From assembly GCF_964204865.1 (NCBI RefSeq), contig NC_135255.1:11098001-11162000 (forward strand): a DNA stretch of 64,000 nucleotides, read 5' to 3'. Positions within the stretch are counted from its first letter, which is position 1. Each line of letters starts with the position of its first letter. Shown here in pieces: positions 1 through 64,000 of the stretch. Source of the DNA: Styela clava. Taxonomy: Eukaryota. The translations under genes and the position numbers were made by a program. The notes beneath the pieces were generated by a model. The model saw nothing but the letters and a program-made list of their open reading frames with translations, did no database searches and had not been told where the DNA came from.

Positions 1-100
1 TCTTTTAAACAGCATTCGTAGCTAATTTGCTTTTTCGCTATGAAATTATTAAATACATTAATATGGTCTGGTACGGTACCGTATAGTTTAGTACCACATG

Positions 101-245
101 CACTTCTAGTTGGCCTGGCTTAACAATTTTTGCATATGTCGATCCTAACCCTCACCTGACTACGTCACAGTGGCGTAATAAGGCCCACCAAAGTATGCGG
201 ATGGTCGCCCAAAACGCGCAGACAATCACCCGAAATCGAGCAAGC
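101..245. repeat. Dispersed repeat (MITE-like), similar to about 4160-4320
   Basis: Shared blocks TTTTGCATATGTCRATCCYAACCCYCACCTGACTRCG and CCAARACGCGCAGAMAATCA at both loci. Confidence 0.6.
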
Positions 246-490
246 TATTTCTCTCGTTTTCTTGTCACAACGATCACGATAGGAGAGAGATCGTACTTTA
301 GCGAGTTCGTTATCGGATTTTTCAACTTATGATACTTCAAGGCGAGAGGCCAAAAACATTTGGGCGAGTTCGAGTCGTTAATTTTCAGAGTGCTCGAGTA
401 AATTATTGACTCATTTATTTCCAACACTCGACTTAAAAAAATTTCGAACTACACAAAAATGCATGTCTGTAATCTCAGAATCTTCACAAG

Positions 491-1400
491 ATTTAAATGT
501 TCAGGTTTATCCAATGGAACTTGGAGATAAGTTTCGACTTGTTCTTGCAACAACTTTACATGAAGATGGGGCACCAGATGATGGAGAATTCAACCCATTG
601 TGGGATCAGCAACCCACCCGTGCAGATCAGTTTGAATATGTCATGTATGGAAAGGTAAACTTTCTTAATTATTTTTCAGGTTCCCATGCGGGTAAATGAT
701 ACTTATATTGTTGTGTAGTACTGTTAACAATGATGATTAGTGGATCATTTGTTTTTGTTGTGACATATGTAGAACATCATTCTATTGGAAAAATATGAAT
801 CACCATGCAAGCACTGCTGGTGGTTGGATATTCAATTAGCGTTTGTACACGTACACATATAATAGTATTTTAGCTATAGACGCCGTAAACTCAACCATCA
901 CTTTGTGTTTCACAAAATTACCTACCAATCCTTTGTGTTTGTAGAATGCAAGGGTGCTGTAGCAAAATTAAAAGATGACTATTCTATTTGATTCAAGAGT
1001 TTTGCTGCACACTACACATAGGATTAGTGTTAGTGTGCAGCAAGACTCTTCGAATCAGACAGCTGTGTTTAGTTGGGAATTTATGCTGCTTACTGATTAA
1101 ATTGATTCAGTAAATTCAACGATATTTCATCCTTAAAAATAATGTTATGAAGATTAGTTTCTAATCAAACATGGTATTATTCATATGTGTTTTTAATTCT
1201 TTAATATATATTAAATCCCAATAAATTTTTAGGCATACAGGATAGAGGGGGATGACACTGGCAGCGAAGTTGCATCCAGACTTTCGGCTTATGTGTCATT
1301 CGGTGGCCTTCTTATGAGACTGCAAGGAGATGCAAACAATTTACACGGCATGACTGTTGATCAGAATGTTTATTTATTAATAAAGAAATTGGCATTCTGA
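491..1400 (+). CDS. POLR2H: RNA polymerase I/II/III shared subunit RPB8 (3' exons 491-654 and 1233-1400; 5' exons lie upstream of the window)
   Basis: Translation [27 protein letters not shown]...[12 protein letters not shown]|AYRIEGDD...[24 protein letters not shown]...YLLIKKLAF* matches RPB8; GT-AG intron 655-1232. Confidence 0.96.
989..1057. repeat. Short hairpin of the Penelope-like inverted-repeat family (outer arms only)
   Basis: TGATTCAAGAGTTTTGCTGCACACTA ... TAGTGTGCAGCAAGACTCTTCGAATCA; nearly identical to the outer arms of 54515-54722. Confidence 0.8.
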
Positions 1401-1798
1401 TCAAGACTGTAGCGAGCGATTCGTTGGTAATTCAAGGACAAAGAACTATCATCTTGACTGGCGATACATAGTTACAACAGTCAGGACTGATGAAGCTGCT
1501 TTGTTTTCTCAAGATGTAACATCAAGAACAAATCGATCAGTTTTGTGTAAAGGTTACTAAACAGCAGCTCCCCTATTTCCAAGTGGAGAAAAAAACTTGC
1601 GACGGTTTAACTATCTCAATTTTATTCTGAAGCAAAGTAGGAAATAATAATATTTAACTTCTGGCTTTGGGTATTGCGTTTGCACAGCAGCACATACATA
1701 ATACTATAGGCAGTACTCGCAGCTTGGTCTCATCATCCTGATACTTTCTTGGCCTCCTAATGTTTCTAGCCAATGAGCAATTCGTCAACAGTAAAAAA

Positions 1799-3651
1799 TC
1801 AGCATGCTTTCTTCTCTCTGCCATCAGCCACATAGACATCTTTATGAATTGTGCGATTAGCTCTGTTGCTCAAATAGGAATTCCAGAACAATGCGACTAT
1901 TTGGCAGAAGAGCATTCTGAACAAATAATTAATATATCATTATTCATTATGCTCAATTCCCTTATTTTGCTACAAATTTTATATGCTTAATTTACTGGAG
2001 CGGCTATGAACTGTCGCACAGCCGCTCCAGTAAATTAACTCTGCCAGAAATCTTAAACGCTGCAGCTTTCAAAAAATATTCATTACTGAGTACTGACTAA
2101 ACCCACCTGTATTGAAAAGGCACGATTCCAAAATTGATCGTTTGTGATGGAATCCAAACCTAAATTTAAGTAAAAAAAGTTGCAGAATAAAGAATTATTT
2201 GTTGAGTTTTTGGATCTCTGAAGGCTAAAATTTCACAATAATATCTGTCAGGATGTTGTAAGATCCTAAGATAATATTTCTAGGTAAAACCTACCATCCA
2301 GTTCATTTTGATAATTCCTGGAACTTCATTTTTAATTCTACTGATTGCAGTCGACAAAGATTTCCCATTAAGTAAAGTTTGAACAGTGAAGAAGCCGCAG
2401 AGCAGTGGTGGTGTTATGACAAACTGGATAAACAAAAATATAAATACAGTATAATGGAGTTGCGCAAAATACTACAAAGAAGCGCAATCTAATAACGTCA
2501 TCATTGAATTACTTGGGGAAAATAATCCGATTTACCATGGCATTCAAAGAGTTTTTAGCAAAAAACTTTGCAAGCAATTTTGGCCACGTGACGGCCGCCA
2601 TTAATTCAGATTATTATTGAGACAAGCGTGGCGCGATATGATGCATCTGACGTGGTGCCAGAAGCCCCTCGTTTGTGAGACACATAGAGTGTTTGTTTTA
2701 TTGAACCAAATGGAGAAAAATTCTTAGAATTTGAATAGTATGTCGTACTGGTATCAGCAAGAGGATGTAGCCACGAAAAGAATTTCTAGGTCACAATGAC
2801 ATCAAGCCAAAGTTATATAATACAATGATGCTAAAAACAAAAACCAGTGTTCACAACCATGATCTGAAAATGGATTTAAGTAAAAAATATAACCACCTGA
2901 TCTAGTGCCACAGAAAAAATGACGGGAAGAGCCATCTTGTTTACTGCAGTGAACCAAGCGGCTACCAAAGGACCCTAAAAATAAATTCGATGAAATATTT
3001 AATTCAATATTCCATCCATGTCTATATATTCAAACGTAAAATATATTACAAAATAAAAGAATCCGCATGTCGACATAACAGCAGTTCGGCGGAAATCATA
3101 CTTCTTCTTTTTTTCTATAGTAGTTTGTGCAAGTATATCACCAACTGTTACCAAAGTTCCTAAGTAAAAAAATATTTATTTCAGCAAGCACTTAGAAGCC
3201 TAACTATACAAATTCAGTATTGATTGGTTAACTAGTCAGTAATGCACTATTGCTTGTGGGAGTAATAGCCTAACAGTTTAATATAGGCGTGTTGCATATT
3301 TGAAGTAATTAAAGACACTAAAGAAAATGTTAACTTGGGTAGTATGCATTACAGAATTTGGCTACTCCATTACCAGAATCTCTTTCTTGCAAAACAGGGC
3401 ACAAAGTTATCATTTGAACTGTCTACAGACTGTGGTGCTGTACCAACAACAAAATTCAAATGCTATCTGTAGAACATATTACTAATACATGTATAATAAG
3501 TAATGATATTGAGTATTGTCATTTTACGAAATAAGAATAATGTGCTTTAAAATTATAACAGCCTACCAGCAGTTACAATTTGAGTCATCAAGGGTCGTTT
3601 GTCCACCAGTTCACTATATGCAGCAAATAATCGAAGAATGAGACGCTTCAT
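1799..3651 (-). CDS. Mpv17/PMP22-family membrane protein, paralog A (exons 3651-3567, 3159-3050, 2974-2897, 2423-2295, 2159-2107, 1916-1799)
   Basis: Spliced translation MKRLILRLFAAYSELVDKRPLMTQIVTAG..GDILAQ..RRT..GPLVAAW..LDQ..NWMVWIPSQTINFGIVPFQYRMLFCQIVALFWNSYLS matches Mpv17 motifs; all introns GT-AG and in phase. Confidence 0.9.
1987..2038. repeat. Perfect 19-bp inverted repeat hairpin in the last intron of Mpv17 paralog A
   Basis: TTAATTTACTGGAGCGGCT (1987-2005) / AGCCGCTCCAGTAAATTAA (2020-2038). Confidence 0.85.
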
Positions 3652-4479
3652 ATTTACGCCTTGAAGTCGTAATTAACTAATTCTGTGCGGTACCGGTACG
3701 GTACGTTATCTATTTTGCTCTATATTAAAAAATAATAGTAAACTGTTAATCAAATGCATGTAATTTTTATTTCTAAGTTGTAATGCATCGACACATGCAA
3801 CTCGGATGATATCGCATCCAGCCATCATAATCACATTGCAGCAAGCCAGCAACCAATCCATCCAAATCGGCTGACACGTGGCCGACGTACAGTATAGTAT
3901 TTGATATTGATAAGGACTGAAGGATGTTTCCCCGAGGGATTTTCTTTCCTGTTTAATCATTTTTTTGAGTAATGATGCTTACTCGGAAAGCAGTTGTCAG
4001 ATTTTTGATTTCTGCGTCAATAAAGATGACATACACCAGGCCGGCTAAAAACCTTTGTGTGTCGCGGGCCACTTTCGTATGACGAAATTTATCGCGCGCC
4101 GCAAACGTTTTTACCAAACCAATCACGGGGTCTAATGTAGTTTCGTACCTGAAGTAGCCTACTTCCAGTGAGCCTAGCATAAAAATTTTGCATATGTCAA
4201 TCCCAACCCCCACCTGACTGCGACATTTAAAAATTACGTTACTACGACGCCACAGCGAAGTAAGGGCCTTCAAACTATACGCACTGCCATCCAAGACGCG
4301 CAGAAAATCATCCGATATCGTATGTTAGTCGTTGTCCGAACTTGAGTTCGTTTTTCTTGCACCCAAAAATCGGTCCGGTTTTAACGATGTAGTCGCCAAG
4401 GCATGCATTGCTGCGGAAAAGACGACGATTAGTGATGGAGGATCTTATCTTGCCCTTTACGTTCTTCATACAAGAAAAT

Positions 4480-7315
4480 ATCAGGTCGCAAACATAACAT
4501 AATTGCTGCCAAATAGGAAAATGATTCGTGTTGCATTTATTTTCAACTTCGGAAACTTTTCAGAAGCCACATATTCGCGATAGAATCGATAGAATTCATC
4601 TATTGAAATTTCATTGAACTTTTTCTGGATTAATTCATCGCATTAGTTACATCTTAAATGTTGTATAACAAAATTAATATTTCGCTCCTGTAAATGGAAA
4701 TCATAAAAGCGCTCACTGAACGTGTTTTGCAATTCAGAAATGCCCTTTACTTGTCAAGCTGGTGCTCGAATAGTCTCAGTTTAGCTTGCAATGCATTCAC
4801 ATGACTGAAAAGAGCGTTGATCAGTTGTTCTATTTGTTGTAGTTTAAAGTTAACAATGGCTAGATGAGAAGATATATCAATGAAAAATGAAAAATCTGCC
4901 ATAAATTGCGGATTGTCAAATTCCAAAATCGGATTATTTTTTAAATTCGTGAATTCTTGGATTGGATCTTTTAAATTGGCAATTATTTATAGTACACTTG
5001 CACGACTCAACCAGCGTAGATTGCAGTAGTAACTCACCTCGCCGTGATCTGCTTCCCATTCGGATGTTAAAAAGTTTTGAAACTGACGGTGGTTCAAACC
5101 GAATAAATTATTGTCCCAATAAATTTGACCACATTAATTATCACCTTCATAGCAGCATCAAATCTCAACGTTTTTGCACATTAATTTTCTTGGTGTATAA
5201 TGCAATGATAATAATCCATTATACCAGGGCTTCCCAAACTAGGGGCCGCGGCCCTGAAAGGGGTCGCGAAACGAATTCTAGGGGCCGGGAAGAGAACACC
5301 AATTTTACACAAAGTACGATATCTATTGCACTTTTTCACTCTTGATTTGAAATACAATTATTAAAAATTGTGTAAAACGATAACTTCACGATTCCGAGTG
5401 AATACACATCATCATACCGTGACATTGTCTTCAATTTTCTTCCGAACACTAGGGCTCATTTTGGGGGGGATGTAGAGAATAACGATATTTTTTTAATATA
5501 CAAATATGAATACCGAAATACTCGTATATAAATAATATAATTAAATATGATACCAATTTCATAGCACGTTTTCATTTAAAATAGCTGCTACATATAGATT
5601 ATTAACCATTTAAAAAGTAGATTTTTTTCTATCGACTAGGACTCAGTAGTTTTCGAACTTTATTGTATTGCGACGCCCTCCAGAAATATGCTCAAGTTAC
5701 CACTTCTCGTGAAACGTACCGTTCGTATTGATACATTTCAATATAATACCTTTTTTTGCAATTAGTTTTATATAAACGAACAAACAAAATCTAACAACAG
5801 TCAGTGAAATCACATTTATCGGGCCGTGGTAGAAAAGCCTGCTTTATATAAATACAAAATCGCAAATGAGATGGGGTGCGCAACGCTCTTTAAACCAAGG
5901 AAAAATAATCGGTATCTACAGAAAACCGAATTTTCAGAATTGAACTTATTTATTATAACACCATCACAAAATTTTGCGACGCTCTAGCAGAATTGAAACT
6001 TCCACGGGATTAGGTGAACAAATTGCGCTATCGACGAAGTCTTTTTTCAAGGCGAGCGGTTGAATTAAAATCATTTTGGGGGAAACACGGTAAAATCATC
6101 GCGCTTGCATAACAATGCATATTCTGATCGTTTGACCCGATTTGCTTGCTTGCATGACAATGCCGGCTTTAAACGCTAAGCTAGCGTTTCCGGAAAGCGA
6201 TTTGCTCCGTGTGCCTCAAAACATATTACATATTATATTTATTCCAAATGTTTTATTGTTTCTCATTAAAGCAAATGATGTGTATATGAATCAAATTAAT
6301 TTTACCGTTCTATATTATTTACTTTCTGTTACGTTGTTACGTAACAGGTAAACCCTAATGCTGCAATTTCGTTGGCCGCAGTTTATTCATTTGCTGAAAC
6401 GAGTTTATCGAACATGAGTGAGTTTTAAGAATTTTAAAGGAAAGCTAGGCAGAGTTAGGCCTACATGTTTTAGAAATCTCAAAAGGCACAAAGTACATAT
6501 TAACGATGACAAACTTGTGTTTTATTTTGCGGCAGCATATTTTTTCAGTGGAGGTGCGCCATTAGTTTTTTCCTTGATGATTTGGTGACGCTGAAAACCG
6601 CTGCTTTAGGCTAAGTTTGATCAATAAGAGTGAACAATTCCGGATTAGGACCAGGTCGTCGGTGGGCAGACATCGTAATTTATCATTAGGCCTGCATAAA
6701 CAAACATTGCGCCACGGCTGAACTTGCTATGCAGCAAGAAGCATTCGCACCCATTACATTGAATAATGAGTACCTACAGGTGTTTTTGTTATTGAGTAGC
6801 CCTATTAAAAGTTGAGAATTAGCTGTGTCAATAAAATATCGAAAATGCATATTTTGAACTGTTTAGCATTATTCGCGTGAACAAGGGCCGCGAAAAATTT
6901 TAATATAGTAAAAGGGGCCGCGAGCTCAAAAGTTTGGTAAGCCCTGCATTATACTGTATATGTCTTTATCAATTCCGTCCGGATGTTTTTTTTAAAAGGG
7001 CGACCAAATCAGTGTATTTCCCGATCATGGACGGCGCTCTGTCTGTATTCACGCCCGCAAATTTTTCTAAACGAAAATCGTATGACTCAATCTCGTTCTT
7101 TAGTGCTTTGAACATATCTTCGCCTCTCGTGCGGTCTTTTAATGAAGCTGTGCTCAGACGTTCTTCAAATACATAGAAATTGCTATTAAGGCGGGTGCAT
7201 TGCGCTGCATGTGCAATGCAGCCTTTTATGGAATCTTTATCGCTGTATGACTTCATATTTTTAGCAGTGTCTCGAGCAATAAGATAACTTGCTTCGAAGT
7301 CATCTACCCCTCACA
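4480..7315 (-). pseudogene. Decayed hAT (Buster/Charlie/SPIN, GTF2IRD2-like) transposase remnant, split by younger insertions
   Basis: Minus-strand fragments RGEDMFKAL...TDRAPSMIG (6969-7256), HCIIHQE, LNHRQFQ..RWLSR and FFIDISSHL..FKLQ..KLRLF, with stops and frameshifts. Confidence 0.8.
5225..6946. mobile_element. Non-autonomous hAT element (1.7 kb)
   Basis: TIRs CAGGGCTTCCCAAACT / AGTTTGGTAAGCCCTG; perfect 8-bp TSD CATTATAC (5217-5224, 6947-6954). Confidence 0.92.
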
Positions 7316-7323
7316 TGTTTTAT

Positions 7324-10318
7324 CAGTGGCGGCGCGTGGTCATTTTGACAACTGGGGCAAGCTACTGCGGGACCAAGTCACCCCCATCTACGGGTACAGG
7401 ATGAGCGCTGTAAGTTCTTCCATCATTTTATGAGTATAAAAACCATTCCATCGGTAACAACCAATCGGCAAAAGCGACAATTTTTAACGATAAGAAAGTG
7501 TCTTTAAATCCGGTCCAAGTCAAGGGATTAATAAATATAGACATAGTTTATTTTGAAACCTCTTTCAAAAGGAAAGGCAATATTTACCCAGATAAATACA
7601 ATGACATATTAACAGAAACTTCGGGAAAGCAGACAAAACCTAAAATAAGATTTAAAACGTTACTATGAAGAAAGAAAAGATAATGCAAAGATAAGGACAT
7701 GCGTCGCTCACTCATAGATATATATGCTGCTAGACTTCTACTGCTTGAATATATATGCAACACGCCGCGGTTTCTTGGAAGCAAAATGCTCAATAACGCG
7801 CTGATTAAAGTCATGCATCCCAGAAATATCGTCTCTGTGAATGGATAAAACAGCCAAGGAATTTAAATCTATCTTGCTTCATTGTGTTTCTGAGATACGT
7901 TTTAATACGCTTCAGCGTGCTGAATGTTCGCTCTGCGTCGGCGGAAGAAATAGGCGTCGTCAAAATGATGTCCAGAAATTTTGCAGACGCCGCAAAGGTA
8001 GTTACTAGAGGGGCATAGAGCGCGCAAGTTGATGTGATGTTCAAAAAAGTTTGATTGGTGTATATACATCGCAATTCATTCTCCAATTTATCCACGTTTA
8101 TCATGGGGTAAAATTTGGAGACAGTAGCCAACAAATGGATGGGAAATTGATGTGCAAATTTTGAAAAATTTTTGGTGTTCATCAAAGAGAATGCGGCAAG
8201 GTGTTCAGTGCGCAGACGATCGCCTATTTGATTCACCAGAATGTCACAGCATTCCTTTGCAGACAAAATCAAACGCTGCGTTGTTTGCCCGCGGCGTAAA
8301 GAAGCACTCCATGTGTCGTCGTATTTTATTGTTTCCCGGATACGAGATACAGCATCGCAGAAGTCTGAAATACACGACTGCACAGACGCTTCATCCATTA
8401 GCCTTGACTGCAATGCGCCGTATAATACATCCACGTGATAGAATATTGTGGAGAAAAAAAGCGAGAAAAAATGAAAACTCACCATCTTCTAGCAGACGCT
8501 TTAGACCTGCCGCCTCCCTCACAGAGCGTTCGTCCCAAACCGGAGAGCTCTGAATGCCATTGAAACACTCAATTAGCTCAGACCTAATTTCGGACACGCC
8601 CTGCACCACGCGTGATTGGAAGTTCCAACGTGTTGGCGGCTACATATCTGAAGGAGGTCAGAGCGCTTCGGCGAAACGGAAAAAAAAATGAAGAAAACCC
8701 CGAAACATTTGCAAAAAATATACGGACGAGAGGGGTATCAAGACACATATTTTTAATAACGAGGTTAAATTGGTGTGCATAACAATGTAAAAAATGCGCA
8801 TGAGGAAAATCTTCTTTTATATAAACTCGAACACCATGTTTCGACCCACTCATGAATGCCGCGCCGTCATAAGTTTGAGCTATCAATTTTGACTTCGCGT
8901 TGTAAGGCTGTAACACTTCTTTCAGTGCAGCCGATATCCCGCAAGCCGTGCGATCAACGATTGGTACAAAGCTGTGAAATCTCTCGGTAGATTTACCATC
9001 TTTCACAAACCGAAAAATCACAGCCAGTTGGGAAACGCACGTGATGTCAGTTGTCTCGTCAGACTGAATCGAAAGGAACTGGCAATTCTCAATTTCCAGA
9101 GCCAAATGTTGTAAATAAATTTTATACATTGAGTCGAGCAAATCATTTTGGATATCCTTAGATGTCCCTTTCGAAACAGTTGCGGCATCAAGATGATCTC
9201 CCAATACTGTATCTAGGGATGCGGTGTATTCCACCATATCCAAAAATACCCCTCTATTAGAAGAGCCAGCCCGTTCATCGTGCCCACGGAGGGACAGCTC
9301 GTGACAACCAATGAACTTCAAAACATCTATCAATCGACCGAGAACATGGCGGTTTTTCTCGACGTTTTGGTTGTGCCGACGAATAGAAACCGGGCGTCCT
9401 TCATCCAACTGCAATATTAACATTTCCGAATGTTCGGTATTTTACTGCATTGTCCTGATGCTCCATAGAAGATTGATGATCCCTGGCACGCTCGGAAAGA
9501 TGTTTAAGATCTCTAAAACCAAATTTACACCAACGTGAGTCACGGGCGGTAGCAAAAAGTAGGCAATAAAAACAAAAAAGTGCATTTTTGTCCTCGCTGT
9601 AACACAACCATTCGTGTTTTTTATACCAAGTTTCTGCGCAGAATGTACGCCGACGCTTTCCTCCGTCATGGGATTGTTCCAGTGAACAATTTTTCGGTTG
9701 ATAAGGCCCAAGACGTTGTACCTCTAATTTTTGTTCCAGCGGCAGCTACGAAAACGGAGTGCGAAGTAGTGCATCAACCTTATTCATTATGAGGTCTAAG
9801 GCTAAGAAATGCGAAGCCGGAAAGAAGTGAGGAGCTCAAAAGGAATGTGGAAAATCGAAAGCAAATGGACTAAAGGTCTCTAACTGATTCAAATAGCGAA
9901 ACAAGCGACAAAAACGAAGGCGAGGAAACTATCAACTCTTCAAGCAACCAACGAACGAGAAGGAATGCGTGAATATGTCAACACGTTGTTGTAAGAAACG
10001 TCGGCATTGTGTCGTCATAATTTCGGGGCTAGCCCCGATGTTTTAGTAAAAGAAACAGAAAACAAACGAGACAAACGCGGCGAGTGGAAGATAAAAGAGA
10101 GAATACGATATACAATGAGCAACCGGGGCAAAATCGGCGTCGCCCCGTCGACGTTCGGCGAAGGCTTTGCGAGCGAAAAATGAACCATGTCGGGAGAATA
10201 TGGCTAGTGTAGACAGTCTGTGCAACCGATATTGGAGTATTTTTCGAAAATTTTTTTATTATACCGAAAAAATAACTGGGGCATTGCCCCGGTTGGCCCT
10301 ATTGACGCGCCGCCACTG
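7324..10318 (-). mobile_element. Full-length hAT transposon (about 3 kb) with frameshifted ZMYM1-like transposase
   Basis: 14-bp TIRs CAGTGGCGGCGCGT / ACGCGCCGCCACTG; perfect TSD TGTTTTAT (7316-7323, 10319-10326). Confidence 0.95.
7811..9711 (-). pseudogene. hAT transposase (TTF-type zinc finger, DUF4371, hATC dimerization domain), broken into at least 5 overlapping ORFs
   Basis: LFCFYCLLF..H, LRGHDE, DETTD..QL, QTYDGA..MSG, HCYAH..NL and PISSADAERTFSTLKRIKTYLRNTM motifs distributed over different frames. Confidence 0.9.
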
Positions 10319-10391
10319 TGTTTTATGATAGTGGTTTGCCTACGTACCGACTTACTAATATTTAATTTGATGACAGCACATTTGAACGTAC

Positions 10392-10760
10392 GTACATTTG
10401 CACCCGTAAACTGCACCTAGGACATTCGCACCTGCATACTTTTGCACCACCGACATTTGCACCCAAACATTTCCATCCATAGATCGTAGCACCCACATGT
10501 GGATTGCACCCGCGAACATTTGAACCCATGTGTATTTGCACCCACGTACATTTGCACCCACGAACATTTCCACCCAGGTACATTTGCATCCATGAACTTT
10601 TGCACCCACGAACATTTGCACCCATGAACATTTGCACACTGGATATTTGCAACCGCGGACATTTGCACCCGCGTATATTTGCACCCACGTACATTTTCAC
10701 CTATGTTCATTTGCACCCATGCACATATGCATCCACGAATTCTTGTACCCATGGCATTCT
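10392..10760. repeat. Minisatellite, about 16-bp unit ACATTTGCACCCRCGA, about 20 degenerate copies; inverted copies at about 10935-10977
   Basis: Recurring TTTGCACCC; explains the repetitive pseudo-ORFs at 10355-10821. Confidence 0.9.
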
Positions 10761-11586
10761 CACGCATATGCATGCGCCTCATAACAGTCATGTTCGCGAT
10801 TAGACAAACTTTAATTGCCAAATATAAATATATTTGAAAAGAAGACGGATTACAAATTTTAAGTAGCCCTTATTCTTAGTGAGAGTCGCTACGTTTTTAT
10901 TGTCATTGCGAGTTATAATCCTTTCCAATTGTTCATGGGTGCAAAAGTATGCAGGTGCGATTGTACGTGGGTTCAAAGATAATGACAAACCGTTTAATTT
11001 TATCTTCACGTTGCTGTCTTGCGATGTTGTTACACTTCGCTAATGAAGCTCTTATAACGACGTTCGAGGTTATATTCTCCCACGACAGATATATTTTTAC
11101 TATTCCTTTAGTTTCTTACTTTTGAAGAGTAGACTCAGTCTCATTAACCCAAGATGCGATTCAAGATTGCTAGCAGCCAAAAGTATCTATTTTCATGCTT
11201 TTCTCACACAAAAGGGTCACCACTAGTGCAAAATTGTTGACAGAGTATAATAAGTATAAGTATATTTTGATTTTCCCGCAAAAGAATCATACAAAAAACA
11301 CAAGCAATGAACACACAGAAGATTGGGAAAACTGGCAAAACCTTTATAAAGGTTTAATACATGCGCCAGTTTGCCCACGTTCAACACACAAACATATATT
11401 CAAAATAAAAAAGACAAAGGCCAGAACGGGTATCAGAGTGTATTGATTAAAGAAAGAACTGATATTTGCCACGATTTTTTGGATTGTGGTCTTGCATGTC
11501 AAAGCATATTTATTTGAAAATTTTGTAATAAGCCTTAGAACACCAATGCTGGAAACCAACTGCATGAAAGATTAATGAAAACATAA

Positions 11587-11709
11587 TATAAATCAGCAAT
11601 TCAGACAAATTAATCTCGATAGAATCATGGTAAATTAGACACCTGTGACATACTATAAATCAGCAATTCAGACAAATTAATCTCTATAGAATCATGGTAA
11701 ATTAAACAC
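11587..11709. repeat. Tandem duplication of a 56-bp segment (period 67)
   Basis: TATAAATCAGCAATTCAGACAAATTAATCTCKATAGAATCATGGTAAATTARACAC at 11587 and 11654. Confidence 0.9.
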
Positions 11710-12858
11710 ATCAATAGATGGGGTAAATGTAGGACGGGCTGCAGAAAGCAACACTTTATCCTAAACATTTATTTTGAAAAGCCATCAGTTTACTTATTTT
11801 GTAAAGATTCTAAAAAATCATGACCTATTCAGTTCTGTGATTAGCCCCCTTCCAACGAAGGGGCGGGAATATATGCATTTTATAGTTTCGTACAAATGTG
11901 TGAACATAAAATACTGCAAGCACAAGCATTTGGGAGAAAATAGTCTCTGAAGCTCGAGTCACAGGTCATCACAGAGCCTTGATTCAAATTCCAGAGTTGC
12001 AGAAAATTTCAAAAATGTGGTCAGTCATAGTGGATTTCAAAACAAAACTGGAATGGATAAATATGAGTAATATTGACACTAAGATTTGTAACTTCCATTA
12101 AACCAACTTAATCATGTATTAACAAATCATGTATTGACAACTTTTATATCGGTATTCGGTGCTAAAAATAACTATTTCGAATTTGGTACTTTAATAAGAT
12201 ATTTCCAATGTAACATCTACAACACAGCAAATAGTGTTTCTGTTGAGACGAGTCAATTGTTTTAGATACGCAACACTGGTTTGTATGGCCATCACATTAA
12301 TTTATGGAAATTTACCAATGTATATTACAACGAAAGCAAAAAATAATAATTGGCAGTTAAACGATAAAATAAAACGCTTCCTTATGAAATTTAAACATAA
12401 AATGATTTGTTGAAGAATAAACTTAGGTGTGCTACATAAACAAGTTATCAGAGGCTACATAAAAAAGTTATCAGACAATTTAAAGATCTGCGAGGCAGTA
12501 TTGCACTTAGTTGCTTACAATAACAATTGAAGAAAATCTACACTGCAATGTTTAAAAGATAAAAATCACAACCCCACCAAAATAACATAGAAATGTCTGG
12601 TACCATACCAGAATACTCCAAATACACTTGCAATATTAGTTCTATATAGCATATTACACTAAGCAATGACACTGGCACTATAGAAGTGTTAGACTGAGGT
12701 TTAATACTGCTTCATAGGAATATCTGCTTCTGCCATGAATACAATTCTATTATTCCGAATATTTTTTCCCCTTTTAATACATTTGAGTCAGGAGCAATGT
12801 ATTTTTTAATCCTCCATCCACATTATAACAATATCCACCCCCTTCAACCTTGTCTCGC

Positions 12859-14223
12859 CTACATGACGCTCTCCATAGGTTGAATTCGTGTTTTGTTGTT
12901 AGTCCTATATGACAAGTAACAATTCCAAAAAAGTGCAATACTTTGTGAATACAACATCCTGCGAATAGGACACAAAATTGGTAAGTTGAAAAATGAAAAC
13001 AAGTCATGTAATAAAAATAGTAAATGAAATCTTACCTGTATTGGAAAGGAACAAATTGAAAATTCACTATTTGAGCTGGGATCCATATCTTAAAAATATA
13101 ACCTTTTATTTACACAAAACAAAAACAATTCATGAGCTATGGATATTGTATATTTACCAGCCAATTAATCTTCAAAACATCAGGTAAATCATGTCTGATA
13201 CGATGTTTCATAGCCTTCGTTCCTTGACCAAATAATATGGTTTGCAAAACAAGGAATCCGAAGAGGAGGGGTGGAGACATAATGAACTAAAATAAGATAA
13301 AACAGTTTAATTTATGAACTCAAATATCATATGTATAATAATATAAAGTGTATACCTGATCCAAAAAGACATTGACTCCTGTTGAATATCCACGCATACT
13401 CAGAAACACATACCACATTGAAACTAAAGGACCCTGAAGAAATTTTAATTAAATCAATAAAGAAATAGCATAAATATCTGTGACTTATATTAAATATATA
13501 ATATGACTAATTATGAATATTCTCATGATTCAGTTCAATTTGCAAACTAAGATGTGCACGATTTAAAAATTGAAATTTGACATATAATGAAGTTAATCGA
13601 CTTTGAATAATACATAACAATAATCTTACAAGATACATTAAAGCACATGCTGCCATGATGGTTGTTCGTCGAAGGTCACAACCTTTTTTTTGCTCAACTA
13701 GTTTTTGTGAGATGACATCAGCAAATGTTGTGAGGATACCTTATATATGATAAGTAAAGCAGCTTTAAAAATACAACTCTCATGCCTGCATGCTGAGTGC
13801 AATTCCATCACTGGCACAACTGAAGTTATGAGAAGAAACAAGGTGTTTAAAAGATCAACAATGAATATCCAATAACAAAAGAGAAAATATCAGTAGATCA
13901 AATGAGTAATATGCAATAATGAAAATATGACATCTCAATTCATTCAGACAATACACAGATACCTGGATACAGCGGTGCAATACTATGCAGATATGGATCA
14001 TGCACATCTGAGAACAAGTTGAAATGGATGGCTGGATGGGAACTTTTCATTCATAAACCAATACCGGTAAATTGAACTGTCTATTCTATTTTCAGCATTA
14101 TTTCAATATAAAGACTGAAAAAAGGAAACGTTTACCTGCTGTGCCTGTTTGAGTTAGTAAAGGTCGTTGTTCCACAAGTTCTCCATAGGCTTTTAATAAC
14201 ACGTCGACGGTGAGTGTATTCAT
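12859..14223 (-). CDS. Mpv17/PMP22-family membrane protein, paralog B (exons 14223-14136, 13739-13630, 13433-13356, 13286-13158, 13088-13036, 12958-12859)
   Basis: MNTLTVDVLLKAYGELVEQRPLLTQTGTAG..ADVISQ..RRT..GPLVSMWY..LDQ..NWLIWIPAQIVNFQFVPFQYRMLYSQSIALFWNCYLSY; same intron positions as paralog A. Confidence 0.9.
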
Positions 14224-14686
14224 ATTTCCCAACCTACCGTACTGCAAAACTACACACACTGATGCAGCGTTGTTTGGAAGATACCCGTAACCAAAGTCAC
14301 TTTGCCCGTAACCTCTTGACGAACACTGACGAACGCTGACTGAACACGAAGTGAAATATGAGAAACTTTACTTCCGCATCGTGTTTCACGAATATTGTTT
14401 TTTTTTTATATTTATGTTATTAATACTTTAATAAATTTTGAATGTCTTCTAAAAATATATATATACATATAAAACTATTGTTAATTATCTTTGGAAACTG
14501 GTTTTGCAAAATTTTCGTTACGGTTCACCGAGAGCAAAACTGCTGAGCAATACAAGATTTCATGAATCATCATTCATGCGACGAGTTCCAGATCAGCGGT
14601 AGCTACTATATTGCTTAGTTTTCGTTTATTGATTTATGCTGCTAGATTAGTTCTGTTAATCCAGTAATTGTTTAAATTTGCTAAAG

Positions 14687-19377
<4,691 letters not shown>

Positions 19378-19724
19378 AATCTTTTGCCAACCAAGAATAA
19401 TTATCAGGACCTATAAAGTTCAAGGCACATTACAAACTTGCATGAATAACTATTTATTGTGTTTAACAACATCAATCCATGCCAACTGCTTAGTCAAGAG
19501 CTTATGCCTCACTTTTGTGCATAGTTTCAAAACTAAACTTGTTGGCATGAGCACACGATAGAGATATATAGGTTATGAGAAGATCTTATTGCACTGTACT
19601 CATTGTACGAAAACATACAACACGGATTCACATGATGTGCAGAAGCATAATTTCCAGTCTCTTGAATGTATATAAACAAACGATTTTGCAATAAAATTAA
19701 AAAATAAATAGGATTCAGTCTTGT

Positions 19725-22447
19725 TTATTTCCGTTCTTTGCCGACGAAGTCCAAAGTTATCTTGTAGTAAACATACGGGTAATATTCCTGTGTGCCCATA
19801 GTGAGACTATGAACTGTGTGGTCATCCTGAAAGAGTAATGTGCATTTGAAAGGGTTAAAACTTGAGATCGGCTCAGATTTGTGCAACATTAAAAACCAGT
19901 TGAATATCACTTTCCACTCCTATAATTGGTTGTAAAATCAAAGGGACCAAATCTCTCAAATTATTGTAGGATATTGGAAGTAAGCATGCACCTTGGTATA
20001 CATACCTCTGTCACATTTGAAAGTCCTGTGCTGTCTAGGTCTCTGTACAAATCTTTTAAAGTCTCTCGTAATTTCTTTTGTTGCTTTTTCTGTGGCTGAA
20101 GAACTACCGCTTGAAAATTGACAGGAAGACCATATCTGAATTTCACAATAAAAATTTAACATTATTGAATCATTGAACATGGATATAAGAAATTCAAAAA
20201 TATGACACCAACCGTAAAACAGATTCAACAAACACCCTCAGCGCTTTTACATGAATCCATGCACTGAACACTTCGCCAAAGTTGACCTTCAACCATCTTA
20301 ATAAAGGTCCCTACAATAATGAAAAGAAGCAAAACTCAAGCAAATGTTAAACATAACATCAATAATATTAAATTTAACGACATTCAACTATACAACGTAA
20401 CCTACCAGCATTTTCTTTTTATCTGATTCAAGCTTACTCAGCTGATCTCTGTCTGCATTTAAATCTTGTTGATTATATTGAAACTCGCGAACAAAAAATC
20501 TGCAATAATAGTATTGCATGGTGGTTACATAATGGAAAGATAGATGAGAATCATCTTAATTTATATTAACTTACTTATTTCTAGAGCATTTGTGTTTGAA
20601 ATCATCCAAAACTTTACGAAATAATGTCACATTCCATAAACCATATTCATTGTCCTCGTATAGTAACCTGAAAAAAGTCATATTTAATCAAATATATATC
20701 AGATAGTAATTACAATGTATGATACGAGCATAGTTGACTGCAGGGCTGTGAAGCAGAGAAAAATCTACAACCGACTGAGGGCTATTAAAAAAAAGAACTC
20801 CAGAATACCAGCTTTGGGAAAACCAGATTTTCATGGAGTCTATGCACATTTTCCTAAATTAATGATCTTGGACTTTTGAAAAACTGTCTTCAAATATCAC
20901 TATTAAAATTCTAAATTTTCAACTCCATTATCAATAGTAACATGCGAGACAAGTTGCCTTTATACATATAACATACCTGCTGGATTTTGGCACGACATAA
21001 TCGGTCAAAGTCTCATACGAGCTTGTCCAGTCTTTGTATAGTGCACTACCAAAAGATAAACATTATTTAAGTGCCATGATTTTCATGGAAAAAAATCATT
21101 TCAAAAATTAAAAAAATACTTACACTGGAATAGCTACCAGAATTGTTACTAAATATTCAGAATCTAGAATAAAATCATCTTCTTTGACAAGATCGTTCAG
21201 ATTTCTCAGCAGCAAACTCCCCCTGAGATAGATACATTCATTAGGAATATAAGGAATGTCATCGTCAAACCCATATCAGATAAGTTGATACTCACGTCGT
21301 TTTTCTTTCATAACTTTGCAAATTGGTTTTTATAGCATTATAAGCTTGAGATTTTGTTTTCAAATCTGTTTCTACTTGTGATACATTTTTTGATATGACA
21401 TCAGCAAGATTTTTTAATGATTGTTTTGCAGGATATTTTGCTAAATCCCACTGGAAATGACACAGGAACTCTGCAAGCGGTTCTGTAATATAACAAGTAG
21501 GAATGCTTAGGTTTTTAGTTTCATGTTCACCCTGGCATGCAGAACTATAATGTATGAACTTAACGCTGACTTAAAATAATATATAATTTGTCCCCTCACA
21601 GCAATCTATTCAATACCAATACGAAGAATTTTAAATATCAACTGTATAGAACTGTTTTAAAAGGTTGACAAGCCAAAGATCTCAAATAAATCATGAAAAA
21701 TATGTAAGTCACTGTTTTCTAAAATATCGGCAACAAAAAGTTTGAGATATTATATAATATGAGTTTTACTGCCTATTGGCCTACTTTTTCCAATATGACA
21801 TTCATCAAAAAGACCTTGAATAAGAAAACAGCAACCATGTTCCATGGAATAGTATTCATGGCAGACAATAGAGCTTTGTTTTACAGTACATACCAAACAG
21901 AACAACTAAATAGGTCTATATCAACAAAAATATTCTTGAACATACTTCCATTCACAATGAGGTTACTGCCAAGTTTATCGCGCTGTCCCTCCAGAACATC
22001 ACCCATGTATCCAGCAACTTTCTTTGCCACTCTGTCAATGTAACATTTATTGCTTTTATTTTATTCGAAAAAATATACTCAAAATTAATACATAAATGTA
22101 TTCATCAGTATTTAAATGCCGGAAGGTATGATGATATTTTATATTTCGATGTAAAGAATTTGAGAACTTGAAACCTAACCTATTGAGGAGAAGAAAATAT
22201 ATTTTGCCAATGGTAATGATACAAGATGTAACAATACTCACAATTCAGAGTAGGAATCTAGTTTTCCTAGTTCATCAGAGAGTCCGATTAATGAATCAAG
22301 TGTTCCCACTTTCAATTCAGGAATGTTGAATTTGTAGTTTTGAGCCAATGGCAAAGATGTGTTTCGAATTGTTGCATTTACCAACTTTTCAAACGTTTCA
22401 CGAGGAGTTCTGTCACCTGGTGCACTAATTAACCAAAATTCTTCCAT
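19725..22447 (-). CDS. ATP6V1C1: V-type proton ATPase subunit C (multi-exon)
   Basis: [32 protein letters not shown]; FQWDLAKYP; LDSEYLVT; [29 protein letters not shown]|YGLPVNFQA; [10 protein letters not shown]. Confidence 0.95.
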
Positions 22448-22588
22448 ATTTGATTAGTTTTAAAGTTTATGGTATTGATCTTTACAAAAAGTATACCTGA
22501 ATATAGAAAAATATGGATGACTGGATGAATCAAAAAACGCATTTCCTGATTCCTGCGTCCTGTACTGTCTTAGCTAACATGCAGTCAG

Positions 22589-22932
22589 TAGGATAGGATA
22601 GGATTTTACATATTTATCCCGGGGGAGAGGAAAGCCGATAAGACGGCTTATCCATATGGCGAACCACGGCCTCTCGTCCGGTTACCATTCCAAGTCGGGT
22701 ATGGGATTAGTTTTACTGTATTGTTTGTTTTCGGAAGCATGGACTTGGTGGTGGAGGAAGCCGTAACCGACCAGTGGTTACGTGAACCACCCAACGACGG
22801 CGAGGAGTCCAGCAATCCTCTCGCACATAACCATCCCTGCATGGGATTCGAACCTGCGAACCCACGCAGAGTAGTTAGAGGTGCGGTGGCGAGCGTATTC
22901 CTAACGCTTAGCCCGTTGAGCCACACCGCCGC
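22589..22932 (-). mobile_element. tRNA-derived SINE, most complete copy
   Basis: Minus strand: A box TGGCTCAACGGG, B box GGTTCGAATCC, unique body, (ATCCT)n tail; further copies at about 42695, 44717, 45720 and 50909. Confidence 0.88.
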
Positions 22933-23349
22933 GCCGAAAAGCCGCGTATCTATAATAAATGCAGAAATGATTTTCTAAATCATTAGCTCGCGACGTTCAG
23001 AATAAATCTGATAAAGCAATGATACCCTGCCATATACCTAACCATCTCAGCATACTGGCATTTGCAACAAAAACCCAAACAACCGACTATACCTATATAT
23101 TGATCTGCAAGCCAATCCTGAACAAGGCATCAATAGAAAATTTTTTGGTCACGAGACCGTCAATCAAAAATTCATTCATGCATATAAAATCTCGTGAAAG
23201 GTCACGACTCACGATAAAAGACAGCTTGATATTTTTGCAACATGTCGCACAAAAAATTACAGAATTCATTTTTCATTTTTTTCATTTATTATATTTCATA
23301 CAAATAAAAAAAAAAAGTAAAACGACACCGTTATGAAACGATTCAAACC

Positions 23350-23562
23350 TCATCATATTTGTCAAGAAAGCTTTTACCCGTCCTATCTTCTTTTTTTTTT
23401 TATGGGTACTTTCAGTGCATACGTCTAATATAATTTTAACTTTGAAAACCCCCAAAATAATTTGTGATTATGACGTAACAAAATCTTCATCAGCTGATAA
23501 TAATTTAAGCGAGCTCACCACGTGACGCGTGTGCTTTTGTTTCACTCCGAAACTCAAAGAAA
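23350..23562. promoter_or_regulatory. Bidirectional promoter ATP6V1C/DEAF1 with CLEAR-like E-box (GTCACGTGG, 23518-23526) and CRE-like TGACGTAA (23471)
   Basis: Divergent genes; motif matches in a locally more GC-rich stretch just upstream of the DEAF1 ATG. Confidence 0.55.
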
Positions 23563-26500
23563 ATGTCCGAGCAGGCGCGCTCTTTGCCGATAAGTGGCGA
23601 ATCAGCTGAGGAGAAATCGCAGAGTTGCAATGGATCCGGAGTTGAAATTACTGTGCATGAAGTAAGTCACAGCTTTTCTAATTTCCGCTTTTAGTTTTGG
23701 TGTTTGTGAATAACAATTAACACTGTCTGAACCTGCCCAGCCATTCTGCAAATAAAGGATTGCAACAAACCGTTTCTACATGTCAGCATGTAGGCAATAC
23801 AGAAATAGATGGATAGGCTTCTCCTTGTTCAGTTGTTGGGTAACTTGTCCAAGTCTTGTTTGGAGTAATATTGGGAAACTACTTCCTAAGTCTGTGAGTA
23901 GGTCTGGAATGATGACGTGCTTGGAATAAGAGTTGGGAATACACTACTCGAGACAGCAAGGCCTTTGAAAAATATTTTGTTTGGAATGAACCAATAAAGA
24001 TTCACTCACCCTAGTTTGTAGTAACCTGTAGTTGAAATCTGTACATGCAGACATGGACATACTTAAACATGACAATCTTATAATTTAGGAATTACAAACT
24101 GAATCAGAATATCAGTTGAATTCAAATGTTGCAGTGAAATCTGATCAACAATCTTTTGATGATTCTGTTTTCCTCACAATATCAAATAGAGGAGATGTTG
24201 AAGAAAATGTCACAGGTATATTATATTTTTAACATGTCAGGTAGGCTACTGTTTTATTAACTGTTTTGATTAGCAAAGTAGGAAAATTTGAAGTCCCATA
24301 CAGTTACATTATTGCATTACTTTGAATATCTTCCAAGTAGTGGAGAATTGCCGCCATCTAGTTTTTTTAGACTGCCAAAGGTGGATTCCTCATTTTTTAT
24401 TACTGATCTATGCAGCTCTTAAATGTGACACTTTCTTCTTATTGACTTATCAATGGAACATGTTTCCTATTGTATGTGAAAGCTTGCAAACTGACTGTGT
24501 GATAAAAAAAGTCACATGCAATTACATCATTGTATTGCTTTAAATATCTTCCAAAATATTTGATTCGATTCTGAAATCATCAGGTCTTTGAAAATACCCA
24601 GCTTTATCAAACACTGTGAATAATTTTCACTCATTCCTGCATTTGTATAGGCGAACAAGAATCTGCAGAACCAACAATAACAACTTTGAACACAGTCAAG
24701 AGTACTATTCAAGATGAGAATGAACCTTTGGTGAATATCATGAGTCATATTGAAGGATTGTATGTATATCAGTACTCGAATATTTCATACAAATATGATA
24801 CACTTATTCTATTATTTAAAAGGGGTCATAAAAGACTTTTTCAGTCTTCCGGTGAATTCTGCCAAGGAAACAGCTGAATGAAGGAATGTTCTTGTTGATA
24901 AATTTTTAGCAGTTAAATTTCATTATGTGAATGAAAACTAATTTAACATTTGTAGCAGCAACAAAGGATAAAAAGTTCAAACAAACAAAGGCCATTGCAA
25001 ATTGCAATATAATTCTTTTATAAAAAATGAATCTTTTTCATTTCAGAATACAAATGAAAGCCAGTGCTTTCCTGCACAATTACCAACTTTTTCAAATGAT
25101 CAACCAAATGAACTCATGTAAGTTGTTGCTACCTAGGATGGTGAAATCATATGCAGCACACAGAATTAACAAGTTTATTCTCTTTTTGCAGAACTCCATC
25201 AATTAATGTTTCAACCGCCTCATCAAACTTATCCACTGTTATTGAAGATGTCAAATCAAAACAAAGAAAAATTTGTAAGAAATTCCATGGTGCCGTTTAG
25301 GTCTGCGATCTCACTTGCTTAATGTGATCTCAATCGCATAATGTTATTCTCATGAGTCATGACATATTTCATGATTCCTAACCCTAACTAAAATTGCTGA
25401 GATCGAATACCAAAGTAACACCAAATTCTCTTTAATACTTCTAATTTTTCATGTACCTGAAGCAGTTACAGTTGCAAATTTTGGAAAAAATATTGGCGCT
25501 CCCAAAGTATGTGCACCAAGATGGCGCACAACCTGAACCATATCCTGGAACAACTACTATGTTCAGGTTGTGCGCCATCTTGGTGCACATACTTCTGGAG
25601 GTCCCAAATATTCTATATCTTACTTTTCCTCATTTTGAAATCTTGAAACAAGAACGCTTTAATGATTTTATTAGTTATTATTGTTCAAATCACTCAGTTT
25701 CAAGAAGATAAGATAGATAGAAATAGTACAGATGTTCGCCACTTATCGTGGGGCTATTTTTCTTGGGGAAGGCTGAAATTTTTTGCCAGTTGGACTCCTA
25801 TTTTCAAAACTAATTTTTGGTAATGTCCTCAATAACCAAAAGTTGTGTGAAATCACTGTGTAGTGTGTATATACATTTTTTAAATGGTTACATAACTCTA
25901 ATATATTTGTAGTTTTAACAATGAACTTAGTATTTGATCAGTATTAGGATACTTTGATTAATATATATAACAGTTTCTATTTCATATGTAAAATAAAAAT
26001 TAATTTGCATATTTTACTTTTCAGCAAAGCGTACTTTGATTAATCCATATAATAGTTCCCATTTCATATTTAAAATAAAAATTAATTTGCATATTTTTCT
26101 TTTCAGCAAATCCACTTGCACAACCTGAAGTTTCATTTACAGATGCTAAAGAAACTGAACTGTATTCAAAATTAACAGTTACCAATGAAATTCCAATAAC
26201 ATGTAAAAGAAACCATGCATTTCTGTATAAAAATAAATTGGGATCAGGTTCGATTTTGTTGTGTATTTTGTTTACCATTTCAATCACTATACTTTTGCAA
26301 ACTTTGGTTTTCTAATTGCTAATTTGAGTTCTGAAAATGACAAGCTTTTCAATGTTATTGGACCAGAAGTCGACCTATGGATTGTTATGATTTCTAATTA
26401 TCAGTGATTGTTGTTGTTGCTAGATAGATATTATTTTTATTTATTTCGAAAATTTCTGTGGGATTCGTTTTTACTTCGACATTTTGACTGGTGGCATAAA

Positions 26501-29500
26501 CAAAATTTAAAATAATCGTAGCGGTTTCGCGCCGGCATGTCAGCGGATCTCTCTTAGCGAAAGTCTGAACATTTTTATGGGTACTGTAGACCAGGGCTAC
26601 TCAACTGGCGGACCGCGGTCCGAATCCGGACCTTTCGGGTATTCGATTCGGACCGCGTAAAATTCTTTATTTTGGATCATTAGCCCCACTTTTGAAGTTT
26701 CCTTTTATGAAAATCACTTTTATAGATTTAAAAATATATATGAAAAGAACTATAACGCCATAATGAACAATCTTGACAATCTTATCATTAGTCGACCCGA
26801 GGAATTGCGTGTTTAAAGATGCCGAAATATAATTTCTGGGAAGTCCGGACCCAAATATATTTGAAGTTTTGTATGCGAACCTTCGGTAAAAATAGTTGAG
26901 TAGCCCTGCTGTAGACTACAGGGAATTGTTGGTAAAAAAATTTGTTTTGCGATTTTTAATGCTTTGTCCATAATATATTGCTATCTTGTTATTAAAACAT
27001 TACCTATGAAATGCAGGTTAACATGTATATCCAATTTTGAACGCATTCCCGATTTTAATCAGAACGATTTGAACTGTGTTGTTGTGTGAACAACTTTCTA
27101 CCTGCTTGGTATCACATATCTTGTGTAGAATTGCCCATCGTTCATCTATATATTTGTACCTATGGCAGTCAAAAGTGTTTTTTTTTTAATTCTTTGACAT
27201 TCTAATAATGAATGTGGGCTATAGAATTTATATAAAATGAACTATAGACAAGTTATGTTCGCACAGGGTTACATTGAATCTTACAAGGATCTTCTATCTA
27301 TAACTACCAATCTGTCTTAAAATATTTGAGAAGACGCATTTTCACCACAGTAGAAGCTGTAACTACAACTACATTAGCTACCGAGTCTACATTCACAGTC
27401 GCATGATTTATTTGTCCAATGGCAACAGGCAAGGCAATTTTGGGGGTACACGAGCTATCTATGATTTGCCCAAAGGATACCTATTTACATTCGAGTTTGG
27501 GAAACCCTGCTATAGATCATCTCTTTTCATGATTTTGATTTGAATCTACGATTATTTTGTTCTTAATTTCATTGTATATCGTATAATATTTTAGGGAGGA
27601 AAGGAAAATGTATAAAATTTGCCGATGAATGGTACACCCCATCTGAGTTTGAAATATTCAGTGGTTTGGAAATGTCTAAAGATTGGAAAAGAAGTTTGAG
27701 ATATGGAGGAAGATCTCTTCTGAATTTAGTTAATCGTGGATATCTTCGGCCTCATGCAGCAACATGTACTTGCGGTATTTGCAGTGAAGATCCATCATTG
27801 GTATGTTTCGTTTTTTTTCTTCACTAATGGTACTTTATACATGTTTAAATTGTGTTGTATGATCGATCAAATTCTGCTTTGTCTATTGCTATTTGAATAC
27901 AATGAATGGATTCATTTGTTCACATTCCGGATTGATTTGAAAAGATGTTTGTAATATTCATATAGAAGAGTGGTTCTCCAACTTTTTAAGCTGCGGCGCG
28001 CCCCCTTTTTAGAATTTGTCAAGTCTTGCACCCAATTTCAAAAATAACTATCTCTCAATATACTTACAAATAACAGATAGTAAGGCGAATATATGTTTTA
28101 TTCGAAAATAAAAAGTTGAAAATACTGGATGGAATGTAAATAATGAAATAAAGGAAAATTTTTTTAAATGTAACTACCCAAAACAAAACGGACAAGATCA
28201 AACCTAACAAATATTTTCTTGTTAATTTGCTTCACGCCCCCCTCGAAACTTGTCTACACCCCCCTCGTGAGGCGTTCGAGAACCACTGGTTTAGATTGTG
28301 CTTGATTGAGAAATTGATAAAAAACTATTTTTTAGTATTTTCATTAAAAGCACCATTCATGCTTGGTTATTAGGTAAATTCAATACTAACATTGACAATG
28401 TTTTTGCGGAATACCTATATAATAATTTAGTAATGTTAAAGAATCTTTCATTTTCAAATCTGCTCATTTTGATGGCAAGAGTACATTATATAAAGCAATA
28501 TGATCATGTAGTACTTATTTTATTCGGTAGGTATTCGTAAATATTCTGATATCGATTGACATGTAATTTTGCTTTTTATGCTAGTTAAGACTTTGTCAGA
28601 TATACTGTGAGTTAGTTTATTGAAATGTTAATTTTGTTTACATTCCATTCATACTTATCGATCAGGGACTCTTTTATGTTTTTTTTTATATCATGTTTTG
28701 CATTTTTTTTTTATAAATTTTTTAACTATTGGTCCTCCTATTTGTTATACATCTACTTTATCACCTTCCTCTTTTATTCCAGACAGGGCCTGTACTTTAC
28801 TACACTCCAAAAATTCGAAGAAAACGTAGTGCAACTGCATCATTGTCTACTGGATCTTTGTCTGTGGAGCATGATAGTTTTCGACCGAGTACTGCACCAC
28901 CAATAAAGCAATTTTCACAACCATTTGCGATTTCGAATCCAAGACTAACTTTTGGTAAATTGGTTTGTTATTTTTCTTATGTTAACTGTTTGCTGAACTC
29001 TTGCGTTCATTTTCAAAGTCAAGCTTGATATTCTAAATCAGTGGTCGTCAAACTGCGCGGCAAATGCGCGGAGTTTTCGTGGCCCTCGAATGACCCCACT
29101 TTTACTGCATAAAACAAAAATTGCTCATAAATATTTTATCTGTGTATGCATTTATGTCATAACAATGGCTGTTGTACTGCGATTGTTTTGTAGTAAGTAG
29201 CGTAAACAAAAACTCATGTTAGTTGTATGTCGTTTACTTGCCGAACTTGCCTAATGTCAGTTGTAATATTTTTATTTTAAAGATTTGGCATTTAAATGTC
29301 TGAGAAACGTAAAAATGTTGGCGATGAACATTCCAAAGTGCTTTGACAGAAGAAAATTTCTTTGTTAAGCATTATCCAAACCAGTAGCGAGGTCGCCCTA
29401 TTTTGAGGTTTAATGTGGCGATTGTTTATGGGGGAATATGAATGTCGGCCGCATGTGTGTAAACAAGTGTAAACCGCCGGCTCTGTGTGGAGGCACAGGT

Positions 29501-32437
29501 TTGAATCATGTGGGTTATTATTATGCGCCATAAGTTGCATGACCGCAACTTATACAATTTCACTCAGCTATCGAATCTGATAAGCGGCATGAAATCCTTA
29601 TTATCCAAATTAGCTCAAATCTTCAGTTTTATGTTTTAGAATTGTGCAGGGGAAAATTCTGCATAATTCATGGAAAATAATTACCGGTACATGTTTATTT
29701 CATTTGGATTATTTTATTTCAGGGATTATATACAAGTAAGATTAAAAATGCATGGGTTATATTATGTACCTAAGGGCAAAATTGAGTCATCTTTTTCAAC
29801 TCTATTATCAACTTGTATTGTATATGTGTTACAGAAAATGAAAAAGATCTACCTTCTCAACTACCAGCTGATATTGTTGATGTTTTGAAATCGACAAATC
29901 TGCCTCTCACGAAAGAAACGAGGCGTTTATTTCAAGCACTAGCTGAGGTTGCTATATGACAAAATTTTAATATGTGTCAGCTTAGTTGTGTTCATCTTCT
30001 GTGGTGTAAATACCTGATTAAATAAGTTAGCTTCTTATTAAGTGCTACCATGTGATTTCGTGGTGCTCCCGAAGTATGCGAACCAAGATGGCGGACATCG
30101 GATCGTAACATGGGTAACAGGTTAGGGTTAGGCGATAATTTTTTTCCAATTTTCCTTATTTTAGTCCTATTATCAGTTCGAAAACTAGCCAAGAGCCTCC
30201 CGTATACCTAAAATTATGGCCTAACTCTAACCTAGTACACATATTACATTCCGATGTCCGCCATCTTGGTTCGCATACTTCGTGAGCCCCGATTTCGTTT
30301 TTGATAATTTTATGCAAAAAACATTTACTCTATTCCAATAGTGTGATAGTCTTCAAAATATCTTTTGCGTAAAATAATGGCACCTATTGTTTCTGTGAAT
30401 TATAATAAATTTAAATTATGATATTATGAATCTATTTCACTGTTTGTATACTATTTCTGAATAACAAAGTGCAATTCAATTAAAAATTTGAAATCTTTAA
30501 TCTGTCAAAATGAATGTAGTCATTTAAGCTTTTTACCTTCACTAGTCTGTGCTTTCATCACAGAATGAACAAAAAGACAGAAAGATTTGGTCAAAACTGG
30601 AGAAAAAAGCCGAATCCATGATGGAAAAGTTTGAACAATTGCAGCAAAGTATTTTTAATGCTAAGAAAGAATCAGAAGATAGGAGAGATAAGATTCTAAA
30701 AGAAATGTACATTGTTCTCACAGATCAGAATGTTAGTATAAGTTTTATATAAATTAGGATTGAATCCTTATTGATGCTATTTTTTTTGCCTCTTATTTTC
30801 AAGCTAGTGAAGATATTATGGTGGTTTGCAATAATTAGATGTTTTATTTTTTAGCAGTTGCAATAATGATATCGATTAATTTTTTTTTTTAAATATACCT
30901 TAAGAGAATATGCAAGACTTGGCAAACCTGATGATTGTGACAGTGTTATTTGATGATAGGAAGCGCTATGTCTGTACTTACAGTTAAAAAGTGTGTCCTG
31001 ACCACCCTTGTTCACTCCGATCGTTTCAGTGGATCTCTTTACTTTTAACTGAGCTCAATGCAGATTCTTAAAAAAATTTGAATCACATCTTCCAGATAAT
31101 TTTGGGATACACTTAATCCATTATTTTGTCAAATTTTATTTATTATCAACATACAACTATTAATTTTTTTTTATCTAATTTCTGTTTTCTTTCAGCATTA
31201 TGTTCCGAATCACTCCACATCCCATCTTGTGAAGACCTTGGATGGTAGGTTTATTAACTTTTTTTTATATATAGGTCAAATTTTGAATATTTAATTATGC
31301 ATCAGGCATATGTCAATAAGTTGGTATTAACATTATTGGTCTTTATATGAACAAATGTTGAGTACTTTAAGCCCTAATATTTCTCTTTATTATCAAAATG
31401 TTGAAAATGTGAGACACGTCCAAACTAAAAAATCAAACTTACATTTTTGAGATGTTAAATTTTGGAGTTTGTGTAAATGTTGAGACCTAGTTATTTGATT
31501 CACTTTAATTTATTCGACGAAGGTTGATCTGCAAATTATAAATCTAAAGTGTATTGTATAGTGGAAGGGGCCATGTTGTATGCTTTTTACAGAAAATTAC
31601 CATGTGACAGCCCGATAGATTTCCATTATGTCCTCTTTCATTTTTCAAGCAGAAAAAAAATTTTGTGAAGATATCCATGAAGAAGAAGATGACGAAGTAC
31701 CTGAAATATGTGGGGCCTGTGGGAATCCAGCAAATAGTGAATGCACTGGATGTAGAAAAGCAACATACTGTTCTACGGAATGTCAAGAAATGGTGGGTCA
31801 GGGGTCATAATGATTTTTCAAACAATCTTATGCTGCTATCGAGAACATTGACATATTGCTGTTACTTGAACATACGACTAAACTATAGAATAGATTAAAT
31901 CCAAGTATTTTAAAAACTAAATGTTTGTTGGAGAAGGTTCACTGATAATTTGAATGGTGTAAATTTGAATCCCAATACCAGATTGTCGAGGATAACAAGA
32001 GTATGTTTTTGAGTCACCCTCTCCAATGGAATCATTGTTAGTTGGTTGAATCGCTTTTATTGTCATGGACTCATGACCAACTTTAAAAAGCAACTTACTC
32101 TCTCTTGGACTGATGGCCCCCGTCGTTCACAACAATTATTACTCTAAAACACTGGTTCTCAAACTAGTGTGGCCCCTTATTAAAATTTGTCAAGTCTCCT
32201 ACCCAACCTGAAAAATAACTAGCTAACAATGAGCTACAAATAACAGATAGTAAGGCGAAAGTATACGGTATTTTATTCAAAAATACCTCGACAGTTGGCG
32301 GAAAGGTAAAAAACAAGCCCTAGTTAGCATATTATATTTAACTGTTTCAGGATTGGAACCGGGGACACAGAGATGTATGCAGAAGCCTTGCAAATCAAGA
32401 TTCGAATAGCAGCACTAACACTGAGATACAGATGTGA
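23563..32437 (+). CDS. DEAF1: DEAF1-like transcription factor (SAND domain + C-terminal MYND zinc finger), about 13 exons
   Basis: SAND: LYKNKLGSGRKGKCIKF..WYTPSEFE..KDWKRSLRYGGR..PHAATCTC (26107-26248, 27595-27800); TGPV..RRKR NLS (28783-); MYND CGACGNPANSECTGCRKATYCSTECQ|DW..HRDVC (31651-31792, 32351-32437); N-terminal exon boundaries less certain. Confidence 0.9.
25495..25604. mobile_element. Palindromic MITE, GG..CC family, copy 1
   Basis: Arms ...AAGTATGTGCACCAAGATGGCGCACAACCTGAAC / GTTCAGGTTGTGCGCCATCTTGGTGCACATACTT; TSD (A/C)AAATATT. Confidence 0.85.
26592..26908. mobile_element. hAT MITE in a DEAF1 intron
   Basis: TIR CAGGGCTACTCAACT / AGTTGAGTAGCCCTG; perfect TSD CTGTAGAC. Confidence 0.92.
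27968..28288. mobile_element. Older hAT MITE; related partial copy at about 32150-32290
   Basis: Ends (G)AGTGGTTCTCCAAC / GTTCGAGAACCACTG; shared internal TACAAATAACAGATAGTAAGGCGAA; TSD not clear. Confidence 0.65.
30062..30290. mobile_element. Palindromic MITE, GG..CC family, longer variant
   Basis: GGTGCTCCCGAAGTATGCGAACCAAGATGGCGGACATCGGA / TCCGATGTCCGCCATCTTGGTTCGCATACTTCGTGAGCCCC; perfect TSD GATTTCGT; internal GGTTAGGGTTAGG. Confidence 0.88.
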
Positions 32438-33941
32438 ATAAATAATGTTATCTTGGTACAATGAAAGTCAAGGGAGTGTTGAGTCGACTCCAGAATGTGC
32501 TAAAATTTCAATCACTCAAATGACTCTATGTTCAATCAAAAACTGAATTTTTGTGCAAAAACAACGAATTTATTTTTAAAAGACAAGTTTCATCACAATA
32601 ATATTATACAATAACTTTTCCCTCGATGAATAGTTACAATCAGCTTAGCATTCAATTAGCCATTTGTAATGAAGTGACGTTTTTTTCTTATAGAAATAGT
32701 CATGTACGAATCCCAGTAATAGATACCAAAGGCTTTGTTATATTTGCTGTAATCTTAATTTGTTATATCTGGATTCTCATCTCAATCATGTTTTAATAAA
32801 TTGCATTACACTTTGCAGATAAAGATTGTGTGTTGTTGTTGTTGTTTAGTATTATTTAGTTGGATGTTGGAATAATATGAGTGGCTTTGCAATGTTAGCC
32901 CAATAGCAAATCCGGTAAGAATTGTGCATTGTATATGTACATGAGCCCTCTGTTTTCCTAAGCGTGGAATACTATTTCCATAAGTAATCTCTCAGTGCTT
33001 TTTCTGAAAAGTTCACTTCGAAAATACATTTGACTTTAATTCTAAAACCAAATATATTTCTTCTTTTCCGACGAAAAAGCTCAATTCGCGAATTTCGCAG
33101 ACTATGGTCTGCAAGCATAGGAAGTCTGTCGATCTTATCGACGCCTACAATAGGATGAGGGGTTTTTAAACCTTCTATAGACCCTAAATCAAAACTTTAT
33201 CGACTGAATCAGATAATATTTCAATATTCAATAATAATCAACATTCGTTTCACCTAAGACGTCCCATGAATGTATGTTGATTGTCCCGCCAGGCTTTAGT
33301 TTAGATACACAGGAGATATCTGGATGCCGGAAACAATTCCGTATGTCCCGTGATTGAAACAAGCTAACGTTGGTTGCGCAAACAAGGTAATCAACTTCAA
33401 AATAATTAATACATCGTATTATGAACTGATTTTCATTAGATTAGTCAAAGATCCAATTATTTTTATGCCTTTGTGCAGATGGGCAGGCTTGAAACAGGCA
33501 AATGTTATACAACGCTATCTTTTAAATTCGATGAAAGTCAACTGCTACGCAGCTCTAGTTTTTTTGCCAGTAATATTTTATGAACGTATATATATTAATA
33601 TATTTAAAAAACATATATACTTTACTTTTACTGATTCTTCATTATTATGTTTAATTATTGAATATTTGGGTATACGGAACTGATTGAACGTAGATTAGTT
33701 TTGATTTCAAAAGAGATTATATTCATTCATGCTATAGGTAATGCACACCAAGTTATAAAATAAATAAAAGTATTGTATCCAACATTAATTGCATTCAGTC
33801 ACGTAAAAGACCAAGTTGATAACGCTTCGAAATGAAAGTTCGATTTTTTGTGGAATCCCCATAGGGCCAGGGAAATAATTGATCGTCCACAATAGTGTGA
33901 AAGAAAAACGCAAAAGAGAAATTAATTGTCTGTAGAATACG

Positions 33942-35687
33942 ATGGACGGACGAATAATCAAAGTCAGCAGTGTAAGTTTATTATTGTAAACGTATGTTTA
34001 GATATACCATCTTTAGCAGTGATGGTAAAGTTCATTCATTTTCATAGCGAAACCTAAGTGATTTACGCTATTTTATTACACTACAGATCATGAGATATTC
34101 ACTCGCAAATAGAATAAATAGTTTAATTTGAAAGTTAGTAATCTAGAATATTGCCTTGGTAAACATTATGGAAACTACTGTACCTACTGATGATTTGCAC
34201 TTGGAGGTAACAGAATGTTTGGTGTGCGATAAGCACGATGAACTACACGTCGAGGAAGATGTCCAGTAAGTAAAGGATAATAATATACGGTTTGCTTTCC
34301 CGCAGATTATAAGCTGGGTGCAACAAATACAGATTAACTACGTTATCCTTTTGTAATAGTATTGAGTCTTGTTTGAGATTTTAATTTTTTTTTTTTTTCA
34401 AGGATTTGTGGAAAATAAAGAGCAGTCTAAATGGAGTTTGCTAAGAATTAAAACAGGCTGTATTTGTACTGCAGTTAGTACATTACGAATCCTATAACCA
34501 CCAATGGGAGGGCGTCTATATTAAATATTTGGTGCTCCCAAAGTATTCGTACCAAGATGGCGCACAACCTAAAGATATATATGTACCAGGTCATGGGTTT
34601 CAGGTTGTGCGTCATCTTGTTAGGAATACTTCCCGAGCGCCAAATATTTGACTTGGTATATAACATATATAATTTAATTTATATATCATTGTACTTCAGC
34701 AAAATCTTACCGTGGGTGCTAGTGCCTCTCGCTCTTGTATCTGCTGGATTATTCATGCTATATTGTTGGAAGAAAGTCAGAGTAACAGGAGGGCAGGACC
34801 AAGTTTTAGCTGACAACGTTGTGGATAGCTTCAGGCCTATTTTACCACCCACACAACCGCGAATTTGTAATGTAAGTATTTGGAGCACTGGGATTTACCC
34901 AATGTTGCCAGTCTTTTGAGTATTAATGACACTGAGATACATGTGACATGCCCTGTTTATGGCCCATTCTTATTTATCTATTTATTCAATATATTTCGTC
35001 CAAATGTCACCCGTGTTTTGCTCTTGTAATAAATTAAATTTATTTCCATTCGCATTCATCTCTTATTCTTAATACTTGAAAAGTAGCCTCTAGTTAACCG
35101 TTAAGCATTATGATCACCCAAGTTGCTCATCATTTTCATGTAGTAACGGACACTGTTTGTCTATTCTTTATGTTTCTTATGTTTCATCCAACTATTTACC
35201 ACGTGAGAACCGCTGGGTGACTAAAATAAATTTTCATTTCATGTTGTGTGATGAATATAGTAGCCTACCGTGTGTATTTAATATAGGCCTACTCTGCTCA
35301 GTTTTTATTTTATTTGTCTTTTTTGCGCATACACATTTTCTCCATATCCAGTCTTAAAATGGTATTTTAATTTTACCTAGTTAATTCCATAGTATAAGTA
35401 ACTAAGTGCATTCTTGGCGACCATGACTTATCGAGTGCGATATCTGCCCGGCCAGGTTATGACCTATGCGTGCACGCTCAATGCTCGTCTATTTAGATCC
35501 AATTTTTCGATCCAAAGATAGATATGATTATATGTATTTTCATATCAACAACATTGACAACAATCAAAACAATTCACTGACTTTCATATCTTCATCAACT
35601 CATTATATTTTCCAGGTAAAAGTTCATGAAGTAAATGAAAACGCAGTTAACAAATCAAAGCTCCAGAACAGGGAGTTGGCATCATAA
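33942..35687 (+). CDS. Putative orphan 130-aa single-pass membrane protein (exons 33942-33971, 34147-34265, 34700-34871, 35616-35687)
   Basis: Strong GTAAGT donors and phase-consistent acceptors give a 393-nt ORF with TM segment ILPWVLVPLALVSAGLFMLYCW followed by KKVR; no homology recognised. Confidence 0.6.
34531..34641. mobile_element. Palindromic MITE, GG..CC family, copy 3
   Basis: GGTGCTCCCAAAGTATTCGTACCAAGATGGCGCACAACCT ... AGGTTGTGCGTCATCTTG..GAGCGCC; perfect TSD AAATATTT. Confidence 0.88.
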
Positions 35688-37142
35688 AATCGACATCACG
35701 ATACCTACGCTTTACAATCAGGATGACAAAAATGTTTCTTCGTCTGTTTAATTTTTCTTTTTTGTTCAATTTTTTTCTCTGCACTATAATCATTATACTC
35801 AAGTTTTTCTCATTCCACATTTACACACAGTTTGTCTGATGAAATCCCGAGTGCAAATAGACGTACCCACTTAGACGTACGAAATGTACATCTGGTTTGA
35901 CATTGTTTACATTTTTATTGCGCACCCCATGTTTCTTGCAATATCTGATATGCGACTAAACTAACCATAGTTAGTAATTAAGTTGAAATTGGATTGTTTC
36001 AGTTTCATCATTACAGTGATTTACATTTATGAAATATTATTCTTATAACAATGTATGAATTTACCTCATTTTTCGATGCTGCTGTCTATTTACTTAATCT
36101 CATCGTTAACACGACAGCAGAAACTATCTTTGGAAATAAGAATTGAAAATATAAATAAAATCTTGTTTTACGATACAAATGGTGATGCCAGAAAATGAAC
36201 GATAGCACAGAAGATTTAGCTTTTTTTACGCCATATACTATAAAATAATTGAATGAACCGATGACATCTTTCTGCGTGAATTTCCATATTCATACGAATG
36301 AAACATTATAAATAACTTGTCAATGATTGAGTTTTATTGTAATCGATAATACATTCTTTATATTTGGGGAAGAATTGTGGTCCGTGATAATTGTATTCGA
36401 ATCTGTTTATTTAAACACATTTTAAAAGTTTAATTTTTTCGTAACAGTATTTGATTAAGTGTCGAATTGTTAATTATTTATACTTATTCTCTTTTCTGTC
36501 ATGCTGTTACATTGTATATCCATTTTTACAATATAATGTTACTTTATCAACTTCTGAGATGAAGTTTTGCGATTTGTCGTGAAAGTCATTTCGCCAGTTA
36601 AATATAAGTTTAAATCGGCGCTGCAAACGTTCGAGACCGAAGTAAACAGAACCATATTACAGAGCATTGGATCTGACCCCTACACTACACCCTCAAGGAC
36701 TTGCTATCGAATTGCGGTGTTTTTATCTTGAACTTTTGTTTATAAATTTCAACAAAATGACCTAGTACATAACATAATATTGAAGAATGTTATTGAAGAA
36801 GTCTTGAGGGTCTAAAAAGTGTTTTAAGCTGCGAAAAATTGATATGTATGATACAAAATATGTCTTTTTTACACTTACCCCCCCCCCCCCCTGACTACGC
36901 ACCTGTCAGTGATAGACGGCGCAAAATCAAGGGATTAGCGATTAGCGAGTATCAATGATCGTTGGTTATTTACAATAGGATACCACGCACTGAACAGACA
37001 CACGACTTCCTGCAATTGTACGCTTCTTAGTATAAGTCGAACCATATGTTACTGCTATCCAGCTGTAAACGTCGATTACGTTATATCGTGTTATACTGAA
37101 GTTTCAATTAGGTTTTGATTGTTGACGAAAGGGGACTGCACA

Positions 37143-40100
37143 ATGGTACGAGGATTATTTTGTCTGTGGCTCGTGTATGCCATTTTTCTATTGCTAACCA
37201 AAGCCGATGACAATGAAGATAGAAAAAAAGGAGCCTACATGGAAAGTAATGCTTTTACCTTTATTACATAGGAATGGGAAAGTACCAGTTGTAGAAAAAA
37301 AAGACCCTGTTATAATTTCTATAAGATAACAATAAGTGATTGCAGTTAGTATATTCGCTCGGTAGGTAAATCAAATTTAACGAAAGTTAATATAATCATC
37401 AAAATGTTCTAATCTGGCGATCATATATTTATTATACTATTATATGGAAACATATATATATAATCCCCATAAGGCCATCTAAACTCATTCTGGGGAATGA
37501 AATCCGACGAGATGCAAGGGGTTCAAAGGTGTATGTTGTTGAGCGGTTATCCGCTTGTTTCTATTCATTTTTTTAACCTGTTCAAGTCAGCACTGTTTAT
37601 TATGATAACAGCAATCCGGAATCAGTTGAAGACCTATGTATCACCTTCATCGGTTGACTTTTTCTCCGATATTTTGGCTAAAAAAATATACACAAATTAT
37701 GAGTTCAAAGTTGTTTTGCCACCGAAAGGTACACAATGCTATTTTCAAGAAGTGAAGAAAATGGTCTCATTGCAATTCGAATTTCAGGTTAGAATACTAT
37801 TAATTTCCAGTTTTATCTGACGTATTTCGAGAGTCGATATTATAAAAAGTAATTTGAATAAAGACAAGAGAGCTATGCTCAAATATATGGACACGTAGCG
37901 CCACCCAATGGCAATAATTTTGATGACGTCATAGCGAAAAAAAAGTAATAGCCTTCTGGTCCAGTATTCGAAGAGAAAAGCGATTTTTTAAAAATGATGG
38001 AGACAAATAATAACAATAACAACATAATCTTGAAACGATCGTTATGTCCACTACGTGTCCGAAAAAGCATCCTGCACCCGTGCTTTTGCGTTGTATTTAG
38101 TTAATGGATGTTGTGAAGACAATGAAATTATGAATCGAGTTATTAATGTACGTTGGTTGATGATTATACTTCTTGGCCGATATGGAAATAGCGGGACTAG
38201 TTGTATTCATCAACTCAAATATTACAATACATATTGTTTAGGGAAGAAATAGCCTATTTTAGATGCAATGAATGTAGATGAAAGTTGCGAGAAATCGCCG
38301 GTATCTAGTGTTATGACAATAAATAATTAACATGGCGAATAAAACTGCATATTTAAGGAGTTTGCATTAAATCCCACTTTTCATTCTCAACATTATTTTG
38401 ACTGCCATTTCCTCTAACTTTCAGTGTGTCTCAGCACCTAGTTTCAGGGGTGAACCAGTAGTATCCGCATGGATTTCTCATTTACAAACAGGTAAAACGG
38501 TACAAACTGTCGACGAGCAGAGAAAGGGAGAAATGCAACTGGCTGTGAAGGAAGTCGGTTAGTTATTTTACGTATTCGTTAAAAATCAGCATGAAAACAT
38601 CCATTTGAAAGATGTGCAAAATGCAAGTCAACACAGGGTCTTGCTATAACACGTTTTATTATTAAATTTAAAAATAATTAGATGATTTCAAAATCGAATC
38701 GAATATTTTTTCGAATTGATTCGATATTTAAATTAATACAACGACGTAATTGTATGTGACCTATTTGTTGTAACGGGTTTTTCAGACACTTAAATTACTA
38801 ATAACATAGAATGCATCGCTCTGTCAGTTCGCTGAGTTGTCACCCACAAAAAGAAATGTTTCAATAACTCACGAGGAACAAAAGAGTGATATGTCACATG
38901 CATTTTAAAAATATGGCTTCAATAAAAAATTTGAGTAGTTCGCCTTGACCTTCGGCGGACAAAAAAAACGGCGATTCGAAATTTTCGTCTGAACCGATTC
39001 GAAATGCCTAGCCCCAAATTTGGTGATCCCGAAGTATTCGTACAAAGATGGCACACAACCTGAACATAGCATGTGTAACAAACAGGATAGGGTTGTTCAG
39101 GTTGTGCGTCATCTTAGAACGAATACTCTCGGAGCGCCCTAAATTTGATAGGTAAACGATATAGCGTATAGCCTATAGTACTAACTATAAATTTGAAGGA
39201 AAACTACGGCATAAAAATGGTTTGTTGTATTTTGTTACATCTGAAACTATATAGGAATATCTTCTAAAACAAACATTTAGCCAAGTGCTGGTATAATTGA
39301 AAAGTACTTGCAGAAACCACAAAAACTTCTGTATTTTGTATATTTCAAAATTGCACAGAAATATCTTTATTTTCCTGCTTTTACTGAAAGATTAATTATG
39401 TTTTAGACGCACGAAACATGCGTGATAGACCTTCATACCACCATGTCATATTAACAAAGTTAACAATCTGTTTTAAACCCATGTCAGGTACTTACGGATT
39501 TTGCGTGGAAAATAAGGGGCGAGATCCTAGATTTGTACAACTCTCATTTGAAATGCTAAACACGGGTGATATACCGAGATTTCATTTGGAGAATCAAGCT
39601 GGGAATGATTCTATGTATCACATATACGTGAGTAGGAAATAATAGTTGAGAACATTTAGTTTGTAATTTGTAAATGAATTGATTTACATTGAAATAAGGC
39701 TTTACCTATAAAACAAAAATGACGTATATATTTGGCAAGTTTTGCCCAATGTTTTAGCATAGTAAGAAATGTAAATACTTTGGTTAACGAATTGACGTTG
39801 TTATGGATGTATTCGGTCACCGTAGATTTAGTACAAGCTACCGGTATGTAAGAAGCTACTATATTCTTAGAATAACCTGTTTGGCTTGAATAGCCAATTT
39901 ATTACACTATGAGCATGAGATTTGAACACGAGCTATCAAACTTGTAATGCCAACATAGCCAAGTCCGACCTTTCAAGAACCAAAATTTTTTAAGTTATAG
40001 CCTATAGCACAGCGGTTCCCAACCTTTTTTATGTCGCGGCACACTATTGAGCTATTCAAATATTCGCAGCACACCTATCACAAAACAGGAACATTTCCTA

Positions 40101-42243
40101 CTCATGAAGTCAAACTACCCCGTATTTAAAGTGGATGGTTAATAGTTACCGATATAATAACTGATTTTTTAAAATATTTTACACGAGACCCACCTTCGGA
40201 GCACCTCACATTATTGTAAAAGATGCGCGGCCGCACTGGTAAATACGTGACGCTAATACGCATTGATTTTTTTCTCGCCCTTCCCCGTTCCACGTTACGC
40301 CCTATTATTATAACAGGTGTTCTCACTCTTGCACAACCTATTTCAGAGATATGAAAGTGGCAAACAAACCGTATTTCATTATGACAATTAATTATTATGG
40401 CTAAAAACACTAAATAAGTGTTACCGATGGACGAATCTTTTTACGTTATGAATTTCGTGCAAGGCTCGACTATAATTTGATGGCAAAGATCGTCGCATTT
40501 AGTATGTCGAAACGCTTATTCGACTTTTCAGACCGCAGAAACTATCCAAAAAATAACCGTTTTTGTGTTCGAGATATGAAATAATCGTCAATTTCACCAC
40601 ACTTTCGTGAAATAATGCAATTTAATAAATGTAATGAAGGTTTTATTATTAAGTTTCATTGCATCAGTGTTTATGCTACCGCGCGTTTCGCCAGACAACT
40701 GGCATGATTACCGATCGCAAGAGTGGGCAAAATAGAATATTTCTATCCAATCGAATAATTAGAATATTTTTAACTAATTGTCGAATATCGGGTATATTTA
40801 ATTCACATACAACATGCTTCCAGAATGCTGGGCATTCTAATGTTGGTGAGCCTATTACGCCCGTCCTCTCTTTTTTTACAAAGACTACTTCTTACGCAAC
40901 GTTTGGTTTTATATTTCTGGGAGAACAGTGCGTTCATATGGGCGACATATATCAAAGACGGCTATTAAATAATGAATTCGGGATTTTATTCTGATTTTTA
41001 ACTTTTACGCCGTTTTGATCTCTCAACCCACCGATTGTAAATAGTCATTGCGTGAATTCCTTAATGTTATATTGAGTTTAAATAAAAATTCGAAAAATCA
41101 CCAATAATGGCAATATTTACGATTCTACTAGTCAAATGATAATTCCTTGGTCAAATTTAGGAAAATTTTGCACAATAATTTGTTACCTAGTTTGACTTTT
41201 TCAATTTTACGAAACGGTGTTGGCGTGCATTATGTAAAACATAAAATTAAAACAATATCCAAATACCTGGAATCCGTCTCCTCAAATTTGTCGTTTCTCT
41301 CGTTAGCAAGAGCCTAGGGGTAATATTTGTGGAATTCAAAAGATTGGAAATTGGAATCACTTGAAAAAAATTCAAAAATGAAATTTCTCCGCGGCACACC
41401 AAAATCTGTTTGCGCACACTATCGTGCCGCGGCACCCTGGTTGGGAACCACTGCTATAGCGTAATCCCTATTAAATTCGTACAGTAATACGAATAAGCAT
41501 GTGATGATACCAAATCAAATAACAGTATCAATTACCCGAAATGAGGAACCCCACGAAAAGATTCGTTCCATCGAATAACGTTATTTTTATACCGCAACAG
41601 GACGGGCTCTTTCAAGTAACGCGTGATGTAAGAATAATGAGATCAGCAATGATGCATACACGGTCGATTGTCAGATATGATTACTCAATGACCACATCGA
41701 ATCTCAGTATGGTCAACAACTTTTCAATCTTGTCACTGATATTGATTTTTACAGTCTGTGGAATTCAGGTTGGTGAAAATAAAATTCAGGAGATATATTT
41801 GCATTAAATTTCATAGGATGTAAAAGATATTGCTCAAATAGATAGATATATGAAGATGATATATATATCTATTTTTAATGACTTGGATTTTAGAACAATA
41901 TTAGGATAGACATTAACAGGTTTTAACATATATACACACATTGTCTGAGTGTAAATGAAAATGCATAATTAATTACCATACATTAAGTATAGAGGTTAGG
42001 GTAACTCTTCTATAATTATAAAATTAATTCTAAGCATTGAACCCGCTGTTTTGTAGAGGAGGAGGCCATTCAAATGGTGATTGCGGCCGTATTCCTAACA
42101 TAATCTTGTGTTTATAAACGAATGTATGACTTGTAACATGAATTGATATGATACCTCGTGTCTCGCGTATTCCTAAAATACAATTTACTTCACAGATTCA
42201 TATGGTAAAGAAGATGTTTGGTACACCAAAAATCGGCGTTTGA
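37143..42243 (+). CDS. p24/TMED-family GOLD-domain cargo receptor (exons 37143-37245, 37612-37787, 38425-38557, 39488-39627, 41601-41768, 42196-42243)
   Basis: Signal peptide; FKVVLPPKGTQCYFQ and GTYGFCVEN (the two GOLD cysteines); coiled-coil-like region; TM segment ending GIQIHMVKKMF. Confidence 0.85.
39022..39138. mobile_element. Palindromic MITE, GG..CC family, copy 4
   Basis: Same arms as the copies at 25495 and 34531; TSD CCAAATTT/CTAAATTT. Confidence 0.82.
40010..41453. mobile_element. Non-autonomous hAT element in a TMED intron
   Basis: TIR CAGCGGTTCCCAACC / GGTTGGGAACCACTG; TSD CTATAGCA/CTATAGCG. Confidence 0.88.
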
Positions 42244-42694
42244 TAACTAACGAAGCTTTGCAGAAGTCTGGAGCAACAAATGTACTTTCTCTTGTCATAT
42301 TTTTAAAACTCGAGAATAGATTAACCAGATGAATAGCGACCACTGATGTTTGATCGTTAATATTAAACTTAATATTTGGTTTGCGACATGAGACTGAGAT
42401 TTATGCATCAATGCGATCAAATCAAAGTTAAAAAGCGTTCTGAAACAGAATATGGGGGTAGAGGGGATTTTAATAAAAGCGAAGTTATTGTTACGCGAGC
42501 TCTAAATATTAACTATATATGTATGTCTACACGTCTTTTCGTTAGATCCATAGAGGAAATTCTTAGACAAACTTGCCGATACGCTTCGTTCTATACATAT
42601 GTATATTGAATAATCGTGAACCGGCAACGAAATTGAGCCCGCTGAAAATATCACACTTTTGATGGCTCCACAACCACGACTGAACATCCGATAA

Positions 42695-42772
42695 CTGGTA
42701 ACCGGACGAGTGTCGCTGTTCCTACATGATTAAGCCGTCTTATCGGATTTCTTCTCCCCTTCGATAAATATG
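42695..42772 (+). mobile_element. 3' fragment of the tRNA-derived SINE
   Basis: GGTAACCGGACGAG..AAGCCGTCTTATCGG..TCCCC..GATAAATATGT matches the SINE 3' body. Confidence 0.7.
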
Positions 42773-43814
42773 TCTTAACCAGATGGATGAGTGTACAGCA
42801 AGTAACGTCAAAACAAACTTCTTTTTCAAAGTACACTGTTATAAATATCTGAATAAGATTACAAAGATTTCAGTCATCCCTTCAAAATTTCAGGGTATCA
42901 ACTCATATTTTCTCTGATGTCTGCTTTCTCTCATGTACTAACAATCGAGACAGTAATTCAAAAACCAGCATTGGCATTATTTTCCATAAGCAAACAGTCG
43001 AAACAAGGAAATGGTAAAAATGAAATAGACAAAACAAAACTTTTTGTCAAAGCAACCAAGAGTCAAACAATGACTACTAACATAAAAAAGCAATTTAAAA
43101 AAAATGAGCAATAGAAATTGGAAAAGCAGCGACGTCTGTATTTTGTATGTGGTCAAACCAATATCATAATTAGTTTGATACTAAATATAAGTAGAACACT
43201 CTGCTAAACGTTTGCTTTGCTATGGTGTGGAGTCAAAAATAAGCGCGTACATGTAATCATCCTGGATTCACAGATTCTACTTCTGTCGCAGTCATGAGCG
43301 AGAGGATTGATTCTCTGCTATCATTCTGCTTGTTGGTTGCAGTTATCTCCATTACACATCCCCAAATTGAGCTTGTAGCCCGATAAAAATGTTTCTCAAA
43401 AAATTTTTTAATCTCGAGTGGAAAGGTGGAGTGAGAAATATTAAATTTTTTGAACAAAGGTCCAAATTTTGTGAATTCCGAGTCACAGTCAGAGTCAGTT
43501 TTTTAATGGCCCAGGAACTTGTGTCTGTCGGGCTGTGAAATGTAAAAACTAAGTTTAAATCTCACTAATGATTATCGGAAATGTAAAAAATATTTTTTAA
43601 ATCACCAGATGAATCAGTGAAGCATTAGTCACAGTTTTCTCTCAAGAACATTGAACAGCTTCTATCTAAATAAACCATTAATTCTTATGAACCATCGAGA
43701 CACCATGATCAAGAAACCAACATGGAAAATCAAAAAAGCATCACTGAAATGAAAAGAACTGGATATTGACAGAATAACTGAAACATGGTAAGTAAAGGCA
43801 TATTTGCTCAATGT

Positions 43815-46800
43815 TTATCGCAGAAAGTTATACACAAGTATGTTCGGAGTTCCAAAATATTTTGTAGCAAATGCTCGACCATCAGGAGTAGGATCAGAGA
43901 AAGCAACCTGAAAATAATAAGCGTAAGAGTGTCAAATGCAGAAAACTACCTACTTAATATCAGATAGATAAATTGCGGCAGGGATTTTTCGTACAAGATT
44001 TAAGGATCTGTGTGTAGTTGTGCAATGCAATGTGCATCCATGTAAGATAAACTTTCGTCAGTCAAAATGGGAAAAATTTTAAATCGCAGAAGCCAGAAAA
44101 CTTGGATTTTCACGAGTCTTTAGAGCAGGGGTCACCAACGCGTTGCCCGCAGGCACCAAGTCGCCCGCAGGTCTGTTCCAAACTAAGATTAATAACAGCG
44201 CTTATAAGTAAGCTACATCAATAAAATTTTGTCCTGCTATTCTTGTGTAAATCACACTTATATGGGAATCGGGAATGGCACTATATTAATTATTGTAGCC
44301 ATCAACCTGATTTTTATTTGATCTCAGTAATGTGACGGGACAATTAACACTCTTGCAATTATGACATCACACTGATATAATTTACCACGACCCGCGCTTT
44401 TTCTTGTTCGTTGGTTTGTGGAGCAGCAATAATATATATTTATTGATTCCAAAGAAAAATGGCTGAAAAACCCACCATTTTCACGATGAATGGGGGTGGG
44501 TATATTTTTACCACCATGAAAAGAGCCTGCGCGTGTCTCAATTTGTGGGGCGATTGTAGCGACGACAAAGCGAAAAGATATTTCACGGCTAGTCACGCAA
44601 TCTACCGCACTAACTATCCACTGGTCAGCGCAGTACGGGAAGAAAAACATCGCGACTCAAATCTTACAGCAATTCTATTTTACGAGACCATTGTTCAACA
44701 TTTTTGCCATAAACTCAGGATAGGATGGGATTTACATATTTATCCCGGGGCCGATAAGACGGCTTAACCATATGGCGAACCAAGGCCTCTCGTCCGGTTA
44801 CCATTTCATGTCGGGTATGGGATTAGTTAGTTATTTGTTTTCGTAAGCATGGACTTGATGGCGAAGGAAGCCATCCCAACGACGGCAAGGGGTCCAGCAA
44901 TCCTCTCACACATTACTATCCTCGCATAGGATTCTTACCTGCAAACCTAACGCTTAGCACACTAACGATGGCCACACAGCCGCGACTTTTAAGAAGTATA
45001 CATTGAATTGGTAGCCCGCGGCTTAATCTGTACCCAGAAAGTAGTCCTCGGCCTCGAAAAGGTTGGTGACCCCTGCTTTAGAGTCTAAAAAGCGTTTCAA
45101 GTCACAAAAAACTGCTATGTATGATATGGAGAAATACCTTTTTTACATTTCGAAAAGCCAGGGAGAGGGAATTGTCCTGACAAGGAGGATGGGTGTATCA
45201 GACTCAACTAAAATACCACTATGATTCTATACAGCAGTTCTTGGCATTTTGGTGCTTGCCCATAACCTTTCTCAGAGATAACTCCTCTTCTTTCTCTAAG
45301 TGAGTGCCTTGTTCCGAGCAACTTCTTTTAAAAAAGAAACAAACCTGAGATTTATCCAAACAAGACCCAAGTACAAATGACGAGCGGACTGCATCAAGCA
45401 GACGAGTTGCAATTTGCTTCCTACGCATTGGACCATATGTCCATATTCTCGATACACCACATACAGCAGGTGTAAGTCTGTGATCAGTGAAACACAACAC
45501 ATTTTTGGCAGATGACTCTTCTGTACTTTTTCCAGGAATTAATCGATGCGCACCTGATATTTTTTCTGCGATCAAGCATCCTGCAATCTGTAAGATATTT
45601 TTTATGAGTCTTATGTAATACTTACGTACAGCTTTATCTTTGAATAACAATAAATCTATTCAAATTCACACAAATAAACAATATAACCGCTTGATTTGAA
45701 TATGGTTGGACTCCTCTTCATCACACCAATCATTCCCCTGCGTGGATTCGCAGGTTCGAATCCTGTGAAGATGATTATGTGTGAGAGGATTGCTGAATTC
45801 CTCATCGACACAGGTTTGTTCATGTAACCACTGGTTGTGACCTCAACCATCAAGTTCATGCATCTGAAGCAAAAATCTGGCAACTAACCCCATACTCGAC
45901 AGGGACTGGTGACTGGACGAGAAGTCGTGGTTCACCACAAGATGAAACCATCTCATCATCTTTCCCTCGGGATAAATATGTAAATCCTATCATATCTGAT
46001 ACAGACTGGTGATAGGGCATGGGCCCAACCTATTACAAGTTGTCTTGTCGGATTTCCTCTCCTCTGGGATAAATGCAAAATCCTTTACTATTTGGATTTC
46101 CAAGTTGTTTAATAATGAGCTAGAACAGTCTTGATGTAATATAGTTTCTAACCTTTTCAGTATCAGAAATAAAGAAATAGGCAATTCTTGATGACACGAG
46201 TCCAGTCTTTACAGTCTTGAAACCCAAATCAATGTCAACGATGGTCAGAATGTCAGCAACCTATTTGAAATATTCAAAATTGAAATTTATTCAAGTTGTT
46301 TAACAATTATATACAAGCAAAAGTCAAGAAATTTTTTCTAAAAAAACGAGAAAGCACAGTATTTGTTGATAAATGCATTATATCTAAATATTATGTCATG
46401 ATAAGATTCCTATATTGAACACATATTCTCATACAGGGATGTTGATTACACATAATAATTTGGCTTTGACAGCATATGCATAGGTTGTTTCAAAGTTTGG
46501 AAGCAAGTGAGAAATAGTAATTTTACCTTTTTAACAGCGTATTTTGGATCATTTGGTGTAACTTTAATAATTCTTCCATCCATAAAACTAGACACAATTC
46601 TTTCATTTTTCCAACCTAAAAATCTGCAAAAAACGACAATATGGACAACATAAAGTGTTGATTCATTTATTTCCACAGATTAGACAATGAAAGATGGTTT
46701 GTGCTACATTCTTGATAACTCAAACAAATACAGGGATTAAATGTCATAGGCTAGAAACATATTAATGAAGCCATCTTTCTTTAACAGTGACAGTATATAT

Positions 46801-49800
46801 TTAATAATTATTTTTATTGAGTTTGATTGTTACAAGACTGAGAAAAGTCTATAATTTGCTATTTTGCTTTTAAGAAATTTTATCAAAATAGGAAAAACTC
46901 ACTTGACAAAATTAAGGAATCTTTTGTGATAATTGATATGATCTTGTTCGTCATCTGGATGATTAGCTGAATATACCATTCCACACATTGAACATTGTGT
47001 TGCTCCAAACCTTTTCTGACCTTGGAGTTTAAAAGTTGTTTAATTCAAATTAAGTTAACATGTTCAATTACGATTGCCTTATGAGTAATCAACTAATCAT
47101 TATTCACTAATAAAGGCTGAAACATTCTTATTATGATTTCCATTGAAAGAAAAAAATACACAAATTCAGTTTATTCTTGTTCGAAGAGCTGTGGTAACTG
47201 GTAATAATTTTTTTCGTTCTCATTTCCACATGCATGTGAAAGCAACGGAGTTCAAGAGTAAAAACCATTTTCTTTAAATTTGGTCTATTTTCCTGATATA
47301 TCATTTTTTATAAATGGAGTAAAGAAAATTTTGTTGAAAACTGAAATGGTGCATGTACGAAATGTTAAAAAAAGTTACCAGACTGGTATTTTTCAGAAAT
47401 AATATTTGATATGATCCAGCCAGAATTATTGTTTTATTTCATGATTTGATCGAAAATATAGAATAGCAAACTCTATAAAGCATAGGGTTTTGAACAAGAT
47501 CCTCTAGTTCTGCGAAAAAAATCCTGATTCATTCAGAAAAAAGATTGTATTTTACCTGCATCTATAATCATTTGTTTACTTGGAGGACTGCTCTTTTTCA
47601 CGTTGTTTTTTGCTTTATGATTACCGGCTAATGTAGATGACAAGTTTTCAGGTGTAATGGGAGAAACTAGGAGACAAATCAAAAATTATCAAAAACTAAT
47701 TAAATATGAATATCGAAATTTGACTGACATAGATAACTCTCTTGAGTTTATTGTTCCAGACCTAAAACATAAAATCAAAACTAAAGTTGGGGTTTAAATA
47801 AAAATTAGGGATTTACGTTTTATGAATGAAGATAAATGGCAAAATAGCTTATCCACGTTTGCCATGCAAAATAATAGGCTATTGAACAAGTTTCAAATAA
47901 TTTAAAACAAAAACATAGAACTATCAATATATACATTGGTTAAACTAAGCCACAAGCCCACAATACATTTCATTGTAGGAAAATTTTTAAGAATTGTACA
48001 ATTTATGATGACATGGCTAAAACTATCCCCAAAATAGCAATGGTTCACATAACTCTATTCTGGCAGGGCTGGGCATTTCAACTCGAATAGTAAATAATTC
48101 AAATTGGTTCAGATGAAAATTTTGAATTGTCACCATCTTGTTTTTTATTTGGCCGACAAAATTCCAGGTGAATTTCTCATTTTTTTGTTTTGTTTATTGA
48201 AGCCATACTTTTACAATGCAATTCCGACATGATGTGGCTCTTCTCTTTTAATGAGTGAGTTATTGATAAAACATATTTCTCATTGTGTGTGAGCATTCGC
48301 AAACTGTCTGAATAATGGATTCTATGTTTTCAGTAATTTATGTGCCTGGAAGTCCATCACAATAAAAAATTCACATACAATAGAATGTCTTCCCAGTATT
48401 CGAGATTCGATTCTGAAATCATGAGGTATTCGAAAATGCCCAGCCCTAGTATACACAATATTCGTAACCCAAATTAATACTCAAACTTAGTTTAAGTTTC
48501 CTACTTATTTTCTTACTCAATTGACTTTTCTCATTGTCAGTTTGATCACAATTTTCTGTTTGTTTATTTTCTTTTACACTATGCTTGTTGAAGATTGGAA
48601 AAAATTTGCTAGTGCTGTTTTTGTGGTCCAAACTCTTGTCCTTCTGTGTCTAAAAGAGTAAGATGTTGAATATCATCTATCATATTTCAATAAAGTTTTG
48701 AAACGAGACTATATCAGGTTGCAGCGATGGATCTATGTGTAACCGCCCTTGATTCCGTTAGTAGAAAATTATTTCAAAACTTTCAAAATTATCAGATACA
48801 AATCATACAATGCCAAACTCATTACTCTTTCAGAATTTGATCCCCATTTTATCTCGGCACTGACTGTGTAGAGAGTGAGACCCCCAATGCATTGTTTTAA
48901 TGTTGGCCATGCATAATATTACATTACCTAACATTTGTAATTGACCAGCCTGGATGTTAAAATCACATTACAGAACAAGGCTCAAGAGCCGACACTGGAG
49001 CCCAGCTCCAATGTAAAAAACAAATCTCCGATACTGTTGCGTATGAGCCAGAGCCGAGTCAGCTTTCCATCCAACTCTGTAGAGTGTTACAGTGTGATGA
49101 AAATAGAGATCTGTTCACGTCAAAATCAACCAATAGCGCCATAAAAAATTCGACACAATTTGGAGTAAAAAAATAGCTACTAACTTTTAGTTGCTTGATT
49201 TCTTCAGCTGGTACTGAACGTTCCAAATTTACAATAGAAGTAGTGTCACGATGAACGGTATCAATTTTACGCATTTTAGCAGGGGGTTCAGCTTCAATCT
49301 CATCACTCACATCATCTTTAACACAGAAAGATGAACTTTTACAATCATTATCATCTTGTGGATATTCATTTGAAATGTTCGGTAGGCTTCGGTTGAGATT
49401 ATCATATGATAAATTCATTATAGATTTCAATTTTGGAGATTCCAAAAAAATTTTAGTTTTCGAAGTTTTTGATATCCAATGATCTTTAAAATAGCTCCTG
49501 CCAAGGGACTTAGGTGCCCAATTGTACTTTCGGACTGCCATTTTCTTTGGAGTCGATTGCTTGTTTTCCTTTGCAGTCTTAGTGGTTTTTAGATAAAGTC
49601 GACGATTTGTACTTTTTATTGAATTTTTCTGTGTTTTTATATTTTCTTTGTCATCTTTCATTGGTGTATTATCCAGAAACTTATTTTCAAGTTCAATATT
49701 CCTGATATCTCTAATTGCTTTCCGCTCAAGTGGAGTCAAGTAATGCTTCATTTTTCCGTCACTCACAGTCGATTTATGATAAAATGATTTCAGTGGTTTT

Positions 49801-49820
49801 TCATTCAGCATATCTGCCAT
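43815..49820 (-). CDS. ESCO2: Cohesin N-acetyltransferase ESCO2 (Eco1/Ctf7 family), about 8 coding exons
   Basis: YLTPLERK and FFPIF N-terminal motifs; PIP-like QMIIDAG|QK; C2H2 finger [11 protein letters not shown]; GWKNER; [19 protein letters not shown]; last exon [18 protein letters not shown] (43907-43815). Confidence 0.92.
44126..45075. mobile_element. Non-autonomous hAT element in the last ESCO2 intron, containing a nested SINE
   Basis: TIR CAGGGGTCACCAAC / GTTGGTGACCCCTG; perfect TSD CTTTAGAG. Confidence 0.92.
44717..44983 (-). mobile_element. tRNA-derived SINE copy (internally deleted), nested in the hAT element
   Basis: High similarity to 22589-22932 including the AGGATAGGAT tail. 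Confidence 0.88.
45720..45995 (+). mobile_element. tRNA-derived SINE copy (diverged)
   Basis: GCAGGTTCGAATCC B box and GATAAATATGTAAATCCTATC 3' end. Confidence 0.82.
48064..48447. mobile_element. MITE with AGGGCTGGGCAT termini (hAT/Ac-like); remnants at about 24560-24605 and 38970-39013
   Basis: CAGGGCTGGGCATTTC..TCGAATA / TATTCGAAAATGCCCAGCCCTA. Confidence 0.7.
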
Positions 49821-50908
49821 TATAAGCTTAAATATACCTAAATAATTAGAGAAAGAGTTTATTCAATTCGTCAAACAAACAACATACAAACATATAACAT
49901 TCAATACATGCAATCATATATGAATAATAAATAGATATGATGGTTAGGTGTATGACTGGGAGGCAACGATACGACCTTTTGGGGTCATCAAGAGTCTGTT
50001 GCCCCCCATACAATTATATTCTTAGTAATAAAATGATTCAACAGGTTCAGTGGTAAATTCTTCAATACCTCTCATTTATTCACTATATACAAGAAATTCC
50101 TAATTTGGAAGCATTAAAAAATACTGGTTTGTCGTAAGATATTCCATGCACCATTTATCCAGCTGCCAATTTGACATGTATTGCATATCTACTGCATAAA
50201 ACTATGCAAAATATAGAAATGGGTTAGCAAGGATACCAATTATTTGGACAATTTGTCTATTAATAATGAAAGAAACATGGACATGGATTTTGAATATGTA
50301 AAGATGGGATAAATTTTATTATAACATACGCAAAATCAGTACAAAAAAATCAGGAGCACATGTGGGGCTGACTAAACAAATCATAATATATTTTCACAAT
50401 ACAATTTATCAATTCAGACCAGTTAAGCAAATTTTGCGATAATTTGTGACTTTGTACAAATGTATTAAGGGTTGAGCATAGGCTCAATGAAGAATTATTG
50501 GTTCGAGGGTTGATGGAAAAAAGCTAATTAGTTGGCATGGCAACTTTTAAAGCTTTGACATAATGTAGAAAAATATAGGATGTAACATTCTTTAACAATG
50601 TACCTATACATTTTGTTATTTATTTATTTGGACCACTTTAATTATGAACATTATGAAATTCCTTGAGACGGTTCTATAGAACCTGTGCGAGCCGGCTGAA
50701 TCCAACCACTGGATGTAGTGTTTAGATCTCACTACACATTAATTGTTGATTGGTTGGTCGGATAGGTTGCGTCTGAACCCGAGCCGTCCATCTGTCAATA
50801 GACTCCGACCGTAGATAATAGTCAGTTGAAACACCTTATGAGTTTTCATTGCAATTCCGACAATATAAACAGAATTCAATGTATACACTCTTAGGTTGAT
50901 TAAGGCCT

Positions 50909-51155
50909 ATAGGATAGGGTTTATCCCGGTGGAGAGAAAAGCTGATAAGATGACTTAAACATACAGCTACAGCCACCTGTCCGAGTTACCATTCCATGTC
51001 GGATATGGGATTAGCTAGTTATTTGTTTCCGAAGCATGGACACGATGGTGGAGGAAGCCGTAACCGACCAGCGGTTACGTGAACCAAACAGAGTAATCAG
51101 AGGGGCGGTGACAAGCGTATTTCTAACGCTTAGCACGATGAGCCGCACCGACGCC
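50909..51155 (-). mobile_element. tRNA-derived SINE copy
   Basis: Matches 22589-22932 (GGTGGAGGAAGCCGTAACCGACCAG, CTAACGCTTAGC); B-box region deleted. Confidence 0.85.
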
Positions 51156-53435
51156 AATAACGTTAGGAACATAGCAGAATATATAAGTTTCTACAGAGCA
51201 ATTAAAACATGATCAAGAAACAGATTTTTACATTAACAATGAAAGAATAACAGGTTATTCCGGTTTCTTAGCAATTTTCGGTTTTCCTATAATCATACAT
51301 TATTAAAAGTGTTTTCTTAAAACTTAGTACTTGCAATTAAATTGTTATTGTCAAATCGTAACGATGAGAATGTGTATTTGGTCACGTCCCAACTCAAATT
51401 ATGCGAATTGAAAAATTGTTCCCAATTAGATAATTAGTCTTTACAGAGATGTTTCGAATTTACGTTATTATAATTTTACTGGAAATAAAATTTATCTTTA
51501 CATTGAATGGTACCCAAAGGCTATTAAAACTTGAAATTGGATTTCACGAAACTTAAATTACAATTGCTGAATTGTGGGAATAATTAATGCTGTTTTTCAT
51601 TAGTTTCTCACGAATTGGGTCAATTTGGTGTAGGTAGTTTTGTAGTTGCATAACAACTAATTGGCTACAATGAGACTTGAGTATCCATTATTAGACTAAT
51701 AATATCATTGCATTTGCCTTGCCGTTATAGTAAGGTCGATTATCACGTTATAATAATCGTATTGTTATGTCATAATGAAATTGTAAATCAAGACGTCCAC
51801 CCTCCACCACGTCTGCACGTTGGCTTGTGCGCTTATTTTTAATTACAGAGTTAGGCCAGTAGGCTGACAGGAAAGTGAGTTTTGGCTATCTGCTTACACA
51901 GTAACAAATTCTATTAAATCATCGATGCAAAGTCCATCAAACTAATCTAGTAATTTGCATCTTCATGGCTCTGTGAGCACGAGTTTTCTTCTTTGACTGA
52001 AATGAAAAAAAAATGAGCGACCGACCCTCGTTTCAATTATGTCTTTAAACAGGCACAATGTCTGAATGTCAACATCACATTAACATTTGCAGAACAATTT
52101 GTTTAAAGCTCACTTTTTTTACAAGTGTGCCGCAAAACCTCTTTATATGCTTAGTGCGCCGCGAGCAAAAAAGTTTGAGAACCACTGCACTAGACAGTAC
52201 CGCATGCGTCAACGAAAACTAAGCAAGTTTTCGCACCTACCGTACCTGTGTTAGCCCAGTACATTTCTACATTTGGTAACGGAGCAATATTTTGTATGGC
52301 GTCTCATCATTCTGTCCTTGTTATCCTATCCTTGTATAAACAGCGCACATCGCAGATGCTGAAATGTTAATTCCGCCAGCCAAAACCAAAACTCCCGCCT
52401 CGCGGAGCTGAAGCCAACCATGACGAAATTAGCGAAATCGAATTCGATTTTCCTTGTGTTCAAATTTCCTTGTTAAAAAATTTAATTCTGGATATGCGAT
52501 GTCCTTGTAAATTGTCCCGTTCTCCTCATATATCTATTTCAATTTTAGAATTTTTGATTCTTTCTGTTCTTTTTTTGGCAGGTATGATCACTAGATGTTA
52601 TGCTTGCTAAGTTGATTATTCAGCATTTTTTGTTGAATTGCTGTTTATTGGTGTATTACTGTACTTGTTATGTTCCAAGAAATTGATAGGTCAGAAATAC
52701 AGTTAAAATAAGATCTCAAAAAGACCTAAAATCCAGGTGCTGAGGTAACAACAATTTCCGAAACTTGCGTTCTGCATGGTGTAAAATGCAAAGGGGAAGC
52801 CTGGAGTTTTCACCTATATTTCAAACAATATTCAAATACAATACCCTAAGAATTGTAACAATGAGTATTCATAGTATTAAGAAGTAACTTTCATAGTAAC
52901 CGATATTGTAAACCATTTACAATTTAACCTAACTAATATCATAAAAACATATTGCAATTTGTAATACATTATTAATGATCTACTAAAATTATTATCAAAG
53001 AAATAATAGTTATCTCGGTATTTACATTATTTGTGAAAAATGTTAACACTTTCTGATATTTGCTCGGTAAATAAAAAGTTACCCATTGCGGAGCGCGATG
53101 GAGTAGGGTGCTTTGACAAAGAATATTCGACTTCTATGGATACGGCGTGGTTGAATAAACCACAAACAGAAACAGATTGTTCATATAATGACTTAAACAT
53201 GTATTTATGTATGTAGACCGTGTGGATGTTCTGCGATACCCAGTTATCAGTATAGGCTGCATCAGTTTTGTTCAACTTATTTTAGAGATTTATTTTTAAG
53301 CCGGATTACTATGTTGAGCTAAAAATCAGAATACATATTGGGTAAAGTTACTGAATAGATTTGTTGTGAAAAAAATCTCTATTTTGCCAATTTAATGAAT
53401 ATAAAGCATCTATTGATTTGGGTAAATTATCGGCT

Positions 53436-55395
53436 ATGAAGATAATATGTGCGGGACTCCAGAAAACTGGAACGAAGTCATTAGCTGAAGCTTTACGAAT
53501 ACTCGGATATAACGTACATGATGTCTTTGAGCAATTTTACTACGAAAAAGAATTATGGAACAAGGTATTTAACAAAACCAAATGTGTATCACTCTGTAGT
53601 GTCCTGAACATCTTTTGACTATTGTCATTGATTCAGGTTCTCCGTAATACAGCTGTCATTGCTGATTATCAAAGAATTCTCGAGGATGTAGATGCTGTAA
53701 TGGACTTCCCTGCAGTAGCTGTATGGGAGAAAATTATGGAAGCATTTCCCGAAGCCAAAGTAAGCTATTTACATTACGTCATAAGCACACATTACTACGT
53801 CGGTACTTTATAGTTTTATACATGTCGGTATTTATGCAATATAAATATGCATTTTATTATAGACTGGAGAAGCATAGTATCAATGTTGGGTCTTTAGGAA
53901 CGACGTGTTCAATTATCTATGTCGATTGTATAGGCCTATATATATTGCGTTATCAATTTGCATTCTCTTCAAGCCACATTGCTTTTTTTTTAGATAATTT
54001 TAACAATCCGATCCAACGAAGATGATTGGTACACAAGCATTAAAAACCACATCGAAGTCATTAACCAATATATTCCGTGAGTACGTCTCTAAAAATAAGT
54101 TCTGATATGAAATCTGATATCACATTATCGATAGAGCTTTGTTGCCATACTTGCAGCAGGTCAAACTCGGATTGACACCGATTGCCACATGCCTCATTGA
54201 TAGAACACGGAAACGCTTTCTCTCCTCAGGTCCTATCCATATAATGAAGCAAGAGTCATATTTTACTCACCCACAAAATCTGAACCACATAATGAACACA
54301 ATTAATCAAATTTAAAGGTATACTAAAGACAATGATTGTCAATTTAGGCTACTTCGAAAAATTCTTTATATTGCAATTCGCATCAAATATATACAACTTG
54401 CGCTGATTATTTGGTTTCTGCGAGACTAACTACTTATCCTTCTTCTATGTTTTTGTGCCGGTGGATCCGTATGCATATATTGCGAGGATGCTGTAGCAAG
54501 AGTAGAGATAACAATTCTAAGTGATTCAAGAGTCTTGCTGCACACTAACACAAATATATTTCTGTAACGTTTCGTCTGACCAAGGTCAGACTTCTTCAGA
54601 CATACATAGTTCAACTACCACGAACCACGATGTATGTCTGAAGAAGTCTGGCCTTGGTCAGACGAAACGTTACAGAAATATATTTGTGTTAGTGTGCAGC
54701 AAGACTCTTGAATCACTTAGAAATATATACAATCTATAAATTCTTTATATACCACAAATTTTATTCTGTTATTTCAGGCAAAGTGAATTATTACAACAAC
54801 TTCTTCATGTGATATTGGGTCCCACGCGACAAGAATTTATTCGATATGAATCCGGATTTATACCTGCTTGCATTGGAATGACAAGGATGTGTGGAACACC
54901 TAAAGAGCCGATTCTCAGGTAAACATAGGAAAATTGGTAAAACTTATAGATAACACGTACGACGTCATTCAGATTTGCAAGTTGAAACTTCGTCACGAGA
55001 TTAGCAATTTGGCACTCTATATTTAAATTTAAAAGTTTTTTGGCAGTGAAATAACTTGAGAATTTAGATTTTTATCTTTGTTGTTCAACAGATCTCGTTA
55101 TCGACAGCATAATTGCTATGTCAAGTCAGCTTGCGAGAAAACGAAACTGTTGATATATAACGTAAAAGATGGTTGGGAACCTCTTTGCCATTTCCTTAAC
55201 AAGAAAATACCAGATAGACCTTTTCCAAAGAGGAACATAAAAGGCGGAATGGTTCATGAAGTTGCCCAACAGAAATGGGAACACGATTGTGGTTACGCCA
55301 AAGCTGTAAACAGAGAAGCGTTGATCAGAATTGGATTTTTGATAAGTGTGTTGGTTTCAATATTATCTGTCATCTTGTACTTTTTCACAATATAA
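53436..55395 (+). CDS. P-loop sulfotransferase, Sulfotransfer_4-type, with C-terminal TM anchor (exons 53436-53564, 53637-53759, 53994-54076, 54778-54918, 55092-55395)
   Basis: MKIICAGLQKTGTKSLAEALRILGY, DAVMDFP, FPEAKIILTIR..DDWY.S and LLIYNVKDGWEPLCHFL..P..PFP..N signature motifs. Confidence 0.9.
54515..54722. mobile_element. 93-bp inverted repeat (92/93 identical, 22-nt spacer), probably inverted Penelope-like LTR fragments
   Basis: Arms 54515-54607 and 54630-54722 are reverse complements; each contains a hammerhead core. Confidence 0.85.
54630..54683 (+). ncRNA. Minimal type I hammerhead ribozyme (mirror copy on minus strand, about 54554-54607)
   Basis: CTGAAGA (54638) + A + stem II GTCTGGC-CTTG-GTCAGAC + GAAAC (54664) + GTT; palindromic stem III ACGT. 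Confidence 0.7.
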
Positions 55396-56880
55396 TATTC
55401 AGATGCAATACACGTACACGAAACACAAGGTATTCTACAAGAAATAAAAGTTTTAGCCGGAAGTATACAATTGTTACACACTTTGAAGGAACCGTGCTAT
55501 GCAAACATACAATAATCAAAAGCCTTGGTGCACGTATGAAAGTCACTGAACTGAAACAAAGTCTTATTTGTCCAGGCGTCTTGTGGAGGTGAGGAGTCCG
55601 TGAATCCTTTTGCAACAAAACTATCTCTGAAACGGCACGAACGACCGATTTCTCTGAAAGAATTACACATAGGCATTTAAAGGGCATAAGATTAGTCTTG
55701 GAAAACAAAAATAAATTAATTATACTTAAGTACACTGAGAGCGATAATTCACAAAGTGAACACAGAAAAGGATTTGTTCGGAATGTTGATAGCTCAGAAC
55801 ATCGGGACAAATCAAACTGTGTTGGTTAATATTGTTGATGTCGCGTCTGGGAATTATTCTATCCAATAAAACTGCCGGTGTGCGTTGACTTGATAAATGT
55901 ACAATAGACACCAATCTATGAGGTCATACCCGACAACAGCACATCTTGGATAATACGATAAATGTGCTACTCAATTAACAATACAGAGTACAGACTGTAG
56001 GTACGCATATTTGAATAAACTATGACATAGCGTCATAGCTGTAATGAATATTTACTAATAAAATCACCCCACAATGTTATTTCCTGAATTCATTGTAAGA
56101 TTAGTTCAATTTGGTAAATCCAATTTTTTTTCGAATAACAAATATCCAGCTTGTACCAATAACGATACAAACGGTATATCCAAGTGCTATATCATAACAT
56201 TACTAAGCCTACACGTCTCATAAACCAAACTTGATTTTCAGTGCCTCTATCCTTTTGTTTTCAAATATTTTTTCATCGGTACGTCGCATGGCCGGAGAGT
56301 TTTTGCAAAGGCGTCTTAACACAAAAATTTGAGAACCACTGCTTTACGACGTCTAAATTTCCATGTTTTTTATTTTCCATGTTTGTTGTATATAGAACCT
56401 ATTTCATTGCATTTCCAAATTTTCCTGTTACAATGGTCCTTGCATAATAAATGACATTTTCAGTTAAATTTTTTATTTAACAAACTGATAGCTTCTAGCT
56501 GAATGATGCTCATATCATGGCATTTTATTTCATCTACTTTACGCTAGTTGCAAGTCCTTTTTCATATTTCAATCAACAGCCGTATTGGAATTTCCGTAAT
56601 ACTCCAATTCGTTAACGAGTAGGGTCTCATCCTATAAAAATAATCTGGCGATGCTTTCTTGATTATTTAATATGTGACGCCTTGGACTATACATATATGA
56701 CATTGGCTTATTGTGTACAGTACTCGAGTTGCTGTATATATGAGTCCATATGAGCGTACTGCATTGGCTGTGAATGTGCATTACTAGATTGGCCGTATTT
56801 GTATACCAATTAGGCAGTATATGCATATGGTATTGATTTTTGTATGTGCATCCCTTTCACATGTCTTTATGTGTATTGTG

Positions 56881-57860
56881 TAGGGGAAGGTGGGGCACGT
56901 TGGGACATGGGGCACAGTGGAAAATCAGCTCTCACACTGATACTATATCCGCAATCCTGTCCGCGGTTCGATGTTTCAATCCGCCCTTCGGTGAGTTACA
57001 ACGTCCCCGCGAACGGACAACGGACGGATAGAGCGTCGCAAGCTATGAGGCGAAATTGGTTTTGGGAGGTTGGAACTGAAATTTCACCGTTCCATTTTTT
57101 TCTTTTCCCTACTTTAGCTTTTCCAACATGACAAAACAACGTCTGATATTTTTCAGCTTTAGTCCACTGTAAAATATTTATAACGTTGGCGAGTGTATGT
57201 GCCTTCCGAATTTCGCCGTGGGATGGTCTGAAAATATTTGTTTCCTATGGGGAACAATGGACCGGGGTTCAGTGGGACATGCCCTACAGGGCAAAATTCG
57301 TCAGTGTTCGATACAATAAGTGCTTAGAGACCTAGAGATGCGTTATATTTTGTGTAATATTATGGTTTCTTTCGACCCATGGCCCAATATGGAATATATA
57401 TTCGAGAATCAATAATATTTCCTGATTTAAATTCGAGGAAGGAAATAATCAAATTTATTTGCGAAATTTTTTGTCAAAATATCTGAACTATTTCAGTTGA
57501 ACATTGATTTAAAAATATTAAATCTTCAAATTTGAAGTCTCCCTGTTCTTTAGACGATTATGCTGAATAATTTCTTATTTTTTAAGGGCATACTTCGTTG
57601 AGTTTTGACAGACTGACCCATTGTGCCCCATGGTCTGTCCGAATGTGCCCCACAAGTGGGGTACAGTGGGACACTTGACAGACGTTTTTCAAAGCATTTT
57701 GGTAGTAAGATGTGTGTCACAAGGAAATTTCTTAGTCGCTGAATAAAAACTACATTTACCCCTCTATGCATTAGTCCCGCAAACGTAAGTGAATATGCAG
57801 AATGAACGGCTCAAAATATGCAAAAGAAAAAAGTGTCCCAACCTTCCTCACTTTCCCCTA
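56881..57860. mobile_element. Non-autonomous TA-flanked DNA transposon (Tc1/mariner-pogo-like MITE, about 1 kb)
   Basis: TAGGGGAAGGTGGGGCACGTTGGGACA / TGTCCCAACCTTCCTCACTTTCCCCTA; internal repeats GGGGNACAGTGGGACA. Confidence 0.8.
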
Positions 57861-58135
57861 CATTAACTGAATGGCCCTATATGTATATTTAATTGACTGT
57901 ATATACATATGACATTGACTGTATATGCATATTTGGTTGGCGCCATAAGTATATTTTTTACTGTATATCACGTACTGTATATCACGTTACCAACCCCACT
58001 CATTTATACTGGAGACGCCTGAAGAAATTACACCGCAATGATCAAATGACGTAGGTTATCAGTTTATTAATGTTGTTTCATATGTATGCATTTTTATATG
58101 GTCTATGATTTAGGCTAATTTTGGAATAAAAAAGA

Positions 58136-61100
58136 TCATAATTTGCGATAAACGTAAATAATTGCCATCAGCTTATTTCCAACTGAAAATTCCACTGCAC
58201 AATGCTGCATCAGTTTTTCTTCGATTTTTTCGATTTCTGCTTCTTTAACAAGTTCGTCCAATGTCTTTTCCATTCGATATTTATATTCTTTTTCGTGATC
58301 TGTATGTCGGATGTTCCAAAGAGCATATCCGCCTAGTTTGAGTGCGCGAACTAAAGGCTGTTGACATTAAAAATGAAATTCATTTTTAACATGTTTTTTT
58401 AAAACAGTCATTGATACTGCATGTTATCATTCACAAGACGGTGGAGGAAATTAAACTTCACCTGACAGCAACTTTGTGCGGGTTTTCATTTTATAGATCT
58501 GTGGTTAAAAAAATTTGATTCTCACTTCAATTCGAGGCGGCAATACTGAGATCTCAGAATTTGCACTACAAAAACTTGGTGGTTACTATTAAACATTCAA
58601 CTAGGAACTATCGAATATGAACTCTGACGCTAGTATACTCAATAAACTGTAGGCTCCACAGCACTGGCTTACCAATCATAGTGACATACATATGGATCAT
58701 TTAAAACATTTCTTATTGTTTATACCAATAGTATCATAGTTATGCATACCTAAACGATATAAAGACGGTTTTGATTTTTAAATCAAACGCTTCCATGAGC
58801 TCAGACTTAGATCTAGTCCAATATTAGGATCAATACCGTGACACATTCAGGTTCCATGTGACCACTCATCATTGTTCCCGCACAAATTACTGCATCGTAG
58901 AGGCCATACTCCAGAGGAATTGGTTTGTCAGGGAAAACGCCAATATTATAATGTCTCCTGTTGAAAGCGTAAATTATTAAGGAACTAATTAAGGATGGTT
59001 TGAAGTGTTGTTTTCCTAGGTAAATTAGCATTCGATGGATTTCACCCGCTGACCGACCCCAGAAAAATACCCCTGTCCCCTATACATAAGTATTATGGTA
59101 TTTAACACGCTTCTTTAAAATTATTACTTTGTCGGAAAATATTCAATTTTTAATTATTGGATATGAAAGAAGTCTCAAAAAACTGCTACTTTTATTCAAT
59201 TATTTCCGTGTTCTGTTGTGACCAATATTTCAAATTTTGCTGTTCTTATTTAATTTATGGAACACTATTATATGACGCCTTCATATGACATCCGGTACAA
59301 TTATTTTAATATTTGGCTGCAATTTTGCTGAAAGTGATATAATTCTCACCTATATATGAATTTAGATCTAGCAACGTCCAACATAGCCCTATTTATATCC
59401 AATGCGTCTATGATTCCTTTGAATCCTTGCTTTTTCAAGACCTCTCCACATTTTCCGGTTCCTAAATCGAATGATATCAATGCTGTGTGATGGTTTGTTC
59501 TACATTTACACATTCTACCAAATTAGTGACATATCGTCACGCTAATAACCGAATTGCGTAAGTCATTTTTGACGAATTTGAGTTTTCTCGTTAAAACCCA
59601 TTTATATGTTGTTGCGCACCAGCATGTTGAATTAGTTTTTAATAAACGGATAATAAAACGCTTTACTGGGAGAACAAAACGCTTTGCCTAAGTCATAGAT
59701 GTGACATACGCAAATTTTGTTTCTAAAGCGATGCCATCATACGATATTAGGACGTCATACCCATTACATCGCGGTTGTCTTCAGCAGACATCGCCGTAGA
59801 AGCCTGCCGTTAGGTTGTGAGCCGTTATCCGATGTTGGTGTGTCTTGTCATTATATAGCGATTAAAATGAGTGCTTCACTTCTGAGAAACCTTAATGCGA
59901 ATGAAGTTATTATGAGGATAGAAAATGAAGATTCAGGTGGGTCTGTAGGTCTATATTTAATTTTTGCAAAGTTTCGTTAATCTACGTACCAACTAAAAAT
60001 GAGTTTAGTAAAGAACGTACCAAGTATTTTATTCTTATAGATGACATGCTTGAAACCCAAAGTGTGTCAGATTCAGACCCAGACTTTGTTTTTATTCAAG
60101 AGTTTGATGAGGATGAAGAAAATTGGCAAGGTGTTAAATCTAAAAAATTATCCAACTACGCTCAACGCAGTTCCACAGTGGTTAGTCCTGTTTTGTTTTC
60201 AATTTATTTAATATCATCATTGCCGATAACGCTACACTTTAAATCATGTTTTCATTACCTGTTTTAGACGTTGGGTAAAAGGAAACGCGTAAAACGGGCG
60301 CGCCCCTTTGGATGGAAAAATAATATTTGCAAAAGGAATCGTCTAGCTGGATTAAATTACAAAAGCCGAAAAGGAAAGCAAAATATAGCAAGGCAATGTG
60401 CGAGTTTGACAGAAGATGATAGACAGTGGGTTTTCAAAAATTTTCGGAAAATGGAATCGTGGTCTGAAAGAAGATCATATGTCAGGGCTTCAGTATCGAA
60501 GGTAAACGATATTTAGAAACACTGATTTTATGTCACGCTTTCCGCATCTCATTCAATTAAATTTGTACTGTTTCGTAGGTTACCACCAAGCAAAGGAAAA
60601 TTGCTGAAAATATGTCAAGAAGAAAGTCATCTTTTGAATACCATTTACAATTACAAAATGGAAAATGCATTCTGGTGTGCAAAAAACTCTTTTCGGCTAC
60701 AATTGGCATTAGCCAACGAACTTTGCTCTCGTGGCTGGAAGGTCCCGCACCATTCATAAAGTTTTTGGACCCGCATCGTCCAAGAAAAGGTATGTAGCAA
60801 AAAGAGCAATAAATGCACAATGTAATATTCATTTAATATTCATTGAATAATGACTGAAACATTCATTTTCTATTTTTTTAAGGTAAAACTGCTTTTATCC
60901 AAAGGCAAGATATGGATTTCATTATAAAATGGTTACATGAACTACCTACATTGTCATCTCACTATTGCCGTTCTAGAGGTACCTATAAGAATAAAAAGTA
61001 TCTATATCCCGGAACGACTGTTTCAAATCTTCATCGCTTATATTCTGAAGAGGCAACAAATTCTGAAAGACGGGTTATTAGCATCGCAAAGTTCAGGGAC

Positions 61101-63279
61101 ATATTTAACAAAGAAAATTTTTCATCATTTCGGCCTAGAAAGCCCCAATGTGATATTTGTGTGGGATTTTCGCATGGAAATATTGACGACGGGGAGTATA
61201 GAGCCCACGTAATATCAAAAGATGTGACGAGAGCTGAAAAAAATGCCGACAAAGAATCAGCTGACGTGAGCAGATCCGTTTGGACTATGGACTTACAGGC
61301 AGTCCTGATTCTTCCCAAAACTCACGCCAGTTCGATGTATTATAAAACCAAACTTCAGATGCATAATTTTACTCTTTATAATTTGCAAACAAAAGAAGGA
61401 TTCTGCTATCCACGGGAAGAGCACGAAGGCGATTTAAGTAGTGAAGTGTTTGCCTCGCTACAGTTCTCTCATTTCAACCAATATGTTACAGATCATCCTT
61501 CAATAAAAGAACTAGTGATATGGAGTGATGGTTGTGGGTATCAAAACCGTAATGTAATCGTCGCAAATGCATATTTAGATTTGGCACGGAAACATAAAAT
61601 TAAATCATGTAAAACGTAATCATGCAGTGTGCAAGACTGGATTTTAACAACAACATCAGGATTTTAAGAAAATGACTGGGAAATACTTTGCCAGTATACG
61701 CCCTGGAAATACAGCAGGTGATCCAAAGGTGCATCATCTCCGAGCAATACAGTATACTTCCACAATTCACTTCAAAACTACGTTTATGGATGAGTGGGAA
61801 TTACTTCCACGCAGAATCCATAAACCTGAAAAACCATTCCAATGGATAGATTTGTTTCCAGGTCAACTTAAGATAAGCTGTAGAAAATTTTGTGATTTAC
61901 AAGAAATGAAGAGAGTGCTGCCAACATACGCACATTGCTTTTATGACAAAATTCCACACCATTTATAATAAATAACTACCCTATTTTCAAAGAAGAAATG
62001 CAAAGTTACGTTAGTTTTCGCTGAGTAGTTAATTTTACAAAAGTTTTTTTTTCTTCTGTTTTTTCAATGAATTCTCCATTGTTTGTTGAATGGCATTGTA
62101 TGGTTGTGTTGACAAGGTTAAAGTTATGATCGAATTGTATTTTGAATGTCGTACACACCTGCAATTCAGCGCTCTTTTTTATTTTTTTATACTTTATAAT
62201 CAATATCTATGGAAAGTCTCAATTTTGGTGGGTGTTTAGAGCGCATTAAATTGTTGAAATATATATTTCAAAATTAAAAAAAATAATGTTATTAAAACAG
62301 ATAAGCTGTTTTGGGGTTTGGACATTGTAGAGACTGTAAATTACATTCGTTTTTTGAATGTTCGCTTTCGAGGAATGATAGTTCCAACAAAGTTGCGAAA
62401 TTGCGTATGTCACCAAGTCATAGGCGCATTTCTGCGTAAGTCACAGTGCGCCATTATGACGTCACATGCCTGCGTCATACAAATTAATTTAAATCCGGCT
62501 ACCGTTAAAATAATGAACCATGGGAAATTATTTACTCTACATGGCAAAACAATACCAAGAGGAAGTTTTTTACGTTTTTCTCGAAACTGCTAAAAATGAC
62601 TTACGCAATTCGGTTATTAGCGTGGCGATATGTCAATATACATTGAATTGTTAGAATATCTACAGCACAGTAAAAGTATATTGACTTATTTATACTACTG
62701 GGATATCATTTGACCGGGCATTCATTTATATTGCGACTAATACCCGTTCAGAATAAACGTAAGGGATATTAATATCAACATTTATGTACTTCAGAAATAA
62801 GGTTGTTTTAGAAGTTATAGTAACTCTGGCTACATAGCCCATATGAAAAGATATAGAAAAGGGATGTCGAAGTAATGAGATCAGCCCCATTGAAAAACAA
62901 AATATATATATAATGTGTTTATCAACTCAGAGATATATTCCACGATTGGTATGAAGTCCACAAAAACAACGAGTCACAGCGATTTGGGAAAAGATATTTC
63001 TATTATGAACGTACCGGAATTAAGAGTCATTCATATATTTTTAAAGATATGATCACTCCCTCTTTGTAATTGAGCTATAAAGTCAATGCCATAATATTTT
63101 GTGTTATTCAATAAATATGTCAAAATAGACAACTCGACATTACCTGCTCCAATATCCAAAATTTGACTAGTCGGCGAGTTATTGACGTATTTCATCATTT
63201 TCCCGACCAGATTATCAGGAGTACAATATCCCGTCGTAATAACATCGTCGTCATACACCTTTGACCATTCTGTGTAAAC
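58136..63279 (-). CDS. METTL27/WBSCR27-like class I SAM methyltransferase (exons 63279-63144, 59461-59350, 58957-58837, 58357-58136; 5' exon not identified)
   Basis: YTEWSKVYDDD..GY..P; ILDIGAG|TG (motif I); IDALDI...ML..A; YDAVICAG..GH; RALKLGGY; ends IYVYRKL*. Confidence 0.85.
59535..62627 (+). mobile_element. Sola1-type DNA transposon (3.1 kb) in a methyltransferase intron
   Basis: TIRs of about 34 bp, CGTCACGCTAATAACCGAATTGCGTAAGTCATTTTT / AAAAATGACTTACGCAATTCGGTTATTAGCGTGGCG; 4-bp TSD ATAT (AWWT). Confidence 0.88.
59867..61968 (+). pseudogene. Intron-containing Sola1 transposase, internally deleted
   Basis: SHYCR, YLYP..LHRLY, F.RPRK.QCD.C, DLQAVL..PK, YYKTKL..HNFT and WSDGCGYQNRN motifs; GT-AG introns; frame break near 61610. 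Confidence 0.8.
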
Positions 63280-63376
63280 CTGATTGGAATGAACGAAGCG
63301 AGTTGAATCCAAGTATCATTCATGGCTTGCCCCCAGACATTCAGATATTATTGCACGATAAGTGCATGGTCTACCC

Positions 63377-64000
63377 CAGTGGTCGGCAACCACCGGGCCG
63401 CGGCTCATCGCCAGTCCGCGGAAAGGTTACTGCCGGTCCGCAGAGAGGTGACACAAAAACGAACAAGGCCGTAATAAAACCTTTACAATCTAATCACAAA
63501 CCCTACGACTAAAAAACATTGATTTTTAAAATTTAAAAATGTCTGGGAAACGGAGCGACGAGGGTCGTGCATTCCCAAGTGCTTGAACGGAAAAATAGTT
63601 TTCTCTATTGCGCATTCCAAAACCGGTTTGCTCGATATGCCCAGTCAGCAGTCAGCATCGCAGTTGTTAAGGGTTTCAATGTTAAACTCGTTACAAAACG
63701 AGTCGTCGAAAATTCGACCCCGAGGCCCGGGACTGCACGATTTATTTATTATACCCGTATTTGAATAATTTTTATGGTATATGAAAAGGAATATAAATGA
63801 AATAAATAAATAATTAAAATATTGGATTTACGAAGATAGGATTAACTTTGGTTTATGAAAATCCATTATAACACAATGTGAATATGAAGATCAATTTCAA
63901 TTACTACTGAAAGGGATTTTTCAAAGTACAAGAAGGGGGTTTGTAATCAAATATATAAATAACTAATATCATTTATTAACAAAGGATGAAAAATAGAACT
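63377..64000. mobile_element. Left end of a hAT-type element running out of the window
   Basis: CAGTGGTCGGCAACC..GGGCCGCGG..CCGCGG terminus typical of the hAT MITEs in this window. Confidence 0.55.

What the first reader, a model, noticed from the sequence alone, without database searches (positions are those of the whole stretch)
54515..54722. Self-complementary pair of hammerhead ribozymes in a sulfotransferase intron
Seen: a 93-bp inverted repeat (1 mismatch, 22-nt spacer) ending 55 nt before the 3' splice site of coding intron 3. Each arm reads, on its own strand, CUGAAGA-A-[7-bp stem II, CUUG loop]-GAAAC-GUU. The single arm difference is an A-U to G-U change inside stem II, so pairing is kept. 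Known: minimal type I hammerheads with palindromic stem III (here ACGU) mark Penelope-like element LTRs, can act as dimers, and those LTRs often occur inverted. An extra A after A9 is a known natural variant. Inference: either strand yields a ribozyme, but the pre-mRNA makes the antisense arm first, so the sense ribozyme would be locked in a 93-bp duplex. That could be a self-silenced ribozyme, an ADAR/Dicer substrate or a splicing modulator. Caveat: stem I is short (UGU/ACA), and an alternative register (AUGUAUGUCUG/CAGAAAUAUAU) would sequester the core.
Basis: partly seen in the sequence, partly recalled or inferred. Interest (0 to 1): 0.85.

Follow-up and report, generated by a model that had tools for sequence, protein, structure and literature searches.

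The report
Fold-back Penelope retroelement fragment with hammerheads
The inverted repeat is a 324-bp non-coding insertion of a Penelope-like retrotransposon: two head-to-head copies of the element's leader, each with that family's usual minimal hammerhead ribozyme motif, so it is a clear but ordinary example of a known kind.

Summary
The arms are 54515-54610 and 54627-54722 (96 nt, 2 mismatches). A minimal type I hammerhead motif sits on each strand, with C3 at 54638 (+) and 54599 (-).

It is not a stand-alone ribozyme gene. It is a 324-bp retroelement insertion (54397-54720) flanked by a 12-bp target-site duplication. About 230 nt on the minus strand is 95.7% identical to the repeat end plus 5' UTR of an intact Penelope-like element elsewhere in the genome. 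[quoted passage not shown] A shorter inverted copy of about 92 nt forms the other arm.

The genome holds about 1,100 such motifs above background. They fall into subfamilies that keep helix II paired, and a second unrelated family has compensatory helices I and II. Close neighbours among copies are head-to-head in 14 of 19 pairs and never tail-to-tail.

This matches the published min-HHR of metazoan Penelope-like elements and their inverted, one-tailed insertions. Cleavage was not tested. In the pre-mRNA the 96-bp hairpin (-170 kcal/mol) should prevent the ribozyme fold. The copy is most likely an inert by-product of integration. Its 5' boundary lies about 18 nt upstream of the core, downstream of a TATA-like box.

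The parts
54385..54396 (.). Left target-site duplication (AAATATATACAA)
   Evidence: An identical 12-mer lies at 54721-54732. Other copies have 11-13-bp duplications of unrelated sequence.
54397..54514 (-). 'Tail' of the long copy. It is derived from the Penelope-like element's 5' UTR (the part between the repeat end and ~30 nt before the ATG).
   Evidence: Part of the 95.7% match of window 54395-54624 (minus strand) to L034 3226-3457. The L034 ORF starts at 3488. Present at exactly one end in 17 of 17 copies.
54515..54628 (-). Repeat-end (pLTR) part of the long copy. This is arm 1 of the inverted repeat plus most of the spacer. Its 5' end is near the family's common boundary ~18 nt upstream of C3; the exact end inside 54611-54630 is uncertain.
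54563..54602 (-). Minimal hammerhead motif on the minus strand: helix I UGU/ACA, C3 at 54599, H17 at 54566. The predicted cut is between 54566 and 54565.
   Evidence: Exact pattern match. Identical to the motif in both repeats of the intact element L034.
54629..54720 (+). Short inverted copy (arm 2). It ends at CACTTAG, the same point where the full-length insertion in L034 ends.
54635..54674 (+). Minimal hammerhead motif on the plus strand (the host gene's sense strand): C3 at 54638, GAAACGUU at 54664-54671, predicted cut after 54671. The G at 54651 makes a G-U pair in helix II.
54721..54732 (.). Right target-site duplication
53622..53810 (+). Upstream open stretch holding a host exon (Sulfotransfer_4, profile positions 59-93)
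   Evidence: Pfam E = 4.5e-08.
54778..54919 (+). Downstream host exon after the AG at 54776-54777. The 3' end of the exon is approximate.
   Evidence: Open frame. Paralogous exons elsewhere in the genome are 44-47% identical, and in L071 the four exons lie in the same order. No Pfam hit on its own.

Best explanation
The locus is one insertion of a Penelope-like retroelement (PLE) of the endonuclease-bearing kind, made of two 5'-to-5' inverted copies of the element's RNA leader.

The long copy (minus strand, about 54397-54628) runs from a point ~18-27 nt upstream of the hammerhead core, through the end of the pseudo-LTR, and ~120 nt into the 5' UTR. The short copy (plus strand, about 54629-54720) covers only the pseudo-LTR end. 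Each copy carries the family's minimal type I hammerhead: 7-8-bp helix II, an extra A after A9, G10.1-C11.1, no loop 3, and a palindromic ACGU that can form helix III only between two molecules.

Inferred mechanism: the element's dimeric RT-endonuclease cuts both target strands 12 bp apart. Each 3' end then primes reverse transcription on leader RNA, one from a site ~25-40 nt before the ATG and the other from the normal 3' terminus. Both cDNAs run to the RNA 5' end, probably a TATA-driven start site, and are joined there.

Shown here: the insertion limits, the duplication, the identity to intact elements, the orientation bias, and the conservation and covariation of the motif. Inferred: the two-primer mechanism, the start site, and that the ribozymes in this copy are silent because the intron transcript folds into a 96-bp duplex. 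The copy most likely has no host function.
For: - Multi-copy unit with 11-13-bp duplications and one tail in 17 of 17 copies.
- 12-bp duplication in the window.
- 95.7% identity over 232 nt to L034 3226-3457.
[quoted passage not shown] The same hammerhead lies at 3253 and 6647, and the insertion ends at the short-arm end point.
- Other subfamilies have the same layout.
- 289 exact copies of a 34-mer next to the cut site. Neighbours within 12 kb are 14 (-,+), 0 (+,-), and 2 (+,+) at 3409-3415 bp.
- The motif pattern gives 1198 hits against 89 for the reversed control.
- Subfamily changes in helix II all keep pairing. A second family has double changes at 4 helix I pairs and 3 helix II pairs.
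- Junctions differ from copy to copy while the arms are conserved.
- A TATA-like box lies ~32 nt upstream of the common 5' boundary in L034 and L033, with a weaker A/T-rich box at about the same place in L060.
- Hairpin -170 kcal/mol against -18 for the double-hammerhead fold.
- The architecture matches the published min-HHR description (PMC4209133) and published PLE features: inverted copies, a one-sided tail, internal initiation, and extension of both strands (PMC8557442, PMC11167929).
Against: - No Rfam hammerhead model matches, even at E <= 10 on 451 nt, although those models expect a closed helix III.
- In 20 sampled copies, 19 run through the cut site and the one exception (L054) looks like a deletion. 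There is therefore no genomic footprint of self-cleavage.
- Helix I is only 3 contiguous pairs in this subfamily.
- The tail is ~110-120 bp, longer than the 30-40 bp described for other PLEs.
- The start-site and two-primer steps rest on anatomy alone.
- One subfamily (L031 type) lacks a clear TATA-like box.
Confidence: 0.88

Rival explanations
1. The ~325-bp unit is a self-propagating, non-autonomous fold-back element (SINE-like or retrozyme-like). It would be transcribed and reverse-transcribed as a whole hairpin and merely borrow the PLE enzyme.
For: There is a sharp peak of short pairs: 8 of 14 head-to-head pairs have anchors 125-177 bp apart. The first look found 1789 candidates for the palindrome. 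Both ends are well defined.
Against: The centre differs in nearly every copy while the arms are 85-96% alike. The same head-to-head form occurs in every subfamily and in the unrelated second family, and with arms of 0.8-1.7 kb. The unit starts at the putative start site and so lacks the upstream TATA-like box. A 96-bp perfect hairpin is a poor RT template.
Confidence: 0.15
2. This particular copy has been taken over by the host as a regulated intronic double-stranded RNA: an editing or small-RNA substrate, a splicing modulator, or a conditional ribozyme switch of the sulfotransferase pre-mRNA.
For: It lies 55 nt from the 3' splice site. The plus-strand transcript would form a near-perfect 96-bp duplex. 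The arms differ at only 2 of 96 positions.
Against: It is one of about a thousand similar copies, with nothing distinguishing it. The low arm divergence is what a young insertion would show. The weak Rfam microRNA matches (29.8 bits against a gathering score of 100) only reflect hairpin shape. No RNA data were available.
Confidence: 0.05
3. It is a miniature inverted-repeat DNA transposon (MITE or foldback) in which a hammerhead-like string occurs by chance.
For: A long terminal inverted repeat makes up most of the unit, and there are many copies.
Against: The unit is asymmetric, with a 118-bp tail on one side only. Duplications vary from 11 to 13 bp and have no sequence preference. The sequence is collinear with the repeat and 5' UTR of an RT + GIY-YIG element. 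The motif is enriched 13-fold over its control and recurs with compensatory changes in a second family.
Confidence: 0.01

Closest known systems
Minimal hammerhead ribozymes (min-HHR) in the pseudo-LTRs of metazoan Penelope-like elements (Cervera & de la Pena 2014, PMC4209133)
   Same: Type I topology; 7-8-bp helix II; unpaired nucleotide between A9 and G10.1; G10.1-C11.1; palindromic 15.2-16.2 with no loop 3, so helix III forms only in a dimer; short helix I; location in both flanking repeats of RT + GIY-YIG elements; thousands of dispersed solo motifs grouped in consensus families; dual motifs on opposite strands 100-700 bp apart are reported there.
   Different: Here the two motifs are only 38 nt apart core to core, inside a near-perfect 96-bp palindrome. 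H17 is U (GUU) in this family. Activity is untested. The species appears not to be among those described in the main text of that paper.
Complex insertions of Penelope-like elements: upstream inverted 5'-truncated copy and one-sided 'tail' (Craig et al. 2021, PMC8557442); internal initiation of reverse transcription and extension of both target strands (Frangieh et al. 2024, PMC11167929)
   Same: Head-to-head inverted copies (14:0 orientation bias); a tail at one end only; the 3' end of the tailed copy lies close to the repeat/ORF junction; variable target duplications.
   Different: The tail is ~110-120 bp rather than 30-40 bp. The commonest product is a very short pair whose copies both begin at one point ~18 nt upstream of the ribozyme core, which I read as the RNA 5' end. 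The mechanism is inferred, not assayed.
Non-LTR retrozymes of animals (tandem hammerhead repeats; bioRxiv 10.64898/2026.07.22.740005 links them to PLE pseudo-LTRs)
   Same: Non-coding, PLE-derived, hammerhead-bearing. The same genome has 575-588-bp tandem units with this motif (L060).
   Different: The window copy is a single inverted pair, not a head-to-tail array. It therefore cannot release a unit-length RNA by two cuts on one strand, and no circular RNA is expected from it.
L1 5' inversions by twin priming (from general knowledge, not tested here)
   Same: The second target strand primes on the template RNA, giving an inverted 5' segment within one insertion flanked by one duplication.
   Different: In twin priming the two segments cover different parts of the RNA. 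Here both arms copy the same part, which implies two template molecules or a switch onto the other cDNA.

Membership tests
Minimal type I hammerhead (min-HHR) of metazoan Penelope-like elements | Catalytic core C3-U4-G5-A6-N7-G8-A9 and G12-A13-A14, then A15.1 ... U16.1 and a non-G at position 17 | tested here: met
   CUGAAGA ... GAAA-CG-U-U on both strands at 54638-54671 (+) and 54599-54566 (-).
Minimal type I hammerhead (min-HHR) of metazoan Penelope-like elements | Long helix II (7-8 bp) closed by G10.1-C11.1, with one unpaired nucleotide between A9 and G10.1 | tested here: met
   A + GUCUGACC/GGUCAGAC gives 8 pairs with a UU loop, or 7 pairs with a CUUG loop.
Minimal type I hammerhead (min-HHR) of metazoan Penelope-like elements | No loop 3; palindromic 15.2-16.2, so helix III forms only between two molecules | tested here: met
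   A-C-G-U follows directly after GAA. A double-hammerhead dimer can be drawn and scores -18.3 kcal/mol, but it is not the minimum-energy dimer, which scores -40.9.
Minimal type I hammerhead (min-HHR) of metazoan Penelope-like elements | Short helix I (4-5 bp) flanking the core and the cut site | tested here: inconclusive
   Only UGU/ACA (3 bp) is contiguous in this subfamily. Other subfamilies have a fourth pair as G-U, and family 2 has 4 Watson-Crick pairs, UGCC/GGCA.
Minimal type I hammerhead (min-HHR) of metazoan Penelope-like elements | Sits in the flanking repeats of elements encoding RT + GIY-YIG | tested here: met
   L034 has motifs at 3253 and 6647 around a 927-aa ORF with RVT_1 and GIY-YIG. 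L033, L035 and L036 have motifs on both sides of the ORF; in L031 and L032 only the motif upstream of the ORF lies inside the fetched 10 kb. Domains were checked on L033 (GIY-YIG only) and L035 (RVT_1 + GIY-YIG).
Minimal type I hammerhead (min-HHR) of metazoan Penelope-like elements | Genome-wide consensus families with covariation | tested here: met
   1198 pattern hits against 89 control hits. One-sided pair-keeping changes separate subfamilies. One copy has a G-C to A-U double change at 10.1-11.1. Family 2 has double changes at 7 pairs.
Minimal type I hammerhead (min-HHR) of metazoan Penelope-like elements | Self-cleavage at position 17 | not testable with these tools
Of 20 sampled genomic copies, 19 run through the cut site and one (L054) breaks there, probably by deletion. 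Published min-HHRs cleave poorly in vitro (PMC4209133).
Rfam Hammerhead_1 (RF00163) and other Rfam hammerhead models | Score at or above the gathering threshold of the covariance model | tested here: not met
   No hit at gathering on the window or at E <= 10 on 54400-54850. The whole-genome scan was uninformative. The models expect a closed helix III and no extra A, so this does not count against the min-HHR reading.
Penelope-like element insertion (endonuclease-bearing PLE) | Head-to-head inverted 5'-truncated copies, a tail at one end, and variable target duplication | tested here: met
   14 (-,+) against 0 (+,-) neighbour pairs. One tail in 17 of 17 copies, and 11-13-bp duplications. 12 bp in the window.
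Penelope-like element insertion (endonuclease-bearing PLE) | Own RT + GIY-YIG ORF | tested here: not met
   The window copy is 324 bp and non-coding. It is a fragment of the family, not an autonomous member.
Non-LTR retrozyme | Head-to-tail tandem units, each with a hammerhead on the same strand | tested here: not met
   The window has exactly two motifs, on opposite strands.
MITE / foldback DNA transposon | Symmetric terminal inverted repeats with a duplication of fixed length and type | tested here: not met
   The tail is one-sided, duplications are 11-13 bp of unrelated sequence, and the ends are ragged.

The most novel reading that the evidence does not exclude
The thousand-odd short fold-back units may be an in vivo record of how these elements integrate. 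A dimeric RT-endonuclease would cut both strands and prime on two leader RNAs that start at a TATA-driven site ~18 nt upstream of the ribozyme. The min-HHR, whose helix III (ACGU) and helix II are both self-complementary, would then serve mainly as the RNA-RNA dimerisation module that brings the two templates together, and not as a processing ribozyme. That would explain why these motifs cleave so poorly as monomers yet are conserved.
Probability: 0.12. Interest if true: 0.6.

Novelty: new member of a known kind. Interest (0 to 1): 0.25.

Why it matters
As an annotation result, this stops a striking hairpin with two ribozyme cores from being read as a host regulatory device. It is a retroelement fragment of a kind described in 2014.

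Its modest wider value lies in the family's anatomy. Copies have a fixed 5' boundary downstream of a TATA-like box. They use two distinct 3' end points, one at each end of the insertion. They show a strict head-to-head orientation. This gives genome-scale support for the in vitro picture of Penelope-like integration, with internal initiation and both strands extended. It also offers an active-looking family, with intact 927-977-aa ORFs, in which that model and the role of the minimal hammerhead could be tested.

Tried and rejected
- Rfam found no hammerhead, either at gathering on the whole window or at E <= 10 on 451 nt. It returned only sub-threshold microRNA and sRNA matches caused by the hairpin shape.
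- RF00163 on the whole genome scored 74 of 48,684 candidates and found nothing, which is uninformative.
I replaced it with a plain 34-mer.
- Test for a cleavage footprint: 19 of 20 anchor-selected copies run through the cut site, and the one exception (L054) looks like a deletion.
- A MITE reading and a chance motif were both rejected.
- Pfam found nothing on the 47-aa exon alone. The exon was confirmed through paralogues instead.
- MAFFT put the length difference between the two hammerhead families inside helix II. I therefore tabulated pairs with a script and did not use the count of structure pairs.
- Organism identity (a sea squirt) comes only from earlier notes of this scan and was not checked.

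Full report
**Observation**

The sequence at 54515-54722 is as described. The repeat finder gives one inverted repeat with arms 54515-54610 and 54627-54722: 96 nt, 98% complementary, 16 nt apart. The two mismatches are 54586/54651 and 54608/54629.

The 228-nt stretch folds into one hairpin of -170.3 kcal/mol, against a shuffle mean of -45 and z = -31. The 34-nt string CTGAAGA-A-GTCTGRCCTTGGTCAGAC-GAAACGTT occurs once on each strand (54638-54671 on +, 54599-54566 on -). It did not occur in 100 shuffles.

No Rfam hammerhead model reports it, either at gathering thresholds or at E <= 10 on 451 nt. Those models expect a closed helix III, which this motif lacks by design.

**What the unit is**

The palindrome is a multi-copy sequence in the window's 377-Mb genome, with 1789 first-look candidates; the 40 scored gave 80 matches (both strands counted) at 80-96% identity.

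An alignment of 17 copies with flanks shows that homology does not stop at the palindrome on one side. It continues for ~120 bp, whereas on the other side it ends at CACTTAG(G). Each copy is flanked by a direct duplication of 11-13 bp of unrelated sequence.

In the window this duplication is AAATATATACAA, at 54385-54396 and 54721-54732. The insertion is therefore 54397-54720, or 324 bp. Ragged ends, variable duplications and the one-sided extension exclude a MITE and point to reverse transcription primed at a staggered break.

**Link to an autonomous element**

A scan of the genome for GIY-YIG domains gave 88 matches, several inside open frames of about 860-980 aa. In the fetched loci the window element matches strongly. 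Positions 54395-54624, read on the minus strand, are 95.7% identical over 232 nt to L034 3226-3457.

L034 (contig 8) carries an intact 927-aa ORF at 3488-6271. [quoted passage not shown] That linker resembles the CX2-5CxxC motif the literature ascribes to the Neptune clade (PMC8557442), so the clade assignment is tentative.

The same hammerhead lies at 3253 and 6647, which makes a 3394-bp unit flanked by direct repeats. Other subfamilies (L030-L037) place the same motif beside their ORFs. In L033, L035 and L036 both flanking motifs were seen; Pfam domains were checked on L033 (GIY-YIG only) and L035 (RVT_1 + GIY-YIG).

The window's ~120-bp extension is the 5' UTR that follows the repeat in L034, ending ~30 nt before the ATG. 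The short arm ends where the L034 insertion itself ends.

**Anatomy across copies**

I mapped the 17 copies on the L034 reference, in which C3 is at 354, the repeat end at 437 and the ATG at 589.
- Both arms mostly begin at 335-346, about 8-19 nt upstream of C3.
- The long arm ends at 540-571 in 16 of the 17 copies (the outlier, L017, at 509).
- The short arm ends at 429-450 in 16 of the 17 copies, mostly 434-445 (the outlier, L008, at 464).
- Exactly one end carries the tail in 17 of 17 copies. The query used to find them contained no tail, so this was not selected for.
- The centre differs from copy to copy, and in some copies the short arm is truncated into the ribozyme.

A 34-mer just 3' of the cut site has 289 exact copies, against 0 for the control. 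Among the first 100 listed, neighbours within 12 kb fall into these classes:
- 14 are (-,+): 8 at 125-177 bp, 5 at 814-1704 bp, and 1 at 7.6 kb.
- None are (+,-).
- 2 are (+,+) at 3409-3415 bp, which is the full unit.
- 3 are (-,-).

The same close (-,+) pairs appear in other subfamilies and in an unrelated second hammerhead family. The fold-back is therefore a general outcome of integration in this element class. This agrees with the published inverted 5'-truncated copies and one-sided tails (PMC8557442), and with in vitro cleavage and extension of both target strands with internal initiation near the repeat/ORF junction (PMC11167929).

A TATA-like box (TTTAAATA in L034, TATAAATA in L033) lies ~32 nt upstream of the common 5' boundary. 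L060 has a weaker A/T-rich box (ATTTAAAC) at about the same place, and the L031 type has none that is clear. I infer that the boundary is the RNA start site. The short units would then be copies of the leader from that start to the RT initiation site.

**Is the hammerhead real?**

The motif meets every sequence feature given for the min-HHR of metazoan Penelope-like elements (PMC4209133):
- helix II of 7-8 bp;
- one unpaired nucleotide after A9;
- G10.1-C11.1;
- palindromic 15.2-16.2 without loop 3;
- a short helix I;
- location in both flanking repeats.

The pattern CTGANGA-N13-27-GAAACGTH has 1198 hits, against 89 for the reversed control. Among subfamilies found in ORF-bearing elements, the four variable helix II positions all change to G-U, so pairing is kept in the sense RNA only. 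One divergent copy has a G-C to A-U double change at 10.1-11.1.

A second family has different helices: helix I is UGCC/GGCA and helix II is GUUUUUCU/AGAAAUUC. It keeps the same core, the same extra A, G10.1-C11.1, CG at 15.2-16.2 and a GUC cut site. Compared with family 1, it has double changes at 4 helix I pairs and 3 helix II pairs.

The evidence has limits. The one-sided changes are few, C-to-T bias could contribute to them, and the homology of the two families is assumed. There is also no sign of cleavage in the DNA record: 19 of 20 sampled copies run through the cut site.

**Likely behaviour in this intron**

The host gene is a Sulfotransfer_4 gene on the plus strand. The exon starting at 54778 is confirmed by a paralogue with the same exon order. 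The insertion ends 57 nt, and the inverted repeat 55 nt, upstream of the 3' splice site.

The pre-mRNA contains the antisense arm first and then the sense motif. The 96-bp duplex (-170 kcal/mol) far outweighs any ribozyme fold. The double-hammerhead dimer that this motif needs scores -18.3 kcal/mol, against -40.9 for an alternative dimer.

I therefore expect no cleavage here and no host function. The copy is one of about a thousand, and nothing distinguishes it.

**Comparison and verdict**

This works like, and on sequence criteria is, a fragment of an endonuclease-bearing Penelope-like element with its min-HHR. It is not an autonomous member (it has no ORF), not a retrozyme array (it has no tandem units), and not a member of the Rfam hammerhead models by score.

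Earlier notes of this scan on the same genome describe similar fold-back, palindromic and tandem hammerhead elements. One follow-up reached the same 'known kind' verdict. Those notes are leads, and my conclusion rests on the calls cited above.

Novelty is low: this is a new family member of a known kind. The most interesting residue is mechanistic. The family shows a fixed 5' boundary, two distinct 3' end points and strict head-to-head geometry, which could be used to test the two-strand priming model. It could also test whether the dimer-only hammerhead acts as a template-pairing module.

Noticed in passing
L058-L068 (contig 1, e.g. C1:1618645-1618680, C1:5096781-5097273, C1:15140184-15140387): A second min-HHR family: CTGATGA-A-GTTTTTCTGwATAGAAATTC-GAAACGTC with helix I UGCC/GGCA. 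Many copies lie next to (TA)n tracts, and head-to-head pairs occur 168 and 457 bp apart. No ORF-bearing partner was sought.
   Followed up: partly
L060 = G000:C1:6693401-6697800: An array of 575-588-bp hammerhead-bearing units: three on the minus strand followed by two on the plus strand. It is a retrozyme-like tandem array that is itself arranged head-to-head.
   Followed up: partly
L023/L024 (C2:8220832-8224038, C2:8275345-8278551), L020 (C18:17131283-17134492): Very long open frames (1771-2871 aa) in which a PIF1-like helicase/AAA_30 region is followed by a GIY-YIG domain. They are Helitron-like proteins with a GIY-YIG nuclease and are unrelated to the Penelope-like elements.
   Followed up: partly
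L034 3140-3235 and L033 about 3870-3940: A TATA-like box (TTTAAATA / TATAAATA) lies ~32 nt upstream of the point where nearly all short copies begin. This is a candidate internal promoter of the pseudo-LTR.
   Followed up: partly
L071 = G000:C5:11160720-11163857 (minus strand): A paralogous Sulfotransfer_4 gene with the same four-exon order. Its corresponding intron is ~500 bp, against ~970 bp in the window. I did not check this intron for the element.
   Followed up: no
L054 = G000:C3:4838678-4839511: The only sampled copy in which one arm starts exactly at the predicted hammerhead cut site (ACAGAAAT...), preceded by an AATTC-type short repeat. It is probably a deletion but could be a cleaved-template copy.
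   Followed up: no
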